DNA of 64,000 bases, taken from a virus. The notes below the pieces were generated by a model that worked only from the letters and a program-made list of their open reading frames with translations, had not been told where the DNA came from and did not search any database. The position numbers and the translations under genes are program-made. Shown here piece by piece: positions 1 through 64,000 of this stretch; the stretch's first letter is position 1, and each line of letters begins with the position of its first letter. The DNA is taken from positions 35,058 through 99,057 of IMG/VR virus record IMGVR_UViG_3300045988_051354. The stretch is one strand, 5' to 3'.

Positions 1-246
1 ATTCCTGGAATCAAAGGTCTTTATATAGTACCTCTCTAATTCCCCAAGCTTCTTAAAGTCGTCAGTATTATCTATCTCTTCTATAGTAAAGTTCTCAAGA
101 CCGTATTTACGCATAGACCTATATAAGTGTCTATCACACACTCTACTGTCTCTTATGTGACCTCTCCATCTTGCTTCTAGTGTAACTGTAGTTAAACCTA
201 TATACACCTTGCCGTTAATACTGTTAGTAATTTTATAGATAATCAT
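1..246 (-). CDS. GIY-YIG homing endonuclease (N-terminal part; the gene continues past the window start)
   Basis: Reverse complement from 246 gives MIIYKITNSINGKVYIGLTTVTLEARWRGHIRDSRVCDRHLYRSMRKYGLENF..., with GIY and YIG motifs and the conserved R/E/N. In frame to position 1 with no stop. Not in the ORF track because it runs off the window. Confidence 0.7.
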   Translation of the reverse strand, partial: MIIYKITNSINGKVYIGLTTVTLEARWRGHIRDSRVCDRHLYRSMRKYGLENFTIEEIDNTDDFKKLGELERYYIKTFDSRN

Positions 247-384
247 TATATTGATAATTTCTACAAATTTACTAATTTAAATGGAGATGTGCAACTCATA
301 CATCATAATTAATTTCCCACGGGATTACCATACATCTAGTCTCACGACTCAAGCTTCAGGCTTCCCCGTTAGCATAGTTAATTA

Positions 385-1188
385 CTATACCCGTCTGGTT
401 AGACGCAAAGATATAACAGGCGATTGTTCACCATCGAGATACTTGATATAATCTTTACCATGTAGTTTAAATTTATCAAGTATAGTCAAGGAAGTATCTT
501 CTACAGCATAAAAGTAACTATTGTAGCAATCTCTTGGTACAAAGTAACCTGCCTTCCTGTCCCACATAGCATGTTTAACTCCCAGGTTCTCCGCTGGGAC
601 GAACTCACAGTTAAACATCAACTCCTTAGTTCTAGCTTTACGATTTTCATCGCTAATAGTTTTAAGGATAGATTGCATAAATTCTCTGTAAGTAGGGTTA
701 TCATTAACTGGAATTCCTAAGAACTCAGCAGCTTCGATAACTCCATTAACACCTACAGTTAAATACTGTTTCTTCATATGAATGAATCCAGCAGAATAGA
801 CAGTTAGTAAACCATCATTTAAATAGTCTTTGAGTAATTCATTATATGCAGTTTGATATTTATGAACTTTCTGAACGTTTTCACGTAAATACTCAATCAT
901 ATCGTATCCGTTATTAACTGCATCTTGAACTAATCTATTAATATTTAAAGTCATTACAGATTTACTACCAGTAGCAATACCACCAGCTCCAAGAGAATAA
1001 CTAAATTGATTATCAGTTACTTCATTGCGAAGTCTACAACAACTTGACAGACTATCTGCTGAATCAGACATATAAGTAAAGAATGAGTGTCCCTTACTAT
1101 ACATCTCTGCTGTAAAGTCTGCCCATTCTTTATCTACTACATCCTCTCCATCAGTAAGAAGTGCTACAGTTTCCCACATATGTTCCAT
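385..1188 (-). CDS. nrdD: Anaerobic ribonucleoside-triphosphate reductase NrdD, internal exon (catalytic core with CC-R-L-R cysteine motif)
   Basis: The LSSCCRLRNE motif is typical of the class III RNR active site. The ORF ends ...LTRRV at a TAG-TAA double stop, exactly where the glycyl-radical motif RVCGY would continue. The last exon must therefore lie beyond the window. Exon borders are approximate. Confidence 0.7.
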   Translation of the reverse strand: MEHMWETVALLTDGEDVVDKEWADFTAEMYSKGHSFFTYMSDSADSLSSCCRLRNEVTDNQFSYSLGAGGIATGSKSVMTLNINRLVQDAVNNGYDMIEYLRENVQKVHKYQTAYNELLKDYLNDGLLTVYSAGFIHMKKQYLTVGVNGVIEAAEFLGIPVNDNPTYREFMQSILKTISDENRKARTKELMFNCEFVPAENLGVKHAMWDRKAGYFVPRDCYNSYFYAVEDTSLTILDKFKLHGKDYIKYLDGEQSPVISLRLTRRV

Positions 1189-1297
1189 ATAGTTCGCTAC
1201 ACTATATGCGTTCTCTTATGAACTGCTGTATGTCACCATACAGGTCAGACTATATCACAATCCTATTAGGATTCTCCCCATTTCCACTGTCAATAGC

Positions 1298-1873
1298 TTA
1301 CAGTGTACTCTCTTTCGAGATAGTCGTTGAACTTTCATTACAGAACTCAAATGTATATCCATGATACAACCTATTAGCATTGATAGCTTTATGTAACCCT
1401 TCCACACAAGATGGCTTACCTATAAGGCGTACTGCTTCACTCATAGATTTATATATAGTATCATTCTCTATACATCTGACTGCCTTTGGAGCAGTCTTCC
1501 CCTTCATAGACTTACCAAGTACATCTACAGAGTGTCTTTCATTCTCTGACTGTGTGCACCATTCTAGGTTCTCTACACAGTTATTAGAACGATTGCCATC
1601 TATATGATTAACGTAAGGTTTGTTGTCAGGATTTGGTATGTACGTCTCAGCTACAAGCCTATGACACATATATCTTTTCTTAACACCTTCTTTCATTAAC
1701 ACAATCCTACTGTAACCATCTTGCATAACCTCTACTTTAAGTGATTTGCCAGGATAATTACGAGTTCCAGATTGCTTATACTTGATAATTCTATCTTTAC
1801 TTCTAAAGTTACCTAAAGTACTTACTTCAAAGTACCCTTCATAGTTAGGGATTTCTTTCCAAATTTCTTCCAT
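1298..1873 (-). CDS. HNH homing endonuclease (NUMOD4-like N-terminus) inside the nrdD intervening sequence
   Basis: EIWKEIPNYEGYFEVSTLGNFRS is a NUMOD4-like motif. HIDGNRSNNCVENLEWCTQSEN is an HNH motif. The gene sits between two nrdD coding blocks. Confidence 0.8.
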   Translation of the reverse strand: MEEIWKEIPNYEGYFEVSTLGNFRSKDRIIKYKQSGTRNYPGKSLKVEVMQDGYSRIVLMKEGVKKRYMCHRLVAETYIPNPDNKPYVNHIDGNRSNNCVENLEWCTQSENERHSVDVLGKSMKGKTAPKAVRCIENDTIYKSMSEAVRLIGKPSCVEGLHKAINANRLYHGYTFEFCNESSTTISKESTL

Positions 1874-2014
1874 AATGCTTAGCTGCTGATTGTCTTAATA
1901 CTAATTATTAAGTGCAAAGATAATGTAATTTACTTACATTTCCTAACTTTCTACCATTAATTAATGTTAAGATGTCCCAGCAATTAGAGGAGTTGTTCGA
2001 GATAGATTACTCTA

Positions 2015-3064
2015 TCAAGCTGCGAAATTCACAGGGAACGTTAATATGCACTTAGTCCTCTCCTCGTTAAACCAAGTCATAAACTTCTTCTGTAACCAGT
2101 TCAAAGAATCCCATATGGGCTTAGTTCCATCTGGGAATACAAACTCACCAAATAAACCTTCAAAGTAATTCTTATCAAAATAACTGATATTCCAGAATAC
2201 TGATTGGAAGTTACGAGCAGCTGCTGGTTGATTGATTGAATATACAATCTGTTGGAACTTCTGTTCAATAGTCTTATCAATATTTCTATGTTTATCAACC
2301 ATCTCTTCTGGACGTTTCCAATAATCATCACCCCATTCTTTACGAGCGAAGTAATCGAAATACATTAGGAACTCACCAGTAGCTACTGCTCCAGCGAATT
2401 GTGAGCTGATAGCAAATACCAGATTAACAAACATACCGCAGAAGGAGTCCAGATTCTTAGGCTTGGCAGACAAACCTCCAATTGGCTGTAGCCCTTCAAG
2501 TAGGAACGGATACATAGTGATAGCCACGCAGTAGGGCATAATTGATGTTTCATCATGCTTGTAAAGTTCATGAGATTCCAGTTGTCTAATATACTCCTTA
2601 GCTAAATCTTCACCATATAACTGCCTAATTTTATCTGTAAGGATTGCTCTATTAACTTTAATTACATCACCCTTAAACAACTCTCCATTTAAAGTTACTA
2701 TATTCTTCTCAGTAACATTGGCATTAGCATCATATTTACTACCTGTAGCAGCATTAGATGCTTTGGCATAATCTTTAATAAACTGCTTCTTCCCAGCTAA
2801 TGCTCTGAGTTCAGCTTGTTTATGTCGATACAAAATGAATGCTTTAGCGACATCATAGTAATCACAAGCCATCAAAGCCTTTTCAATTTGATCTTGAAGC
2901 TCTTCTACTGATACTATGTTGTTAATATACAATTCATCTTTAATATCATCCAAAATATCGGAATCAATTGGTTCGTTAACAGCATTGAACGCCTTAGTAA
3001 TAGCCGCGTCAATCTTATTAATATCGAAAGGTTCTACTCTCTTATTTCTTTTAATTACTAACAT
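2015..3064 (-). CDS. nrdD: Anaerobic ribonucleotide reductase NrdD, N-terminal exon (ATP-cone + start of catalytic domain)
   Basis: MLVIKRNKRVEPFDINKIDAAI is ATP-cone-like. It ends ...KCILTFPVNFAA at a TGA and is then interrupted by 826 bp containing the HNH ORF. Confidence 0.7.
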   Translation of the reverse strand: MLVIKRNKRVEPFDINKIDAAITKAFNAVNEPIDSDILDDIKDELYINNIVSVEELQDQIEKALMACDYYDVAKAFILYRHKQAELRALAGKKQFIKDYAKASNAATGSKYDANANVTEKNIVTLNGELFKGDVIKVNRAILTDKIRQLYGEDLAKEYIRQLESHELYKHDETSIMPYCVAITMYPFLLEGLQPIGGLSAKPKNLDSFCGMFVNLVFAISSQFAGAVATGEFLMYFDYFARKEWGDDYWKRPEEMVDKHRNIDKTIEQKFQQIVYSINQPAAARNFQSVFWNISYFDKNYFEGLFGEFVFPDGTKPIWDSLNWLQKKFMTWFNEERTKCILTFPVNFAA

Positions 3065-3069
3065 TCAAT

Positions 3070-3849
3070 TTAGAAGTTTAATATGTTTCTTAGTAATAGA
3101 GTCTTCTCTGCTCTATTCATCAAATCTTTGCCCTTGTCATTACTAATTAACTGAGTAAATGCATTATACACAGTAAACATATCCACCTCATTACCCTCTC
3201 CTATATAATAGCTAGAATCAGGGTCTTCAAACATAGAACCATAAGCCTTAACAACAAGGTCTGTTCCTATCTTTACGTCTCCATACCCACCATTATAGGT
3301 CATAGATATAGCGTTTCTAACCCATCTACCTAGATTAGAGTCTATATTACTTGGAGTTCCTTCCCATGTAGTATTATGTAAGGTGTCCAACATCAATTTA
3401 ATATCACTGGTTTGTGATAAAAGGTGTTCAACAGCTTTATAATTGATGGGCTTCTCAGACTCTAAGTTCTGAACTTGCAAGAACTCTGGGTCAAAGACAC
3501 ATAAGTTTGTACATGCTCTATTAAGAGCGCCTCTATAAATCTTAGCTACTGGTTTACGGACATCTAATCCATATACCATACCAATAACTTCATCGTGATT
3601 ATCTATTCTGCAATTCTCTGGCATTACAGCTTGAATAAGTACACGATTATAAGTGATATCATCTGCATTAACCTCTCCATCTGCTGTTCTAGTAACTTGC
3701 TTAGGGAGTTCTGCTTCCACTATAAAGTTACTAGTAAACTTATACATTCTTTCTAGAAAGGGTTCTACATAAGCAGCCGTAGGGAAGTAATTACGCTTCC
3801 CTATTCTGGTTGCTTTACCATTTAACAGTTGATCAATCGTCAGTTGCAT
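3070..3849 (-). CDS. hypothetical protein
   Basis: 259-aa ORF. Starts right after the nrdD exon. Fits the minus-strand gene array. Confidence 0.55.
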   Translation of the reverse strand: MQLTIDQLLNGKATRIGKRNYFPTAAYVEPFLERMYKFTSNFIVEAELPKQVTRTADGEVNADDITYNRVLIQAVMPENCRIDNHDEVIGMVYGLDVRKPVAKIYRGALNRACTNLCVFDPEFLQVQNLESEKPINYKAVEHLLSQTSDIKLMLDTLHNTTWEGTPSNIDSNLGRWVRNAISMTYNGGYGDVKIGTDLVVKAYGSMFEDPDSSYYIGEGNEVDMFTVYNAFTQLISNDKGKDLMNRAEKTLLLRNILNF

Positions 3850-4502
3850 TATACACAGTACAATATCGGCTTTGGTAATTCTAGTAATCTAGCAGCATAA
3901 TATACAGCTCTTAATGGATTTGCACCATTACCGTCAATAGGCATAGTGTTAGAACTAAAATAACCAACACCATACCTTTTGGCAATATTGTACAACCTCA
4001 CTAATAACTCAGTAGATTGGCCCTTTGTTGGATCAATTTCATTTGACAAGAGCTGATTTAGCAAATACTTCAGAGCTTCTCTGCAAGTAGCTCTGGTATC
4101 ATCACCATTAAATGTATGATTGTCTATCATAATTGTTCGCACAGTAACTCCACAAAATGCCTTCTCAGCATACTTTACCTCACCATTCTCCATTTCAATA
4201 GGAGTTCCTATTAATCCCTGCACAGGATGAACAGGCTTCTCTACATCTCTATCATTAATGGTTATCTTACCGGAATTTAGTTGCTTTGAGGCTTTAGAAA
4301 TCATACTATCTTTAACAATAGTAGGAAGATCATCTATGTTAGTTTGGCCAGTTACTCTGAATCCAACAGCTGGTAAATTACTCATAAGATTATCCTCTGC
4401 TCGTCGAAAGTCTAGTTTACTTTGTTCTAACGCCTTAAAAGCATTTACATAGTCATCACAATTAGCTCTAAGAGCTATTACATCATCAATAGTTAAAGTC
4501 AT
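3849..4502 (-). CDS. hypothetical protein
   Basis: 217-aa ORF. Its ATG overlaps the stop of the next gene. Confidence 0.55.
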   Translation of the reverse strand: MTLTIDDVIALRANCDDYVNAFKALEQSKLDFRRAEDNLMSNLPAVGFRVTGQTNIDDLPTIVKDSMISKASKQLNSGKITINDRDVEKPVHPVQGLIGTPIEMENGEVKYAEKAFCGVTVRTIMIDNHTFNGDDTRATCREALKYLLNQLLSNEIDPTKGQSTELLVRLYNIAKRYGVGYFSSNTMPIDGNGANPLRAVYYAARLLELPKPILYCV

Positions 4503-4510
4503 TGTTTACA

Positions 4511-6073
4511 TTATTGTAAGATAATTCGTCCATCTAACGTGTTCTTACCATCTACAATACTATAATCACAGGATGCAAGAGTATTACCGAAGTTCTTGTG
4601 TATCCACTCAGAACTTCCAAATAATGAGCCTACAGACTTATAAGTAAATCTTCTACCATAGGTAGTAGCGGACTGATGCAAGTCTCCTTTTACAAAGACT
4701 ACATTACTGGAGATTCCCCTATTATCTAGATACTCATTAATAAAATTCTCAGTCTTTACATCTAAGGTTAGCGGTAAATTCTTGAACATATCCTTGTTAT
4801 CTTTACCATGACACATTACATAAGTAACGTCACCAAGTTTGAACTCTCCGATAAATTTATCAAATACTTGACACTTAATATCGAACTGTTCAAGTATAGC
4901 AGCCAATGCTATATTAGCAGCATATCCAAAATCACCGTCATGGTTGGATTCCCCAACGCAGTAATAATATAAATTGGAATGCTTAATCTCTTCCTGTATA
5001 GACTTAATAAAACTAGTCATTAGTTTTATATAAGTATGCAGTTGTTCCTTATTGCTCATATTTTGAGCTAGGTCATGTCCACCTCTAGTAGTCTGGCCAT
5101 TATATCCATCTAGAGAGTCTCCAAGATTACAGATAACAATATTCTCAAATCCTCCACCTATATGATAGGCTTCTGTATATACTCTTTTAAGAATCATATC
5201 AAATCTTCTCTTCATCTCTTCCTCATTATAAGGATTTTGATAAATAGATTGTGGAGATACAGCTGCTCCAGTATGAATATCAGATAGCCAAATGATTAAG
5301 TCTTTACCATTGGTTATCATAGGTGCTTTGCCCCAATCATACAAATTATTAATGTCTAAACCTTCTAGAATATGTTTACCATCTTCAATCTTAGACTTTA
5401 ATTCTGCATTCTCTAATGCATATTTCTTTAATAAGGATTCATTCTGTTTTATCCTTTGAGTTTCTATGCCTCTAAGAAAGTCATTCTCCTTCTCTCTTAG
5501 TTGCATAACTTGAAGCTGTTCAGGAGTATTCTCCTCTATGATATGAGGAGCAAATGGAGCTGAAGCCTTAGTAATATTAAACACTCTCAGAATCTTCTTG
5601 AAATCTTCCAATGAATATTCTGGGAAGCTACGGCTAACTTCTCTTTGCGTGATAGAAGAGCCATAATATGAATACAATCTATAAATCATATTCATTTCAT
5701 CACGTGTAAGTCTTCCGGCTAAAGGAGCTTTATCACGCAAAGGCACAGTAAATTCATAGGCAATAATCCTACCTTCCGTGTCTCTTATATACTGAATGGT
5801 TCCAGTACTAGTCTTTTCAGAGGTCTTCTTAGCCTTGGATTTAGTAGTTCCAACATAACCTCGTTCTTTAATCTGTTTAAACAAATCCATGACAGTAGAA
5901 TACTGTTCATTAGATACCTTGTTAGCCTCATAGTCAAACTCCAGTTGCTTACGCTTATTGCAGAAATAATTCTGAGGAAGACCTGTCTTCTCAGCATAAG
6001 CATTCATACTAACATTATCTTTAATTACGTTATGTAAGTGACTGATCAATTTGACTAGAGTTTCGTTTCTCAT
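4511..6073 (-). CDS. Calcineurin-like metallophosphoesterase with an unknown N-terminal domain of about 250 aa
   Basis: Phosphoesterase motifs IIWLSDIHTG (DxH), GDSLDG (GDxxD) and GESNHDG (GNHD), as in Mre11/SbcD and lambda phosphatase. Confidence 0.65.
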   Translation of the reverse strand: MRNETLVKLISHLHNVIKDNVSMNAYAEKTGLPQNYFCNKRKQLEFDYEANKVSNEQYSTVMDLFKQIKERGYVGTTKSKAKKTSEKTSTGTIQYIRDTEGRIIAYEFTVPLRDKAPLAGRLTRDEMNMIYRLYSYYGSSITQREVSRSFPEYSLEDFKKILRVFNITKASAPFAPHIIEENTPEQLQVMQLREKENDFLRGIETQRIKQNESLLKKYALENAELKSKIEDGKHILEGLDINNLYDWGKAPMITNGKDLIIWLSDIHTGAAVSPQSIYQNPYNEEEMKRRFDMILKRVYTEAYHIGGGFENIVICNLGDSLDGYNGQTTRGGHDLAQNMSNKEQLHTYIKLMTSFIKSIQEEIKHSNLYYYCVGESNHDGDFGYAANIALAAILEQFDIKCQVFDKFIGEFKLGDVTYVMCHGKDNKDMFKNLPLTLDVKTENFINEYLDNRGISSNVVFVKGDLHQSATTYGRRFTYKSVGSLFGSSEWIHKNFGNTLASCDYSIVDGKNTLDGRIILQ

Positions 6074-6218
6074 ATTACTGATGTAAATTAGATAGCCTTT
6101 CGGCCTTAATATAAAATTTCTAATCTCTTTGCTACTAAGTATCTATAAAGAATAAGGGGACTACCTTATTAAACATAAGATAATCCCCTTGATATTTAAG
6201 GTCAATAGAAGTTATAAC

Positions 6219-6776
6219 TTATCCTTCAACCCCAAAGCAGATATATGTACCCATCTTAGCTGACTTAGACGGAGTGTACTTAACTTCAAAAGCACCATCC
6301 TCACCTTCAACTACTGCCTTAATATACTTGCAATATACGTCACCAGTGTAGTCTTTCTTAGTGTACAGCTCCTTAGCTACTTCTTTAGCCTTAGTCTTAG
6401 TCTCGAAATTGATAAACAGTACTTCACCAGTTGCAGGATTAATACCTTGATAACCAGTCTTATACTTTCTCTTACCCTTCTCATTCTTAATGTCAATCAT
6501 AGTGTACGGACGCTCGCGAGTGTCAGCAGAACCTGCCTCAAACGTAATGGAACATCCAACACCAGCAGCCATCTTAGTATGTTTAGTAAGATATTCAGCG
6601 CAGAATTCCTTCAATGCTTTGTCAGTGATGGGCTTACCAGCAGCTTTCCATGCCTGAGTAGCATCACGAATTACTTGGAATGGGGCTTGTGCAACTGCTT
6701 CTTGTTTAGTGTAACCTTTAACTTCTACTTTCTTAAAATTTACTTGATTAGTCATAATTAATTGAGTTTTAAACAT
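6219..6776 (-). CDS. hypothetical protein (two TAnnTTTG promoter motifs upstream)
   Basis: 185-aa ORF. Two copies of GTACCTTTG lie just upstream on the coding strand. Confidence 0.6.
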   Translation of the reverse strand: MFKTQLIMTNQVNFKKVEVKGYTKQEAVAQAPFQVIRDATQAWKAAGKPITDKALKEFCAEYLTKHTKMAAGVGCSITFEAGSADTRERPYTMIDIKNEKGKRKYKTGYQGINPATGEVLFINFETKTKAKEVAKELYTKKDYTGDVYCKYIKAVVEGEDGAFEVKYTPSKSAKMGTYICFGVEG

Positions 6777-6799
6777 TATTCCATTGAGTGTAATCTCTT

Positions 6800-6930
6800 T
6801 GTTATTGTATTACAAAGGTACTGCTTTAATATTGGATTACCAAGCAATACTGATGTAAAATAATCTTAATGTTGTATTCTCAATCTGACCTCTTCTTTCA
6901 GGGAGGATGCTGCAAAGGTACTACTTTATC
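6800..6930 (-). promoter_or_regulatory. two Bacteroidetes-type -7 promoter motifs (TAnnTTTG) upstream of gene 6219..6776
   Basis: Plus-strand caaaggtactgcttta and caaaggtactacttta read GTACCTTTG on the coding strand, an exact TAnnTTTG. Confidence 0.4.
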
Positions 6931-6975
6931 TCCAATTGGACAAGTAATGACTAATAAATAATACGATAAATTATT

Positions 6976-7197
6976 TTAACTATTATCATTAGGTGGAAAG
7001 CAAAATGTATTATTGCACATTCCACGCCATGTAGCTTCACTCTCTTCATAGAATTTATCTATTATGCCATTCTCATCATTAGCAATTATCCCAGTAGCCC
7101 ATAACAGTTGATTAAATCTCATGTCTGGATACTTGTCTATTAAATCGGATAGCTTACTAAGAATAGCTTTGTTGTTTACATATCTAGTGTTATTCAT
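6976..7197 (-). CDS. hypothetical small protein
   Basis: 73-aa ORF in the minus-strand array. Confidence 0.4.
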   Translation of the reverse strand: MNNTRYVNNKAILSKLSDLIDKYPDMRFNQLLWATGIIANDENGIIDKFYEESEATWRGMCNNTFCFPPNDNS

Positions 7198-7202
7198 ACA
7201 CT

Positions 7203-7595
7203 TTAAAATGGTAAATCTGGAGTTGAATCTTCCCAGGGTAATTCTTTATCGAGAATCTCATTGATTTTATCAACCATTTCCTTAGAAGACTTCATATCGA
7301 ATGTAAGGAACTCTGTAGTATTTCTCATAAAATCGTCACAAATAACTGCAAGACCTCTAAGAATCCTTTCAGAGTTATGAGACTCTTTACCCTTACGAAC
7401 TTTCTGAATTACTTGCCAAGTAGTAGCATTAGGAGTCTTATTTCTGGCTTGCTTAGTAAGGAAGCATATTAGTGAGATTAAGGCAAACTTAGTTCCTATA
7501 TCACAAGCTAAACACCCCAAACTGAAGTAATCCTTATAATACTCCCTTAAGTCATTCAGAGTTGGTTCATAGTATTCCATCAGCATCGTATCCAT
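7203..7595 (-). CDS. hypothetical protein
   Basis: 130-aa ORF. Confidence 0.5.
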   Translation of the reverse strand: MDTMLMEYYEPTLNDLREYYKDYFSLGCLACDIGTKFALISLICFLTKQARNKTPNATTWQVIQKVRKGKESHNSERILRGLAVICDDFMRNTTEFLTFDMKSSKEMVDKINEILDKELPWEDSTPDLPF

Positions 7596-8604
7596 ACAAT
7601 TCGTAGTATGCTACCATACGTAACAACTTAGTAAACTCTAAGAATCCTTCTTTCATATGGCCATTAGTAACTGGGTATACTCCAGACCTGAAATCAGGAA
7701 CTGTAGATACTACCAGCATATTAGCCTTTAAAGAAGGTTTGACCTTATATGTGTTCTCAATATACAGTTTAAGCATCCACATATACATAGCCATTTGTCT
7801 AGCATAATGATACTTATCAAAACTCTCGCCAAACTTAGTAAGATAATGCCCACTTGTCTTTAAGTCATTGAGTGTTAACTCATCGCTATCAGGACAGTAT
7901 GTGAAATTATCAAGTTTAGCTTTAAGTTTTAATACTTTATTCTTGCCACCATGTTCTACTAACACAGACATTAATAAGGCTGCTTCATTAGCTATAACAG
8001 GTTCTGCAAATAAACCTTCTGGTTTTAGTAATGACTGTATTTGCTTATTGCATTCAACTGATGTGAGACATTCTCGTAGCTTGTCTCTAGACTTGGGATC
8101 TAAATAAATAGGAACCTTATCGGCAACATATTTACTTCCCCATTCATAGGCTGTACGCTGAGCATAGTAGTCTTCGCATTTAATACGTAGAGCTTCCATC
8201 TTATCAGCATCCATTTTACCCTTATAATAGCTAATTTTATTTGATGCTGCTATAATTTCGTCAGCAGTAACAACATGAGTAGCTACAAATGTAGGATATA
8301 ATTCATCCGCCATGAATCCAGCTTTAGCTGTAGGTCTATTAACTGTTTCTACAAGAATAAATGATTCTGGTTGCAGTATTAATTCATGCACTGCTGAACC
8401 AAAATACAGTGAGTCAGAATACCTAGAGTCCGCTTCTAAACCAGCTTTATACAAAGCAGGACTTCCACCCTGCTCTGGATTTATTAGCTTCAATCTAGAG
8501 TTACTGATGTAATCAGAATAAGCATCCCCGAAGTATTCTTCATCACTTATGTCTAAATATTCTATGGTTTCAATTAGTGGTGTTATTTTAATTTCCTCAA
8601 GCAT
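7567..8604 (-). CDS. PD-(D/E)xK-family nuclease-like protein (recombination-exonuclease-like)
   Basis: 345 aa. GSAVHELIL ... ANMLVVSTV...K resembles the RecB/Cas4/YqaJ core. Assigned by motif only. Confidence 0.4.
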   Translation of the reverse strand: MLEEIKITPLIETIEYLDISDEEYFGDAYSDYISNSRLKLINPEQGGSPALYKAGLEADSRYSDSLYFGSAVHELILQPESFILVETVNRPTAKAGFMADELYPTFVATHVVTADEIIAASNKISYYKGKMDADKMEALRIKCEDYYAQRTAYEWGSKYVADKVPIYLDPKSRDKLRECLTSVECNKQIQSLLKPEGLFAEPVIANEAALLMSVLVEHGGKNKVLKLKAKLDNFTYCPDSDELTLNDLKTSGHYLTKFGESFDKYHYARQMAMYMWMLKLYIENTYKVKPSLKANMLVVSTVPDFRSGVYPVTNGHMKEGFLEFTKLLRMVAYYELYGYDADGIL

Positions 8605-9100
8605 ATTGCTTCATAAATAGATAAGCATCGATTATCTCAGTTCTATTTAGTGAGAATACCTTGAACATAGGGAAGTCAACAGTTCTGTCTGTATGATACA
8701 GTAGTGCTGGCACCCCAGAACGTTGACATTTGATTACATTACTTAAAGAATCATCAATAAAGACATCCACTTTACCTTTAATCATATCAGCTTTGTTACC
8801 ATGCTGGTATACCATTTGATAAATTGGTCTGTCAGGAAATCCATTCCTCCTGAGCCATTCTCTAGTCCATGCCTTATTATTGACTCTCTTAGTACAATAC
8901 AGCTCTGGAATAAAGTCAGGTCTATTAATAACTGGGAGATTTAACCAGAAATCTCTCTCCTTACTAAGGATCTGTTGTACATTCCTAGTAATTATATGGT
9001 CTTTAAGCATGTGAGGATTATTAGCTGTATCAAAACGCTCACAATAAGCATCCCAAAACCCAGCCAAACAATCATCTATATCTAATCCTATTCTGAACAT
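8597..9100 (-). CDS. 5'(3')-deoxyribonucleotidase, HAD superfamily
   Basis: N-terminal GLDIDDCL is the DxDxT/V HAD motif I. Size and layout match NT5C-type phage dNMP nucleotidases. Confidence 0.65.
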   Translation of the reverse strand: MFRIGLDIDDCLAGFWDAYCERFDTANNPHMLKDHIITRNVQQILSKERDFWLNLPVINRPDFIPELYCTKRVNNKAWTREWLRRNGFPDRPIYQMVYQHGNKADMIKGKVDVFIDDSLSNVIKCQRSGVPALLYHTDRTVDFPMFKVFSLNRTEIIDAYLFMKQYA

Positions 9101-9122
9101 TCAATAGCATCTTGTTATGATT

Positions 9123-9344
9123 CTAGAATTCTTCTATATCATAGATGTCACCAATAATTATCTCTCTGTCTCTTGACATGATTACCCCTAGTTCTTCATA
9201 ATCTCCAGGTAGATCAATATCATAATCTTCAACGAACAAGTTTATGAACTTGTCTTCAGCTTCTGTGAAGCTTCTAGCTCTCACTTTCTCTAACCACAAG
9301 TCTCCATTATTAAGACCATAACATGGTAGAATGTAAGTACTCAT
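9123..9344 (-). CDS. hypothetical small protein
   Basis: 73-aa ORF. Confidence 0.4.
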   Translation of the reverse strand: MSTYILPCYGLNNGDLWLEKVRARSFTEAEDKFINLFVEDYDIDLPGDYEELGVIMSRDREIIIGDIYDIEEF

Positions 9345-9453
9345 TTATTTAGTTTAAAATTTTAAGGCAATATAGAACTTCATAAGACAAATCAAAGCCG
9401 TAGGTAAGTCTTACTTCAGTTAAAGTGTCTTCATAAATTTCAACCATCTCTTA

Positions 9454-9843
9454 CTAAGACTTCTTAATAAGTTCGTAAAAGAAATCTTTACTCATCATAA
9501 CGTATTCTCCATCAGAGCCCATATTCACACCTTTATCAACTTGTTTATTCCAGACTATTACTAATGGTCTGTCTTTACGTCCACAAGTTTTGATGATTTC
9601 AGCAATAGATGGAGTATTCTTAGTACATTTGCATTGAACATAACAAGGTAATTTGTCCTCGGTTTCTGCAATATCAATCTTAGCATCATCCAAATTCTTA
9701 GATTCACTACGAGACGATTTCAATCCTTTATAACCGAGTTCAATTAATTCCTTAATAATTTTAAGTTCATAATTATTACCCTTACGTTTAGCATAAGCAC
9801 CGTTACGTTTCTTCTTTGGTTTTACTTCTTCAGTACCTTCCAT
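9454..9843 (-). CDS. small PD-(D/E)xK-like (Hjc/VSR-like) nuclease; same family as ORFs 40022 and 46740
   Basis: GNNYELKIIKELIELGY...DDAKIDI...YVQCK fits the shared pattern G..E......L...G...D.I....QxK seen in the three paralogues. Confidence 0.45.
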   Translation of the reverse strand: MEGTEEVKPKKKRNGAYAKRKGNNYELKIIKELIELGYKGLKSSRSESKNLDDAKIDIAETEDKLPCYVQCKCTKNTPSIAEIIKTCGRKDRPLVIVWNKQVDKGVNMGSDGEYVMMSKDFFYELIKKS

Positions 9844-10823
9844 GCTTCGTTAATTAAGTTAAGTGTTGCATCTCTACCATATTTAGCATGAAAGTCGGAT
9901 ATATCCTTAGCTCCATAAGATCTAGGAATCCATAGGCATTCTACTCCAAATTGCTTCCTTATCCGATTCATATTATGAATTCCAGCTAAGTCATTGTCAT
10001 AGAACACTACTATCTTCTTAAATCTCTTGCTGAGTTTCTCAAACTGAGATTCAGTTATGAATAGATTCTCAGAATTAGGAGCTATTGCAGTAATCCCTAA
10101 AGAATATAAGCACATTACATCCTTCATACTTTTAGTAATTACTAACAAATTACCTTCTGCTGGGAGTTGATGAGCTCCTTGCAACATGATAGCCTTCCAA
10201 TTAGAAAGGAATCTTGTAGTTCCTTTGTCCCTAAATGGAAAGTATATACGCCATAACTCAATGCCTTTATCGTTTTTACCTCGATAATAGCCGAATATGG
10301 GGTTCTGAGAACCAGTAGTAGCATAATAATTCCCATTCAGGAATACAGTTTTACATGAGTACACTCTAAATTTCTTTAGAATATCCTTAGTAATTCCATA
10401 TCTATGCCACCATTCCAGCTCTTTATCAGTGAATTCCTGTATTTCAGCCCGTATAACAGCAGGTCCCTTGTCTTTAAACTCAGTACTACTAATTACTGGC
10501 TTACTACCTTTAGGCAACGTCTTGTGTTTGATATAACCAAAATCATTAGCAATGATTTGTAAAGCCTTATAATAAGAGCAGCTATACTTATACATTACTA
10601 CACTGATAAAATTGCCATAAAATTGTCCACTGAAATCATTGAAGATGATATCCCCAGACGCATTCCTATAAAAGGAACACGTAGGAGAGTTATCATTTCT
10701 CAACGGAGATTTAAACAGTCCCTTCTTTACTGGGATACCAAGATAATACTCAAGATATGTCTCCTGAGATTGCCTTTCAAGTAAATACTTCTTAGTAATT
10801 TTAGGTTCATACTCTAATACCAT
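9822..10823 (-). CDS. DnaG-like DNA primase (zinc-binding domain + TOPRIM)
   Basis: SPLRNDNSPTCSF resembles the DnaG zinc-ribbon motif CPFHxExTPSF. VVFYDNDLAG is the TOPRIM DxD motif. Confidence 0.7.
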   Translation of the reverse strand: MVLEYEPKITKKYLLERQSQETYLEYYLGIPVKKGLFKSPLRNDNSPTCSFYRNASGDIIFNDFSGQFYGNFISVVMYKYSCSYYKALQIIANDFGYIKHKTLPKGSKPVISSTEFKDKGPAVIRAEIQEFTDKELEWWHRYGITKDILKKFRVYSCKTVFLNGNYYATTGSQNPIFGYYRGKNDKGIELWRIYFPFRDKGTTRFLSNWKAIMLQGAHQLPAEGNLLVITKSMKDVMCLYSLGITAIAPNSENLFITESQFEKLSKRFKKIVVFYDNDLAGIHNMNRIRKQFGVECLWIPRSYGAKDISDFHAKYGRDATLNLINEAWKVLKK

Positions 10824-10870
10824 ATTGATTCGATACTTAATGTTAGAACCTTAAAGTTACTAATTATTTC

Positions 10871-11554
10871 TTATACATCAAAGTCAAGGTCTGAATTAGC
10901 TGATGCAGCGTCTCCTGCTACCCCAAAATCATCAGAACTTGTTCCCGGCATATCTGTAGGACCGTTACTCTTCTGTTTATTCATCTGATTAGTTTCGTAA
11001 TCAGAGAAGAAGACCTTATCACCCAACCAGTTATTAGAGATATAAGCATCACCTGCTTTACTAATATTAACGAAGTATGGCAAACAAGGTTCACCCTTCT
11101 TATTAGCAATCAGTTTCAGTTTAGTCTGCTTATTAACAGCGTCCTTGGTAATCTCAATAAAAGTCTTAGCTAGCTTCTCAAATTCATCGGGAAGCGCAAA
11201 GGTCATAGATTTAAACTTCTCATATTTCTTAGGAGATAGTTGTTCTCCAACATGAGCTAACATAAACTTAAACTTCTCCAAATTAGACGGATTCTCACGT
11301 TCTACCCCACCATTAGAGGTTACTGGTCTCACATCATCACCTTCTTTAGGACAGAATATAGTCTCTTCATATACTCCATTCTCATTCTCAAACGAAATCT
11401 TCATGGTCTTCCAAGTAGTACTTGGGTCTTTCTTACCAGCGAATTCGCTATAAGTTACACCCTTAAAGAGTACAGTATGGATTTCCCAAGGTTTCAGTCT
11501 AGGTTTGATTGATGATGTACCGTTAGTGTTGGATAAGTTGAAATTCATTGACAT
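10871..11554 (-). CDS. hypothetical protein with acidic C-terminal tail (possible single-strand DNA-binding protein)
   Basis: Ends ...SDLDFDV. Sits between the primase and the Sak4-like ATPase. The SSB assignment is weak. Confidence 0.35.
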   Translation of the reverse strand: MSMNFNLSNTNGTSSIKPRLKPWEIHTVLFKGVTYSEFAGKKDPSTTWKTMKISFENENGVYEETIFCPKEGDDVRPVTSNGGVERENPSNLEKFKFMLAHVGEQLSPKKYEKFKSMTFALPDEFEKLAKTFIEITKDAVNKQTKLKLIANKKGEPCLPYFVNISKAGDAYISNNWLGDKVFFSDYETNQMNKQKSNGPTDMPGTSSDDFGVAGDAASANSDLDFDV

Positions 11555-11569
11555 AGTTCTAATAGAATA

Positions 11570-12124
11570 TTAAAGTTCGAAAGTTAATGGGTCAATCTCT
11601 TTAGCTGACTCATCTTCAATCTCTGTGTCTAGTGGCAAATCTACATTGTCAAAATCTTCCTTAACTTCTATGTTATCTACTTCAGGTTCTATAGGTCTGT
11701 CAGCATTACCAACTAATACAAACAAATCATCATAGCCCTTCATTTTAGTTACTGTAAATGTATCTCCATACTGTCTTAATAACTCATTGGATTTACCTCT
11801 ACAGCTTACAGATAGACCTTTAGTAAGCTTATTACCACCTTTGGTACCAAAAGCTTCATCAGTACCAATAATTGGGAATGTTACTCCTTCAATCTTCTGG
11901 TAATTAATACTAATTCTATCTCCCCAGGCAGCACCTATCATAGCAGCAGCTGCCTTATTAAGTATATACTTATTGGAATCTAATGTTACTTGAGGTTCCG
12001 CTGTATCTTCAACCTCTACCGCAACCTTCTTGGTAGGTTCCTCCTTGACTATCTCCTGCTTCAGAGATTTATATTCTCCAGTAGCAGGATCAAAGTCTAG
12101 GGTTAATAGCATTTTAACTATCAT
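11570..12124 (-). CDS. hypothetical acidic protein
   Basis: 184 aa. Acidic C-terminus EIDPLTFEL. Confidence 0.45.
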   Translation of the reverse strand: MIVKMLLTLDFDPATGEYKSLKQEIVKEEPTKKVAVEVEDTAEPQVTLDSNKYILNKAAAAMIGAAWGDRISINYQKIEGVTFPIIGTDEAFGTKGGNKLTKGLSVSCRGKSNELLRQYGDTFTVTKMKGYDDLFVLVGNADRPIEPEVDNIEVKEDFDNVDLPLDTEIEDESAKEIDPLTFEL

Positions 12125-12813
12125 TCTCCTAATTCAAACTTATTAATTGTATCAATAACCATCTTCATATTAGGTTCGATATATAAGTCAGAGAAACATC
12201 CAGCAGTACTTCTACAAGTATCAGGACCTAAGGATTTAGTTCTGAATTTATACGTAACTTCCTCATCATTAACTATCTTCTCCGCATAGAGCAAATAATT
12301 AAACAGTCCATCAATATTAACACTTCTGTCCAACATCTTACCGGTGGTGAAGAGTTTGTATTTAGGATCATAATCGTTACCATCATTCACAATATGTGAT
12401 ATGAAGATTACGATTAAATCGTCTCGAAGAGTCATTGCCTTAAGAATTAAGTCATAATAATGCTTTGCAAAGTCAATATGCTTATCATATCCTTTCTCGG
12501 CACTTCTAGACATTACTTCTTGAGAGAGAAGATAATTACTATCATCAATAGCTAAGACTTTAATCTCCGGCAGTTTAACATTAACTACGTTCATAATATT
12601 CATTACCTTAGCAAATTCATTACTAAAATACCAGTTACCAACGTAATTCTTGTCCTTATCCTGAGTTAACTTCTTATAATTCTTTCTAAATCCTGGAATA
12701 GATAATTGTTTTGGAGTACAACTAATAATAAACGTTTCTTTAGGATTCAGATATTGCAGCGAACTAGACTTACCACTACCTGAAAATCCTCCAAGTCCTA
12801 TAATTTGGCTCAT
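12121..12813 (-). CDS. Sak4-like / RecA-fold ssDNA-annealing ATPase (AAA_24-like)
   Basis: Walker A GLGGFSGSGKSS near the N-terminus. About 230 aa, in a replication/recombination module. Confidence 0.6.
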   Translation of the reverse strand: MSQIIGLGGFSGSGKSSSLQYLNPKETFIISCTPKQLSIPGFRKNYKKLTQDKDKNYVGNWYFSNEFAKVMNIMNVVNVKLPEIKVLAIDDSNYLLSQEVMSRSAEKGYDKHIDFAKHYYDLILKAMTLRDDLIVIFISHIVNDGNDYDPKYKLFTTGKMLDRSVNIDGLFNYLLYAEKIVNDEEVTYKFRTKSLGPDTCRSTAGCFSDLYIEPNMKMVIDTINKFELGE

Positions 12814-12817
12814 TAAG

Positions 12818-13900
12818 TTATAATGTTATGGTTACGCGTAAATCATCTCGTTTAGCTTTAGCTTCATCTTCTGGAAAGTCGATGATAGTCCAATCTGGAT
12901 GTTTATACCTCTCATAGTCATTGATTTCAGATGGAATAGGTAATTCTTTAAAGATACCACATCTACCATAAAATCCTGTACCAATAGCTATGTCAGACGA
13001 ACCAAATCTATTCTTAAGAACCAGTAATGACCTGAATCCATCCTTTAGTTCCTTTATGTCATATCCTCTATAAGAAGACAATTTGTTCCTAAATGGATTA
13101 TACAATACTAATACAACATTAGCATCCTCGCTAGGAGAACCACTTTCCTTCAAATCGGACAAATCTGGCTCCTGTAACCCTTGCTTTAGTCTTTCAGAAT
13201 TATTAGAATTTCTATTAAACTGCATAATATTAATTGGAGATACTTTACATTTATTTCTAAATGATACCCCATATGCAGAAATAGTATCAATCTCTTCTTT
13301 CTTACTACGACCTGGCAACGGTCTTACTAAGCCCAAATGGTCAGTAATTATAGCTATGATCTGATTAGGATTATTAAGTACATAAGTGTCTTCATCAACA
13401 AAGGTTCCAAACTTCTTCAAGTCTGCTATAACCATTTCTTTATACTTCTCTGAATTTAAAGTTCCATCATGTATTATAAGTCTGTCTTCTATTGATTCCA
13501 GCCATGGAATACATTCCTGAACTAAATCATAATCCTCATCAGATAATGTCACCCCCTTACCTCTAGAAAGCAATTCTTTAAAAGATATCTGTTTACCATA
13601 AGTCTCATAAATGTGAATAGAAAGCAGTTTAGCTAATAATTGCTCTGCACTCATTTCTAATGAGAATATAATAAACTGTAAATCTCTATCTTGACTTGTA
13701 TCAAGAAGTGCTTTATAAATAAAAGAGTGAAGTACTAAACTGGTTTTACCATTACCAGTTCCTGCTGCTACTAAGTAATATGTTTCTTGAGTTAATCCAT
13801 CAATAATCTGTTCTAATTTGGGCAGACCTAGTGATAATCCTTGATTGTCACCTCTTCTACCTCTTTCGATTAGATTTAACAAGCTACTAGTATGTGTCAT
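12818..13900 (-). CDS. DnaB-family replicative helicase
   Basis: Walker A AAGTGNGKTS. DnaB H4-like motif LSDLKESGSPSEDANVVLVLYNP. Ends ...RFGSS. Confidence 0.75.
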   Translation of the reverse strand: MTHTSSLLNLIERGRRGDNQGLSLGLPKLEQIIDGLTQETYYLVAAGTGNGKTSLVLHSFIYKALLDTSQDRDLQFIIFSLEMSAEQLLAKLLSIHIYETYGKQISFKELLSRGKGVTLSDEDYDLVQECIPWLESIEDRLIIHDGTLNSEKYKEMVIADLKKFGTFVDEDTYVLNNPNQIIAIITDHLGLVRPLPGRSKKEEIDTISAYGVSFRNKCKVSPINIMQFNRNSNNSERLKQGLQEPDLSDLKESGSPSEDANVVLVLYNPFRNKLSSYRGYDIKELKDGFRSLLVLKNRFGSSDIAIGTGFYGRCGIFKELPIPSEINDYERYKHPDWTIIDFPEDEAKAKRDDLRVTITL

Positions 13901-14520
13901 AATTCTGTTATAGTATCAAATACCATTTCATCAAAGTGACCTTCCTTAAATGCTTTAATGGATTCCCAAGATTTGGATATAATGAAATCAGCTATATTCT
14001 TATTAAGCAGATTACATTTATTCTTTTTAGCCCAGTCGATTAACTCTAGTACTTCTTTATGCTTATCTTTACTCCATCCGATATTCTTACCATATCGGAA
14101 GAACATTTCATCTTCAGTAAAGAATCGTTTGGCGAAATTCCGCATATCATATTCTTTACCGTTAATAATACCTATTGGAGGATAAGCATCCCATAATTCT
14201 TGACCCAGTTCTCCTGAGTACTTTCTGTAATTTCTCATGAAATTCTCATTAAAGATTACAGTTTCGGGGTCAAACTTCTGACCCGCTTCAGGGACTTTAT
14301 ACTTCTTAGTAATAATTCCCTTAGTTTGAAGACTCAGTAAGATAGTCCTCAATCCAGTTTTAGTAATAGGCAATCCAAGATATTTAGTAAGGAATTCTCC
14401 ATGACCTTCTTCTGGTTGCGCTATAAATAATAACTCAATCATTAACAACTCCTCAGCAGTAAGTCTATACTGCTCCATCATTAACAATTGATTGTCCAAA
14501 GACGTCTTTAATTTATCCAA
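13897..14520 (-). CDS. hypothetical protein (possible helicase loader / replication accessory)
   Basis: 207 aa. Translationally coupled, just upstream of the DnaB-like gene. Confidence 0.45.
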   Translation of the reverse strand: MDKLKTSLDNQLLMMEQYRLTAEELLMIELLFIAQPEEGHGEFLTKYLGLPITKTGLRTILLSLQTKGIITKKYKVPEAGQKFDPETVIFNENFMRNYRKYSGELGQELWDAYPPIGIINGKEYDMRNFAKRFFTEDEMFFRYGKNIGWSKDKHKEVLELIDWAKKNKCNLLNKNIADFIISKSWESIKAFKEGHFDEMVFDTITEL

Positions 14521-14571
14521 GCTAATGATTAATAAGTTAGTAACTTACCAATCTATTATGCTGCAATAGTG

Positions 14572-14793
14572 TTATTCTGATTTCTCAGTGTCCTCAATTA
14601 CATAAGCATCCTCAGCTACTTCAAATGGAGATAAGAAATCCTCAATGAGTTCTTCCTGTCTTTTAGCCATAGCCTTAGAATCATATACTTTACCATTAAA
14701 GGTAAATTCTCCCTTCCTATTTATGCCATTAGTAGCAACAGCATCAAATACAGAAGTAAGAGTAAATAGTTCAACTATACGTTCAACTGTCAT
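14572..14793 (-). CDS. hypothetical small protein
   Basis: 73 aa. Confidence 0.4.
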   Translation of the reverse strand: MTVERIVELFTLTSVFDAVATNGINRKGEFTFNGKVYDSKAMAKRQEELIEDFLSPFEVAEDAYVIEDTEKSE

Positions 14794-15052
14794 TTCAAAT
14801 TCTCGATATGAGTTACAAAGATAATCAAATCTATTTATACTACCAACTGAATCTACCTAAATTTGAGGCTTCTCATAAGGCTTGGTACATCTAACATCTT
14901 ATTCCCTATAGAAGCAGAGACAATGCAAATGCTAGCCTTAGAATGTCTCTCTAATAGGTGTAACAGACCAAATATGTCTACATTCGCAGTAGTATCTGGC
15001 AAAGGTAACACAACTTCTTGGTCTATTACGTCATAATAGTTTACGGTATACA

Positions 15053-16327
15053 TCAGAATCTAAATATCATTTTAGTTTCTTTGTTCTTCTTAGGAGTAAA
15101 TTCTCTTCCTTCTAAGACATCTAGCAGATTAGAGCTGTCTATGGTTATGAAATCTTTACCACTAGTACTTTTACGAAACCATTCTTCTTCAACAGTTCCT
15201 TTAATTACAAAGGTAAATACTTCTGCCACTTTGTTCTCCGCCTTCCTAATAACTCTGCCAATTCTTTGTGTCTTAGTAGTAGGACTAGAATCAAATCCAA
15301 GAATAACAGCTACAGACAATCCCGGAATGTCAGCACCTTCGTCCAACATTTTAGAGGTATTAAGTACTCCCACTTTAGCTTCCTTGAATTCCTCCAAGGT
15401 CATACGCCCTTTCTTCTTAGTTTCCTTACTAGATAACACTTTACCATATCCAATCTTCTCCGCGACCTTAATTGTCTTACTAAACGTAATACATTTCTTG
15501 TCTTGACGGTGCTTCAATATTAAATCAGTAAGTTCTATCTTCTTAGGATGGTTATATATAAACTGCTTCCTTCCTTGCAGGGCTCTGTTAAACCCCATTG
15601 CATGTATTAGAATCTGTTTATTAATAGCCTTAAATTCGTCAGGCTTATTAGCATAATCAGGACACATTCTCTTAGCTAATTCAATGCGTTTCTGCCATTT
15701 AGAAGCACATGCCATAGCTAAGGTAAAATCATGGTTAAAGAAAGAGAAATGATCGTAAAACTCTCTATTTAATTCTAGATACTTGCTTAGATCATCTACT
15801 TCTATTAAGACTTTGTACTCCCTATAAGGAGACAACCAGCCTCTGGCAGTAGCTTCACTAACATCTACTCTATCAACTACAGGACAATACTTCTTGATGT
15901 AACTGTCTTTACCATCAAGCCTTTCCATAGTTGCTGTTAAGCCTAGAATTATTTTATACTTAACTACTTCGAACACCTTTCCAAATAAATCGGAGGCATA
16001 TTTATGACACTCATCAAGTATTAATAGATCACAATTCCATTCCTTTCTTACTACAGTATTAATGATAAGCACCTGATAAACTTTAGGTACTTTTTGCTCA
16101 GCTAAATCTGCTAACCATTGTCTTTGCAAAGCATCTGTAGGTACTACTATTATAACACTCTTTCCAGGATTCTTAGCCAAGAATCTCTTCATACACATAA
16201 TGGCAGTTCTAGTCTTACCGAAACCAGTACAATAGACTAGACTTCCACATAATCTGTTATTAACCCATCGTTGAACACCTAAAGCTTGACGTTCACTTCT
16301 GGTAATATTTCCAAATAAGTCTGCCAT
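15053..16327 (-). CDS. Superfamily II DEAD/DExH-box helicase
   Basis: Motifs CTGFGKT (I), ILDECH (II), LTAT (III) and QRIGRVIR (VI). Confidence 0.8.
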   Translation of the reverse strand: MADLFGNITRSERQALGVQRWVNNRLCGSLVYCTGFGKTRTAIMCMKRFLAKNPGKSVIIVVPTDALQRQWLADLAEQKVPKVYQVLIINTVVRKEWNCDLLILDECHKYASDLFGKVFEVVKYKIILGLTATMERLDGKDSYIKKYCPVVDRVDVSEATARGWLSPYREYKVLIEVDDLSKYLELNREFYDHFSFFNHDFTLAMACASKWQKRIELAKRMCPDYANKPDEFKAINKQILIHAMGFNRALQGRKQFIYNHPKKIELTDLILKHRQDKKCITFSKTIKVAEKIGYGKVLSSKETKKKGRMTLEEFKEAKVGVLNTSKMLDEGADIPGLSVAVILGFDSSPTTKTQRIGRVIRKAENKVAEVFTFVIKGTVEEEWFRKSTSGKDFITIDSSNLLDVLEGREFTPKKNKETKMIFRF

Positions 16328-16478
16328 TTGTTATGTAAAGAGCTATTACACCTTATATTAAATCATCTATCCCTTAAGTCTTGTGATATGACTATAATGA
16401 AATTAAATTAAGTAATGCATAGCTATTACATAATAATCTGGATTAATAACTGTCAACCAATTACAATTCAGATATAAT

Positions 16479-17306
16479 TTACAGAGTAAATCCTTTAGCA
16501 TCACATACCATTTTAATTTGTTCCTTACGAGTTTCCCATTGAGAGATGTGGAACTTAACTTCTTCAGCCAAAGAATAGAGTATTCTATTTCTGAGAACCT
16601 TAAGTTGGTCTGTAGTTAACTCTGTATATTTCTTACTCTTCAGATTAACCATAGCTCTTAATTGAGTATAATTCAATCCTTTGGGAGTAATATAGATGGG
16701 AGCGGTAGGTTTAAGACCTAATCTCTCTCTAGCCACTACAAGCTTGTCTCTCAGCTGACCATCAGAGTCTTTCTCTACCAAGTCCTTGCTCTCTTGAGCA
16801 GTAAACCAGAGACCTTGCTTGAGAATGAATGTGAGTGTAATATGTTGCTTGTTGAACTTTCCCAGTCTGTCCAAACAACCTTCACGAACAAGTTCAGTAG
16901 GAATATCTTTGAATTCCTCCGGACAATTATTCATGGTTCCGTCAATCGGATAATCCTTAGGGTCTATAGCATCCTTATTAATGTCTAGGAAAGATACTAG
17001 GGCCTCTAAGAATTTAAATCTAGGCAGATGTTGCTCTTGCTCTAGCCATCTTAAGAATAGCTCAGCATTACAACGCTGCTTCTGGTCATTAATAATGTCC
17101 AATAAAACATAACGACCAGGATACTCCTTGCTAGTATTGTGAAGCATAGATTCACAATGGGCGTAGAAACTACGAAGTTCTTCCTCAGTACAATCAACCA
17201 AACGCTTCTCCTCTTGTACTAATTCTCCATTAACTTCTTGTTTACGACCCTTCCATACGAAGGAGTTAATATTATTCATAGCAGCTGCCAATTTCTCTTT
17301 AAACAT
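16479..17306 (-). CDS. hypothetical protein
   Basis: 275 aa. Confidence 0.5.
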   Translation of the reverse strand: MFKEKLAAAMNNINSFVWKGRKQEVNGELVQEEKRLVDCTEEELRSFYAHCESMLHNTSKEYPGRYVLLDIINDQKQRCNAELFLRWLEQEQHLPRFKFLEALVSFLDINKDAIDPKDYPIDGTMNNCPEEFKDIPTELVREGCLDRLGKFNKQHITLTFILKQGLWFTAQESKDLVEKDSDGQLRDKLVVARERLGLKPTAPIYITPKGLNYTQLRAMVNLKSKKYTELTTDQLKVLRNRILYSLAEEVKFHISQWETRKEQIKMVCDAKGFTL

Positions 17307-17364
17307 ACAGATATATCATATTAATTTGATGTAATGGTCTAATCTCTTTAATTTAGATAATCTT

Positions 17365-17667
17365 TTACAGTACAATCTCACCTTCTGGTGGCTTCTCGTA
17401 AATAAAAGTCTCAAAATAAAAGTCAGTATTCTTATAAGGAACTTGAATATTATTCTCAGAATCGTACCAAGTATCCTTACCAGCTACTACTTCCCTATAT
17501 TTTAAGAATCCGATGTCCCCAACTACTAGGAATGGGCTATCCCAATTAGGACATCGCGTACACGCTTTATATGCACCAGTTTTTAAGTCTTCAAACACAT
17601 ATTGAATATAGCCACCTACGTTCTCTTGTGCAGCTACAAGCCGCACACGTAAGGTCTCTATTATCAT
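17365..17667 (-). CDS. hypothetical protein
   Basis: 100 aa. Confidence 0.45.
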   Translation of the reverse strand: MIIETLRVRLVAAQENVGGYIQYVFEDLKTGAYKACTRCPNWDSPFLVVGDIGFLKYREVVAGKDTWYDSENNIQVPYKNTDFYFETFIYEKPPEGEIVL

Positions 17668-17885
17668 AGATATCTTGAGCCTACACGCATATCTTCAGGA
17701 ATGTTATCTTCTTCAAATGGAACTGCTTTCCATTCTAGATCGTCTGGATTCCATCCAAATGCTTCTGCATCTGCGTGGGCAATATCTCTACCTCTATCTA
17801 GAGCTTCTTGTTGTGTTTCGAATTCTTCTGTTTCTTGATAGGTAATATTACCCTTCAACCCTGCATAAATGTTGTACTCAGTCAT
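17664..17885 (-). CDS. hypothetical small protein
   Basis: 73 aa. Start and stop overlap the neighbouring genes. Confidence 0.45.
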   Translation of the reverse strand: MTEYNIYAGLKGNITYQETEEFETQQEALDRGRDIAHADAEAFGWNPDDLEWKAVPFEEDNIPEDMRVGSRYL

Positions 17886-18076
17886 TCTTCTGATTCGTTA
17901 GTGTTAATTTTACCATCTTTATAAGTTACACAACCGTATTTAGCGAAGTCACATACACTCTTCTCAATACCACTGAAACAGGGATATTTAGCACATTCTT
18001 TACAGGTGCGCTCAGGATACTTGTATTTAACTCCATCTCTGTCTTTGTCACAGTCTTCGGATTGCTTCTTAGCCAT
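17882..18076 (-). CDS. hypothetical Cys-rich small protein
   Basis: 64 aa with 8 Cys. Confidence 0.4.
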   Translation of the reverse strand: MAKKQSEDCDKDRDGVKYKYPERTCKECAKYPCFSGIEKSVCDFAKYGCVTYKDGKINTNESEE

Positions 18077-18106
18077 GCGCCTCTGAGTTAGTTGTGTCTT
18101 AGTAAA

Positions 18107-18520
18107 TTACTTGAATAATAAGGCCATTATTACTCCTACAGTAACTACTCCTAGACTTGTTGATAAAGTGGTTAATCTTTTATTCTTCTTAGTTATTTTA
18201 CGTAACTGCTCTTGCTGTGTTTGAATAGCTGTATCTTGCAACTTAATGTGCATGTTAGCTCTTTCCAGTTGAAGTTTACGTAGACTATCAGCTTTAGCCA
18301 AGTTTGCAGTTAGTAAGGCATAAGAATCTACTTGCTTTATAAGTTCTACCTTCTCAAGTTTTAACTTCTTATGCTCCAGGAATATAAGATTAGTCGACTT
18401 TAGCTGTTTAGGAGTTATAACTATTAATGAGTCATTTACCAACTTCGGATAGATATTCTGTGAAGAACACCACATCGTTGGCAATAGGCTGATTAGTAAT
18501 ATTAATAAACTCCTTCTCAT
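18107..18520 (-). CDS. hypothetical membrane/secreted coiled-coil protein
   Basis: N-terminal hydrophobic segment RRSLLILLISLLPTMW. C-terminal TM helix. Confidence 0.45.
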   Translation of the reverse strand: MRRSLLILLISLLPTMWCSSQNIYPKLVNDSLIVITPKQLKSTNLIFLEHKKLKLEKVELIKQVDSYALLTANLAKADSLRKLQLERANMHIKLQDTAIQTQQEQLRKITKKNKRLTTLSTSLGVVTVGVIMALLFK

Positions 18521-18740
18521 ATGTATACTTTATAGTATCTATTTTACCGTTACTAGTAGCGATAACACTAAGAATACTATCATTAGTATTTGCTAAATCT
18601 CTTATTTCCTTATTAAGCGAATCAATAGTCATTTCATATTTGTTGGTATCTGGCATTACTACAGGATCTTCCTTTAGTAATAAACCAACTACAACTATTA
18701 TAATGGCTATAGTAGCTCCTATTATAAATGGTTTACTCAT
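18432..18740 (-). CDS. hypothetical membrane protein
   Basis: 102 aa with a TM segment. Overlaps the previous ORF, so one of the two starts is probably internal. Confidence 0.4.
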   Translation of the reverse strand: MSKPFIIGATIAIIIVVVGLLLKEDPVVMPDTNKYEMTIDSLNKEIRDLANTNDSILSVIATSNGKIDTIKYTYEKEFINITNQPIANDVVFFTEYLSEVGK

Positions 18741-19258
18741 TGCAGATAGTAATGATTATACAAATCTACAATATCATTCACTTTCTCTGGTGAGGCTGTG
18801 AGCAATGTGTCTAAACATTCTCTTTCCTTGTCATTCAGATTAAGTTCAACTTCTACCATTCGGGAATCTAATTCATATACCTCTTTTGCTGTATTATAAC
18901 CAGCAATATACTTCCCTGGGCATTGTTTAAAGAATGCAACTTCTTGATCTAAGAGTGCATTTACCACACCACGATTGATTAAACCTGGATCTGTACTGTA
19001 GAAAGCATGTTTGTTTCCTTTGCGAGCTTTACCTAAGGCAATTGTTTTACCTACTTCCTCGTTAAACTCATCTTCCGGGTTACATATCGCAACCCCTATT
19101 GATAGTTTCTTTACACCATCACAATGAACTGCATCAGAATCACTATAATCAGTAATAACAGCATCTACTTCTTGTGATACTGCTGCCATAATGAATTTAC
19201 GTTCAATGTTTGCGTAATCAGTAAAGGAATCAATTCTATATTCTACTCTCTCTTTCAT
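18737..19258 (-). CDS. hypothetical protein
   Basis: 173 aa. Confidence 0.5.
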   Translation of the reverse strand: MKERVEYRIDSFTDYANIERKFIMAAVSQEVDAVITDYSDSDAVHCDGVKKLSIGVAICNPEDEFNEEVGKTIALGKARKGNKHAFYSTDPGLINRGVVNALLDQEVAFFKQCPGKYIAGYNTAKEVYELDSRMVEVELNLNDKERECLDTLLTASPEKVNDIVDLYNHYYLQ

Positions 19259-19321
19259 AAGATTAACTTTATAAGATAATAAGTCTTATCTCTTTAGATG
19301 GTCTAATCTTCTATTTAGATA

Positions 19322-19963
19322 TTATTTCCTACCTAAACCATTATAGAAGTCAAGTATGGCGTTCTCTTTACGAAGCCATGTGGCTTGTTCTCTAGCCATA
19401 TCAAGAATAGTTCTACTAATGGACTCTTCTTCTACCTGTTCTTTAACTAGCATACCAGTATCTTCATCATCTCCGTTTAGCCACTGGAATGTAGCCCAAT
19501 CTCCTTCTTTCTGAGCCTGGTCTACAATCTTGTTGATACTCATAGTAGTCTCAATTTCCCTGTCTACCGTAGCAGCAAAAGGCATGATTCTATCTACGAT
19601 ATCTACTTTAATAGGAGGAACTGGGGGATACTGGAACAAGGCATCATTCTCGGTTAGATATTCAAATATCCACGAATGATGTAGGTACTCTTCTTTAGCT
19701 CTACCTCTCCAGTAGATGCCAAGTTTAGGAAGTCCTTCTACTTCAAAGTAATTAGCGAATGTCATATACAAAGCATGATTAGCTAGTTCAGCAGACATCT
19801 GCTTTACTAACATTTCAATCATTACCGACGATAAAGGACATTTACGTCTTGTAGTATCAATAACTCTCTCAGTATATTTCATAGTAGGTTCTGCACCCAC
19901 TGTTTGAACTCCATCACTTGTTACTTCTTGTATTGGATTTCCGTCTTTGTCTAGCTTTCTCAC
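19322..19963 (-). CDS. Ferritin-like protein
   Basis: MSAELANHALYMTFANYFEVEGLPKLGIYWRGRAKEEYLHHSWIFEYL lines up with the ferritin iron-site pattern E..(A/S)Y.Y...YF......G...F.....EE..H...L..Y. Confidence 0.55.
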   Translation of the reverse strand: MRKLDKDGNPIQEVTSDGVQTVGAEPTMKYTERVIDTTRRKCPLSSVMIEMLVKQMSAELANHALYMTFANYFEVEGLPKLGIYWRGRAKEEYLHHSWIFEYLTENDALFQYPPVPPIKVDIVDRIMPFAATVDREIETTMSINKIVDQAQKEGDWATFQWLNGDDEDTGMLVKEQVEEESISRTILDMAREQATWLRKENAILDFYNGLGRK

Positions 19964-20234
19964 TGTTAAATACTTTAAAGTTATTATTTCGCAAATAATC
20001 TAATGGTGCTCCTATCCAAGTAATGTACTTAGCACAGGTAATCTCCTTATCCATCTTGATGAACTGCGACTCTTTAACTCTTAAAGGTTTATCAGAAGAG
20101 AAGAATTTGGTACCTACACATTCTGCCCCATCCTTTCTAATGAGATATAATTGCACTTCATATAGAAAGGTGGGATATTCTGTTAGTTTAACGTCCCCAG
20201 AATGGTAGATTGTCTGGGCTGTACGTTTTACCAT
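19914..20234 (-). CDS. hypothetical protein
   Basis: 106 aa. Confidence 0.4.
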   Translation of the reverse strand: MVKRTAQTIYHSGDVKLTEYPTFLYEVQLYLIRKDGAECVGTKFFSSDKPLRVKESQFIKMDKEITCAKYITWIGAPLDYLRNNNFKVFNSEKARQRRKSNTRSNK

Positions 20235-20652
20235 TCCAGGAATACTTTAGTACTTCCGATTTGGGCGTCTTATACTTCCCTAAAATATAAGGAATGTCAG
20301 ACTGGATACACTTATGACTAAACGTAGTCTTAGGTATAGGTTTCTTGGTCTTCGGGTTAAGCTTACCTGTAGTAAAATTACCACCCTTTACATAGACTAC
20401 CAAAGTTCCAGGTATGTCTATGATTTTAACCGGCTCAGACCAATTGTAATTAGGAGCAGGAACTCTTCTAAATTTCTTCCACAGCTTACGCTCCTTTGGA
20501 GTTTTAGTCCAAACATTAGGGTCGCGAGGTTTAACACTAGGCTGTCTCAGATGCTCAGCTACTAGGAAAGCATCATCATTCCAGTCTCTAATTCTAAGTC
20601 TCTTAACTCTGTCCTCTGGACTTTCTTTCTCCTTAAAAGTCTTCTTCTCCAT
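20188..20652 (-). CDS. hypothetical highly basic protein
   Basis: 154 aa, Lys/Arg/Pro-rich. Confidence 0.45.
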   Translation of the reverse strand: MEKKTFKEKESPEDRVKRLRIRDWNDDAFLVAEHLRQPSVKPRDPNVWTKTPKERKLWKKFRRVPAPNYNWSEPVKIIDIPGTLVVYVKGGNFTTGKLNPKTKKPIPKTTFSHKCIQSDIPYILGKYKTPKSEVLKYSWNGKTYSPDNLPFWGR

Positions 20653-20846
20653 TTTACTGATAAGATTAAATGTTAATTACTTCGTATGAATAGTACCACA
20701 AGTATTACACTTATAGATACCTTTCTCATAATCATACAGCGTGTGATTAGTAAGTCTACCACACCTAGTACAATTCATAACTTTTACAGATTCATATACT
20801 CTCCTTGACCTTTTCTTGGGAGTCACCCCTACAGTTGAAGTCATAG

Positions 20847-21122
20847 TTAAATACCTTTAGTCAGTTCTTCTAATCTCTGTATTGCTTCTCTATAATCTGC
20901 AATATAAGTTGCCAAAGACATGGATTCTGGATGTTTCATTTCAACACGATAATTGGCAATAATCTTAAGACATGTAAGCAACGGCACCCCATACGCTGCT
21001 ATCTTTAATTCTTGCCGTTCTCCTTCCTTGGATTTGACAGTTCTTAGCACTGACAAATCCCAGAAGTGTGAACTATCACCTACAGATTCCATTCTGAAAT
21101 CAGCTTCTTCTATTACCATCAA
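20847..21122 (-). CDS. hypothetical protein
   Basis: 91 aa. Confidence 0.4.
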   Translation of the reverse strand: MMVIEEADFRMESVGDSSHFWDLSVLRTVKSKEGERQELKIAAYGVPLLTCLKIIANYRVEMKHPESMSLATYIADYREAIQRLEELTKGI

Positions 21123-21144
21123 CTTTGTAATGTTAATTTATAAA

Positions 21145-21360
21145 TTAGTTAATCTCCATTTCCTTGAGTATCTTATGGATTAGCCAAATAAATACAAACG
21201 GTGATATGAATGGACACAGAGACATAGTATAAAACTCATCACTTAGAGATTCATAAAAGGTATCTGGGTCTTCACAGTGACTATTTATTAAGTAATCAGC
21301 CAATGTAGACAATAGGAAAGATACTCCATACATTACCAATGCTATAATTACGACTGTCAT
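21145..21360 (-). CDS. hypothetical small membrane protein
   Basis: 71 aa with two hydrophobic helices. Confidence 0.4.
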   Translation of the reverse strand: MTVVIIALVMYGVSFLLSTLADYLINSHCEDPDTFYESLSDEFYTMSLCPFISPFVFIWLIHKILKEMEIN

Positions 21361-21824
21361 TTCTCTCTGTTTAATATATTACAGAGTCTCTGTAAGTCTG
21401 CTATAATGGGGACTAACGTACCAGCGCCTTTAACAAGGGCTGCTCTCTGGTCGGCTATTTTACTAGCATATTCTAATTTAACTGCATTAACAGAATCATC
21501 ATAACCCTTCTTCATAGAAGCTCTATTAGCTAGAAAGGTCGGAATGGTAATATATAAATGTAATAATGCATCCAGAGTTTTAGTGAGTTCCTTATAAGTC
21601 ATAGCTTTAGTAACTCTGTCATATACAAATATATATGTGTCAACTCCATCTGGTATTATATTTACATATTTATCAGTCTCCGTACCCTTTCTCCCTACAT
21701 GGTCAGAGATTCTTATTACAGGCGGAAATCCTTCAATAGTAAAATATTCTGAGGTTCCTACATAATCAGTAGAAGTAAATCCCTTTCTCCTCAACCATGC
21801 TCTTAGCTTGCTCACCCCTCTCAT
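21357..21824 (-). CDS. hypothetical protein
   Basis: 155 aa. Confidence 0.5.
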   Translation of the reverse strand: MRGVSKLRAWLRRKGFTSTDYVGTSEYFTIEGFPPVIRISDHVGRKGTETDKYVNIIPDGVDTYIFVYDRVTKAMTYKELTKTLDALLHLYITIPTFLANRASMKKGYDDSVNAVKLEYASKIADQRAALVKGAGTLVPIIADLQRLCNILNREK

Positions 21825-22074
21825 CTTGTTTATTATTCTTCAATGTCTTCAGAAATACCTGAGCACCAGTTAATGGACAACAATATAACTTACATTCGTT
21901 GTGCTCACCTCTAAAGTAGCAATGTTTACACGAAGTATTAGAATTAACTGGTTCAGCTATTTCAAAGTAACTACCGTCCACCTCAATGATGTCTCCTGTA
22001 CTTAAAACAGGTGATATATAACCATCAACAAATTTAAATGTAATCATAATTAGATTCAAAAAAATAAGGGTCAA
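21766..22074 (-). CDS. hypothetical Cys-rich protein
   Basis: CKHCYFRGEHNECKLYCCPLTG. Confidence 0.4.
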   Translation of the reverse strand: MTLIFLNLIMITFKFVDGYISPVLSTGDIIEVDGSYFEIAEPVNSNTSCKHCYFRGEHNECKLYCCPLTGAQVFLKTLKNNKQDERGEQAKSMVEEKGIYFY

Positions 22075-22286
22075 ACTCAGACAGCTATATAGGTTAGACC
22101 TTACCTCTGTTAAAGATAAAGCATAATCTAAATAAACTAATCTAAATCTGACCCAATACGGCAGTACAAGTATGCACTACTCGATAAATGCCGCTAATCG
22201 GCTAGGTTTCATCGCACATAATTGCGATAATAGCAATATTTATTACTAGGTGTACTACATATTAGTAGTGGGAAGGAGACTAAACC

Positions 22287-22297
22287 CCCCCCCCTCA
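22287..22297. repeat. C11 homopolymer tract inside a 260-bp intergenic region
   Basis: aaaccccccccccctcat. Very unusual for this AT-rich genome. Confidence 0.8.
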
Positions 22298-22332
22298 TAG
22301 CAATTGGCTGGTAAATACCATGACCTGCTATG

Positions 22333-22686
22333 TTATTCGAAATAATCAGGAAATTTGTTTCGGAAGGAATCATCAATTTTAAGTCCATCCAAATCCTCAC
22401 AAACCGCCAGTTCCTCCAGAAGTGCGTCCTCTGAATCGTCCACTGCACCATTATCGGAGTTAATCAATTCAATAAGAAGGTTTGCTTTCTGGGAAGTTAA
22501 ATCAGTACCAATCCAGCTGACTATAACTTCTACAAAGAAATCATCGAACTCAAGAGAAGTACCTACATCAGAGGCAGCAATCTCATTCTTCTTATCGAAT
22601 AACTCTTTGATAACATCATCACTGATAGGTTCTTTAAATTTATCCCTAAGTACAGTGACCAATTGTGATTGTTCTTTAAAGTTCAT
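22333..22686 (-). CDS. hypothetical acidic protein
   Basis: 117 aa, D/E-rich. Confidence 0.5.
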   Translation of the reverse strand: MNFKEQSQLVTVLRDKFKEPISDDVIKELFDKKNEIAASDVGTSLEFDDFFVEVIVSWIGTDLTSQKANLLIELINSDNGAVDDSEDALLEELAVCEDLDGLKIDDSFRNKFPDYFE

Positions 22687-22857
22687 ATGCGTATATGATA
22701 ATTACAAATGCTAGCAACAGCTAACACGCACTTCGTAAGAAGTTATTACTAATACGTAATGATATAATTCAATAGTATTGAATTTCACGGCATTCGTAAT
22801 GCCTAAAGTAGATATATCCTCTCATATACATCCACTAGTTATATTAGAATAAAGAAT

Positions 22858-23181
22858 TTACCTCTTCCAGGATATAAACAAGTAATTACCTACCAATCCG
22901 GGATAACCTTCCTTATTAATTACTTTTACAAAGAATTGCTTCTCTTCGTAATATTTAAGAATGTCATCAATAGATTTTAGTTCGTCATCATTTAAATCCA
23001 TTACTAGACTAAAGTAATTATTCTCACTTTTAGCCTTAATAAAGCTGTCAGTAGTACTAATGAACCTCTTAAGTATAATTTCTTGAGTTACTACTTCATT
23101 GTACGTTGCAACCGAATATGCTTCCTCCGCATTCATTGAACTTCCTTCTAACAGTTTGCTGAAATCAAATAACTTTCTCAT
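22858..23181 (-). CDS. hypothetical protein
   Basis: 107 aa. Confidence 0.45.
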   Translation of the reverse strand: MRKLFDFSKLLEGSSMNAEEAYSVATYNEVVTQEIILKRFISTTDSFIKAKSENNYFSLVMDLNDDELKSIDDILKYYEEKQFFVKVINKEGYPGLVGNYLFISWKR

Positions 23182-23209
23182 AATCTAATTAATTTAAGCC
23201 TCCTTTTAG

Positions 23210-23283
23210 TGACTTGAGTGGGACTCTAACCCACAACCTGCTCCTTAGGACGGAGATGCTCTATACTATTGAGCTATCAAGCC
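23210..23283 (-). tRNA. tRNA-Arg(CCU)
   Basis: Acceptor GGCTTGA/TCAAGTC. D-arm GCTC/GAGC. Anticodon loop GTCCTAA. Divergent T-loop TTAGAGT between GTGGG/CCCAC. Confidence 0.6.
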
Positions 23284-23290
23284 TTGACGG

Positions 23291-23640
23291 TTACATACTA
23301 ATAGATCCGGTATGTTTACCTCTTACTTTAACAGAGTTAGCAGTAATATCTCCCTCTACATCACCACCTACTTCGATGCTGTTAGCTTCTATACTACCTC
23401 CTACATTACCTTTAACTTTGACACTATTACCATGTACAGTAAGAGCGTTTCCATCAATGTCACATGTGTTACAGTTAAGCTCCTTTACATTACCAGTAAA
23501 ACTGATATGTACACTATCATTATTGACTTCGGATATTAATTTACCATTCACATAAATTCTATTCTTTATTTGTGACATGGTAATATCATCTTCATCAATA
23601 TCAAACGATTCATTGTCAATAAACAGTTTATTCATGATTC
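23291..23640 (-). CDS. Bactofilin-like repeat protein (probable start at internal Met, MNKLFIDNES...)
   Basis: C-terminal repeats GNSVKVKGNVGGSIEANSIEVGGDVEGDITANSVKV resemble the bactofilin (DUF583) beta-helix. The tracked ORF 23291..23758 is probably over-extended at its 5' end. Confidence 0.4.
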
Positions 23641-23936
23641 TTCTTATCCAGTTCATAATACTTAATAAGTTTATCAAATGCTTTAACTCTAGCATTATGT
23701 CCTTCCTCACTATCAGGGGTCCACCAATAAGCTTTACCATACCTATCTTTAGGAGCATTTAGAAACTTCCTGTTAAATTCTGGAATCATGGTAATTATAT
23801 CACGTTGGCTATAAATAGTGATTCCACGTTCGGTTCCTGCCATAGCGTGTTCTATACAGAAACACATTCCCCAGTATTCAGGGTGGGTTACAAATAATTC
23901 TTTAGCTTTTTTAAGAACACTTACAACATCTGTCAT
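23628..23936 (-). CDS. hypothetical protein
   Basis: 102 aa. Confidence 0.45.
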   Translation of the reverse strand: MTDVVSVLKKAKELFVTHPEYWGMCFCIEHAMAGTERGITIYSQRDIITMIPEFNRKFLNAPKDRYGKAYWWTPDSEEGHNARVKAFDKLIKYYELDKKNHE

Positions 23937-24110
23937 TTCACTTTAGATTTAGTTAGTTGGCCAATCATTTGATTTCTAAAGCCCTCAACTTGATGGGGAC
24001 ATATATTAGTAATCCATTCTTTAAAATATCTATGATATTTAGTGTGATTACTTTTATAGAACTCTCTTTCCAACCAGTTATACAATTCTCTTTCCATGTT
24101 TATTAAATTA

Positions 24111-24183
24111 GTAGTCTTATTCAGAATCGAACTGAAACCTCCATATCCGTAGTATGGTATTCTATCCGTTAAACTATAAGACT
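24111..24183 (-). tRNA. tRNA-Arg(ACG)
   Basis: Acceptor AGTCTTA/TAAGACT. Anticodon stem CCATA/TATGG with loop CTACGGA. T-arm TTCAG-TTCGATT-CTGAA. The D-arm is weak. Confidence 0.55.
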
Positions 24184-24415
24184 AAAGAATAGAGGGTGTG
24201 CTGTTACGCCAAATGCTCTGACTGAGTTTCACTCTTATCTCGTTTACCTTCCTCCGTCTATATAGGCAGTTTCAACATGAGTATTCTAAACGACATTATT
24301 ACATTCTTGATTCGAGGCTATCAGTAAGGATGCTGCCTAATTATACTTCAATAGAAACCTACTCGCAACTCTTTAAATGATGGCCGCTTTTAAGCCTACA
24401 TCCCCTCTATTATAA

Positions 24416-24676
24416 TTATTCTATACCATAGTACATTAAGTACAATACTTGCTGCCTTAAACCGTATCTACGTGTAACAACATTGGCATTAAACCTTCCA
24501 GTTATGGCTGCATTAATGCTTCTTTTCAATTTGTCGGCAGTAAATGATTTACCAGTAGTACCAATTAATCCATTAGGTTCATCAGCGCAAATAAAATCTA
24601 CAGCTTCAAATAACTGTTCTTTGGTCTCTGCACTGTTTACCTTTTGCCACTTCTCTAATTCTCTCTCAGAATTCAT
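24416..24676 (-). CDS. hypothetical protein
   Basis: 86 aa. Confidence 0.4.
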   Translation of the reverse strand: MNSERELEKWQKVNSAETKEQLFEAVDFICADEPNGLIGTTGKSFTADKLKRSINAAITGRFNANVVTRRYGLRQQVLYLMYYGIE

Positions 24677-24679
24677 AAC

Positions 24680-25054
24680 TTAAGACAATGCTTCAAGCTC
24701 TTTAGCCAATTCTTCATAAGATTTACTCTCAAGCTCTGCATCCTGTTTCTTAGCCATGAGATCAAGAATCTTTTGACGCTTAGCTTTCTTCTCAGCAGCT
24801 ACAATGCGTTCTTCCTGTTCCTGTAACTTAACGTCAATAATGTGTTTTACAATATTGAATTTCAGTTCAAGTTCAGTGGCGTCTTTAGTACGAGTCTTAA
24901 TGAAACTTTCGGTTTGTGATTCCTTTAGCCTCTTATTAAGATTAATAGCAATAGGATCAAGTTGTTCCAGAGATAAATCCCACAAATCTTCAACAGATAA
25001 TACTCCACGGTTAGTGGAATAACGTAATTTTACCCTTGATGCTTTCTCAAACAT
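24680..25054 (-). CDS. hypothetical coiled-coil protein
   Basis: 124 aa. Confidence 0.45.
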   Translation of the reverse strand: MFEKASRVKLRYSTNRGVLSVEDLWDLSLEQLDPIAINLNKRLKESQTESFIKTRTKDATELELKFNIVKHIIDVKLQEQEERIVAAEKKAKRQKILDLMAKKQDAELESKSYEELAKELEALS

Positions 25055-25065
25055 AACATTTTCAT

Positions 25066-27078
25066 TTAAAAGTTAACTTTAATGGTTCTTGTAAAGCTGC
25101 CAGTAACTTTACAGATAACACTATTGCGGATGGTAGATGAGAATCCTAAACCACTCAACTGATTATCAGAATAAGGAGCCTTCATCTTATTAGCTAACAT
25201 CTCAAACGTCTTACGATCCTGAGATAGTTCACTCCTAAGATATTCGTTAAAGAATCCTCTTACTGGAGATGGATTCTTGCACCCATCTAAGATAAAGAAA
25301 TAGTGTTTATTGCCTACTTCTGCACCGTTCCAATAATTTGGAGACAGAGTGAGTAACGATACCTTATGGAATTTGTTAGTAGACAAGTTCCACGTCTCTT
25401 TATCACTTGAATTACTCGGAAGGACATCATGTATGACAATTCCCTTGGCCTTAGAATACTCAAATCTGGCTACTGTCACTTTATCACGACCTCGAAGATC
25501 TGTTGTGTAGGTATACTCACGTACTTCTCCGTTACATTCAATTTCAACAGTAAATCCAACATCGTGATAATCTCTTTTGCAGAAATTGTGTACATATACG
25601 GTATACATACCTTCCATACGCGGTTCATCCTCCCAGATAACGTTCTCTACTGGTTTACGAGAATGTATACCACCAGCATTCATGTCAACATCTAGCACCC
25701 CACCAGAAGTTCCAGTTCTATGTGAATAATAGATTTCATTATCACGTGGTTGTATGATATGGATGTCTAAATCATCACCATTATACCATGCAAGAGAACA
25801 CCTTAGATATCCATTCACCTTACCTCCAGCAGCCTGCACCTTATCCTTAATAGAAGAATCTGCAAGGTCTCCATTGTATGTCCAAGCGAAATTGTTTGGC
25901 CATTTAAATAGATTCTTTGCATCTTTATTAGATGGAGCTGTTAGAGTCATAAGGTTGTTTATATGTCTACTTTCTAATAGAACTTCTATACTGGTAGCAT
26001 TGGGAACAACATCCTTAATAAAGTCCTCAATTGATATTTCAGCAACAGTACCTAATTTCTTAGGATTAACTGGAATATCTTCCGCTAAATCTTGGAATAC
26101 ACTATTCCCAAGCATTGACTTCTTAGCATTTCTATCAGCAAAGATTACATCATTAACTGTAATGTCAGTAATTTCTGCATGTCGCCTTGGAAGTGCATCC
26201 ATTAGCCCTAGTTCAATAACCCTAGCTTCAGCAGCTTGAATCATCTTCTTAGTAGCTATTGTCTTAGGTCTTTGATAATTAGCAGGAGCTACTATTCTCT
26301 CGTAAGCTCTTACACTTTCATCAAGTTCACGTCCATTGGAGATGTCTACAAGCAAAGTGCCTATAGCAGTATTCCTAATACGTCCTACATATCCAACTTT
26401 AGCAGATTCAACCCAGCAGAAATTATCACGTTCCTCACGGGGTACTACTTCATATTTCTTCTTAAGTGCAACAAATGCCTCTAGATCGGATTTGTACTGG
26501 TCTCCACGATACAAAGAACCTTGTGAAATCAAATCCAGAACAATGTCAAAAGCATCCATGGATAACTCATCCAAAGCTCGCTTCAATACTGTTTTATTGG
26601 TACGAAGTGCTCCTCTTACTGCTTCTTCAGAATCAGATACTGCACAAAGTAAATGATTAGGAAGCTTGTAAAATAAATGATTCCATGTATGTACGTGTCT
26701 CGTAGGAGTTTCTATCCACACATTGTTCTTATCTGTACCCAGTTTAACCACCTTACTAACAAATACGTCACATACTGGTTTAGATTTAACAAGTTGGGCT
26801 AAGTTTCTGGCTACTGTAGCATAAGGTTCATCTAACACTAAGGAATCCCAAATACTTACTAACTTGTTATTAACTATTGCAACTACATTGCCATAAGGTT
26901 TGATAAATTGACGACAGCAATTACATGTATGTGATTGTCTCTCGTCTTCTGGATAAGAATCTATGTAACAATCCCACAGCTCATCCTTATTAACATTAGT
27001 TAAATACAATCTATCAGCATTATTAGCTAAGGCATCAAATTGCTTATAAACTGCTCGTTTAAAATCAATAAATTCCAC
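25066..27078 (-). CDS. hypothetical large protein (670 aa)
   Basis: Long uninterrupted ORF. No family recognised by eye. Confidence 0.6.
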   Translation of the reverse strand: MEFIDFKRAVYKQFDALANNADRLYLTNVNKDELWDCYIDSYPEDERQSHTCNCCRQFIKPYGNVVAIVNNKLVSIWDSLVLDEPYATVARNLAQLVKSKPVCDVFVSKVVKLGTDKNNVWIETPTRHVHTWNHLFYKLPNHLLCAVSDSEEAVRGALRTNKTVLKRALDELSMDAFDIVLDLISQGSLYRGDQYKSDLEAFVALKKKYEVVPREERDNFCWVESAKVGYVGRIRNTAIGTLLVDISNGRELDESVRAYERIVAPANYQRPKTIATKKMIQAAEARVIELGLMDALPRRHAEITDITVNDVIFADRNAKKSMLGNSVFQDLAEDIPVNPKKLGTVAEISIEDFIKDVVPNATSIEVLLESRHINNLMTLTAPSNKDAKNLFKWPNNFAWTYNGDLADSSIKDKVQAAGGKVNGYLRCSLAWYNGDDLDIHIIQPRDNEIYYSHRTGTSGGVLDVDMNAGGIHSRKPVENVIWEDEPRMEGMYTVYVHNFCKRDYHDVGFTVEIECNGEVREYTYTTDLRGRDKVTVARFEYSKAKGIVIHDVLPSNSSDKETWNLSTNKFHKVSLLTLSPNYWNGAEVGNKHYFFILDGCKNPSPVRGFFNEYLRSELSQDRKTFEMLANKMKAPYSDNQLSGLGFSSTIRNSVICKVTGSFTRTIKVNF

Positions 27079-27090
27079 GATAATTAAATT

Positions 27091-27912
27091 TTATAAAGGT
27101 TTTACATTATCAAAGATAGCATCACTGGCTTCTTCTCCCCATTTAGAATAGATAACAACACCTATTGGGGTCACTTGGAATACAAACGGATCAATACTTC
27201 GTGGTATTACTCTTATCTCAGTTTCAGTAAAAGATACCAGTTGTTGCATATCGTCTACTGGTGCAGCTATAAATAAGTCTGTAGATTTACAGGCAGTATG
27301 AGACATAGTTACTCCCTCAGTTCTTCCATTCCAATACTTGGCAAATGGATACGCTAGAAGTTCTTTCTTGTGGTATTGTAAGAATGTTAGACCTTTGGAA
27401 ACAGGCTCTTCATGATAAAAGTTATAGCGAGAGTATGGATTTGGGGTACTAATCCTTCTGACATTGACTTCTACGTTAGTAATAAGAGCATTATTACGAT
27501 TAGAGTATTTATTATCCGTTAACGAGTCTAGTGTAGTCTTAGTAGCCAAGATTTCATCCAGATTATCTTCTGGTATATCACCTTTATAATACGATAGTGG
27601 CCCGGATACCAATCCATACTTAACATTCAGATTAATAAAATCTTCCTCTTTGAGTATAATGCATCCAGGGAAGTTCTGCGAGAAGAAGTTATAGCATTTA
27701 AAAGTCTCTAAGTTATTCATATACTTCTCAGCATCTGTAATAACTGAAGAGTGATCAAATCCTAGTAACTTAGCTTTCTCAGCTTTCTCAATTGCAACAT
27801 GATTCATCTCTAAGCTTCTGGTTTGTTGCAACCAGTTTAAGCTGGCTAATATATAAGCTTGATGAATCTCTAGAGCTCCTATTTGGGGTCTAGTACCAAT
27901 TTGTGTGTCCAT
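27091..27912 (-). CDS. hypothetical protein, paralogue of ORF 31571..32374
   Basis: Shares KYGLVSGPLSYYKGDIPEDNLDEI, ..IAAPVDDM.. and C-terminus ...GEEASDAIFDNVKPL with ORF 31571 (KYNLACGPISTYKGVIPEENIEAI, IAAPYDTM, ...DTEATDSIFDKYR). Confidence 0.55.
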   Translation of the reverse strand: MDTQIGTRPQIGALEIHQAYILASLNWLQQTRSLEMNHVAIEKAEKAKLLGFDHSSVITDAEKYMNNLETFKCYNFFSQNFPGCIILKEEDFINLNVKYGLVSGPLSYYKGDIPEDNLDEILATKTTLDSLTDNKYSNRNNALITNVEVNVRRISTPNPYSRYNFYHEEPVSKGLTFLQYHKKELLAYPFAKYWNGRTEGVTMSHTACKSTDLFIAAPVDDMQQLVSFTETEIRVIPRSIDPFVFQVTPIGVVIYSKWGEEASDAIFDNVKPL

Positions 27913-28002
27913 AATCTTTATGCTTTCTTTTTAATAGAACCTGGTCTTGTAGTAGCCCTTTTGAATGTATCAGACTGCTTATCCCACCATGCTTGACGGT
28001 CT

Positions 28003-28464
28003 CTAAGACGTTGTTGTTTCTTCTTGTATTTCATACATATTTAAGTTTAATTCATTGCTAGCATTATAAGCAAGCTTATCAGCTTTCTCATTATACTCAG
28101 AACCATTATGTCCTTTGACCCATCTCACGTCTATAAGCTTATGACGTTCAATAGCCCTATCAAGTCTAGCCCATAAGTCAGTATTAGCTTTCCTTTTCCA
28201 GTTCTTAGTAAGAGTACCTACTATATACATGGAATCAGTAACTATAATGACTTCTGAGCTAGTTTTAATGGATTCTAATGCGACTATAACTGCCATTAGT
28301 TCCATTCTTTGATTAGTACTATTTACATACATTTTACTGTAGGAGAATACTTCCTTTCCATCTTCCACGATAACGAATCCTATTCCACCTTGATTTCTAG
28401 CAGGAGAGTATGCTCCATCAGTAAATATTGTATACTTATGCATCAGCTGTAGGATCTTCAACAA
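28003..28464 (-). CDS. rnhA: Ribonuclease H (RNase HI)
   Basis: IFTDGAYS...GGIGFVI...NQRMELMAVIVALE...IIVTDSMYIV...KGHNG..NEKADKLA carries the RNase H catalytic motifs. Confidence 0.75.
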   Translation of the reverse strand: MLKILQLMHKYTIFTDGAYSPARNQGGIGFVIVEDGKEVFSYSKMYVNSTNQRMELMAVIVALESIKTSSEVIIVTDSMYIVGTLTKNWKRKANTDLWARLDRAIERHKLIDVRWVKGHNGSEYNEKADKLAYNASNELNLNMYEIQEETTTS

Positions 28465-29014
28465 AATCTTCGTCGGAATCTGTTTCAGCTTCTGTTGCTT
28501 TGTGAAGTAAATGTAATGTCCACATTCCTAATACGAATGCAACATACAGTTCATCCTCAGGCTCTTCATATGTAAGCTGATCTAATACAGCATTACATAC
28601 TTCCATCAATGAGAAATCATCCTTAGACATTTCTTCATCAGATATCTTAGTCATATCATTTACATAAGGTCTAACTTTCTGTATAGCCATATCAAATGAC
28701 TTAGATAGTCGCAAACCCTTATCACCAGCATCTATAGCTGCATGAAGAGGTTCTTGTAACTCATCTCTAAGATATCCTAATGCAAAGGCTCTAGTTATGT
28801 CTCCTTTAGCTAAATCTAAGAAAGACTCAGCATTAAGAAACTCGTCTAATTCAAATTCGATGTCTTTAATGTCTATTAATTTACCCATTTGATTATTGAA
28901 GTAAACTTCCAATCTTATCGGCCATGGAAGTTGCTTTATTAGAGACTTCGCTAAGATTAGCTGTCTCAGTTTGTAATAAAATAATCTCTTGTTCTTTAGC
29001 TGCTTTCTCATCAT
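28436..29014 (-). CDS. hypothetical protein
   Basis: 192 aa. Confidence 0.45.
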   Translation of the reverse strand: MMRKQLKNKRLFYYKLRQLILAKSLIKQLPWPIRLEVYFNNQMGKLIDIKDIEFELDEFLNAESFLDLAKGDITRAFALGYLRDELQEPLHAAIDAGDKGLRLSKSFDMAIQKVRPYVNDMTKISDEEMSKDDFSLMEVCNAVLDQLTYEEPEDELYVAFVLGMWTLHLLHKATEAETDSDEDFVEDPTADA

Positions 29015-29135
29015 CTGCTCTTTTAGCTACATCACGTAACTTATTAACAGTAGACTGAAATGCATCAATAATCTTGGAGGATTCTTCTGCCAGAGAAGAA
29101 CTAGTAATCTTATTTACTTTCTTACCTATTATCAT
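28893..29135 (-). CDS. hypothetical small coiled-coil protein
   Basis: 80 aa. Overlaps the previous ORF in another frame. Confidence 0.3.
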   Translation of the reverse strand: MIIGKKVNKITSSSLAEESSKIIDAFQSTVNKLRDVAKRADDEKAAKEQEIILLQTETANLSEVSNKATSMADKIGSLLQ

Positions 29136-29166
29136 AAGAGTTATTTAGTTACAAGACTTAAGGGAT

Positions 29167-29238
29167 GTCGCCATCAGAGGATTCGAACCCCCTGCCACTA
29201 CGCGTACTGTGGACCCGATCAAAACGATTGTTAATGGC
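29167..29238 (-). tRNA. tRNA-like element with a good acceptor stem and T-arm but a non-canonical anticodon arm (possible pseudo-tRNA)
   Basis: Acceptor CGCCATT/GATGGCG. T-arm GGGGG-TTCGAAT-CCTCT. The middle (CCAC-AGTACGCGTA-GTGG) does not form a 5-bp/7-nt anticodon arm. Confidence 0.35.
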
Positions 29239-29552
29239 GTTGGAGCAGTGATTAAGACTTATGTCCCTAAAGAGGTATGCTGCAACCACCCCACTCCTTG
29301 TACTTCGGAGCACATCTTATTCCATATGCTAGACTCTGCTTTAGTCTTCATCGCCAGAGTTAATTATAATCCAGTCTCTAGCCTGGTTTCATTTTCACTT
29401 GCTTAAACTTACCACACTTAGTGCATACCAAAAGGTATACATGGGAATAAGGAATTTCTTCATCATTCATGTATACATTCATGTGCTTTAATTCCTTCCA
29501 ATTATGCCGACACGTTAGTTTCAGTATCCAATTCTTTAATAGCTCTTTCATA

Positions 29553-29837
29553 TTACAATATTTTAGTCACTTTGCCAAACACGGATTTAGTCCATCCATT
29601 AATCTTACCATGATTGTTGCCTATAAGGACTCCTCTATCTCCCTTAGCTTTGACTAAGTGAGTATAGTATCTACCTTTGACTTTACAAAAGACAATATCT
29701 CCCACTTCTACTTTATCTAGGGTTACTGGACTTAAGACATGCTTTTGTCCCGATTTGATTAGAGGAGTCATGGAATTTCCCTTCTCTGAAGTTACGAAGG
29801 AGTTTCCTTCTGCCAACATCTTTACCTTGTATAGCAT
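29553..29837 (-). CDS. S24/S26-like peptidase-domain small protein (LexA/UmuD/signal-peptidase fold)
   Basis: GNSMTPLI resembles GDSMxP. A VGDIV...G..V..K..GDRGVLIGNNHG beta-barrel pattern follows. Weak. Confidence 0.35.
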   Translation of the reverse strand: MLYKVKMLAEGNSFVTSEKGNSMTPLIKSGQKHVLSPVTLDKVEVGDIVFCKVKGRYYTHLVKAKGDRGVLIGNNHGKINGWTKSVFGKVTKIL

Positions 29838-30210
29838 TAGCCATTAATTGCATTTCGTAAATAAAGTTTAATCTCTGTTCCATTCTAGAACCGTTAGTTA
29901 TTCTCTCAAACATAGATAAATGTCCTCCATTGCCACATAAACAATATTCCATTAAAGTGTCATATCGTTGTTTCTTAGCCTCTAGCTCGGCTTCTGGAAT
30001 GGGATATCTCTTAAGTTCAAGACCTCTATATAAATCAACAAGTTCGCCCAATGTAGATGACAGTTTTAATAATGCCATTACATTGGGCGCACGATGCCTT
30101 TCACATTTATTGACGTATTCCTCTAAAGCTAAATCCCAGTCACCGAATACATATTTGACTTGTGACAATTCAATTTCAGTAACCTTTCTTAGAAATTCAT
30201 AAATCTTCAT
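29713..30210 (-). CDS. hypothetical protein
   Basis: 165 aa. Confidence 0.45.
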   Translation of the reverse strand: MKIYEFLRKVTEIELSQVKYVFGDWDLALEEYVNKCERHRAPNVMALLKLSSTLGELVDLYRGLELKRYPIPEAELEAKKQRYDTLMEYCLCGNGGHLSMFERITNGSRMEQRLNFIYEMQLMANAIQGKDVGRRKLLRNFREGKFHDSSNQIGTKACLKSSNPR

Positions 30211-30374
30211 TATTAACTGCTTTAGACGTTACTACCTTATTTTCAGTCCTTTCTTTAGTCTTGATAGCAGACTTACAAGCCTTCTTTCTCATTACTAACG
30301 GACAATCACAATACCCTGCTGGATTATACCAACAACAATAATCACACTGATGCATACAACATAATTTTAATTGT

Positions 30375-30460
30375 AGCCAGAACGGGAGTCGAACCCGCAC
30401 GAGCACTTCTGCCCACCAGATTTTAAGTCTGACGCGTCTACCAGTTCCGCCATCTGGCCA
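30375..30460 (-). tRNA. tRNA-Leu(UAA), class II
   Basis: Acceptor GGCCAGA/TCTGGCT. Anticodon stem CAGA/TCTG with loop CTTAAAA. Long variable arm. T-arm GCGGG-TTCGACT-CCCGT. Confidence 0.75.
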
Positions 30461-30686
30461 TCCTTGTTACACAATACATGCAAGAAGTAACATTACTGTA
30501 GTTACTATTGATATGGAGAACATCACTTTAGTAAATTTATCATTGACATTCCATGTCATTCCTAGAGCTGCACTTCCTAAGGACATTGCAGCTAGAGTTA
30601 CCAACACATACTTTAAAACCATCATATTTCACACTGCTCTTCATTTAATCTATCAATCCAATTGATTAATAGACGATACAACCATT

Positions 30687-30956
30687 TCATTTCCTTAATA
30701 CTTTCTTTGCATATTCACCATAGGAACCATGTCTCTTCATAAACGGAGTTAGAAACCTATAATCGAATTTATAATCACATACATCATAATCGTTCACAAT
30801 CTCCCTACTAGAAGAAATCTCATAGTCTAGGATATCTTTAAGTGTTAGAATATCTCTAGTCTGTTGCCTTTGGTGTCTCTTAACCCTTCGGTTATACCAA
30901 TTGCGTTTAACTTTAGGTCCTTTAACAATAGGAATTTTACGTCTACTTCTAGTCAT
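30687..30956 (-). CDS. hypothetical basic protein
   Basis: 89 aa, Arg/Lys-rich. Confidence 0.45.
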   Translation of the reverse strand: MTRSRRKIPIVKGPKVKRNWYNRRVKRHQRQQTRDILTLKDILDYEISSSREIVNDYDVCDYKFDYRFLTPFMKRHGSYGEYAKKVLRK

Positions 30957-31350
30957 TTAATACATAATCACAATAAGTATCAACAAAATCTTTGGCTTCT
31001 TTCAAACCACATTTGGCAGATTCTTTTACATGCTTAACTGTTTGTAGTTTGGTACCCCTCTGCACAAGCTGCTTCATCTTAAAAAAGTCTTCACATGACA
31101 AATCAATTGTATTATTCCAACGCTTCTTGTATGCAAGCATTGCATCATTATACTCTTGAGGATGTTCTGTCCAAGTGATTTGCTGGTCCAGGATAACTGT
31201 ACAAGTTCCATCAAGTATATCATACTCTCTGGATTCTACAGTAAATTTGCCAGCTTCTAGCACCACTGTGTCTGTAGGGAATGGAATCATCTCTGATGAG
31301 ATTGATACTTCCTCTATTGTCTTATCGTCTTTTACAAACTTTACGTACAT
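30949..31350 (-). CDS. Protein with ribosomal bL12 (L7/L12) C-terminal-domain-like region
   Basis: C-terminus KLQTVKHVKESAKCGLKEAKDFVD matches the bL12 CTD signature K..VIK.VR..TGLGLKEAKDLVE. Confidence 0.45.
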   Translation of the reverse strand: MYVKFVKDDKTIEEVSISSEMIPFPTDTVVLEAGKFTVESREYDILDGTCTVILDQQITWTEHPQEYNDAMLAYKKRWNNTIDLSCEDFFKMKQLVQRGTKLQTVKHVKESAKCGLKEAKDFVDTYCDYVLND

Positions 31351-31375
31351 AATCTTTAAGTATTAATTAGTAATG

Positions 31376-31449
31376 TGGCGAGAAGGTGACTCGAACACCC
31401 AACCTTGATATTATGAGTATCACGCTCTAACCAGTTGAGCTATCTCGCC
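31376..31449 (-). tRNA. tRNA-Met(CAU) (first of three CAU tRNAs)
   Basis: GGCGAGATAGCTCAACTGGTTAGAGCGTGATACTCATAATATCAAGGTTGGGTGTTCGAGTCACCTTCTCGCCA, a clean cloverleaf. Confidence 0.8.
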
Positions 31450-31570
31450 ATTAATAAGAACATAAAGCTCGTCGTGTTTACATCGTCACCAATGTAACCT
31501 TAATACCTCCCGTTTGCTTCACTGCCGGCTAGTTTGGCTTTGTCTCCTTATGTTCTTATGGATTTATAAG

Positions 31571-32374
31571 TTAACGATATTTATCGAATATGCTATCCGT
31601 AGCTTCAGTATCCCACATAGTAGCAATAATTGCTCCTATTTCATTTGCCTTAAAGACAATTGGATCCTCAAGCTGACGTTTTCTAGCCTCTTCTTTACCT
31701 GAATACATTCTGATAGTTATATTATCTGTCATAGTATCATAGGGAGCTGCTATACACCAGTCACTGTCATTTAAGGTAAGTGGACTGAAGCTTACACTGT
31801 CCTCAACTTCTGGGTGTCCTATAGCACGCATATATTGCCATCCAGAAGAGATATCGTCCACTACAAACGGGAATCTTGAGAAGTATTCAACGATTTCATT
31901 TACTATACTCTTTGGCATATCGGAATCTATATCTATTCTAGGAACCCATTGCATGTTATTAATATTCCTTATTTTACGCAATTCCTCTCCGGCCTTTACA
32001 ATAGCTTCAATGTTCTCTTCAGGGATAACTCCCTTATAAGTTGAAATGGGACCACAAGCTAAGTTGTACTTCTTCAATACTTTAAAGAAATCATCATAAG
32101 GAACTATCATACAAGAGGGACTAACTTTCTTGATTCTGTCAATAAGAGAGGCAATTTCATCTCTAGATTTACTAGAACCTTTAGCAGTTAATAGAGTACG
32201 AAGTACTTCAGCATTCTTAGTTCTACCTAATCCATTAGCTTCCAGCTTAGCAATCTGAGCTTTAATATCTTCTGTCTTATCGACATTCTGCCCTTCCAAG
32301 TATTTCTTACAATACTCCATAGAAGCAACTACTAGGGCATTACGTAGAGCTTCTGCATTCAAATTATTTACCAT
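31571..32374 (-). CDS. hypothetical protein, paralogue of ORF 27091..27912
   Basis: See ORF 27091. Confidence 0.55.
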   Translation of the reverse strand: MVNNLNAEALRNALVVASMEYCKKYLEGQNVDKTEDIKAQIAKLEANGLGRTKNAEVLRTLLTAKGSSKSRDEIASLIDRIKKVSPSCMIVPYDDFFKVLKKYNLACGPISTYKGVIPEENIEAIVKAGEELRKIRNINNMQWVPRIDIDSDMPKSIVNEIVEYFSRFPFVVDDISSGWQYMRAIGHPEVEDSVSFSPLTLNDSDWCIAAPYDTMTDNITIRMYSGKEEARKRQLEDPIVFKANEIGAIIATMWDTEATDSIFDKYR

Positions 32375-32837
32375 TGTTATGACTTATTATACTAGTTATA
32401 TAACGCACACTATACACTATGAACGAACAGCCACTACTTCCAGTTACTAAGAGTAAGAGTACACATATAAGCTGATTGTGCCAAGGTCCGTACTCGGTTC
32501 TAGATATATTAAAATAGAATGTATTCTTAACACCATTAATAATAGCCCTATTCCAGGTTGGGGTGTCTACGGCTAGCTTAAATGTGTTATTAAACCCTTC
32601 AGCTTGTAATACAAGTTTATTTACCTTCTTAGTAGTAGAATTACCATCTTGTGTAATAGTTTCATCCTCTACTATTCTGTCTATGACTTTGCATTTAACT
32701 CTGTGGTCAACATTCATATCATGCCAGAACTGAGTAGTATATACTTTAATACATAAACATAGTATTAACAAAGCTACTATTGCAATCCTTCCTGAAACCT
32801 TTTCAATTTCAGGTCTTAAGTCAATTATTGTTGGCAT
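32364..32837 (-). CDS. hypothetical membrane protein
   Basis: 157 aa with N-terminal and C-terminal TM segments. Confidence 0.45.
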   Translation of the reverse strand: MPTIIDLRPEIEKVSGRIAIVALLILCLCIKVYTTQFWHDMNVDHRVKCKVIDRIVEDETITQDGNSTTKKVNKLVLQAEGFNNTFKLAVDTPTWNRAIINGVKNTFYFNISRTEYGPWHNQLICVLLLLVTGSSGCSFIVYSVRYITSIISHNNGK

Positions 32838-33019
32838 CTTTTACACTTAATAATTGCGTTGCTGTATTCAGTCCTAATTCATATGCTTCAGCAATCAATA
32901 CCACTGCATCGGCTAATGTAAGCTTGTTATTATTTGCTTCAGCAAACTCACCTGCTTCTTCAAAGATTTCTTTCAAATTATCTGCCATAATTAAATAAGT
33001 TTTAAAGTTACTACTCTAG

Positions 33020-33100
33020 TAGGGTAGGAGAGACTCGAACTCTCACACCCGAAGGCATCAGTGCCTAAAACTGACGTGTCTACCATTCCACCACTACCCC
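33020..33100 (-). tRNA. tRNA-Leu(UAG), class II
   Basis: Acceptor GGGGTAG/CTACCCT. Anticodon stem TCAGT/ACTGA with loop TTTAGGC. Variable arm TGCCTTCGGGTGTG. T-arm GAGAG-TTCGAGT-CTCTC. Confidence 0.7.
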
Positions 33101-33101
33101 A

Positions 33102-33344
33102 TTACCGTTTTAATAATTTAATGAACTCATCTTCATTCCCCTTGTAGTATTGCTGAAGATATGCTATATATACAGCTTCATTCTTAACTATTTGAGGGAA
33201 TTTATTCTCAAACTCAATTACTCTCTCTTCTCCAACTACGCTAACATGAAAGCCTCTAGCATCATTACTAGGACTGCATAGCAACATAAATAAAATAACT
33301 ATTAGATACTTCATTATAAATAAAAGAAAGAGGAGTGTTGCCAC
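33102..33344 (-). CDS. hypothetical secreted/membrane small protein
   Basis: 80 aa. N-terminal signal-like MATLLFLLFIMKYLIVILFMLLC. Confidence 0.4.
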   Translation of the reverse strand: MATLLFLLFIMKYLIVILFMLLCSPSNDARGFHVSVVGEERVIEFENKFPQIVKNEAVYIAYLQQYYKGNEDEFIKLLKR

Positions 33345-33374
33345 TCCCTTTCTAGTTTTAACCCAAAGTCAGTG

Positions 33375-34814
33375 TTAATCTTTAAAGTCGTTACGACTAT
33401 ATTCGAAATAAGTTTCACACATCTTTAAAGTCGTTTCAATCTTATCGGCTCCAAGCAATCCTATTAACCCAGCGGCTAATTTATCAGCAGGAGTTTCGAT
33501 AATAGCTTTCTTAGAAGCGAGACCAACTTGACGTTGATAGGATTCAACACTGGTCTTAATATGGAACGATGTTACATGGGTCTCCTCAGTAAAGATAAGC
33601 TTAGACTTAGTAGATTCTACAATTTCAGCCATAAATGCCGGAGCAATCTGTGCCTTAGCAATGTAGTTACATACATCTGACAAGTCGTCGTCTACGCTAT
33701 AACCTTCAGCTTCGGAGAATGTTTCACGAATAAACCTTTCAGCTGTCTCAGCATCAAGACAATCCATAGTAATCACAGAACCAATTCTTTTACCTCTTAA
33801 GAAGGTAGGTTCAATCAGCTCAATATGATTAGTAGTAAATAAAGTGATTACGTTCATATCTTTGGTATCGCCACCATCCAAAGTATTCAGAATATCCTGC
33901 ATTGCAGAATCTCTGTTACCTCTAGTTACCTGGTCAATATCCTCTACAAAGACAATAACACCATGACCTGAACGGTCTACCACTTTACACATACGGAGAG
34001 TTTCAGCCAACAGAGAAGGGTCTTTTAGATATACGAATGACCATCCGTTGTTTACCGCATCTTTGGCCAGTTTAAATGCCAGTAGGGTCTTACCAGTACC
34101 ATATTTACCTTCCAGTAAGCAGCCATACTTCAAAGGAATACCCTTTGCAATACATTTCTCTGGGTACAAGATTCTTGAACGAAGCGGTTGCAGCTCAAAT
34201 TCTGTCTTCTTTGACAGAACCATAAACTGCTTATCGATACCGGCTAGAGTCATAATCTTCGGTTCACTCAGATTGGTAATTTCAAGTGCCTGGTTCTTAT
34301 AGATAGATTCAGTTGCGAGCAATTCTTTAGTTCTTTCAACAATATCATCAATAAGAGATTGGTACTTGAATTGGCACTGACCTTTAACCAATAGTAAATG
34401 ACGGTCGTTGTCATAGTTAATATTGATTTCAGAATCCTCACCAAGTTCTTCCAAAGAGATTTTACCAAAAGGTACTTTAGTACGAGAGCCATCAGCTAAG
34501 ATAACATCTACGGTGTCAATATTACTGTTGCCGGAAGGACTCTTATCCTCCTTACTAACAGCAGAACCAAACACTTCATTGATAGCTCTATTCAGCTGAT
34601 ACACGCCATCTGGTTTCCAACATAGGAGTGTGTACTTGAATGATGCCATCTTCTTAGACTGCTTGATTTCGCCTTCAATGAAGCCCAGAACGTCTGCATA
34701 CTTCATATTACTTTGGCACACTTCGATGATTCTCTGTTTCTGAGATTCCTCGTACTTGTTAACTCTAGCTGCTATAGCAGCGGTGGTTCCTTGCGGAATA
34801 ATGTTCTTCGCCAT
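33375..34814 (-). CDS. AAA+ ATPase
   Basis: Walker A LLEGKYGTGKTLLAF. Walker B VIVFVEDIDQ. Sensor-1 TTNH. An arginine-finger-like R follows. Confidence 0.7.
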   Translation of the reverse strand: MAKNIIPQGTTAAIAARVNKYEESQKQRIIEVCQSNMKYADVLGFIEGEIKQSKKMASFKYTLLCWKPDGVYQLNRAINEVFGSAVSKEDKSPSGNSNIDTVDVILADGSRTKVPFGKISLEELGEDSEININYDNDRHLLLVKGQCQFKYQSLIDDIVERTKELLATESIYKNQALEITNLSEPKIMTLAGIDKQFMVLSKKTEFELQPLRSRILYPEKCIAKGIPLKYGCLLEGKYGTGKTLLAFKLAKDAVNNGWSFVYLKDPSLLAETLRMCKVVDRSGHGVIVFVEDIDQVTRGNRDSAMQDILNTLDGGDTKDMNVITLFTTNHIELIEPTFLRGKRIGSVITMDCLDAETAERFIRETFSEAEGYSVDDDLSDVCNYIAKAQIAPAFMAEIVESTKSKLIFTEETHVTSFHIKTSVESYQRQVGLASKKAIIETPADKLAAGLIGLLGADKIETTLKMCETYFEYSRNDFKD

Positions 34815-35080
34815 TACTTGTTAGGTTTATTAATCTTATTTACTTCCTTAATAATTGCCTCGCAATTCTCTCTGGTTGTAGTTAAACAACCTAATTGAAT
34901 GATTGAACCATCTTGAGTGACGGTAAGATTCTTATCATCAATTGTGGTTCTACATTCACTTCCCCTAATAATACTTTTAATCAATGGGTAGGGTAATGCA
35001 GTATTCTTACAGAATATTACATTCTTGCCTTCCACATAAATGACATCGTAGCCGTCAATGCTACCTACTACCTTCCTCAT
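34814..35080 (-). CDS. hypothetical protein
   Basis: 88 aa. Confidence 0.4.
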   Translation of the reverse strand: MRKVVGSIDGYDVIYVEGKNVIFCKNTALPYPLIKSIIRGSECRTTIDDKNLTVTQDGSIIQLGCLTTTRENCEAIIKEVNKINKPNK

Positions 35081-35102
35081 AAAAGATTCTTATCATCAAT
35101 TG

Positions 35103-35176
35103 TGTGGGCCCAGCCAGACTTGAACTGACAACCTCAACATTATGAGTGTTTTGCTCTAACCAATTGAGCTATGAGC
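35103..35176 (-). tRNA. tRNA-Met/Ile2(CAU) (second CAU tRNA)
   Basis: GGGCTCATAGCTCAATTGGTTAGAGCAAAACACTCATAATGTTGAGGTTGTCAGTTCAAGTCTGGCTGGGCCCA. Confidence 0.75.
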
Positions 35177-35260
35177 CCTTAATTCTTTAAGACTAACACA
35201 ATTAATAGTAAGGTCTTATTAATAACAAACTCATTAACATATTAAAATCATAATTAGTAG

Positions 35261-35330
35261 TTGGACCACCAGGATTCGAACCTGGACAAACAGAACCAAA
35301 ACCTGTTGTGCTGCCGTTACACCATAGTCC
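35261..35330 (-). tRNA. tRNA-Gln(UUG)
   Basis: Acceptor TGGACTA/TGGTCCA. Anticodon stem ACAGG/TCTGT with loop TTTTGGT. T-arm CCAGG-TTCGAAT-CCTGG. Confidence 0.7.
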
Positions 35331-35346
35331 AATTACTAAGGGAATA

Positions 35347-36393
35347 CTATGACTCCCTTACATACTCTTCATAAATATACAGTTCAAAGTTAGGTCTTAT
35401 AAACATATCTTTGTCTGTAGCTTCGTCCCAATGAGTAACTATAACCTTCTTGCGAACGTTATGGCTAAACATAGAATCAATATTGAGACTATGCCTAAAC
35501 AAAACTGGATCAAACTCTATAGCCCGGAAAGATTTCTGAAAGTCGTTAAATTGGTTGTTGGGGTCTACAACAGATCTAACTGGCTTATCAGAAGGAAACG
35601 GACCGTTACCATGACGCGTTATGTATGGTCTAGTAACGTAATTAACCGTAACGGTGTCATTACATCCAATTTGTTTTAGTATTCGATGAGCATTCTGTGA
35701 TGTTGTATTAGATGGAGTGCAATGGGGCATTATTCCGAATCTTTGGTCTAGTAATATACCTTGGGAACCTTCAAAGATAAGATTGTCGTAATCTTCCCAT
35801 ATAGCTTCTAAGGTACTTACTTGGACAGTGTTGAAATATGCATTCACAGTTCTGCACCAATTATCCAAGTCAATTGATGGATATACACTATTCATGTGAT
35901 AATAGTTGTCTGCTATTGCATTAACTTTCTCCCTAAGAATATGTATATTCAAGCAATCTATAACCATAAGATTATACCCCGACTTCACTCGGTCTAAACA
36001 CGTTTTAAAACCAGTCCCTACAGTACCATGACGTAGATTTACTACGTCACTTACTTGGGAATAGACGTCGAATGGTACTATGACTTGACATAATGGATTA
36101 TAAATAATTTTAGGAGTAATACCTAATTTCTTTAAATCCATTGCTTCAAGTGTAGAGGTTACTGGGTCTACAGTACAGTATTCAGACCAATATGTAGGCA
36201 CTCCTAGCAAGGTTCCACTTCCAAAGTTACTAAATGTGTGCATAAGGTCTCCGTATTTAACAGTATGGCCAACTTGATGTCCACCACTAAACCTTATTAC
36301 AAGTGAGTTCTCTGGATTCTTAGCACATATATTATGTACCGTCTGTCCCTTACCTTCATCGCCCATAAATGAGCCTAACACTATACTAATCAT
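35347..36393 (-). CDS. purA: Adenylosuccinate synthetase (PurA)-like
   Basis: The PurA N-terminal GDEGKG P-loop is present, followed by RFSGGHQVGHTV (compare GGxNAGHT). Start placed at the internal Met (MISIVLGSFMGDEGKG) because the tracked ORF's 5' extension overlaps the vWA gene. Confidence 0.6.
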   Translation of the reverse strand: MISIVLGSFMGDEGKGQTVHNICAKNPENSLVIRFSGGHQVGHTVKYGDLMHTFSNFGSGTLLGVPTYWSEYCTVDPVTSTLEAMDLKKLGITPKIIYNPLCQVIVPFDVYSQVSDVVNLRHGTVGTGFKTCLDRVKSGYNLMVIDCLNIHILREKVNAIADNYYHMNSVYPSIDLDNWCRTVNAYFNTVQVSTLEAIWEDYDNLIFEGSQGILLDQRFGIMPHCTPSNTTSQNAHRILKQIGCNDTVTVNYVTRPYITRHGNGPFPSDKPVRSVVDPNNQFNDFQKSFRAIEFDPVLFRHSLNIDSMFSHNVRKKVIVTHWDEATDKDMFIRPNFELYIYEEYVRES

Positions 36394-36397
36394 GATT

Positions 36398-37318
36398 TTA
36401 ATAGAAATTTTGTTTGTCTTCGGTAGTTGTACTACTAGAAGCATCACTAGGAGTTTCTGCATACACAGGCTCCTCGTAATTGTCTTTAATTGCTTTAGCA
36501 ATTACTTTATCCACTTCATCAGATTTGCACATTAGTACATTCTGTCCAAGTAGATTCTTCCAAGATTCAGCCACCCTTGTGCCATAACTGGCATTAGTAA
36601 TGTGAATGTGGAATACATGGTACTGCTCTTGTGCTTTCAGAATTGCTTCATTAGCACTAATAGAACCAGCACCTTTTTGATACCCTAGAATTTCAGTCAA
36701 ACTGTTACCTGGGATTCCTTGTAGATTAGGTTCATCACCAATAGTAAACAAGAATCCTTTAGTGTGTCTTTTGAACCAAGAATCGGTTTCAGTGTGATAT
36801 CCTGCAACTATGTGAGCTAATAAATAGCTCTCACCTGCATTACCACCACCTCCACCTTCTATTACTAAGGACTCTAATGAATTTAGAATCTTCTCAGTAT
36901 CAGATTCAAACTGTCCAACCTGAATAGGATATCTATCGTATTCGTGGTCTCCAACTGCCATAAACAACAATTGAGGATCACGTACTCCCATTTGCATGAC
37001 AGAATCCATAATCTTAGGTAAATGGTTCTTAATCATTTCATAAGGAGTATTCATCATTGAACCAGTAACATCCAGTGCAATGATTATCGGAGTAGAGTAT
37101 GGATGTTCTTGGGAGTCACGACACTCACGAACTCCAACATTGACCATTTCAGCTTTAACTTGAGTATTAAAGCTACGTGCATTTACATTAAATGACGCTG
37201 CTGTATTACTAGCATTTACTGAAATGTTCTTAAAGAGCTGGTCACGCGATGCTTTAGCATATCCTCTATCATCGGATAAAGTGCTATAAGCAATACTACT
37301 GTAAACACCACTTCCCAT
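36398..37318 (-). CDS. von Willebrand factor type A (vWA) domain protein
   Basis: MIDAS motif IIIALDVTGSM (DxSxS), then downstream T and D residues. Ser/Thr-rich C-terminus. Confidence 0.6.
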   Translation of the reverse strand: MGSGVYSSIAYSTLSDDRGYAKASRDQLFKNISVNASNTAASFNVNARSFNTQVKAEMVNVGVRECRDSQEHPYSTPIIIALDVTGSMMNTPYEMIKNHLPKIMDSVMQMGVRDPQLLFMAVGDHEYDRYPIQVGQFESDTEKILNSLESLVIEGGGGGNAGESYLLAHIVAGYHTETDSWFKRHTKGFLFTIGDEPNLQGIPGNSLTEILGYQKGAGSISANEAILKAQEQYHVFHIHITNASYGTRVAESWKNLLGQNVLMCKSDEVDKVIAKAIKDNYEEPVYAETPSDASSSTTTEDKQNFY

Positions 37319-37320
37319 GA

Positions 37321-37701
37321 TTAATTATCTAATGGGTTAGTAATGTCTCCTTTTACATCATCCAAATTAATGGATTCTGTTGCATCAGCAGGAAATTCTT
37401 CTTCGTCTACCTGCATGGCTAGAGCAAGTTCAATCTTTGCAACACGCAGTTTACGTGCCAATTCATGTCTTGTTTTTACCCATTCAGCCGGATTCAGATT
37501 CTCTCCCGGATTCAAAGAGTCTCTTGATTTAACGGCAAGATCATTATGCTTATTGATTTCTCCCTGAATACGGAGTACTTTCAACTTGCAGTCCTGAACG
37601 AATCTGTCTTCTTCAATTTTAGTCAATTCATACAGATTCTGTGCTCTTGCATCAAGTACACTCTGACCACTCTTACTCAATTTCTCTTTAAAACTGCTCA
37701 T
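37321..37701 (-). CDS. hypothetical coiled-coil protein
   Basis: 126 aa. Confidence 0.45.
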   Translation of the reverse strand: MSSFKEKLSKSGQSVLDARAQNLYELTKIEEDRFVQDCKLKVLRIQGEINKHNDLAVKSRDSLNPGENLNPAEWVKTRHELARKLRVAKIELALAMQVDEEEFPADATESINLDDVKGDITNPLDN

Positions 37702-37783
37702 TTACATTTCACATTAACATGTTAACTTCATAAGCATCTCTGTGTGTTAAAAATAATCTAACAATAGCCTAAGACTATCATCG

Positions 37784-37856
37784 AGCCTCCTACCGGGATC
37801 GAACCGATAACCTATCGCTTACAAGACGATTGCTCTGCCAGTTGAGCTAAGGAGGC
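37784..37856 (-). tRNA. tRNA-Thr(UGU)
   Basis: GCCTCCTTAGCTCAACTGGCAGAGCAATCGTCTTGTAAGCGATAGGTTATCGGTTCGATCCCGGTAGGAGGCT. Confidence 0.8.
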
Positions 37857-37861
37857 AATTT

Positions 37862-37903
37862 CAGAAGACTTTGATATAAAACTATACTGCTGTAGTCTTC
37901 TTA
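37862..37903 (-). promoter_or_regulatory. conserved inverted-repeat element (AGAAGAC...GCTGTAGTCTTCT) between tRNA-Asp and tRNA-Thr
   Basis: Fourth copy of the element also seen at 45525, 48238 and 48723. Confidence 0.45.
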
Positions 37904-37919
37904 TGCAAATCAAAGATTG

Positions 37920-37991
37920 CGGTGCATACGGGAATCGAACCCGTACCCCAAGATAGACAGTCTAGTATCCTAACCTTTAGACCAATGCACC
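37920..37991 (-). tRNA. tRNA-Asp(GUC)
   Basis: Acceptor GGTGCAT/ATGCACC. Anticodon loop CTGTCTA, with one stem mismatch. T-arm ACGGG-TTCGATT-CCCGT. Confidence 0.6.
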
Positions 37992-38318
37992 ATAGAGCTA
38001 GCTTACCTACACTTAACTTCCGTTCCCGGACACAGGATTCAACTTCCGTTCCTAAGTGTATTGTCTCTTCCCGCCAGCTGAGGTATTCCCAATGTTATTG
38101 ATAGGTGTCCATCTCTTCAAATAACTTGGTATGCTAATGAGACTGGGCATATTTTAACTTAATTAAGTCTACAGAGGGTGGGTGTTAGCCGTTTCTATCC
38201 CACCATTGCGTACTACAGTGCTAACTACCGTCTAAGCTTCCATCCCTTACGTCGCCTTAGAGTGTACATGATTATTATTGCCTAATCAGTTACTTGATTG
38301 GAAGGATTATGTACAAGG

Positions 38319-38391
38319 TATTCCCAACGGGGCTCGAACCCGTATTTCCACCGTGAAAGGGTGATTACCTAACCAGTTAGTAGATGGGAAT
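38319..38391 (-). tRNA. tRNA-Glu(UUC)
   Basis: Acceptor ATTCCCA/TGGGAAT. Anticodon stem TCACC/GGTGG with loop CTTTCAC. T-arm ACGGG-TTCGAGC-CCCGT. Confidence 0.7.
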
Positions 38392-38632
38392 ATAAGAGTC
38401 ATGAATAGGAGGTATAAGCATAGTCTAAAACTAACTCAAAGGCTAAGACCAGCTGCATGAGCAAAGACAAAGATAACGACCTTTAAGGGATTCGTTTTTA
38501 TATGCAGCTGTCAGTACATTTTATAAGTTAATATGCCAAGATCTGTGGAAACAGATCTTAAAATTGCTATAAACTTTTATACCTTTCCTATTCATGTAAA
38601 GAGAGATTAGAATCTAAAGCGATTCAGGTTCT

Positions 38633-39520
38633 CTACACCTCAGTAGTGAGAGCTTTCAGCTTCTCATATGTTTTAGCAAGAGCTTCTGGAATAACAATCT
38701 TAAGAGCGGCAATCTTACTACGCTCTTCAATTTGCCAAGTTCTGAACTCAGTTCCTTTGGCTTGCATTGTCATACTATAGACTTCACTTGCATCCTTATA
38801 CTTACGTTCAAGTTCCAGATTGTGTTCCTCAACAAGCTTCTTGATTCTATATTTGTACTTATTCAATGCTCCTTCAACATTTCTATGTTTCTGTTGTAGT
38901 TGCATATAACAATCCTCTACTAAATCAGAGCTAATTGATGGGACGAAATGATACATCATTGCATTGACGCCTTCTCCTATTAGCTTATTAGGCTGTACCA
39001 TACGTTTCATCATATCAGTACGTGCCATAGAGAACGGTTTGTCTGGATGGATAAACTTACCTAGAGTAGCTGCTTCAGCTTCTAAGTTATAGTATTCCAT
39101 TCTTTCTGCAATAGAGAATGTAGCAATGGCATCCTTCTCATTCCACATAATACCTCTTTCAGGAACTTCGGGCATTTCGGAAAGATTCTCAAGGTAATCA
39201 CATAAGTCAGCATTATCAATGAGGCTTAGTTCCTCATCCTTAGCCTTAATAGCTTCACGCATCCAAGCACAGAAAGTATTCATTTCAGCGATTTCTTTAA
39301 GAAGTTCTGGTACAGAAGACAGGTATTGTTCGTTTCTACCTTCAGTTAAAATGGCAGCTTCACCTCCATTTAACAATCTTACAGTACTTGTAATAAATCC
39401 CACACCCTCTAAGGCTCTGCGATTAGATTCCATACATTCTTTAGCCAAATTAGCTAAATGATTAGCGGAAGTAGAAGTAATTCCCTTCTCGCCAAAGAAT
39501 ACACGATTAATTTCCTTCAT
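38633..39520 (-). CDS. hypothetical protein
   Basis: 295 aa. Confidence 0.55.
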   Translation of the reverse strand: MKEINRVFFGEKGITSTSANHLANLAKECMESNRRALEGVGFITSTVRLLNGGEAAILTEGRNEQYLSSVPELLKEIAEMNTFCAWMREAIKAKDEELSLIDNADLCDYLENLSEMPEVPERGIMWNEKDAIATFSIAERMEYYNLEAEAATLGKFIHPDKPFSMARTDMMKRMVQPNKLIGEGVNAMMYHFVPSISSDLVEDCYMQLQQKHRNVEGALNKYKYRIKKLVEEHNLELERKYKDASEVYSMTMQAKGTEFRTWQIEERSKIAALKIVIPEALAKTYEKLKALTTEV

Positions 39521-39544
39521 ATAAATCCTTATTAATTAAGTTAG

Positions 39545-39617
39545 TACCGGGTACGGGATTTGAACCCGTGTTACATGTGTGAGAGACATGCGTCCTATCC
39601 AATTAGACGAACCCGAC
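39545..39617 (-). tRNA. tRNA with anticodon CUC (Glu-type anticodon; identity uncertain)
   Basis: Acceptor GTCGGGT/ACCCGGT, with G-U pairs. Anticodon stem CATGT/ACATG with loop CTCTCAC. T-arm ACGGG-TTCAAAT-CCCGT. Confidence 0.55.
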
Positions 39618-39622
39618 ATCCG

Positions 39623-39910
39623 TTATGCCTTCCAGAAAGTGAATTCTGCATCACTTCCTCTTCCTACGTACTTTACTCCGAATCCATTGGCTCTATAAAT
39701 AGGTTCTACGTCTAACCAATGATTCTTAATAGCTTCTTCCTCTGTTATATTATCAGATGCTATATAGGCAATCACATCTGATTGTTTAAACGCGGAAGCC
39801 AGACCATTCCAATTCTTAACTATTAAAGTATTAAAAGCTAAGATAACCGCATCGGGTATAGACTTAAAGTCTCTACTCATCAATTCCCTTGAATTTAACA
39901 CTTTCACCAT
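39623..39910 (-). CDS. hypothetical protein
   Basis: 95 aa. Confidence 0.45.
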   Translation of the reverse strand: MVKVLNSRELMSRDFKSIPDAVILAFNTLIVKNWNGLASAFKQSDVIAYIASDNITEEEAIKNHWLDVEPIYRANGFGVKYVGRGSDAEFTFWKA

Positions 39911-39960
39911 AATTTTAGTAATTAGGTTAATAATAATTTCACAACTCTTATTAATCAGCG

Positions 39961-40013
39961 CGGAGGCAGCTGGATTCGAACCAGCGGAACCCTTTCAGAG
40001 CTCGGCACGTTAG
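39961..40013 (-). tRNA. split tRNA-Ser(GCU), 3' half (anticodon-loop 3' part, class-II variable arm, T-arm, acceptor 3')
   Basis: CTAA-CGTGC-C-GAGCTCTGAAAGGGTTC-C-GCTGG-TTCGAAT-CCAGC-TGCCTCC-G. Pairs with the 5' half at 40460..40494. Together with TTG from the 5' half it forms the loop TTGCTAA. Confidence 0.6.
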
Positions 40014-40021
40014 TGACAATA

Positions 40022-40038
40022 TTAGGAATCGAACCTAA
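40022..40038 (-). other. T-arm-like hairpin TTAGG-TTCGATT-CCTAA, 8 nt upstream of the tRNA-Ser(GCU) 3' half (shared insertion-end motif)
   Basis: Near-identical to 44749..44765 and structurally equivalent to 46655..46671. Overlaps the last codons of ORF 40022. Confidence 0.5.
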
Positions 40039-40447
40039 TATTATCTAAAACTGTATCATATAAATAGTCTTCATAATTTAATGGAGTGTTCTGATTAGTC
40101 TTCCTATATGGGATAGGGACATTGATACTCTTTCTGCCATTAATTATTTCAACTGGAACTAGTAACAGAATTTTAGATTCTATATTATATAAAGAGAAGT
40201 AATCAATTTCTGATTTATCATATACATGCACTCCAGTACTAGTAGATGATGTTAATCTCCATACAATAACGTTATCTTCAAATCTCTCTGAGGTTTTACA
40301 TTGTATCTTATTTAGTTTGCCATTGAATTCAGCTATCAAGTCAGCACGTTCATTCTCTCCGAATGAAGTATAGACTGGTATACCTCTCCTAACAAACTCG
40401 GCTATCGTAATAGCCTCTCCAATGTTTCCAATTACTTTACTATTCAT
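40022..40447 (-). CDS. small PD-(D/E)xK-like nuclease inside the insertion that splits tRNA-Ser(GCU)
   Basis: SKVIGNIGEAITIAEFVRRGIPV...ERADLIAEF...KIQCK is the same pattern as ORFs 9454 and 46740. Start moved to the internal ATG because the tracked GTG start overlaps the tRNA 5' half. Confidence 0.5.
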   Translation of the reverse strand: MNSKVIGNIGEAITIAEFVRRGIPVYTSFGENERADLIAEFNGKLNKIQCKTSERFEDNVIVWRLTSSTSTGVHVYDKSEIDYFSLYNIESKILLLVPVEIINGRKSINVPIPYRKTNQNTPLNYEDYLYDTVLDNIRFDS

Positions 40448-40459
40448 ACATACATTATG

Positions 40460-40494
40460 CAATGTGCTGGTATAGACCACTCACCCATACCTCC
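40460..40494 (-). tRNA. split tRNA-Ser(GCU), 5' half (acceptor, D-arm, anticodon stem 5' strand)
   Basis: GGAGGTA-TG-GGTG-AGTGGTCTA-TACC-A-GCACA-TTG. Its acceptor pairs perfectly with TGCCTCC 480 nt away, allowing G-U. Canonical T8, A14, G18G19 and A21. Confidence 0.6.
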
Positions 40495-40558
40495 AATTAC
40501 AGAAGACCTTGCTGTATCATTATTAATGCTGTTCGTCTTCTTAAGCTGTAAAAGATTG

Positions 40559-42547
40559 TTACTTCACAGCTTCAAAGTTGTCTTCGGTTGGATTATCCTT
40601 TTTATCCTCGACAAACATTTCTTTAAATGTCTTCTTAAAAGGAATACTCTTAAGAAGTTCAAATGCTGGGTTGAGATTCTCAGCTGTTTTAGCCATGAAA
40701 CTACCAGCAGTATTTTCATTACCATAAACAGTCACTTGTCCAAGATGGATATGTTCATACATCTCTGCGGATGCTTCAGCAATACCTTTAAGCTGATCCA
40801 CTGTCTTGTATTGAACAATCATTTGTGGAGTCATACCACATTCAATCATCTTCTCTACTGCCTTTGCAGGAGCCATTTCAACAGCAGTAATCTTGTCTGC
40901 TTCTGCCATCAAAGATGCTCTCTTACCTTCAGCCTCTGCAAGCAACTTTCTCTTAGTACCTTCAGCTTCAGCTTCAAGTTGCATCTGAGTTGCATTTGCC
41001 TTAGCTTCTGCCTCCTTAAGAATTTCAGCAGCTTTAGCTTCTGCCTTAAGAATAGCTTCTTGCTTTACAGCTTCAGCATCAATAATGGCTTTCTCCTTAG
41101 CTTTATTAGCAGGCACAATTACCGTTGCATTTAATTCAGCTTCTTTAGCTTTGGCTTCAGCTTCTTTAATTTCTGCAATCTTCTCTTGCTCGGTTCTAGC
41201 AATAGTAGTTTCTGCATCCACTTTAGAAATACCTGCAACCTTATCGGCATCAGCAGCAGCCTTTGCAGCTTCTCCTTTAGCCTTAGACACTTCAATTGTA
41301 GCCATATGCTCGGCTACTCCAGCCTGCTTATTAGCTTCAGCTGTCTTCTTACGAGCTTCAGACTCATATTCAGCAGTCCTAGCCTCCTTCTCTTGAACAG
41401 CTTTAATTGTCTCAGCCTCCTGATTCTGTTGAGCAGCAGCAATACGAATTTGCTTAGCTGATTCAGCTTCTTGTTCTTTAGCAGCTGCTTCCGCTTTAGA
41501 TTTAGCCATATTAGCTTTAGCTTGTGCATCCCATTCAGTCTGTTGAGAAATTGCAATAGACTCCTGCTCTGCTACCTTAGAAAGCTTCTCAGCGTTAGCT
41601 TTAGCTACTCCTACTTCCTGCTCTTTCTGTTGATCTGCAATAGCAATACGTTGTTCCTTCTGCTGCTCTGACAGTTTAACTTCCTGCTCCTTAGTAGTTT
41701 CGGCTAATCTAATTGCTTTATCCTTATTAGTTTCAGCAATAGTAGTCTCTTGGTCCTTAAGAGTAATAGCAATGGCTACTTTCTGGTCTCTAGTCGTTTC
41801 AGCTACTTTAGTCTCCCTTTCCTTAGTAGTAAGGGCAATTTGAATTGCTCCTTTCTTCTCTTCTTCAGCAATAGCAGCTTCTGCCTGTGCTCTAGCCTTA
41901 GTAGTTTCTTTCTGACCTAGATTCTCAATATAATTAGCAGCATCTCTGATGTCACTAATATTGATATTAATCAGATACAAACCCAATTTGTTTAATTCAG
42001 TGTTAATATTGTCTCTGGCTTGAGTTAAGAACTTATCTCTGTTAGAATTAAGTTCCTCAATTTCCATAGAAGCTACAATAAGCCTCATTTGGCCATATAC
42101 GATGTCTGAAATTAAACTCTCTTTATCTGTATCATCAACTCCAAGTAATCTATTAGCAGCATTCTGCATAATTAATGGGTCTTGGCTGATTGCTACAGTG
42201 ACTGTAGTAGGAACAGTAACACGAATATTCTGGGCTGATAATGCATCCTTGAGAGTTAAATTCAACTGAATAGGACGCATTGACATTACTTCATATCCCT
42301 GAATGATAGGCCATACAAATGCAGCTCCACCGTGATACACTCTAGCAGTTTTAATTTCTACTTCCCTGCTGACTTGGTTCCCTTTGGCATCAAGTTCATT
42401 TACCTTCTCTTTGTGAGAACCAGTTTTACCATAAACTACTAATAGTTCATCAGATTTACATTTACGATAACGAGATAAAATCCCAATGATAGTAATAATT
42501 GCTATTAATACAATTACTCCTACGATAATTAATGTTGTCATTTCCAT
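40559..42547 (-). CDS. Flotillin-like SPFH/band-7 protein
   Basis: N-terminal TM helix, then an SPFH core (ARVYHGGAAFVWPIIQGYEVMSMRPIQLNL...IRVTVPTTVTVAI). A flotillin-like Ala/Glu-rich coiled-coil region of about 350 aa follows. Confidence 0.7.
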   Translation of the reverse strand: MEMTTLIIVGVIVLIAIITIIGILSRYRKCKSDELLVVYGKTGSHKEKVNELDAKGNQVSREVEIKTARVYHGGAAFVWPIIQGYEVMSMRPIQLNLTLKDALSAQNIRVTVPTTVTVAISQDPLIMQNAANRLLGVDDTDKESLISDIVYGQMRLIVASMEIEELNSNRDKFLTQARDNINTELNKLGLYLININISDIRDAANYIENLGQKETTKARAQAEAAIAEEEKKGAIQIALTTKERETKVAETTRDQKVAIAITLKDQETTIAETNKDKAIRLAETTKEQEVKLSEQQKEQRIAIADQQKEQEVGVAKANAEKLSKVAEQESIAISQQTEWDAQAKANMAKSKAEAAAKEQEAESAKQIRIAAAQQNQEAETIKAVQEKEARTAEYESEARKKTAEANKQAGVAEHMATIEVSKAKGEAAKAAADADKVAGISKVDAETTIARTEQEKIAEIKEAEAKAKEAELNATVIVPANKAKEKAIIDAEAVKQEAILKAEAKAAEILKEAEAKANATQMQLEAEAEGTKRKLLAEAEGKRASLMAEADKITAVEMAPAKAVEKMIECGMTPQMIVQYKTVDQLKGIAEASAEMYEHIHLGQVTVYGNENTAGSFMAKTAENLNPAFELLKSIPFKKTFKEMFVEDKKDNPTEDNFEAVK

Positions 42548-42558
42548 CTTATGAGTCT

Positions 42559-43077
42559 TTAATCTATGTACAATGTGTTATCCATAACCTCACGAATTGT
42601 AACCACTTGATTAACCGCATATGAAGTACCTGAAATAGAAACGAGTTCTACTTCTCTAGATGCTCCACTTATATTTATAAAAGCTAAATAGCGTTTATCA
42701 TCTAAGCGAACATATATTCTAGCTGGTCTTCCTGCTAAGTATACAAGAGGTTCGTCGGTTGGAAAGTTCTGTAATTTCATACAGAATTTATATAAATGAT
42801 ACAGCATAAACACAAATACAAGACCTATAAAGAATCCTATTAACCAATCAATCCAGGTTATCTCATAACCTAGTAGTTGTTTAATAGAAGTCCATCCTCC
42901 AAATCCCATCAGGAAGTGAATAAGACCTTTAAATGAAACAACATCACCAATGTCGAAATCGGCATCTCCATCGAAGTCCACATCAACATCAAGTTCACCT
43001 GCAACCCATGATATTATGAATTGCAAGATAAAGATACCATAGGCAACGCCACCTATGATATAATACACATCACTCAT
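42559..43077 (-). CDS. NfeD-like membrane protein (flotillin partner; TM helices + C-terminal OB-fold)
   Basis: Three hydrophobic helices. A C-terminal beta-rich domain (RIYVRLDDKRYLAFINISGASREVELVSISG). Sits immediately upstream of the flotillin gene, as in nfeD-floT (yuaF-yuaG) operons. Confidence 0.55.
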   Translation of the reverse strand: MSDVYYIIGGVAYGIFILQFIISWVAGELDVDVDFDGDADFDIGDVVSFKGLIHFLMGFGGWTSIKQLLGYEITWIDWLIGFFIGLVFVFMLYHLYKFCMKLQNFPTDEPLVYLAGRPARIYVRLDDKRYLAFINISGASREVELVSISGTSYAVNQVVTIREVMDNTLYID

Positions 43078-43108
43078 CTTGTTAATAATTTAATCTGTTA
43101 ATAAATAG

Positions 43109-43183
43109 TGGGACAGGATGGAGTCGAACCATCATCTCTGAATTTTCAGTCCAGCGCGAACTGACCACCTGCGCTACTGCCCC
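43109..43183 (-). tRNA. tRNA-Phe(GAA)
   Basis: Acceptor GGGGCAG/CTGTCCC. Anticodon stem CTGGA/TTCAG with loop CTGAAAA. T-arm GATGG-TTCGACT-CCATC. Confidence 0.7.
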
Positions 43184-43459
43184 ATATTGCCTACACATAC
43201 GTCTTCACTGGATTTTATGCTTTATTACGCCAGTTGCTTTGGACAACCTAAATCCTTCAGTGCTGTACAATCTTAAAGGCGCCATACAGACTGCCATCGC
43301 ACCTACTCCCATTATCGTGTCACGCAACGTATCCACATCCACCTCTAGGACTTTCACCTAGACCACATCCTCGGCATTATAGTATCTTAGTGAATAATAA
43401 ACAATGAAACAAACTGGAAATTAATTTTAAAGTTAATATTATGTCTATAAGATACTAAG

Positions 43460-43533
43460 GGTGTTATGTCAGAATCGAACTGACGACCTATTGAACCACA
43501 ATCAAGTGCTCTAACCAACTGAGCTAATAACAC
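43460..43533 (-). tRNA. tRNA-His(GUG) with genomically encoded G-1
   Basis: G-GTGTTAT-TA-GCTC-AGTTGGTTA-GAGC...loop TTGTGGT...GTCAG-TTCGATT-CTGAC-ATAACAC-C. The extra 5' G pairs with discriminator C. Confidence 0.75.
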
Positions 43534-43542
43534 CATATATAG

Positions 43543-44049
43543 TTACTCATTCTCGTAACCTTCGCGCACTGCATTTGCAAATACTTGTTTACACATCTCG
43601 TATTCTAGAATGGCTAGTGCTAAGTCTTCTCCTACGTCTTCTACAAACTTGTCTCGGTTATCAGTCTCGTCAAGTTCGTTTAATACCGCTATCAAGTATT
43701 CTAGTAGTTCAAGACATCTATTGTAGCTTTCCCCAACTTTATTGATAATGGCTATCCTATCATTGCTTCTCTTATAGTACTTATGGGTTGAATAATTACA
43801 GTATAACACTACTAATGCACATATAAGTGTAGTAGTAGTGAATGCTTCATTTATATAACATAAGATACTGTGAGTTACAGTAGCAATTAATACAACTGTA
43901 TTAGCATAAAACATCCAATTTAAAGACTTGAGAGCTTTACGGTGTGATAATAAATTATCAACCTCTTCTTTTACCTCGTTAAGCGATTCTAATTCTTTTT
44001 CATACTGTTCACATGATACTTCAAGTAGTTCTTCACTCATATTATTCAA
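43543..44049 (-). CDS. hypothetical membrane protein
   Basis: 168 aa with a central TM region. Confidence 0.45.
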   Translation of the reverse strand: MNNMSEELLEVSCEQYEKELESLNEVKEEVDNLLSHRKALKSLNWMFYANTVVLIATVTHSILCYINEAFTTTTLICALVVLYCNYSTHKYYKRSNDRIAIINKVGESYNRCLELLEYLIAVLNELDETDNRDKFVEDVGEDLALAILEYEMCKQVFANAVREGYENE

Positions 44050-44062
44050 TTTAGTTTAATAG

Positions 44063-44135
44063 TGGACCGTGTGAGATTTGAACTCCTCCTTCATCTTGCA
44101 AGGATGATGTGCTCCCGGATTACACTACACAGCCC
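44063..44135 (-). tRNA. degenerate tRNA-like, anticodon UGC (Ala-like)
   Basis: Acceptor GGGCTGT/ACGGTCC. Anticodon stem TCATC/GATGA with loop CTTGCAA. The T-stem is only 3 bp (AGGAG/CTCAC) and the variable loop is 3 nt. Confidence 0.4.
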
Positions 44136-44238
44136 AGATTTAGTCTCACTATCGTAGGACTATAAGCTTCCAACGTCCGACTGGCTACGGAAGGTTATTT
44201 ACCGGTCTAATAACCTATTATTCATTTTATATGCTTTG

Positions 44239-44466
44239 TTACTTCTTAGTTAAGTACCTGTACACATCTTCGCTACTACTAGATACTACGATCATTACAC
44301 CTATCCAGGAGCTAATTACAAACAGTGCCAGAACTAGTAACATTCCATAGTCGAACTCGTAACGTTCTTTATTTCTTTGCCTTACTTTGTACTCAATAAT
44401 TAATCCGATTATGGTACGTAATAAAGCAGCAATGCATCCAGCCGAATAAATCCATAAGAACAACAT
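44239..44466 (-). CDS. small membrane protein (tandem paralogue of 44468..44677)
   Basis: Two TM helices. Shares SWIGV with its neighbour. Confidence 0.4.
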   Translation of the reverse strand: MLFLWIYSAGCIAALLRTIIGLIIEYKVRQRNKERYEFDYGMLLVLALFVISSWIGVMIVVSSSSEDVYRYLTKK

Positions 44467-44467
44467 A

Positions 44468-44677
44468 CTACTTCTTTCTAAACATCACTATACCTGGAGA
44501 TACAAATACTATAACTGCAACAACACCAATCCATGAAGTTATTACAAGAGTTAATTCCATTAATAAGTCACACAAGTTGTAAGTGTAATTAGAATTTCTC
44601 TTATAGTCACGATATTCATAGAAACACACAGCCATCAAAGCAACTACACATCCGATAATATAAATAATCAGCATCAT
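44468..44677 (-). CDS. small membrane protein (tandem paralogue of 44239..44466)
   Basis: Two TM helices. SWIGVVAV. Confidence 0.4.
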   Translation of the reverse strand: MMLIIYIIGCVVALMAVCFYEYRDYKRNSNYTYNLCDLLMELTLVITSWIGVVAVIVFVSPGIVMFRKK

Positions 44678-44702
44678 ACATTTTTAATTATTAGTTAATA
44701 AG

Positions 44703-44740
44703 TACCCCGACTGCGATTCGAACGCAGATATGTGGCTTAG
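44703..44740 (-). tRNA. split tRNA-Arg(UCU), 3' half
   Basis: CTAA-GCCAC-ATAT-CTGCG-TTCGAAT-CGCAG-TCGGGGT-A. Confidence 0.65.
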
Positions 44741-44748
44741 TATAAGAA

Positions 44749-44765
44749 CTAGGAGTCGAACCTAA
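44749..44765 (-). other. T-arm-like hairpin TTAGG-TTCGACT-CCTAG, 8 nt upstream of the tRNA-Arg(UCU) 3' half (shared insertion-end motif)
   Basis: See 40022..40038. Overlaps the stop codon of the HNH ORF. Confidence 0.5.
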
Positions 44766-45370
44766 TTCTTATTGTTATTAATTTCATTTTTATGGTAACG
44801 GTAATAGGAACGTTCTCCACACTTGTTCTTAGACTTATAAGTATCAAGCTGTGAATCACAGTTAGGACATATGCATCGTAAATTATCTCTACGATTGTTA
44901 GATGCATGTCCGTCTATATGGTCAATGATAAAGACCAGCTCTTTACCATTCCAGATAGGCTTCATACCACATATAGCACATACTCCACCTTGCTCTTTTA
45001 GAATATCTTTCTTGAAGGCCTTAGGAGAGTAGTTAGCTCTCATTATACTTTCATCACCGTCCAAAAGCTTCTTGTAAGCAAGCATATGAGCATGTTCAAA
45101 TTGACATTTAGGACCACAGTACTTGCCATAACTTCCGTTATAACTAATAAGTTCTGCACCACAGTTTAAACAGTATTTGTACTTCCTATTGAATGTTTCT
45201 TTAGGATTAATTTTACGTTTAATTGGTAACTCTATGCCAAGTCTACGCGCTACATTCTTAATATTAGCACCTGAACAACCATATCTTCTTCCTATTTCCT
45301 CATAACTGAGCTTATCTATCAAAATTAAATGCTCAAGTTGAGCTTTCTCGTTAATCCATTTACTTGTCAT
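44762..45370 (-). CDS. HNH homing endonuclease with N-terminal HTH, inside the insertion that splits tRNA-Arg(UCU)
   Basis: HTH LSYEEIGRRYGCSGANIKNVARRLGI. HNH motif VCAICG...FIIDHIDGHASNNRRDNLRCICPNCDSQ. Confidence 0.75.
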   Translation of the reverse strand: MTSKWINEKAQLEHLILIDKLSYEEIGRRYGCSGANIKNVARRLGIELPIKRKINPKETFNRKYKYCLNCGAELISYNGSYGKYCGPKCQFEHAHMLAYKKLLDGDESIMRANYSPKAFKKDILKEQGGVCAICGMKPIWNGKELVFIIDHIDGHASNNRRDNLRCICPNCDSQLDTYKSKNKCGERSYYRYHKNEINNNKN

Positions 45371-45486
45371 ATTCGTCTAAATTAGAAATTCGTACCTCAA
45401 AGATACGAATCTTTTACGAATTAAACAAGTAAATGGATGTTTTGTTGAAATTAATAACAGTGAGTTACGGACTCACCAGCCGTATG

Positions 45487-45520
45487 AAGGCCACTGTTCT
45501 ATCCCTTGAACTATCGAGGC
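45487..45520 (-). tRNA. split tRNA-Arg(UCU), 5' half
   Basis: GCCTCGA-TA-GTTC-AAGGGATA-GAAC-A-GTGGC-CTT. The D-arm is perfect. The acceptor pairs with TCGGGGT, and anticodon stem GTGGC pairs with GCCAC in the 3' half 746 nt away. The reconstituted loop is CTTCTAA. Confidence 0.65.
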
Positions 45521-45524
45521 ATTA

Positions 45525-45576
45525 ACAGAAGACATTGTAATCATATGTAACATGACACCTGCTGTATGTCTTCTTA
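45525..45576 (-). promoter_or_regulatory. conserved inverted-repeat element immediately upstream of the tRNA-Arg(UCU) 5' half
   Basis: acagaagac-[34 nt]-gctgtatgtcttctta. Confidence 0.45.
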
Positions 45577-45588
45577 GGCGATACTATT

Positions 45589-45936
45589 TTATGAACATAA
45601 AGCTATCAGTTCTTTAGTAGTCCTTTTATATTGCAATCTGTTATATCTTTCTCCCTTACATATTGCACAACTACAGGGAGTACTCATGGTTTTAAACCTA
45701 AAGGTATTCTTAGCATTATAAAGTTCAGTCCAGCTTATTGCTTTACGCCACTTATTACTGCTACAGATATACCAATGCGGAAATGACCGTTTAATCCTAG
45801 TAATATACTTCTGGTCTTTCTTTAGGTTCCTCCACAATTTGTTTCTGTGAATTCTTGATTCTTTCATGTTTAGTTCTTCCATCGTCTCGTCCACTAATAT
45901 TAACAATGTCCTGACTTGGATTGTAACCAGTACCAA
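45589..45936 (-). CDS. hypothetical basic Cys-containing protein
   Basis: 115 aa. Partly overlaps ORF 45797..45979. Confidence 0.35.
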   Translation of the reverse strand: MVLVTIQVRTLLILVDETMEELNMKESRIHRNKLWRNLKKDQKYITRIKRSFPHWYICSSNKWRKAISWTELYNAKNTFRFKTMSTPCSCAICKGERYNRLQYKRTTKELIALCS

Positions 45937-45993
45937 TGAATTTCTTCATATCTAGTCCCGATAAATTGATTGTCTTCATACGATAATTAAATT

Positions 45994-46281
45994 TTAATAG
46001 TTAAATACACTGTGATACTTTAGCCAATCTCTATAAGCTTTAGCATCCATGTTATAGGAATAATTCCAGTGAAACCTTCTCAGCTCCTTAATAAGTTCTG
46101 TTCGTATTTCATACGTGAGACGCACACCAGGTGCTGTATTAGATATATAGAATTGTTCTTTAACAAATGAGAAATACCCGTATAATATAGGTGTGCGCTT
46201 TCCCTTAAACTTATTAAGTAGAATAGCATGCAAACGGCTGTTATCCTTGCTGTACTTCGTTGGATATAGTGTCACGTTCAT
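45994..46281 (-). CDS. hypothetical protein
   Basis: 95 aa. Confidence 0.4.
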   Translation of the reverse strand: MNVTLYPTKYSKDNSRLHAILLNKFKGKRTPILYGYFSFVKEQFYISNTAPGVRLTYEIRTELIKELRRFHWNYSYNMDAKAYRDWLKYHSVFNY

Positions 46282-46567
46282 TGTCTAATATAGCAACAGC
46301 TAGACTATAACCATTATATAATGTCCCAATAAGACGTTTAAGTTTCTTCTTTATCTTCCTAGGAAGTTTTGGAAGATTAACATTCATAAGCTCTTCAGCT
46401 TCTTTATGTCTGGCTCTAACAGCAAGTTCTAAGTTCTTAGGGACATCTTCGGAATCAAAGAATGCGTTCAATACCGGCTCCTCTGGTAACAATCTTATGA
46501 CTCTGTAAGCTACTCTTGCTTTCTTATTGTTACTGAGCTGATCAACGTGTTTAAATTTCAATTTCAT
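46241..46567 (-). CDS. hypothetical protein
   Basis: 108 aa. Confidence 0.4.
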   Translation of the reverse strand: MKLKFKHVDQLSNNKKARVAYRVIRLLPEEPVLNAFFDSEDVPKNLELAVRARHKEAEELMNVNLPKLPRKIKKKLKRLIGTLYNGYSLAVAILDNERDTISNEVQQG

Positions 46568-46592
46568 AATCTTTCATTAATAAATTAATAAG

Positions 46593-46646
46593 AGGAAGGA
46601 CAGGGATTCGAACCCTGGGATCGCTGTTACACGACCAACAGTTTTG
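46593..46646 (-). tRNA. orphan tRNA 3' half (stem, class-II variable arm, T-arm, acceptor 3') directly after tRNA-Ser(UGA)
   Basis: CAAAA-CTGTT-GGTCGTGTAACAGCGATCC-CAGGG-TTCGAAT-CCCTG-TCCTTCC-T. No 5' half lies within 100 nt. A possible 5' partner is at 47143..47200. Confidence 0.45.
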
Positions 46647-46738
46647 AGGAAGCAGTGGGACTCCAACCCACACATCACTGTTACATGATTACTGGTGCTT
46701 TTCAAGAGCACTGCCTTAGCAATTAGGCTTATACTTCC
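46647..46738 (-). tRNA. tRNA-Ser(UGA), class II (non-canonical T-loop TTGGAGT)
   Basis: GGAAGTA-TA-AGCC..GGC-A-GTGCT-CTTGAAA-AGCAC-[23-nt variable arm]-GTGGG-TTGGAGT-CCCAC-TGCTTCC-T. Confidence 0.6.
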
Positions 46739-46739
46739 A

Positions 46740-47132
46740 TTACAATGAAACTTTATATTTGTCCCATTTATCCGTAAGAGTTAGAGTACTTTTAACTGTA
46801 ATCTCACTTGAAGGAATCTCGTACATATCGCCATTGACTACTACAATAAATAATATATCACATGTAGAATTATCAAAGTGTCTAATCTTTGATTGTCCAG
46901 AGGAGCCTCCACAATTCTTTAATAGAACTTCATAGTTGCCACTCTTTGATAGGTATTGAGTAGTTTTAACAGAAACTCTCTTCAGCCCATCTCTATCTAT
47001 TGCTATATCATATTTTTGAGTATCATTTAAAGGAATCAGGACAGGAATACAATTAGTTGTATAATAAGCTATAGCTCTACCCAGCCCTAAATTGCCTTGA
47101 TGTGATTTGTAGTCGCTTTCCCAAGCGTTCAT
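46740..47132 (-). CDS. small PD-(D/E)xK-like nuclease (third paralogue) immediately upstream of tRNA-Ser(UGA)
   Basis: LGLGRAIAYYTTNCIPVLIPL...YDIAIDRDGLKRVSVK is the same pattern as ORFs 9454 and 40022. Confidence 0.5.
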   Translation of the reverse strand: MNAWESDYKSHQGNLGLGRAIAYYTTNCIPVLIPLNDTQKYDIAIDRDGLKRVSVKTTQYLSKSGNYEVLLKNCGGSSGQSKIRHFDNSTCDILFIVVVNGDMYEIPSSEITVKSTLTLTDKWDKYKVSL

Positions 47133-47142
47133 TTACATAACA

Positions 47143-47200
47143 TTAAAAATTTCTAACTGTTTATCTAACCGTTGCATTAAGCCAACTCTGCCACCCTTCC
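47143..47200 (-). tRNA. tRNA 5'-fragment-like element (Ser-like acceptor + 3-bp D-stem, long D-loop + anticodon-arm-like hairpin)
   Basis: GGAAGGG-TG-GCA-GAGTTGGCTTAA-TGC-A-ACGGT-TAGATAA-ACAGT resembles a tRNA-Ser 5' portion. The acceptor is complementary to TCCTTCC of the orphan 3' half at 46593. Confidence 0.3.
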
Positions 47201-47324
47201 ATTAATAAGAGAGCATCTATCTTTCGATTACATACTCAATGACACTCTCCGAATTACTCCGGTCCTCGACAGTAGACCTTTACTGTTTAGCTAAAGCTGT
47301 CGACACTTTAGGTTATCAGTTTCG

Positions 47325-47399
47325 CACGCCCTGCACGACTCGAACATGCAACACACCCAGTTTTGGAGACAGGGGCTCTACCGATTGAGCTAAGGACGC
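47325..47399 (-). tRNA. tRNA-Trp(CCA)
   Basis: GCGTCCT-TA-GCTC-AATCGGTA-GAGC-C-CCTGT-CTCCAAA-ACTGG-[7-nt variable]-GCATG-TTCGAGT-CGTGC-AGGGCGT-G. Confidence 0.65.
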
Positions 47400-47661
47400 A
47401 TTTTAGTTACCAATCCTGAATGATTGTAAGGAACATTACTATAAAACCCGCTGTACCTACAGCAACTCTGCCATCTTCATTTAGTGGAGAATACACTGCT
47501 ATTAGAATTAATACAAATCCTAATAATAGTTGTAATATAAACTTAACATTTCTCATAATCACGCATCTCCAGAATTAGCAATCCACATGATGTATATAAT
47601 CATAATCACACCTACGACAAATTCTGTTAACATAATCAAATACATTTAAAATTAAACATTG

Positions 47662-47733
47662 CGGCGAGTGCAGGATTCGAACCTGCGACCAATTGGTTAA
47701 CGGCCAACTGCTCTACCACTGAGCTAACTCGCC
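47662..47733 (-). tRNA. tRNA-Asn(GUU)
   Basis: GGCGAGTTAGCTCAGTGGTAGAGCAGTTGGCCGTTAACCAATTGGTCGCAGGTTCGAATCCTGCACTCGCCG. Confidence 0.8.
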
Positions 47734-47742
47734 ATTTAAATA

Positions 47743-47940
47743 CTAAACACCATCTAGCATTATTAAGAAACCTATAATGGCTATCATAGAACCAATTATG
47801 ATTGGAACTCCTATAATATCTCCTAAGTTTACTAGTATTGGCAACAATAGAATCATGCATCCAATTAGAAACATGATAAGTCCTTTAATAAATCTGTGTG
47901 TCATAAAATCTATATATTTCCTACTGACAGGCGGCAGCAT
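47743..47940 (-). CDS. hypothetical small membrane protein
   Basis: 65 aa, two TM helices. The overlapping tracked ORFs are probably spurious. Confidence 0.35.
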   Translation of the reverse strand: MLPPVSRKYIDFMTHRFIKGLIMFLIGCMILLLPILVNLGDIIGVPIIIGSMIAIIGFLIMLDGV

Positions 47941-48160
47941 GATTATCCATGCGGAATTATCATGCCTGTGGGAGTCATTACATAAGTCTTAGAGACTTGA
48001 ATGAAATACCACTTAACTGCTTTCTTAATTAACTTAAATAGTTTCATAATAACTCAGTTTTAGTCAGTAAATTAATAATCTAAAAGGAAACCACTCTATC
48101 TTCACAGACCGAGTGGTCGAATACAATTTGCACTTCAAGTTGCTTAATTAAAGCATTCCT

Positions 48161-48232
48161 AGTGACTCCGCAGGGACTTGAACCCTGTTCTATAGATTAA
48201 AAGTCTATAGCATATCCATACATGCTCCGGAG
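48161..48232 (-). tRNA. tRNA-Lys(UUU)
   Basis: GACTCCG-GA-GCAT..ATGC-T-ATAGA-CTTTTAA-TCTAT-AGAA-CAGGG-TTCAAGT-CCCTG-CGGAGTC-A. Confidence 0.8.
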
Positions 48233-48237
48233 TCATC

Positions 48238-48307
48238 CTACAGAAGACAGAATTAAATCACACGAATAAATTGGCGGTTGCCAAGTCATGAAGTGCTGAC
48301 GTCTTCT
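48238..48307 (-). promoter_or_regulatory. conserved inverted-repeat element immediately upstream of tRNA-Lys
   Basis: acagaagac-[52 nt]-gctgacgtcttctta. Confidence 0.45.
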
Positions 48308-48325
48308 TATATTTCACTAAATCGA

Positions 48326-48399
48326 AGAGTGGGCGCTCGGATTCGAACCGAGGAATACAGATTTTGCAGACCTGCCTATTAAGCCACTCTAGCACGCCC
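48326..48399 (-). tRNA. tRNA-Cys(GCA)
   Basis: Acceptor GTGGGCG/CGCCCAC. Anticodon stem CAGGT/ATCTG with loop CTGCAAA. T-arm CTCGG-TTCGAAT-CCGAG. Confidence 0.7.
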
Positions 48400-48499
48400 A
48401 CATGTCAATGGACTAATGTGAGGCGAAAGTGAAACGGTTTAATCATTAAGGTCTTAATGATTGGATCTAGTGAAACTAAATAAACATACAAATAAATCG

Positions 48500-48573
48500 T
48501 CTGGGTAGCCGGGTACGATCCGACACTCTCTAGCTCCCAAAGCTAGCGGATTAACCTATTCTCCTATACCCAG
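48500..48573 (-). tRNA. tRNA-Pro(UGG) with atypical T-loop ATCGTAC
   Basis: Acceptor CTGGGTA/TACCCAG. Anticodon stem CTAGC/GCTAG with loop TTTGGGA. T-stem GTCGG/CCGGC. Confidence 0.55.
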
Positions 48574-48578
48574 AGTGC

Positions 48579-48622
48579 GGAAGTCTAAATATGCTTGACA
48601 TGGGTTATGCTGTAAGACTTCC
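48579..48622 (-). promoter_or_regulatory. covarying variant of the inverted-repeat element upstream of tRNA-Pro
   Basis: ggaagtct-[28 nt]-gctgtaagacttcc. The arms have changed in a complementary way compared with agaagac/gtcttct. Confidence 0.4.
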
Positions 48623-48643
48623 TATTAATTCGAAATCAAGACG

Positions 48644-48718
48644 TGGGCAAGATAGGACTTGAACCTATGACCCCTACTTTATCAGAGTAGTGCTCTAGAC
48701 CTACTGAGCTACTTGCCC
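48644..48718 (-). tRNA. tRNA-Ile(GAU)
   Basis: GGGCAAGTAGCTCAGTAGGTCTAGAGCACTACTCTGATAAAGTAGGGGTCATAGGTTCAAGTCCTATCTTGCCCA. Confidence 0.8.
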
Positions 48719-48722
48719 ATCC

Positions 48723-48788
48723 ACAGAAGACGCTACCAATACTAATCATATAAGAGGCGTGTGCTGTACGTCTTCTTAAATAAAATAA
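48723..48788 (-). promoter_or_regulatory. conserved inverted-repeat element immediately upstream of tRNA-Ile
   Basis: acagaagac-[48 nt]-gctgtacgtcttctta. Confidence 0.45.
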
Positions 48789-48807
48789 TCATTTATGGAT
48801 TATATGG

Positions 48808-48822
48808 TTGCGGAGATGGGAG
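48808..48822. repeat. 15-nt direct repeat ttgcggagatgggag (copy of the tRNA(CAU) 49535 3' end) flanking the GIY-YIG gene; second copy at 49534..49548
   Basis: Exact 15-mer at both ends of the 48823..49473 cassette. The distal copy lies inside a 9-bp palindrome, AGATGGGAG...CTCCCATCT. Confidence 0.6.
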
Positions 48823-49473
48823 CTATTGTGCATACTCCCATCTATATCCGTATGCTGTCTTAGTCTTGTGCTTAGCTGCATTAGAGATATGGCTTCTAAC
48901 ACCTCCGTTATATGTCTTAGCATAACCATTATCAACACACCAATGTGCTGCGTCAGCCACGCTATTAAACACTTGCACAAGTATATCTTCGTTGTACTGT
49001 TCTATCTTTACTGGAGGTTTACAGGAGCCACAATGTGACTCGCTATTACTGTGGGATCTCTTGATATCCTTCACTACTTTGGACACTGTATCTGGATGAC
49101 ATCCTACTATTTTAGCAGTCTCTTTCATCGAATGTCTAGCAGCGTAGAGCTCACGAATTTCATCATAGTTCCAAATAATAGAACCATCTCCACCGGTAGT
49201 GGCATTATAACCATTACCATAGGTTTTAAATTCATTTATCCAGTAAGTTTCTCTTCCGCTAGATTCCTTTGACGAGCACTCTTCTAGCATTTCTATGCTA
49301 AATGAATCAATTCCATATTTATTCATGGCTCTATACAAAGGTCTATCTTTGCATCTCTCCTTCTTATAATCTCTACAGTGTTCTTTCCATCTCTTACTAA
49401 CGGACGAAGTAGTTTTACCTATATACTTCTTTCCATTTACATGGTTAGTTATGCAGTAAATATAAGACATCAA
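48823..49473 (-). CDS. GIY-YIG homing endonuclease (I-TevI/Seg-like)
   Basis: YIYCITNHVNGKKYIGKT (GIY and YIG), conserved R/E/N, and a C-terminal DNA-binding region. Flanked by a 15-nt direct repeat of a tRNA 3' end. Confidence 0.8.
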   Translation of the reverse strand: MMSYIYCITNHVNGKKYIGKTTSSVSKRWKEHCRDYKKERCKDRPLYRAMNKYGIDSFSIEMLEECSSKESSGRETYWINEFKTYGNGYNATTGGDGSIIWNYDEIRELYAARHSMKETAKIVGCHPDTVSKVVKDIKRSHSNSESHCGSCKPPVKIEQYNEDILVQVFNSVADAAHWCVDNGYAKTYNGGVRSHISNAAKHKTKTAYGYRWEYAQ

Positions 49474-49534
49474 GCTTTAGTCGAATTAGCGTTACCCGAA
49501 TCTCACCACGTGGAGGTTTCGACTATGAGATTCT

Positions 49535-49612
49535 TGCGGAGATGGGAGTCGAACCCAATATAACTAGCTTATGAGACTAGTATGATTTATATATCCGTTT
49601 CATTCCTCCGCA
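49535..49612 (-). tRNA. tRNA(CAU) (third CAU tRNA; extended D-arm)
   Basis: Acceptor TGCGGAG/CTCCGCA. Anticodon stem CTAGT/GCTAG with loop CTCATAA. T-arm TTGGG-TTCGACT-CCCAT. The D-loop is unusually long, at about 13 nt. Confidence 0.5.
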
Positions 49613-49615
49613 AAG

Positions 49616-49687
49616 TGCTCCATACAGGATTCAAACCTGTGACACGTAGGTTTAGGGTCTACTGTTCTATCGCTGAACTAATGGAGC
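49616..49687 (-). tRNA. candidate suppressor tRNA, anticodon CUA (reads UAG), with C33 and an A31-C39 mismatch
   Basis: GCTCCAT-TA-GTTC-AGCGATA-GAAC-A-GTAGA-CCCTAAA-CCTAC-GTGTC-ACAGG-TTTGAAT-CCTGT-ATGGAGC-A. The acceptor, D-arm and T-arm are perfect. The anticodon triplet CUA sits at 34-36 of a 7-nt loop. Confidence 0.5.
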
Positions 49688-49788
49688 GTGTGGCAATGCT
49701 TTTAAGGTGCACCGCCAATTCATCCTACTACTTACTTCTTACCCCCGTAAGACCAGTTGCAACATGCTAACTGCTATGGAGCCTTGTT

Positions 49789-50094
49789 TCAGTAATTTCC
49801 TACTAATTTAAGTTTCTTGAACATACGACCATCATCTTGTAATGCGATTGCTGTTAATTGGTTATTAAGGTCTGGTTCACGGAACATAGAGTAATCCTTA
49901 TTAGTAAGGTCTAATCTAACTCTCCATTTATCCAAGTCAGCATATAAGTAGATTAAGTAGTTATTGTTCCAATTCTGATTAGGGTGTTCCAATAACCACT
50001 GTGCTACTGCATGACCACCTTGTACACAACCATAAACTACATCAAGCTTCTGGTCTATCAGCACATACAGTCTCTTCATCAGAATATGCATCAA
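49789..50094 (-). CDS. hypothetical protein
   Basis: 101 aa. Confidence 0.4.
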   Translation of the reverse strand: MMHILMKRLYVLIDQKLDVVYGCVQGGHAVAQWLLEHPNQNWNNNYLIYLYADLDKWRVRLDLTNKDYSMFREPDLNNQLTAIALQDDGRMFKKLKLVGNY

Positions 50095-50389
50095 TTAGTG
50101 AATCAACTCTACTCACAAAGTATTTCCATGTTTCCTTTGAGTAATCTCCACCGGAGCAACCGTACCAGCCGTTGAATTTTAATTTCTTCCAAGAATCTAA
50201 TACTTGCTTGTAATAAGCTTCTTGCGCATCCCCAACCAGTTTATGTTTTAGAATGTAATAAGCTACATACATTGCATGTAATAAACCTCTGTTACGATAT
50301 ACTTCTGATTGATGATTAATTCTTTTAGCGACCTTCTGTGCTTTTACTAATTCGCTAATTTCTCTTTTAAAATCGTTAATTGTTGCCAT
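50042..50389 (-). CDS. hypothetical protein
   Basis: 115 aa. Confidence 0.45.
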   Translation of the reverse strand: MATINDFKREISELVKAQKVAKRINHQSEVYRNRGLLHAMYVAYYILKHKLVGDAQEAYYKQVLDSWKKLKFNGWYGCSGGDYSKETWKYFVSRVDSLIDAYSDEETVCADRPEA

Positions 50390-50478
50390 AATAATTAGTT
50401 GTTAATAAGTTAATAAAATTGTAATTTCTAAATAACAGACTAACTGTTATGGTGGTTTGTAAGAAATCTACCGCATAA

Positions 50479-50763
50479 TCATTTCCTTTTAAATTGTTTG
50501 CACATGTTAATAAACTCATCTTCCGATTCGCATATAATCGGATTTATTTCCTTAATAAAATCCTCCTGATAAGCTTCTTTGGACAAATCATCTATCCCAT
50601 CAGGGTAAACACCATGCACGTCATAAGCCATATTGGATTCCCAACAACAGAGCCAATCAGCTTCTTTAAACGATGAACATATACATACACTTATTCCAGA
50701 TTGCTCTAACCTTTGTCTAAGTTCTGGAGTATTACTTTTAATAATACAGCATTTACTCATCAC
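50479..50763 (-). CDS. hypothetical Cys-rich protein
   Basis: 94 aa. Confidence 0.4.
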   Translation of the reverse strand: MMSKCCIIKSNTPELRQRLEQSGISVCICSSFKEADWLCCWESNMAYDVHGVYPDGIDDLSKEAYQEDFIKEINPIICESEDEFINMCKQFKRK

Positions 50764-51137
50764 TCACTTTCACTGACGAATGGAGTCCAACTAAGACTAA
50801 GTGACTCTACTGTGTTATCGTCACTAATGGCAGTAGCTCTAGCAGTAAAACCTCCATGACCGACATTATATGCAAATACATCAGAAGTGTCATCTAAATG
50901 TTTATAAAATTCCGGATCAAGTAATGTGTCAATAACCCTCTCTGCTGTCTCTCTCAACAATTTAGCAGTCAGGAATTTACCATTCCATGATACTGAAGCT
51001 GCTATAGGCGAGGAGGCCAACTTATGGAAATCACAAGGCTGATTGACATCTATGTATAGATTATATATTTCCAATATCCTCTCGAAATCCATACCGTCTA
51101 AACATTCATTTTTAATCTTTTCACTTACACTGTTCAT
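50760..51137 (-). CDS. hypothetical protein
   Basis: 125 aa. Confidence 0.45.
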   Translation of the reverse strand: MNSVSEKIKNECLDGMDFERILEIYNLYIDVNQPCDFHKLASSPIAASVSWNGKFLTAKLLRETAERVIDTLLDPEFYKHLDDTSDVFAYNVGHGGFTARATAISDDNTVESLSLSWTPFVSESE

Positions 51138-51158
51138 AATACTTCAAATTTAAAACGA

Positions 51159-51230
51159 GAGCGGGATAACAGAATCGAACTGTCATCTTCAGCTTGGAAG
51201 GCTGTTATAATAACCATTATACGAATCCCG
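51159..51230 (-). tRNA. tRNA-Gly(UCC)
   Basis: Acceptor GCGGGAT/ATCCCGC. Anticodon stem CAGC/GCTG with loop CTTCCAA. T-arm GACAG-TTCGATT-CTGTT. Confidence 0.7.
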
Positions 51231-51319
51231 CAGTTTACTTCTACTATTCTCACGAACCATAGAAGGGTTTGCTGAGCGAATGCTCAACAGATGTTGTATT
51301 TAATTATCGCAGTGTGGGG

Positions 51320-51403
51320 TGGGCCCGGGAGGACTCGAACCTCCAGTCCAATTAAGGAGTAGATTTACAGTCTACGCGGCTACCAATTACCGGTTACGTG
51401 CCC
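51320..51403 (-). tRNA. tRNA-Tyr(GUA), class II
   Basis: Anticodon stem GTAGA/TCTAC with loop CTGTAAA. Long variable arm. T-arm GGAGG-TTCGAGT-CCTCC. Acceptor GGGCACG/CGGGCCC has one A-G mismatch. Confidence 0.6.
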
Positions 51404-51651
51404 AAATCACACAATCCATATTAACTGATGAATTGTGAGTGCAAAGATAAGTAATCCTTCTCACATATAAAAGTTAATATGTATTAAATACAACATGGGG
51501 AAATTTAATTGGATATAGACTTACTATCTTCACAGACTGTAAGCCTTTATGACCATTTCCAATAGTTGCTGTTTTAAGTAGTAATGGCAATGACACAGAT
51601 GCAACTATCGGAAATTCTTTATGAGTAATTTAAAACTACAGTAATAATAGT

Positions 51652-51719
51652 CAGCTAGGTGGGATTCGAACCCACACCACTTACAAATTATGTAAGTCTT
51701 CTAACTTAAATTACTAGCC
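51652..51719 (-). tRNA. degenerate tRNA-like element (no D-arm; odd anticodon hairpin CTTAC-ATAATTT-GTAAG)
   Basis: Acceptor GGCTAG(T)/CTAGCTG is imperfect. T-arm GTGGG-TTCGAAT-CCCAC is perfect. Probably a pseudogene or a non-canonical tRNA. Confidence 0.3.
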
Positions 51720-51828
51720 TTACCGCTCACAGGCATCATTCAAATAAATCCCATCTAATAGATTAGATATGTAATTAGACTGTCTTTGATTTGTAATGCA
51801 CTTCTAATTACATAAGGAATTTAATCTT

Positions 51829-53547
51829 CTAGCCTTGTTGAGTGGACACAGTGCGCTTATTATAAATTGGCTTCTCAGACTTTGCAGGCTTACTCTGCAC
51901 GCTTGCATTCTTTCTCGGTGTGTCCTTCTCTAACACCATCATATTCAAGAGTTCTTGATTCATCATGTAATCGAACAACTCTTTAGGCGTACTAGGATTC
52001 TGGAATCTCTTCTCTCCGGTTATAAATCCAGCAGTGGACTGACTTAATCCGTTAACAAAGAAACAGTTAGAAACATTGCGAATCAATTCAACTTTAGGCT
52101 TAGTCTGTTTAGAGGCTAAATGCCAAATAATTAATTTAAACTGTTTAACAAACTCTTTGCTAAATCCAGCTTTTAAGAGTTTAGATTTAAATTCAATGAA
52201 TTGTTCACTGGTGTTTCTTAAATGTCCCAATGCTCCGCTAATTACCAAACAGCCATTTGGAAATTCACCTTCCCGAATTCCTCCAGATTTAATAGATATA
52301 AGCATATCTGCAATCATAGACAGAGTTGGACTAGTTACTAAGGCTTCCTCAGTATCTGAAATCCACTTACTAGTAGGAGTTGTACCTTCCCACTTACGTA
52401 AATCACATCTATTGTTGGCAAATACACCATACATGCCAGAGAACGCTACAGGCATTAATTCGGAATGATACATAGCATAAGCCTTACCAACACTATAAGC
52501 AGAAGTTTCAGTAGCTTCTATCTCAGAATAAGCAGAATTACTAATGTCTCTAATTACTAATAGTGGTGATACTTTCTTTAGCTTAGCATTCTTCACGAAT
52601 GTATTAAAACTAACATCTATAGAAGAACCCATGAATTCTGGTACGAACTCTGCAATTTTATCAAGCCCAAATGGCTTAAATAAATTATGCACAAATCCGT
52701 CATTACAGGGCTTTCTACGAGTCTTCAGCCATCTCTGATACTTCTCTGCAAGACCTTGTTGTTTGAGGAATTTAGAGCCTACTAGCAGTGCTAGAGCCTT
52801 TCCTGGAACTGTATCAAAGTCAATGTCGAGTAATTTCTTATGGCTTATTAATTGCTGCCATTTCATAACTGTACCGCTGTTCTTCATCTTTCTATACTTA
52901 CGATAAGATGAATAGTCTCCTTCCTCTTTCGGTTTACCATAAAGGCCTTCAGCTAGATATTTAGCAACTATGTTACGGGCTTTCGCCTCGTCTGTCTTAC
53001 ATATAGTATTAGCTCGAACTCTAGGAAGATACTTCTTTACTAAGTCACATGTTTGCCCTTCTACTAAACCAGCATAAATAGTCTTTCTAAAGAAATCCCA
53101 ATCTAGTCTATGCTTGTATCCATGTAATTGAGCATCCATTACTAACATATTAATAAAGTCCTTCCAGCATCCTGCTGCCGCAAAGTAAGGCATATTGGCA
53201 TGGAATGTAGATTTATGATATGTTGCCAACCACATCATTCTTAATAAACCTTCATTCTTTAGACCACCTCCTCGCTGTGTGTCTAAGTAAATAACTCCAT
53301 TAGGAGTAACTACTCTACATTTACGTGTAATAAGTCTTACATAGGCAGTAAATTTGACACACAGCTTTGGATTGGCCTTCCACAGTTCATACATATCTTG
53401 ACTAACGTCTTCATAAGAACGTGGTTCAAGATAGTGCGCAAGGTTTACGAATTGGTCCACAAATACTTTAGTAGGATTTGTATACCTTCGTCCCCCACCT
53501 TGAGAGGGCTTAGAGCAAGCCTTTTTAGGCCTTTCATTCATTTCCAT
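51829..53547 (-). CDS. hypothetical large protein (572 aa)
   Basis: Long ORF. No family recognised by eye. Confidence 0.6.
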   Translation of the reverse strand: MEMNERPKKACSKPSQGGGRRYTNPTKVFVDQFVNLAHYLEPRSYEDVSQDMYELWKANPKLCVKFTAYVRLITRKCRVVTPNGVIYLDTQRGGGLKNEGLLRMMWLATYHKSTFHANMPYFAAAGCWKDFINMLVMDAQLHGYKHRLDWDFFRKTIYAGLVEGQTCDLVKKYLPRVRANTICKTDEAKARNIVAKYLAEGLYGKPKEEGDYSSYRKYRKMKNSGTVMKWQQLISHKKLLDIDFDTVPGKALALLVGSKFLKQQGLAEKYQRWLKTRRKPCNDGFVHNLFKPFGLDKIAEFVPEFMGSSIDVSFNTFVKNAKLKKVSPLLVIRDISNSAYSEIEATETSAYSVGKAYAMYHSELMPVAFSGMYGVFANNRCDLRKWEGTTPTSKWISDTEEALVTSPTLSMIADMLISIKSGGIREGEFPNGCLVISGALGHLRNTSEQFIEFKSKLLKAGFSKEFVKQFKLIIWHLASKQTKPKVELIRNVSNCFFVNGLSQSTAGFITGEKRFQNPSTPKELFDYMMNQELLNMMVLEKDTPRKNASVQSKPAKSEKPIYNKRTVSTQQG

Positions 53548-53908
53548 CTTGTAAAATTAAATTAGCAGGTTAATCTGAGAGTTCTTTATTCTAATTGATA
53601 AAATGGGACACATAGACATTGAGCCAGCTTAATACAACTCGCTACTTACACACTACATGCCCCATATCAAATGAGGAAAGAGGTTCACTTGATGACCTAT
53701 CTACGTGCTGATTATAACGTAGACCGTGCAGATTCTCTCTCACACAATACTATGATGGACTCAAACCATCTCCACCCCTAGGTGAACTTTCCGTTATTCG
53801 AATAGTACAGGTTTCAACTCTTTATAACGCCTTTAAGTCAAAGTATACTCCGGAATATACTCTTAGTTCATCAGACCAAGTTTGCGCTTAGAATTATCTA
53901 AGATTAAG

Positions 53909-54607
53909 TTACCCTATTAAATATGCAATTTGTAAATCTACGGATGTCCCGTTGTCTTCTAGAGTAACCGTTGTGGATATTGTTTCCAGTTGACCATTAT
54001 TAACGATAGCACTTCTAATCTCATGTGGAGACTCAATGTGCAAATAGCCTTTACCGTCCCAAGCAGGTATATAACCTCCTCTCAAGATATTCTTGGAGGG
54101 AATGCTCTTATAGTAGAAGTCAGCTGTTCTATAATGTGCGAATGATACAGTGATTGGAACATCAGAAAGGTTGCCTATAGTAAAACCTCCCAATACAGTT
54201 GCCAATTTAGTAACCTTCTCAACATAAGAAGTTCTGCCAACTACTTGCAAAGAAATCTTCAAGCCTGGAGCGTAAAACTGCTTAACTCTGGAATTAATAT
54301 CCTTTAGTGTTTGAAGTGATTGCAGTTCTGAGATGTCAATATAATCCTTCTCAGATTCTTCATCGCCAAATACACAAGCTACCGAGATTGGCAGGCTTTC
54401 ATTTATAAAGTCTGTAATCCTAGCAATTGCTTTGGTTGTGATTGGCTCATTTCCCATTCTAATTCTATTCGTAGCATATAAGATATGCGCTACAATATCT
54501 TGTAAGGGAAGTGATTGATTCTCTTTAGCGAAATTGCTGTCCATATCATATAGATACTGACAGATGTGCACCCCAAATTGGGATTGACTACTAATTGTTA
54601 ATTTCAT
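53909..54607 (-). CDS. hypothetical protein
   Basis: 232 aa. Confidence 0.5.
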   Translation of the reverse strand: MKLTISSQSQFGVHICQYLYDMDSNFAKENQSLPLQDIVAHILYATNRIRMGNEPITTKAIARITDFINESLPISVACVFGDEESEKDYIDISELQSLQTLKDINSRVKQFYAPGLKISLQVVGRTSYVEKVTKLATVLGGFTIGNLSDVPITVSFAHYRTADFYYKSIPSKNILRGGYIPAWDGKGYLHIESPHEIRSAIVNNGQLETISTTVTLEDNGTSVDLQIAYLIG

Positions 54608-55404
54608 AAACTTGCTATCTTCATATACATATTAAACCATGCTTCAGTAGTGTCCTTGGGCTCTTCCCAAGTTGCAGCTCTTCTTTTAAGTCTTACTATG
54701 AACTTAGTAAAAGGAATACCAAGTCTTGTACGTGCTTTCATCCAACCAGTACTGTGGTCTCTAGCATATACAGATTGAGTTCCTAATACTTCCGAGATTA
54801 ATGACAATTCATCCATCATAGCCTCTCCTAATTCTAACTGGGTTTCGTTAATTAATAACTTACCGTTAGAGAATGCAGTATTTAAAGATGCTCTTGTCCT
54901 ACCTCCAGAAAGAAGACTTAAGCCAGCTTGTACCATATACTCACCATTACGAATAAATATAGATGGATATTTATCCATAAACTGTTTTAGTATCATATAC
55001 GGTTCTTTCTTCTCATATACATAAGACATAAGTTTGTCATGTGCCTTCCATCTATTCTGAGTATTATTAATGAGACGGGCAGTTTCTAATGCAGATTCGT
55101 CGGCATAGAAGTATACTCTTAACGTAAATGGAATATTCCTTTTAAGACATTCCAAAGCAGCTGCAAGTCTGTGATTACCTTCAGTTACAAACCTGAAAGG
55201 AGTTGATACTAGAATAGGAGGAATATAATCCTTGTTTTGATAAGCTTTTACTAAGTCCTCAACCTTCTTAGGTTTGATTTCTCTGTTTCCGGGTAAGAAC
55301 CTCAAAGCCTCGATAACCTTTCGGTTATCATTAGTAAGAACATAAACGTTCTCTGTGGTAACTCCATTTAGAAGTTTACCAAAATCAATGTTACCTCTTT
55401 CCAT
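54604..55404 (-). CDS. ParB-like nuclease-domain protein
   Basis: ILVSTPFRFVTEGNHRLAAAL matches the ParB N-terminal catalytic core (..dG.HRl.AA..). Confidence 0.55.
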   Translation of the reverse strand: MERGNIDFGKLLNGVTTENVYVLTNDNRKVIEALRFLPGNREIKPKKVEDLVKAYQNKDYIPPILVSTPFRFVTEGNHRLAAALECLKRNIPFTLRVYFYADESALETARLINNTQNRWKAHDKLMSYVYEKKEPYMILKQFMDKYPSIFIRNGEYMVQAGLSLLSGGRTRASLNTAFSNGKLLINETQLELGEAMMDELSLISEVLGTQSVYARDHSTGWMKARTRLGIPFTKFIVRLKRRAATWEEPKDTTEAWFNMYMKIASL

Positions 55405-55431
55405 GTCAAAGTGATTTAATTAGTTAATAAG

Positions 55432-55470
55432 TGGACCATCGCGGACTCGAACCGCGGTCTTCACAACTCT
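55432..55470 (-). tRNA. orphan tRNA 3' fragment (T-arm CGCGG-TTCGAGT-CCGCG + acceptor 3' ATGGTCC-A)
   Basis: No complementary 5' acceptor lies within 100 nt. The nearest candidate is GGGCCAT at 56039, beyond about 600 nt of ORF-free sequence. Confidence 0.35.
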
Positions 55471-56166
55471 AAATAATAAGATTACGTGTGTCTCTATTTT
55501 ATTACATCAGCTGTTGAGTTCAGCATGTAGACAGTTTTATTAGTCTTATCCTGGAACCAGGTAATTAGGCTGTAATAGCCAAACCAGTACGCCAAAAGCT
55601 AATTTACAAACTACCAAACTTAAAGGTTCAGAAGCTGACGCTTCCAAACCTGGACTGACCGAAGTCGTCCCTCCACCACTCCATTTACGTTGGAGAACGT
55701 TTCTATTTGTAACCCATAGATAGGCAGTGGAGATTTCAGCTCTACTAACCTTTGGCTTTCAAGTTAATGCATCTAAGCTTCACTGTAACCTATAGGTACT
55801 ATGATTCTTCCCCGAAGGTCTCGTTATAACACTTAGATACAAACCTCTTCTGTTTCTAGGTCTCCCCATTAACCCGACTTAATCAATATGATATCGATAA
55901 GCCACAGCTTAAGCTGCCATTCTTACTTCAGTGTTGCCACTTGAAATTTGTGTATCATTTTATAAGAGTTGGTACGAACTCTACACGTCTTACTACCCAG
56001 TCATCATGAATCAATTCCATGTATGGCCCATAGTAGCATGATTATACTCTCATGCCAGGAGTGGGAAACAACCCAAAGCTTTCAGTATCCTCCTGTGCCA
56101 CTGGCGTACCCATTTCAGACTTAAAAGCTTATCAATGAATGAAAAAATGAATAGCACTGCAGAATG

Positions 56167-56403
56167 TTAACGGAAGAACTCTTTAAGCAACTCACATTGC
56201 TCATTCATGAACTTCCGTCTAACACTAGCACTATTAAAAGAAATAAAATGATAATCGAATCGAGATGTTATTGGAATTATATTGTTACCACATCTAGTGA
56301 CGCAGTATTTATAAGTTCCATCCTCCCAGTCAGGTTTCCAACCTTCGTTGTACATATCAAGAGCAGTCATTACTGCATTGAATATTTCGGCATGTGACAT
56401 CAA
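56167..56403 (-). CDS. hypothetical small protein
   Basis: 78 aa. Confidence 0.4.
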   Translation of the reverse strand: MMSHAEIFNAVMTALDMYNEGWKPDWEDGTYKYCVTRCGNNIIPITSRFDYHFISFNSASVRRKFMNEQCELLKEFFR

Positions 56404-56741
56404 AACGGGTATTGTACGTTAGATTGTTTACGCATCCAGCTATATACTATAATCTCTGGTTGTATATCCTTAATAAGTTCAATGCAGGATTCATAAGACA
56501 TCGAAGTGGTTATTACAGAAGGATACTTAGAAGTATATACCCATTCCTCAATAACTTGTTTCATGTCTATATGCTCATCATAAGGCCATTTAAGCTCTGC
56601 TTCAATATTGTCTCTAATACGTTCTAGAGACACATAGAGCCTAATACCATACACATTAGTAATAAGGAACTTAAGCAGCTCCTTGTTAAATTTGTCTACA
56701 TCACATATAAGGATGTGAGAACCTTCTATAACTTTATGCAT
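56400..56741 (-). CDS. hypothetical protein
   Basis: 113 aa. Confidence 0.45.
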   Translation of the reverse strand: MHKVIEGSHILICDVDKFNKELLKFLITNVYGIRLYVSLERIRDNIEAELKWPYDEHIDMKQVIEEWVYTSKYPSVITTSMSYESCIELIKDIQPEIIVYSWMRKQSNVQYPF

Positions 56742-56817
56742 AGTTAATAAATAAGAGAGGCAGAGTGTTTCACAACATGTCTGCCTTAGATTTGTAACAT
56801 ATTATTCAGTCATTAGA

Positions 56818-57423
56818 TTAGAGTCCATGTTTAGCCTTGAATAAAGTATCAAATACTTCTCTTAGTTCGGATACCGCTTCTGGAGCTTCAATACCGAGTT
56901 CTTTCATCTTATTCTTAATGACGTCCTCACGGAAGTTCTTGGTCTCATCCATTGCCTTCTCCAAAGCTTTGTCAAACGTATCCGGATCCAATTTCTTTAA
57001 GAGTTTAAGTATATCAATGCCTGATTTCTCAGTAATATCATTCATTCCAAAGTGTTCCTTATAGGCATCTATACTTGCATCCAGTCTGTCAAATGCCTTT
57101 ACTAACATGGCAGCGTCTTCTTCAGTAATATCAAAACCGCCATTCTTGTCAGTAAGTTCAGGGCTTTGGATACAAGGAGGCTCACTCATTTCCAGACAGA
57201 ATACAGGCTCGTTATCCTCTCTAAGGATATATACCGTATGTTTGGTATCTTTTGTGATACCTTCTCCTACTCCCCATGAAATACCTTCCTTGAATGATTC
57301 TACTTCATCAAGAGCTCTAGCCATATGAGATTTAATTTCTCCTATAACTTCCTCATAGTTGCGTTTAGGAGTTTCATCCACTTGAGGTCTTTCTGACGCT
57401 AAAATTTCTTCTAATGTTCTCAT
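56818..57423 (-). CDS. hypothetical acidic protein
   Basis: 201 aa, D/E-rich. Confidence 0.5.
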   Translation of the reverse strand: MRTLEEILASERPQVDETPKRNYEEVIGEIKSHMARALDEVESFKEGISWGVGEGITKDTKHTVYILREDNEPVFCLEMSEPPCIQSPELTDKNGGFDITEEDAAMLVKAFDRLDASIDAYKEHFGMNDITEKSGIDILKLLKKLDPDTFDKALEKAMDETKNFREDVIKNKMKELGIEAPEAVSELREVFDTLFKAKHGL

Positions 57424-57702
57424 TTCTTGTTAAATTTATTAATTGATTTACTATCTGGCATATACCAGATACCTACGGCTGTCACAATCATAATGGTTGC
57501 TGTGATTAATGTAAAATCATCAGAAGCCATACATAACATAAATATAACACCTAATGCTAGTATTATATCTATAATAATATTATCCACCTTCATAATTATT
57601 AGTATTGATTAAGAGTGACACTCCACCGCCTGCCCTCGGTGAAGTGTTTCGTCGCAATTTCCAGCGACTCATCAGACTCTCTTTAGATGGAAAGAATGCT
57701 GA

Positions 57703-57930
57703 TCAGATAGTTGTAATTAGAGATATCTTGTCACAGGCTATCTCTACAGCTATCATAGGTTTATGATGTACTTTGTGAGTAACATCAATTAAAGCATTCT
57801 CTACGTGTTTTAACTGGTCTCTATTACTACCAAGACCTAATAGAACTGCATCATCCTTGAATGAAATGGATTGGTGATTTACATTAACCACCTGTCCATC
57901 ATTAAATTGTATTCTAGATAACATCGCCAA
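57703..57930 (-). CDS. hypothetical small protein
   Basis: 75 aa. Confidence 0.4.
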   Translation of the reverse strand: MAMLSRIQFNDGQVVNVNHQSISFKDDAVLLGLGSNRDQLKHVENALIDVTHKVHHKPMIAVEIACDKISLITTI

Positions 57931-58255
57931 TCAGTTTAAACAGTCCTTTCCAGAAATATCTAGGAAAGTCACCAGTGAATTTTACATACGTAGCCTTATC
58001 ATCAGACTTATAGTAGATTCTGACTCTATGGTGATCAATGAATGCGTAGTGAGCAGAACCGTCAGCTAATTCAAACATAGCTTTGCCGAATTGGGCCATA
58101 TTGACAGGTCTCCACTCACTGCTGGTCTCCTTATTATAAGAATTGAGAACTGCGTCAGCTGTAGCATCAGTAGGAATACCAGTTCGCATATCAATGATAA
58201 CACCGTTATGTTTAGCTACTATGTAATTACCTTTAAAGTTAAAGTATAATTTCAT
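57914..58255 (-). CDS. hypothetical protein
   Basis: 113 aa. Confidence 0.45.
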   Translation of the reverse strand: MKLYFNFKGNYIVAKHNGVIIDMRTGIPTDATADAVLNSYNKETSSEWRPVNMAQFGKAMFELADGSAHYAFIDHHRVRIYYKSDDKATYVKFTGDFPRYFWKGLFKLIGDVI

Positions 58256-58259
58256 ATTT

Positions 58260-58913
58260 TTATTTGGTTACATGAACATCATATGAAGGATATCCGTGAG
58301 ATTCTAAGACTTCAATAATATCACCAGATGTAAGTTCCTCATCATACAGATTTGGAACATATTCAAACAGTCTAGCATGTATATCATCCTCGTCTCTGAT
58401 GTTGTCTATAATAGCCTCACGAATGTTCTTAGTAAGTATTTCCTTAAATTCTTGCATCAGTTGCCCTTTAGTACCGTAACGAGTAGTACCTATAAAAGTG
58501 TTGCAAGTATAAGAGAATACATTAAAATTATCAATAAGTTCTCTGAGAGCGTGACGCATCTTATTTGTTGCCTTAGTCCTTAATGAGGCTACTAATTCAG
58601 ATTCCTCTGGAGACAAGTCAACCTCGATACGTCTATTACCTACATAAGCTTTAGTGTAATCCAAACTGAACTCCACTATAAGCCTTCTGCCATTCCTTGC
58701 AACTCCTACTAAGCTGAGACAGTCGGTTATTCTATTACAGCCAATTTCAACCTTATCAAAATGAGCGTTCTCTGGCACCTTTGCATCTGTAAGGTTCATA
58801 ACAGCTAACTCTACCATTTCCTCCAATATCTTTCTGGCTGCATCAGAGTCAGAAGATTTCTCAGCTTGTTCATTCTGCTGCAATAAAGCTTTGTATTTAT
58901 CTACATCTATCAT
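58260..58913 (-). CDS. hypothetical protein
   Basis: 217 aa. Confidence 0.5.
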   Translation of the reverse strand: MIDVDKYKALLQQNEQAEKSSDSDAARKILEEMVELAVMNLTDAKVPENAHFDKVEIGCNRITDCLSLVGVARNGRRLIVEFSLDYTKAYVGNRRIEVDLSPEESELVASLRTKATNKMRHALRELIDNFNVFSYTCNTFIGTTRYGTKGQLMQEFKEILTKNIREAIIDNIRDEDDIHARLFEYVPNLYDEELTSGDIIEVLESHGYPSYDVHVTK

Positions 58914-58921
58914 AACTTGTT

Positions 58922-59770
58922 TTATTTAAATGTCACGGTATATGAAGTAACAGACATGTTACAAGTATTTAATTTGTCCACCTGAGTTCCAGTTCTTTTA
59001 ATATAAACCTTATATGGACCAGTTAGTAATATTTGACCTAAACACTTGGCTTTGAATGTATCTAATGGCATTGACTTATTATCAAACCATACAGTAGCAT
59101 CCTTCATAAGTGAACCAGTCTCTAGGGACATGAGTTTATTTATATAATAATCCTCTTTAGCCTTCTTTATTTCCCATAGGTCTTCATTGGGATCAGTAAT
59201 AAAAGTGTTTAGATTACCGATTTCAGAGATTGGTATTTCTTTGACTACTACAATTCTTCTAGGGCTATTAGGATTAACTACTTCGAAGCGGATAGTACTG
59301 CCAAACGCTGTGGATAAGTCTACTAATGCCTTCTTAGTAAAGCCACTAAGTCCAGCTACTCTAAAGAGTTGATACCGTAAGTCGAGGACATCTGTCTTCC
59401 ATATGCCAGGTTTGTAGTCCTTACTAGCTGCTACTTCAATCATACCTAGCCACAGTAATCCTTTAGCTGCGAGGATTGCATTAGCTTGGGTTACATTAAT
59501 AACAGCATAAAGCTTGTCATTAATAAATAATGCTCTCTGATTAGGTTGTAAGGGCTTTGAAGATCTCACTTCTATGCCATAATTATACTTTAAGAACAAC
59601 TTACTTGCTATCCAAGAATCCATTCTTGTTCTATCAGCTATTTCACAAAGAGCCTCTTTATATGCATCACAAAGGTCTTGCCATAAATCCTTGCGTTTTA
59701 ATACAGTCTTAAGACATTCTAAGTTCTCATTGAAACTATTCATAAATAAATTGGCAGTTAACCTACTCAC
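58922..59770 (-). CDS. hypothetical protein
   Basis: 282 aa. Confidence 0.5.
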   Translation of the reverse strand: MSRLTANLFMNSFNENLECLKTVLKRKDLWQDLCDAYKEALCEIADRTRMDSWIASKLFLKYNYGIEVRSSKPLQPNQRALFINDKLYAVINVTQANAILAAKGLLWLGMIEVAASKDYKPGIWKTDVLDLRYQLFRVAGLSGFTKKALVDLSTAFGSTIRFEVVNPNSPRRIVVVKEIPISEIGNLNTFITDPNEDLWEIKKAKEDYYINKLMSLETGSLMKDATVWFDNKSMPLDTFKAKCLGQILLTGPYKVYIKRTGTQVDKLNTCNMSVTSYTVTFK

Positions 59771-59787
59771 TGCCAGGTTTTAGATAT

Positions 59788-60276
59788 TTATTCTTCTTCG
59801 TCCAAATCAGACATGTCATACTCTTCCCAGTTCTGCTGTTCTAAGAACGGCATTGTCATGTCCATTCCAAATGATGTGTTAATTCCACCGAAAGAAGCAG
59901 GCATTCCACTAATACGCTCTTCAAAGAACCAGAACGTATCATCCACTTTAGCAGCATACATATATTTGCCAGTTTCATCATAATCATGAAATGACTTCTC
60001 TACGTGCTTTGGATAATAAACCTTGATAGTGGACTTAGTGTGCATTGCTTGTGCAACTGAAGATGATGGATATTGCAGTATAACTGCAACCTTATCATTT
60101 ACTCTAGTAAGGTCTACAATCATGCTTTTGAAGGGAGCAGTGTTAACTATAATACTATAGTTTGACTCCCCAACTTCATGCTTATCTGGGTCGAAATCCG
60201 TCTCAATGGAATAGAACCATTCCATAACCTTCATTGCATAATTCTTGTGTTCGATGTTATATTTTTGCTTAGACAT
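59788..60276 (-). CDS. hypothetical protein
   Basis: 162 aa. Confidence 0.5.
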   Translation of the reverse strand: MSKQKYNIEHKNYAMKVMEWFYSIETDFDPDKHEVGESNYSIIVNTAPFKSMIVDLTRVNDKVAVILQYPSSSVAQAMHTKSTIKVYYPKHVEKSFHDYDETGKYMYAAKVDDTFWFFEERISGMPASFGGINTSFGMDMTMPFLEQQNWEEYDMSDLDEEE

Positions 60277-60341
60277 ACTTTATTTAATGAGTTTACCTAT
60301 ACACTCACGAGGTTTTAGTGAAATATTTAATAATAGCTACC

Positions 60342-60647
60342 TCAGCCGTTAATTTTGATTAACATGTCATTGTCAGAAAGGATATCAAGTTGCACTTGTT
60401 CCTCAGCCGTCATGATAGATTCCGATTCCTTTGAGCTCCATGGTTCCAGATGACAAATCCAAGTAACCTTACCACTGTTGGAGATTGGTTGCTTGTAAAG
60501 CGATATCAAAGAATCAGGATGTTTCTTTGCATACGTCCTGCCAAATTTAATAGCATTGTAAGATTGAAGAGTAATTTTAAGTGGTGTTAATTTACCATTT
60601 ACTAATTCAGCTACTAAGAAGAAATACTGTTTCATAATCTTGTACAA
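60342..60647 (-). CDS. hypothetical protein
   Basis: 101 aa. Confidence 0.45.
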   Translation of the reverse strand: MYKIMKQYFFLVAELVNGKLTPLKITLQSYNAIKFGRTYAKKHPDSLISLYKQPISNSGKVTWICHLEPWSSKESESIMTAEEQVQLDILSDNDMLIKING

Positions 60648-60912
60648 CTTACCTATACGTTGTGAGGTTCTAATTGTTAGTGACTAATTAGTTTCAGCTT
60701 GTTTAGCTTACTTATAGCATCGCCACGTAAAGGCTTAGTCATGATGCCGCTCCCATCACGGGAGAATGAATAATTTTAACTTACTGTATTTATTAATTTA
60801 AATTCAAACAATTTCATCTTCCTGTGCCACTATACTTTGAGTTGTTATCACAACAACTACATAGTCTCAGGGCGTACCCATTATGATGATGCTAATAAAG
60901 AAATAAAAATAT

Positions 60913-60987
60913 GTGAACCAGAGTAGATTCGAACTACTAACCTTTCTCTAGATGAGAATGTTCTTCCGGAAATTGAACTACTGGTTC
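60913..60987 (-). tRNA. tRNA-like element with non-canonical anticodon arm
   Basis: GAACCAG-TA-GTTC-[11-nt loop]-GAAC-A-TTCTC-ATCTA-GAGAA-AGGTT-AGTAG-TTCGAAT-CTACT-CTGGTTC-A. The acceptor, D-arm and T-arm are perfect. The anticodon arm is 5 bp with a 5-nt loop, or 4 bp with a 7-nt loop CATCTAG. Confidence 0.4.
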
Positions 60988-62407
60988 TAGCCCAAGCCTA
61001 TTTCACAACAAACTTGGGTTAAAGTAAATAACAACTTTATATATTATGATACACTTATTTGCATTTTACACCTAAAACTTAGAATCTTGCATGCAACTGC
61101 AATCTATTACATTTGTCTGACAAGGACAAACAACTAAGAAACTGGTGCCCTCAATGTCTTGGGATGTTATTGAGTTTTTTAAAAGTCCTTATAATCCTCT
61201 CTTTTAAGATAACTTAGAACTTTAGGTCTAGACTTGTACTTCGTCTATCCAAGTTTGTACTGTGCGAATACTTCGGATTATAGAGTGTATAGCACAATCC
61301 TCTAAAGTTTAGAGTATACACAATCTTTTGGGACTTTGTTATACTATTCTTGCCCAGGGAGTAGCGTAAACCGTCATATTAAACCGACATGTATCAATCC
61401 ACGGCCCCTTGATACTGGATCTACATTATTAGTAACGAATATAGTGCCTGTCTTTCCAGGCTGTCACCAAACTTATAAATCGGAATTGGTTTCCTGTACG
61501 GTTTATCCTTAAACTTTTAAGTGCGTTACTAGTAAACCGCCTAAAAGATACAGCACTACTGGTTTAAACTACCCTACCAGCAAGTAAAGCTCGTCTTTCC
61601 GAGCCGCCATGCTATCCCTTGTGTCACAGTACTCGCAACATACCATAACAGAACGTTCCTTTAGCCGATTACCCACACACCCCTACGTACAATGGTGGAA
61701 CGCAGCTTTCGCTACGATTAACAACTCTAGCTTTCTTCCCCTTCTTGGTTCTCCGTCATTACGGTTTGTATTATTGAAAGCGTGGAGGAATGGTCCTCAC
61801 ATTACTACTTAAAGCAATGTGGTTTTACCATTATTTACTCACAAATACATTTTCTTTGTGAGTCTATCATAGCTCTTGTACGCATTACTCGGCAGAGGAG
61901 CCTTACCGAAACCTACAATGTAGGACGCTGTTTAAAACTTAAAAATTAATATAATTAAAACAATCATGTGGACTCCTGCTTTAACGCATGAAGCAGGAAC
62001 GTTTAACTTTTGGCACTACATACATTATGTCCGTTTTGTGATGTAGGGATTCTAAGTATTTGCAACTACTCAGAAGAGCTAAACCAGGTTGCCTATCCTT
62101 TACAGCGATAGGCGTTCTGTTTATTTATAACTGCATCCAACAATTACCATGCCAAGCAAATTCTGCATCACCGATTCTCATTCTCCACTCAGAACCATCA
62201 TCAGTATAGAATTCATATTGTCTTCTGAAAGCTTCTTCACTTGAAATTGTTGTTGTATGTCCGTCTGACCAAATTATCTTATCCATAATTGTATATGTAA
62301 CTAACCTTTACGTTACGAGGTTTTAAATTGTTAATCAGACTCCTGCATATAGCAGAAGTTTCGTCCAGTCTCATCAGTGATTATTTTATAGACTCCTGGT
62401 TGTCTTA

Positions 62408-62623
62408 TTAACGCTTCTTCTTTAATTCTTGGAAACGCTTGCGAGCTTGTTCACCTTTAGAGAATTTCTGACATGTTGTGATTGTCATATTACCTGTAGA
62501 TTCTTCTACATAGATAGTCCAATCAAATGCATGTGTGCCCATTAATGTAATGGTTCTTCCCCACTTATCTGTGATTTGTGCTCTTACTGAAGATGTGCAA
62601 TTCTGTTTGTTGAAACGTTTCAT
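62408..62623 (-). CDS. hypothetical small protein
   Basis: 71 aa. Confidence 0.35.
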   Translation of the reverse strand: MKRFNKQNCTSSVRAQITDKWGRTITLMGTHAFDWTIYVEESTGNMTITTCQKFSKGEQARKRFQELKKKR

Positions 62624-62673
62624 AACTTTATACTATTTACCTATACATAGCGAGGTTTTAAGTTAATATCTTG

Positions 62674-62877
62674 TTATTTATTTGTCATCTCAGTTGTAGG
62701 AACTAACATATACTTTATTAGCTTATAAATGCCATATCCTACTTTCTGAATGGTAAAGTATCCAGTAGCGTTGTCAATGATAACTGGATTAAGATTATAT
62801 CTTATTCCATTATGACTATATAGTTTATTGCTACGTACTATACCATACACAGTTTTTAATGTGAATTTATTGTTCAT
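62674..62877 (-). CDS. hypothetical small protein
   Basis: 67 aa. Confidence 0.35.
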   Translation of the reverse strand: MNNKFTLKTVYGIVRSNKLYSHNGIRYNLNPVIIDNATGYFTIQKVGYGIYKLIKYMLVPTTEMTNK

Positions 62878-62983
62878 TTATGTAAATTTCTACATACTAT
62901 GATTATGAAAGTAGAACATCAAAGCGTAATAAAAAGTAAGACACACAATACTGATATTGTATGTGTGCCTTACTTATAAAGCA

Positions 62984-63475
62984 TTATCTTTCAATAATTG
63001 CCGTTACGTTAACATTCATGGGTGCACCGTCACGAGTTACGGACTCAAACGTTTCGATACGCTTAACTTCCAACTCTTTGCCTTTGAGTTGTTGCAAACC
63101 ATCATCTACCGTTCCGCCCTCAAAGTGTTTAAACACGGCTTTTGCTTTGTCGGCTTCGTCTAACAAATCAACGGGCGTTGTTCTTGCGCGTGTTTCTCTA
63201 TCCACAAACACACGGTTTAAAGTAGATACAGCAAGGTTGCGGGCTTCTCCGTTAACCGTAACAACAACTTGTAAGAATGGGTTACCGTTAACCATGTTTG
63301 CAGACAAAGAGCCATCTGCCAATGAAATGTTTTCGGGCATCTTAATAATGTCACCTACTTTTAAAGCCTCTGGATTTACACCCATACGGTTAAGAAGTTG
63401 GTTTACTGTTTGAGCTTTGATACCCAAATTTGCAGCCGCTTTGCGATTGATTTCTTTAACTTTACTTTCGTTCAT
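62984..63475 (-). CDS. hypothetical protein in a region of clearly higher GC (~45%) than the rest of the window
   Basis: 163-aa ORF. Different codon and base composition from the other genes in this window. Confidence 0.5.
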   Translation of the reverse strand: MNESKVKEINRKAAANLGIKAQTVNQLLNRMGVNPEALKVGDIIKMPENISLADGSLSANMVNGNPFLQVVVTVNGEARNLAVSTLNRVFVDRETRARTTPVDLLDEADKAKAVFKHFEGGTVDDGLQQLKGKELEVKRIETFESVTRDGAPMNVNVTAIIER

Positions 63476-64000
63476 AGTTGTAATAATTTAGTGAAACAAA
63501 TAATAAATGAAGCGAAACAACAAAGATATAATCTTTTGTTTTCCTCCAAAGATAGGTGAGGGGTGTTAGGGGTAACACGACTGTCGTATTCGAGATATAT
63601 ACCAAACTGTCGTGTTAGCAATATATAATATGATAACCCACCCCGGGGAGTGGGAGGGGTATAAATATAGCACCCCGTACTACAGAGTGCGACATATACA
63701 AGATTTGAAATTTATGTACTAATAATTTACTATCTTTTATCTTGCACTTAGCTCAGTCCTAAGCGAATGCCGATTTCGGCAGCCGCGCCTATTATATATA
63801 CTTATGTGATGGTATTATAGTAATTATATATAGATTTTAGATTGCCAAATTTCAAGTTGGAATATAATTATATTAAATTGGAATATAACTTGCAATCTAT
63901 AGATCTTATTAATTGCAGGCTAGCCCCGCAGGGGCGCAGACTGCCACTACACCTACTACAGTTTCGAGTTGGCAATATAATATTATGGTAATTATAAATT

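Follow-up and report, generated by a model that had tools for sequence, protein, structure and literature searches.

A minus-strand gene at 55432..56029 of the 64-kb stretch of phage DNA analysed here (the window) is almost certainly a member of the tmRNA family. We put at roughly 85% the probability that it specifies an active, phage-borne, one-piece rescue RNA that works as proposed below. The gene escapes both ARAGORN and Rfam at its gathering score, and its identity is established by an end-to-end covariance-model alignment, by higher-scoring relatives, and by a helix map in which the tmRNA landmarks are conserved or covary (Table 1).

Identity and core of the tmRNA gene

The gene occupies most of an interval that the original prediction had described as an ORF-free, GC-enriched stretch and a candidate large structured RNA, and each of these three descriptions was borne out. 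No ORF of at least 60 aa is present on either strand; the biggest overlapping ORF is 51 aa, and the gap without such ORFs is exactly 55405-56163 (759 bp). It ranks fourth by size in the window, and the bigger ORF-free gaps contain tRNA genes. The GC content is 40.3% compared with a window mean of 36.3% (z = 2.0), and 3.4% of equally long windows have at least 40.3%; the enrichment is real and modest. The fold of the 598-nt RNA has a z score of −5.4 relative to shuffled sequences, none of 100 shuffles being as good. Even without constraints, the acceptor stem, helix 2, the T arm, and the helix 5 hairpins all appear in the minimum-energy fold. A long-range helix of that fold (274-286/431-443) is not conserved in other types and was dropped. 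The gene lies within a run of 26 same-strand tRNA genes. ARAGORN lists 25 tRNAs in the window; a tRNA additional to that list, at 51651-51720 (−), was matched by Rfam with 42.7 bits.

A permissive Rfam scan of 54500-57000 aligned 55429-56029 (−) with the tmRNA model RF00023 from end to end (model positions 1-374, 45.0 bits, E = 4.9e-16), with a single insertion of 174 nt. The score is 2 bits short of the gathering score of 47, and when the whole window was scanned with Rfam in gathering mode, tmRNA was absent from the output. ARAGORN found no tmRNA in the window, relaxed settings included, and detected none of 11 tested phage family members.

Scanning IMG/VR and metagenome contigs for sequence patterns yielded 34 distinct homologs of 501 to 630 nt. 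The labelled ones are all from human gut. The largest contig carrying a homolog is 337 kb, and many are 165 to 186 kb. In 29 distinct sequences the tRNA-like domain is identical to that of the window while other modules differ, which points to purifying selection on this type of domain. The other five (L271, L262, L226, L219, and L291) came from a scan of viral contigs with a 14-base leader pattern, the other matches of which were mostly chance. These five are 71 to 81% identical to the window copy over nearly full length, and their tRNA-like domain, which contains UUUGAC and GGAC, is closer to the canonical form. RF00023 scores are 91.1 bits for L291, 84.1 for L219, 84.0 for L271, and 83.7 for L226. 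Because homologs with the canonical domain pass the gathering score, the family is assigned to tmRNA, and the window copy falls below that score because its tRNA-like domain has drifted. The earlier statement that no tmRNA signature could be recognized is therefore overturned.

Within the tRNA-like domain, the T stem-loop (55456-55440), the acceptor 3′ strand (55439-55433), and the discriminator A (55432) had been read as an orphan T arm and acceptor. These elements are real, on the minus strand, but they form the 3′ end of the tmRNA gene and are not orphaned. A GGGCCAT placed at 56039 had been proposed as the 5′ acceptor strand; it does pair at seven of seven positions, but its true place is 56029-56023, 10 bases away. 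The pairing GGGCCAU/AUGGUCC includes a G:U at position 3, which is present in 34 of 34 sequences. This G3:U70 is the alanine identity pair. The 5′ strand is invariant in the 29 sequences, and the five divergent relatives have GGGCCUA/UAGGUCC, with pairs 6 and 7 changed on both sides and G3:U70 kept. The T stem exists in three covarying versions (CGCGG/CCGCG, GGCGG/CCGCC, and GAGGG/CCCUC), and the T loop UUCGAGU fits the UUCRANY pattern. The anticodon arm is absent, with helix 2 in its place. CCA is not encoded, the bases after the discriminator being CUU. UUCGAC (5′) and GGAC (3′) are near-universal SmpB-contact motifs of the tRNA-like domain; the window type has AAUUGAU (UUGAU) and AGAC instead, so binding by host SmpB is not assured.

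Pairing was assessed by pair counts in the 29-sequence alignment, in which 96.3% of all cells are paired, compared with 34 to 46% when partners are slid. Helix 2, an interrupted helix of 26 pairs, joins the tRNA-like domain to the body. One of its pairs is U-A in 16 sequences, U-G in 7, and C-G in 6; another is G-U in 23 and A-U in 6. In pseudoknot 1, the middle pair of the second stem is U-A in 20 sequences and C-G in 9, both sides having changed. Most of the remaining core pairs are invariant and uninformative on pairing either way.

The tag reading frame agrees with the Rfam alignment. Three tag alleles occur in the 34 sequences (GNTEVRMAA, GNTTYRMAA, and AEIDYNRMAA), and the frame, the UAA stop, and the RMAA end are common to all of them. 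The first Gly codon (GGC/GGA) and the last Ala codon (GCU/GCG/GCC) vary only synonymously. These changes are weak coding evidence by themselves because both codons overlap hairpins: the Gly codon lies in a conserved GNRA-type hairpin (AGUG-GNAA-CACU), so that the GGC/GGA change fits a GNRA tetraloop equally well, and the last Ala codon lies inside a hairpin loop. The stronger argument for coding is that unrelated codon strings have a frame and a stop in common. In H5b, the second hairpin of helix 5, two pairs are changed on both sides, and the hairpin resembles helix 5 of host tmRNAs.

The departure of the window-type tRNA-like domain from the SmpB-contact motifs, with the low Rfam score that results, and the great enlargement of the body could also mark a tmRNA-derived decoy or inhibitor. 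Such an RNA would bind SmpB, AlaRS, or ribosomes without completing trans-translation and would damp host rescue and tagging; a precedent is the tag-less tmRNA-like RNA reported for mycobacteriophage DS6A. A decoy would not need pseudoknot 1 and helix 5, which are kept and covary, and the tag frame, its fixed stop, and its fixed RMAA end have been retained in three alleles and 34 sequences. We consider this explanation unlikely and favor a functional rescue RNA.

Table 1. Features of the tmRNA gene and its surroundings (window coordinates)
Feature	Position	Strand	Description	Evidence or relation
ParB-like ORF	54604-55404	minus		borders the interval
tmRNA (ssrA) gene	55432..56029	minus	one-piece, 598 nt, G1 to discriminator A	Rfam, helix map, fold
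T arm and acceptor 3′ strand	55432..55456	minus	CGCGG UUCGAGU CCGCG, then AUGGUCC and discriminator A	
Helix 2, 3′ strand	55460..55489	minus		
Domain C	55503..55615	minus	GGUAGUUU/AAACUGUC encloses swappable hairpins (55615-55530); then invariant hairpin UACAUGCUG..CAGCUGAUGUA	
Hairpin and optional hairpin	55624..55670	minus	GGACGAC-UUCG-GUCAGUCC, then optional hairpin (55651-55624)	
Domain B (almost invariant)	55671..55732	minus	CUCCAC/GUGGAG encloses hairpin CUAU..AUAG and a predicted H-type pseudoknot	
Domain A	55762..55874	minus	GGUUAA/UUAACU encloses invariant-loop AGAAACAGAAG hairpin and a swappable hairpin	
Helix 5 (H5a, H5b)	55878..55917	minus	H5a GCAGC-UUAA-GCUGU (UAA in loop), then H5b CUUAUCGAU..AUUGAUUAAG	
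Tag reading frame	55909..55938	minus	GGC AAC ACU GAA GUA AGA AUG GCA GCU UAA = GNTEVRMAA + stop	
Pseudoknot 1	55952..55982	minus	stem AGAGUU/AACUCU; loop GUA with downstream UAC	
Helix 2, 5′ strand	55983..56010	minus	sub-helices H2a-H2d	pairs with 55489-55460
Acceptor stem, 5′ strand	56023..56029	minus	GGGCCAU, carries G3 of G3:U70	pairs 7/7 with 55439-55433
Structured 5′ leader (conserved)	56030..56130	minus	~100 nt	covarying helices
78-aa ORF	56167-56403	minus		borders the interval on the other side
tRNA genes with anticodon CUA	49615-49687, 60913-60987	minus	amber suppressors; ARAGORN label Pyl	

Enlarged body, T-loop intron, and leader

The segment from helix 5 to the 3′ strand of helix 2 is 388 nt in the phage RNA, compared with about 200 nt in hosts, an excess of some 190 to 200 nt. 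The region of domain A is treated as the 174-nt insertion in the Rfam alignment. The swappable hairpin of domain A has 11 bp in the window and gives way to hairpins of unrelated sequence in other relatives, and its closing helix has a possible alternative pairing, UAACUU/AGGUUA. In domain B, only wobble changes are seen in the outer helix (C-G in 19 and U-G in 9 sequences at one pair, A-U in 28 and G-U in 1 at another). The inner H-type pseudoknot (ACGU/ACGU, with loop CUCCA pairing with UGGAG) is invariant, and because it never varies it is predicted rather than proven. One pair of the domain C closing helix is G-C in 15 sequences, G-U in 11, and A-U in 3. For the canonical ring of pseudoknots PK2 to PK4, expected between helix 5 and the 3′ strand of helix 2, no one-to-one mapping onto the helices of the phage body was found; that body resolves into one predicted, invariant H-type pseudoknot and several closed domains. 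The optional hairpin that follows the UUCG hairpin is absent from most relatives. It was the sole terminator-like match in a terminator scan, and as an optional internal hairpin (55651-55624) it was rejected as the transcription terminator. In L050, at 630 nt the longest member, this hairpin is tandemly duplicated (alignment A2 columns 553-612).

A group I intron was found in the tmRNA gene of a relative (L021/L013; IMGVR_UViG_3300045988_023864, 182 kb). This gene is 97% identical to the window copy and is interrupted by about 862 bp (L021 7754-8615) after the second U of the T-loop (GGUU|UGAU...UUUG|CGAGUCC). As is usual for such introns, a U stands at position −1 and the last intron base is G; the first 238 nt match the Rfam group I intron model (RF00028) with 94.4 bits. 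It carries an ORF of 194 aa (7955-8539) on the opposite strand, after P9; PHROGs assigns it as an endonuclease, and it has no Pfam match. The window copy has no such intron, without a group I match at E ≤ 10. According to PMC11915505, known tmRNA introns are all in the T-loop, and subsite 3 is reported there only from the class Bacteroidia. If the subsite numbering is as we understand it, the L021 intron occupies subsite 3, but in a phage gene rather than a bacterial one. A T-loop group I intron in so close a relative is behavior expected of a genuine tmRNA gene.

Since Rfam aligns the body with a single 174-nt insertion, and since introns are known to target tmRNA genes, that of one relative included, the extra ~200 nt might be an unrecognized intervening sequence (an intron or mobile insertion) whose removal leaves a tmRNA of ordinary size. 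The window copy matches no group I or group II model at E ≤ 10, and the T-loop, where the relative's intron and all known tmRNA introns (PMC11915505) are located, lies elsewhere. Moreover, the block of the RNA that is conserved best (A2 columns 436-532) falls within the inserted region, this region is present in 34 of 34 members, none of which is shorter than 501 nt, and the length differences among relatives come from discrete hairpin swaps. These observations make an intervening sequence very unlikely.

A large ornate RNA of the GOLLD or ROOL kind, or an ORF-less intron inside a tRNA, was the reading offered by the original prediction. The stretch is long, ORF-free, structured, and adjacent to tRNA genes, but this reading is hardly tenable: the Rfam scan suggested there as a check matched no GOLLD, ROOL, HEARO, or group I/II intron model on either strand of 54500-57000 at E ≤ 10 and matched tmRNA instead, no anticodon arm is present, and what connects the two halves is a set of tmRNA landmarks, namely helix 2, pseudoknot 1, and the tag frame.

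The leader occurs in a single copy in the window and adjoins the tmRNA in every locus examined. It consists of a long hairpin closed by AAGCUUUU/GAAAGCUU, a variable hairpin, and a last hairpin, UGGCAUGA..UCAUGCUA, which ends at 56034, 4 nt before G1. The closing helix exists in four covarying versions (AAGCUUUU/GAAAGCUU, AGGCUAUU/GAUAGCUU, AAGUUACU/GGUGAUUU, and AAGCUGCC/GGCUGCUA, the last with two mismatches). RNAalifold independently recovered the closing helix with a 4-bp extension, as well as a hairpin of 8 bp that stops 4 nt short of G1; 6 pairs of this structure are changed on both sides. An AGGAG in the leader is complementary both to upstream sequence and to a downstream CUCCU, so that two folds are possible, and sequence variation among the relatives favors neither. 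The leader is absent upstream of host ssrA genes, and the permissive scan of 54500-57000 matched no Rfam family to it. The simplest guess is that it acts as a processing or stability signal or as a regulator of the precursor.

Two other readings of the leader were rejected. A small protein gene (ATG at 56112; MGTPVAQEDT..., 23 codons) has 12 N-terminal codons that look conserved, but it is read as non-coding because single-base indels in close relatives shift its frame and length (14 to 38 aa) and because its variable codons are exactly those that covary with the upstream strand. A TATAAT sits in a hairpin loop and is GATAAT or TTTAAT in relatives; it was not accepted as a promoter, and a scan for sigma-70 promoters found none. 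In L291, an inserted ORF of 81 aa (2517-2759, −) separates the tmRNA from the leader's 5′ half; the stop codon of this ORF abuts G1. This ORF has no family match and was found in no other locus examined.

Host tmRNAs, other phages, and genomic context

The native Bacteroides tag is GETNYALAA (bioRxiv 10.1101/2025.03.18.644028). A degenerate scan for this tag returned at least 120 genomes, nearly all Bacteroidota. Eight host tmRNAs from the scan are 396 to 401 nt long and score 134 to 166 bits, and ARAGORN found all six that were tested, with the tag GETNYALAA (one read as ETNYALAA). Phage and host RNAs were compared by motifs identified by eye, direct MAFFT alignment being misleading at the 5′ end. 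The Bacteroidales tmRNAs (for example those of Bacteroides faecis, B. heparinolyticus, and Prevotella) have in common with the phage RNA the one-piece form, G3:U70, the T arm, helix 2, pseudoknot 1, a GGC (Gly) resume codon, and a tag of nine codons with AA at its end; helix 5 is also similar (CUUAAUCGAAUCACAGUAGAUUAG in the host, CUUAUCGAUAUCAUAUUGAUUAAG in the phage). They differ from it in size and score (598 nt and 45 bits in the window) and in the tag, which ends in ALAA in hosts and in RMAA in all three phage alleles. Domains A and B and the structured leader are extra in the phage, and the window-type tRNA-like domain, unlike that of the hosts, is without UUCGAC and GGAC. Where the phage has its leader, host ssrA genes have a TATCTTTG-like motif, which we take to be the Bacteroides promoter type.

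The phage helicase (DnaB) is nearest, at about 30% identity, to those of crAss-like phages of Bacteroides (Crassvirales). Given this affinity and the common GGC codon, nine-codon tag, and helix 5, the phage gene most likely descends from a Bacteroidales ssrA. Among the relatives, the types of leader and of tRNA-like domain are found in shuffled combinations with one another and with the tag alleles and hairpin modules, a pattern that points to recombination between co-circulating phages.

Phage-encoded tmRNAs are known from huge phages and from mycobacteriophages (Al-Shayeb et al. 2020, PMC7162821; the tmRNA database, PMC11915505). In those phages, too, a tmRNA gene accompanies many tRNA genes in a large genome, and it is presumed to sustain or manipulate ribosome rescue. 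They were found by ARAGORN or Rfam, whereas the present family is invisible to ARAGORN, belongs to a relative of crAss-like phages, has an RNA of 501 to 630 nt, and carries a conserved leader. GOLLD and ROOL RNAs are likewise large, ORF-free, structured, and located near phage tRNA genes, but the architecture here is that of a tmRNA. No paper treating tmRNA together with Crassvirales was found in the literature searched, and the GenBank phage collection contains only two fragments of the family, both unannotated. What is new is the carrier, a length 100 to 230 nt above that of host tmRNAs, the drifted tRNA-like domain of most family members, the structured leader, and the invisibility to ARAGORN.

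Other non-coding elements were observed in the same genome. A RAGATH-34 RNA (53804-53901, −; 86.9 bits) lies about 1.5 to 2 kb downstream of the tmRNA, and RAGATH-34 is also found near the tmRNA in L219 (3252-3359), L291 (324-430), and L271 (8530-8616). The same spacing in the window and these three relatives indicates that the two RNAs are syntenic. A RAGATH-1 hammerhead ribozyme was matched at 62333-62406 (−; 82.6 bits). Within the ORF-free gap 60648-61608, positions 61136-61590 are 84 to 95% identical to unannotated intergenic DNA of Crassvirales cr53_1, cr10_1, and cr55_1, despite a helicase identity of only about 30%. This segment has no Rfam match at E ≤ 0.1 and resembles a non-coding element that is either mobile or under strong conservation.

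Proposed function and significance

In the tmRNA cycle, the 5′ end is made by RNase P and the RNA, once charged by AlaRS, is brought to stalled ribosomes by EF-Tu and SmpB (PMC3985003). By analogy, host RNase P would cut the phage precursor at G1 and free the folded ~100-nt leader. The 3′ trailer would be trimmed and CCA, since it is not encoded, would be added, after which host AlaRS would charge the RNA with alanine. A validated SmpB query detected no such gene in the window or the examined flanks. With host SmpB and EF-Tu, the RNA would enter ribosomes stalled on broken or stop-less mRNAs. Translation would resume on the GGC at 55938-55936, add (A)GNTEVRMAA, and end at the UAA at 55911-55909, freeing the ribosome.

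The phage would gain a rescue RNA that is independent of host transcription during infection, when mRNA damage would multiply non-stop complexes. A possible reason for keeping its own copy is that the last four residues of the tag are unlike the host degron and are held constant. Read-through by the two tRNA(CUA) suppressors may add to the need for rescue. This link to suppression is conjecture, because the ORFs of the window read normally under the standard code and give no sign of TAG recoding.

A further and rather doubtful suggestion is that the enlarged body and the covarying leader are together phage-specific working parts and not neutral expansions. The leader may switch between its two folds, with AGGAG paired upstream or with CUCCU, and may thereby gate maturation of the rescue RNA in response to conditions in the infected cell. 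Trans-translation may be retargeted by the invariant domain B and the RMAA end, either by recruiting a phage factor or by marking rescued chains for a fate unlike that conferred by the ALAA degron, and retargeted trans-translation may be coupled to the amber-suppressor tRNAs of the phage.

Neither ARAGORN, which phage pipelines use, nor Rfam at its gathering score detects a tmRNA here, and an entire family of rescue RNAs in phages has therefore probably escaped annotation. One-piece, intron-less forms reach 501 to 630 nt in this family, above the 500-bp size cut-off that was part of the filter excluding all non-intron forms in PMC11915505.

The family provides natural examples of a tmRNA body and a tRNA-like domain that have drifted while the core was kept, and it offers an uncharacterized element in its structured leader. 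In the human gut, relatives of crAss-like phages rank with the most abundant viruses. The invariant RMAA end of the tag can be searched for in metaproteomes, and the T-loop intron of L021 hints that introns may move between the ssrA genes of host and phage.
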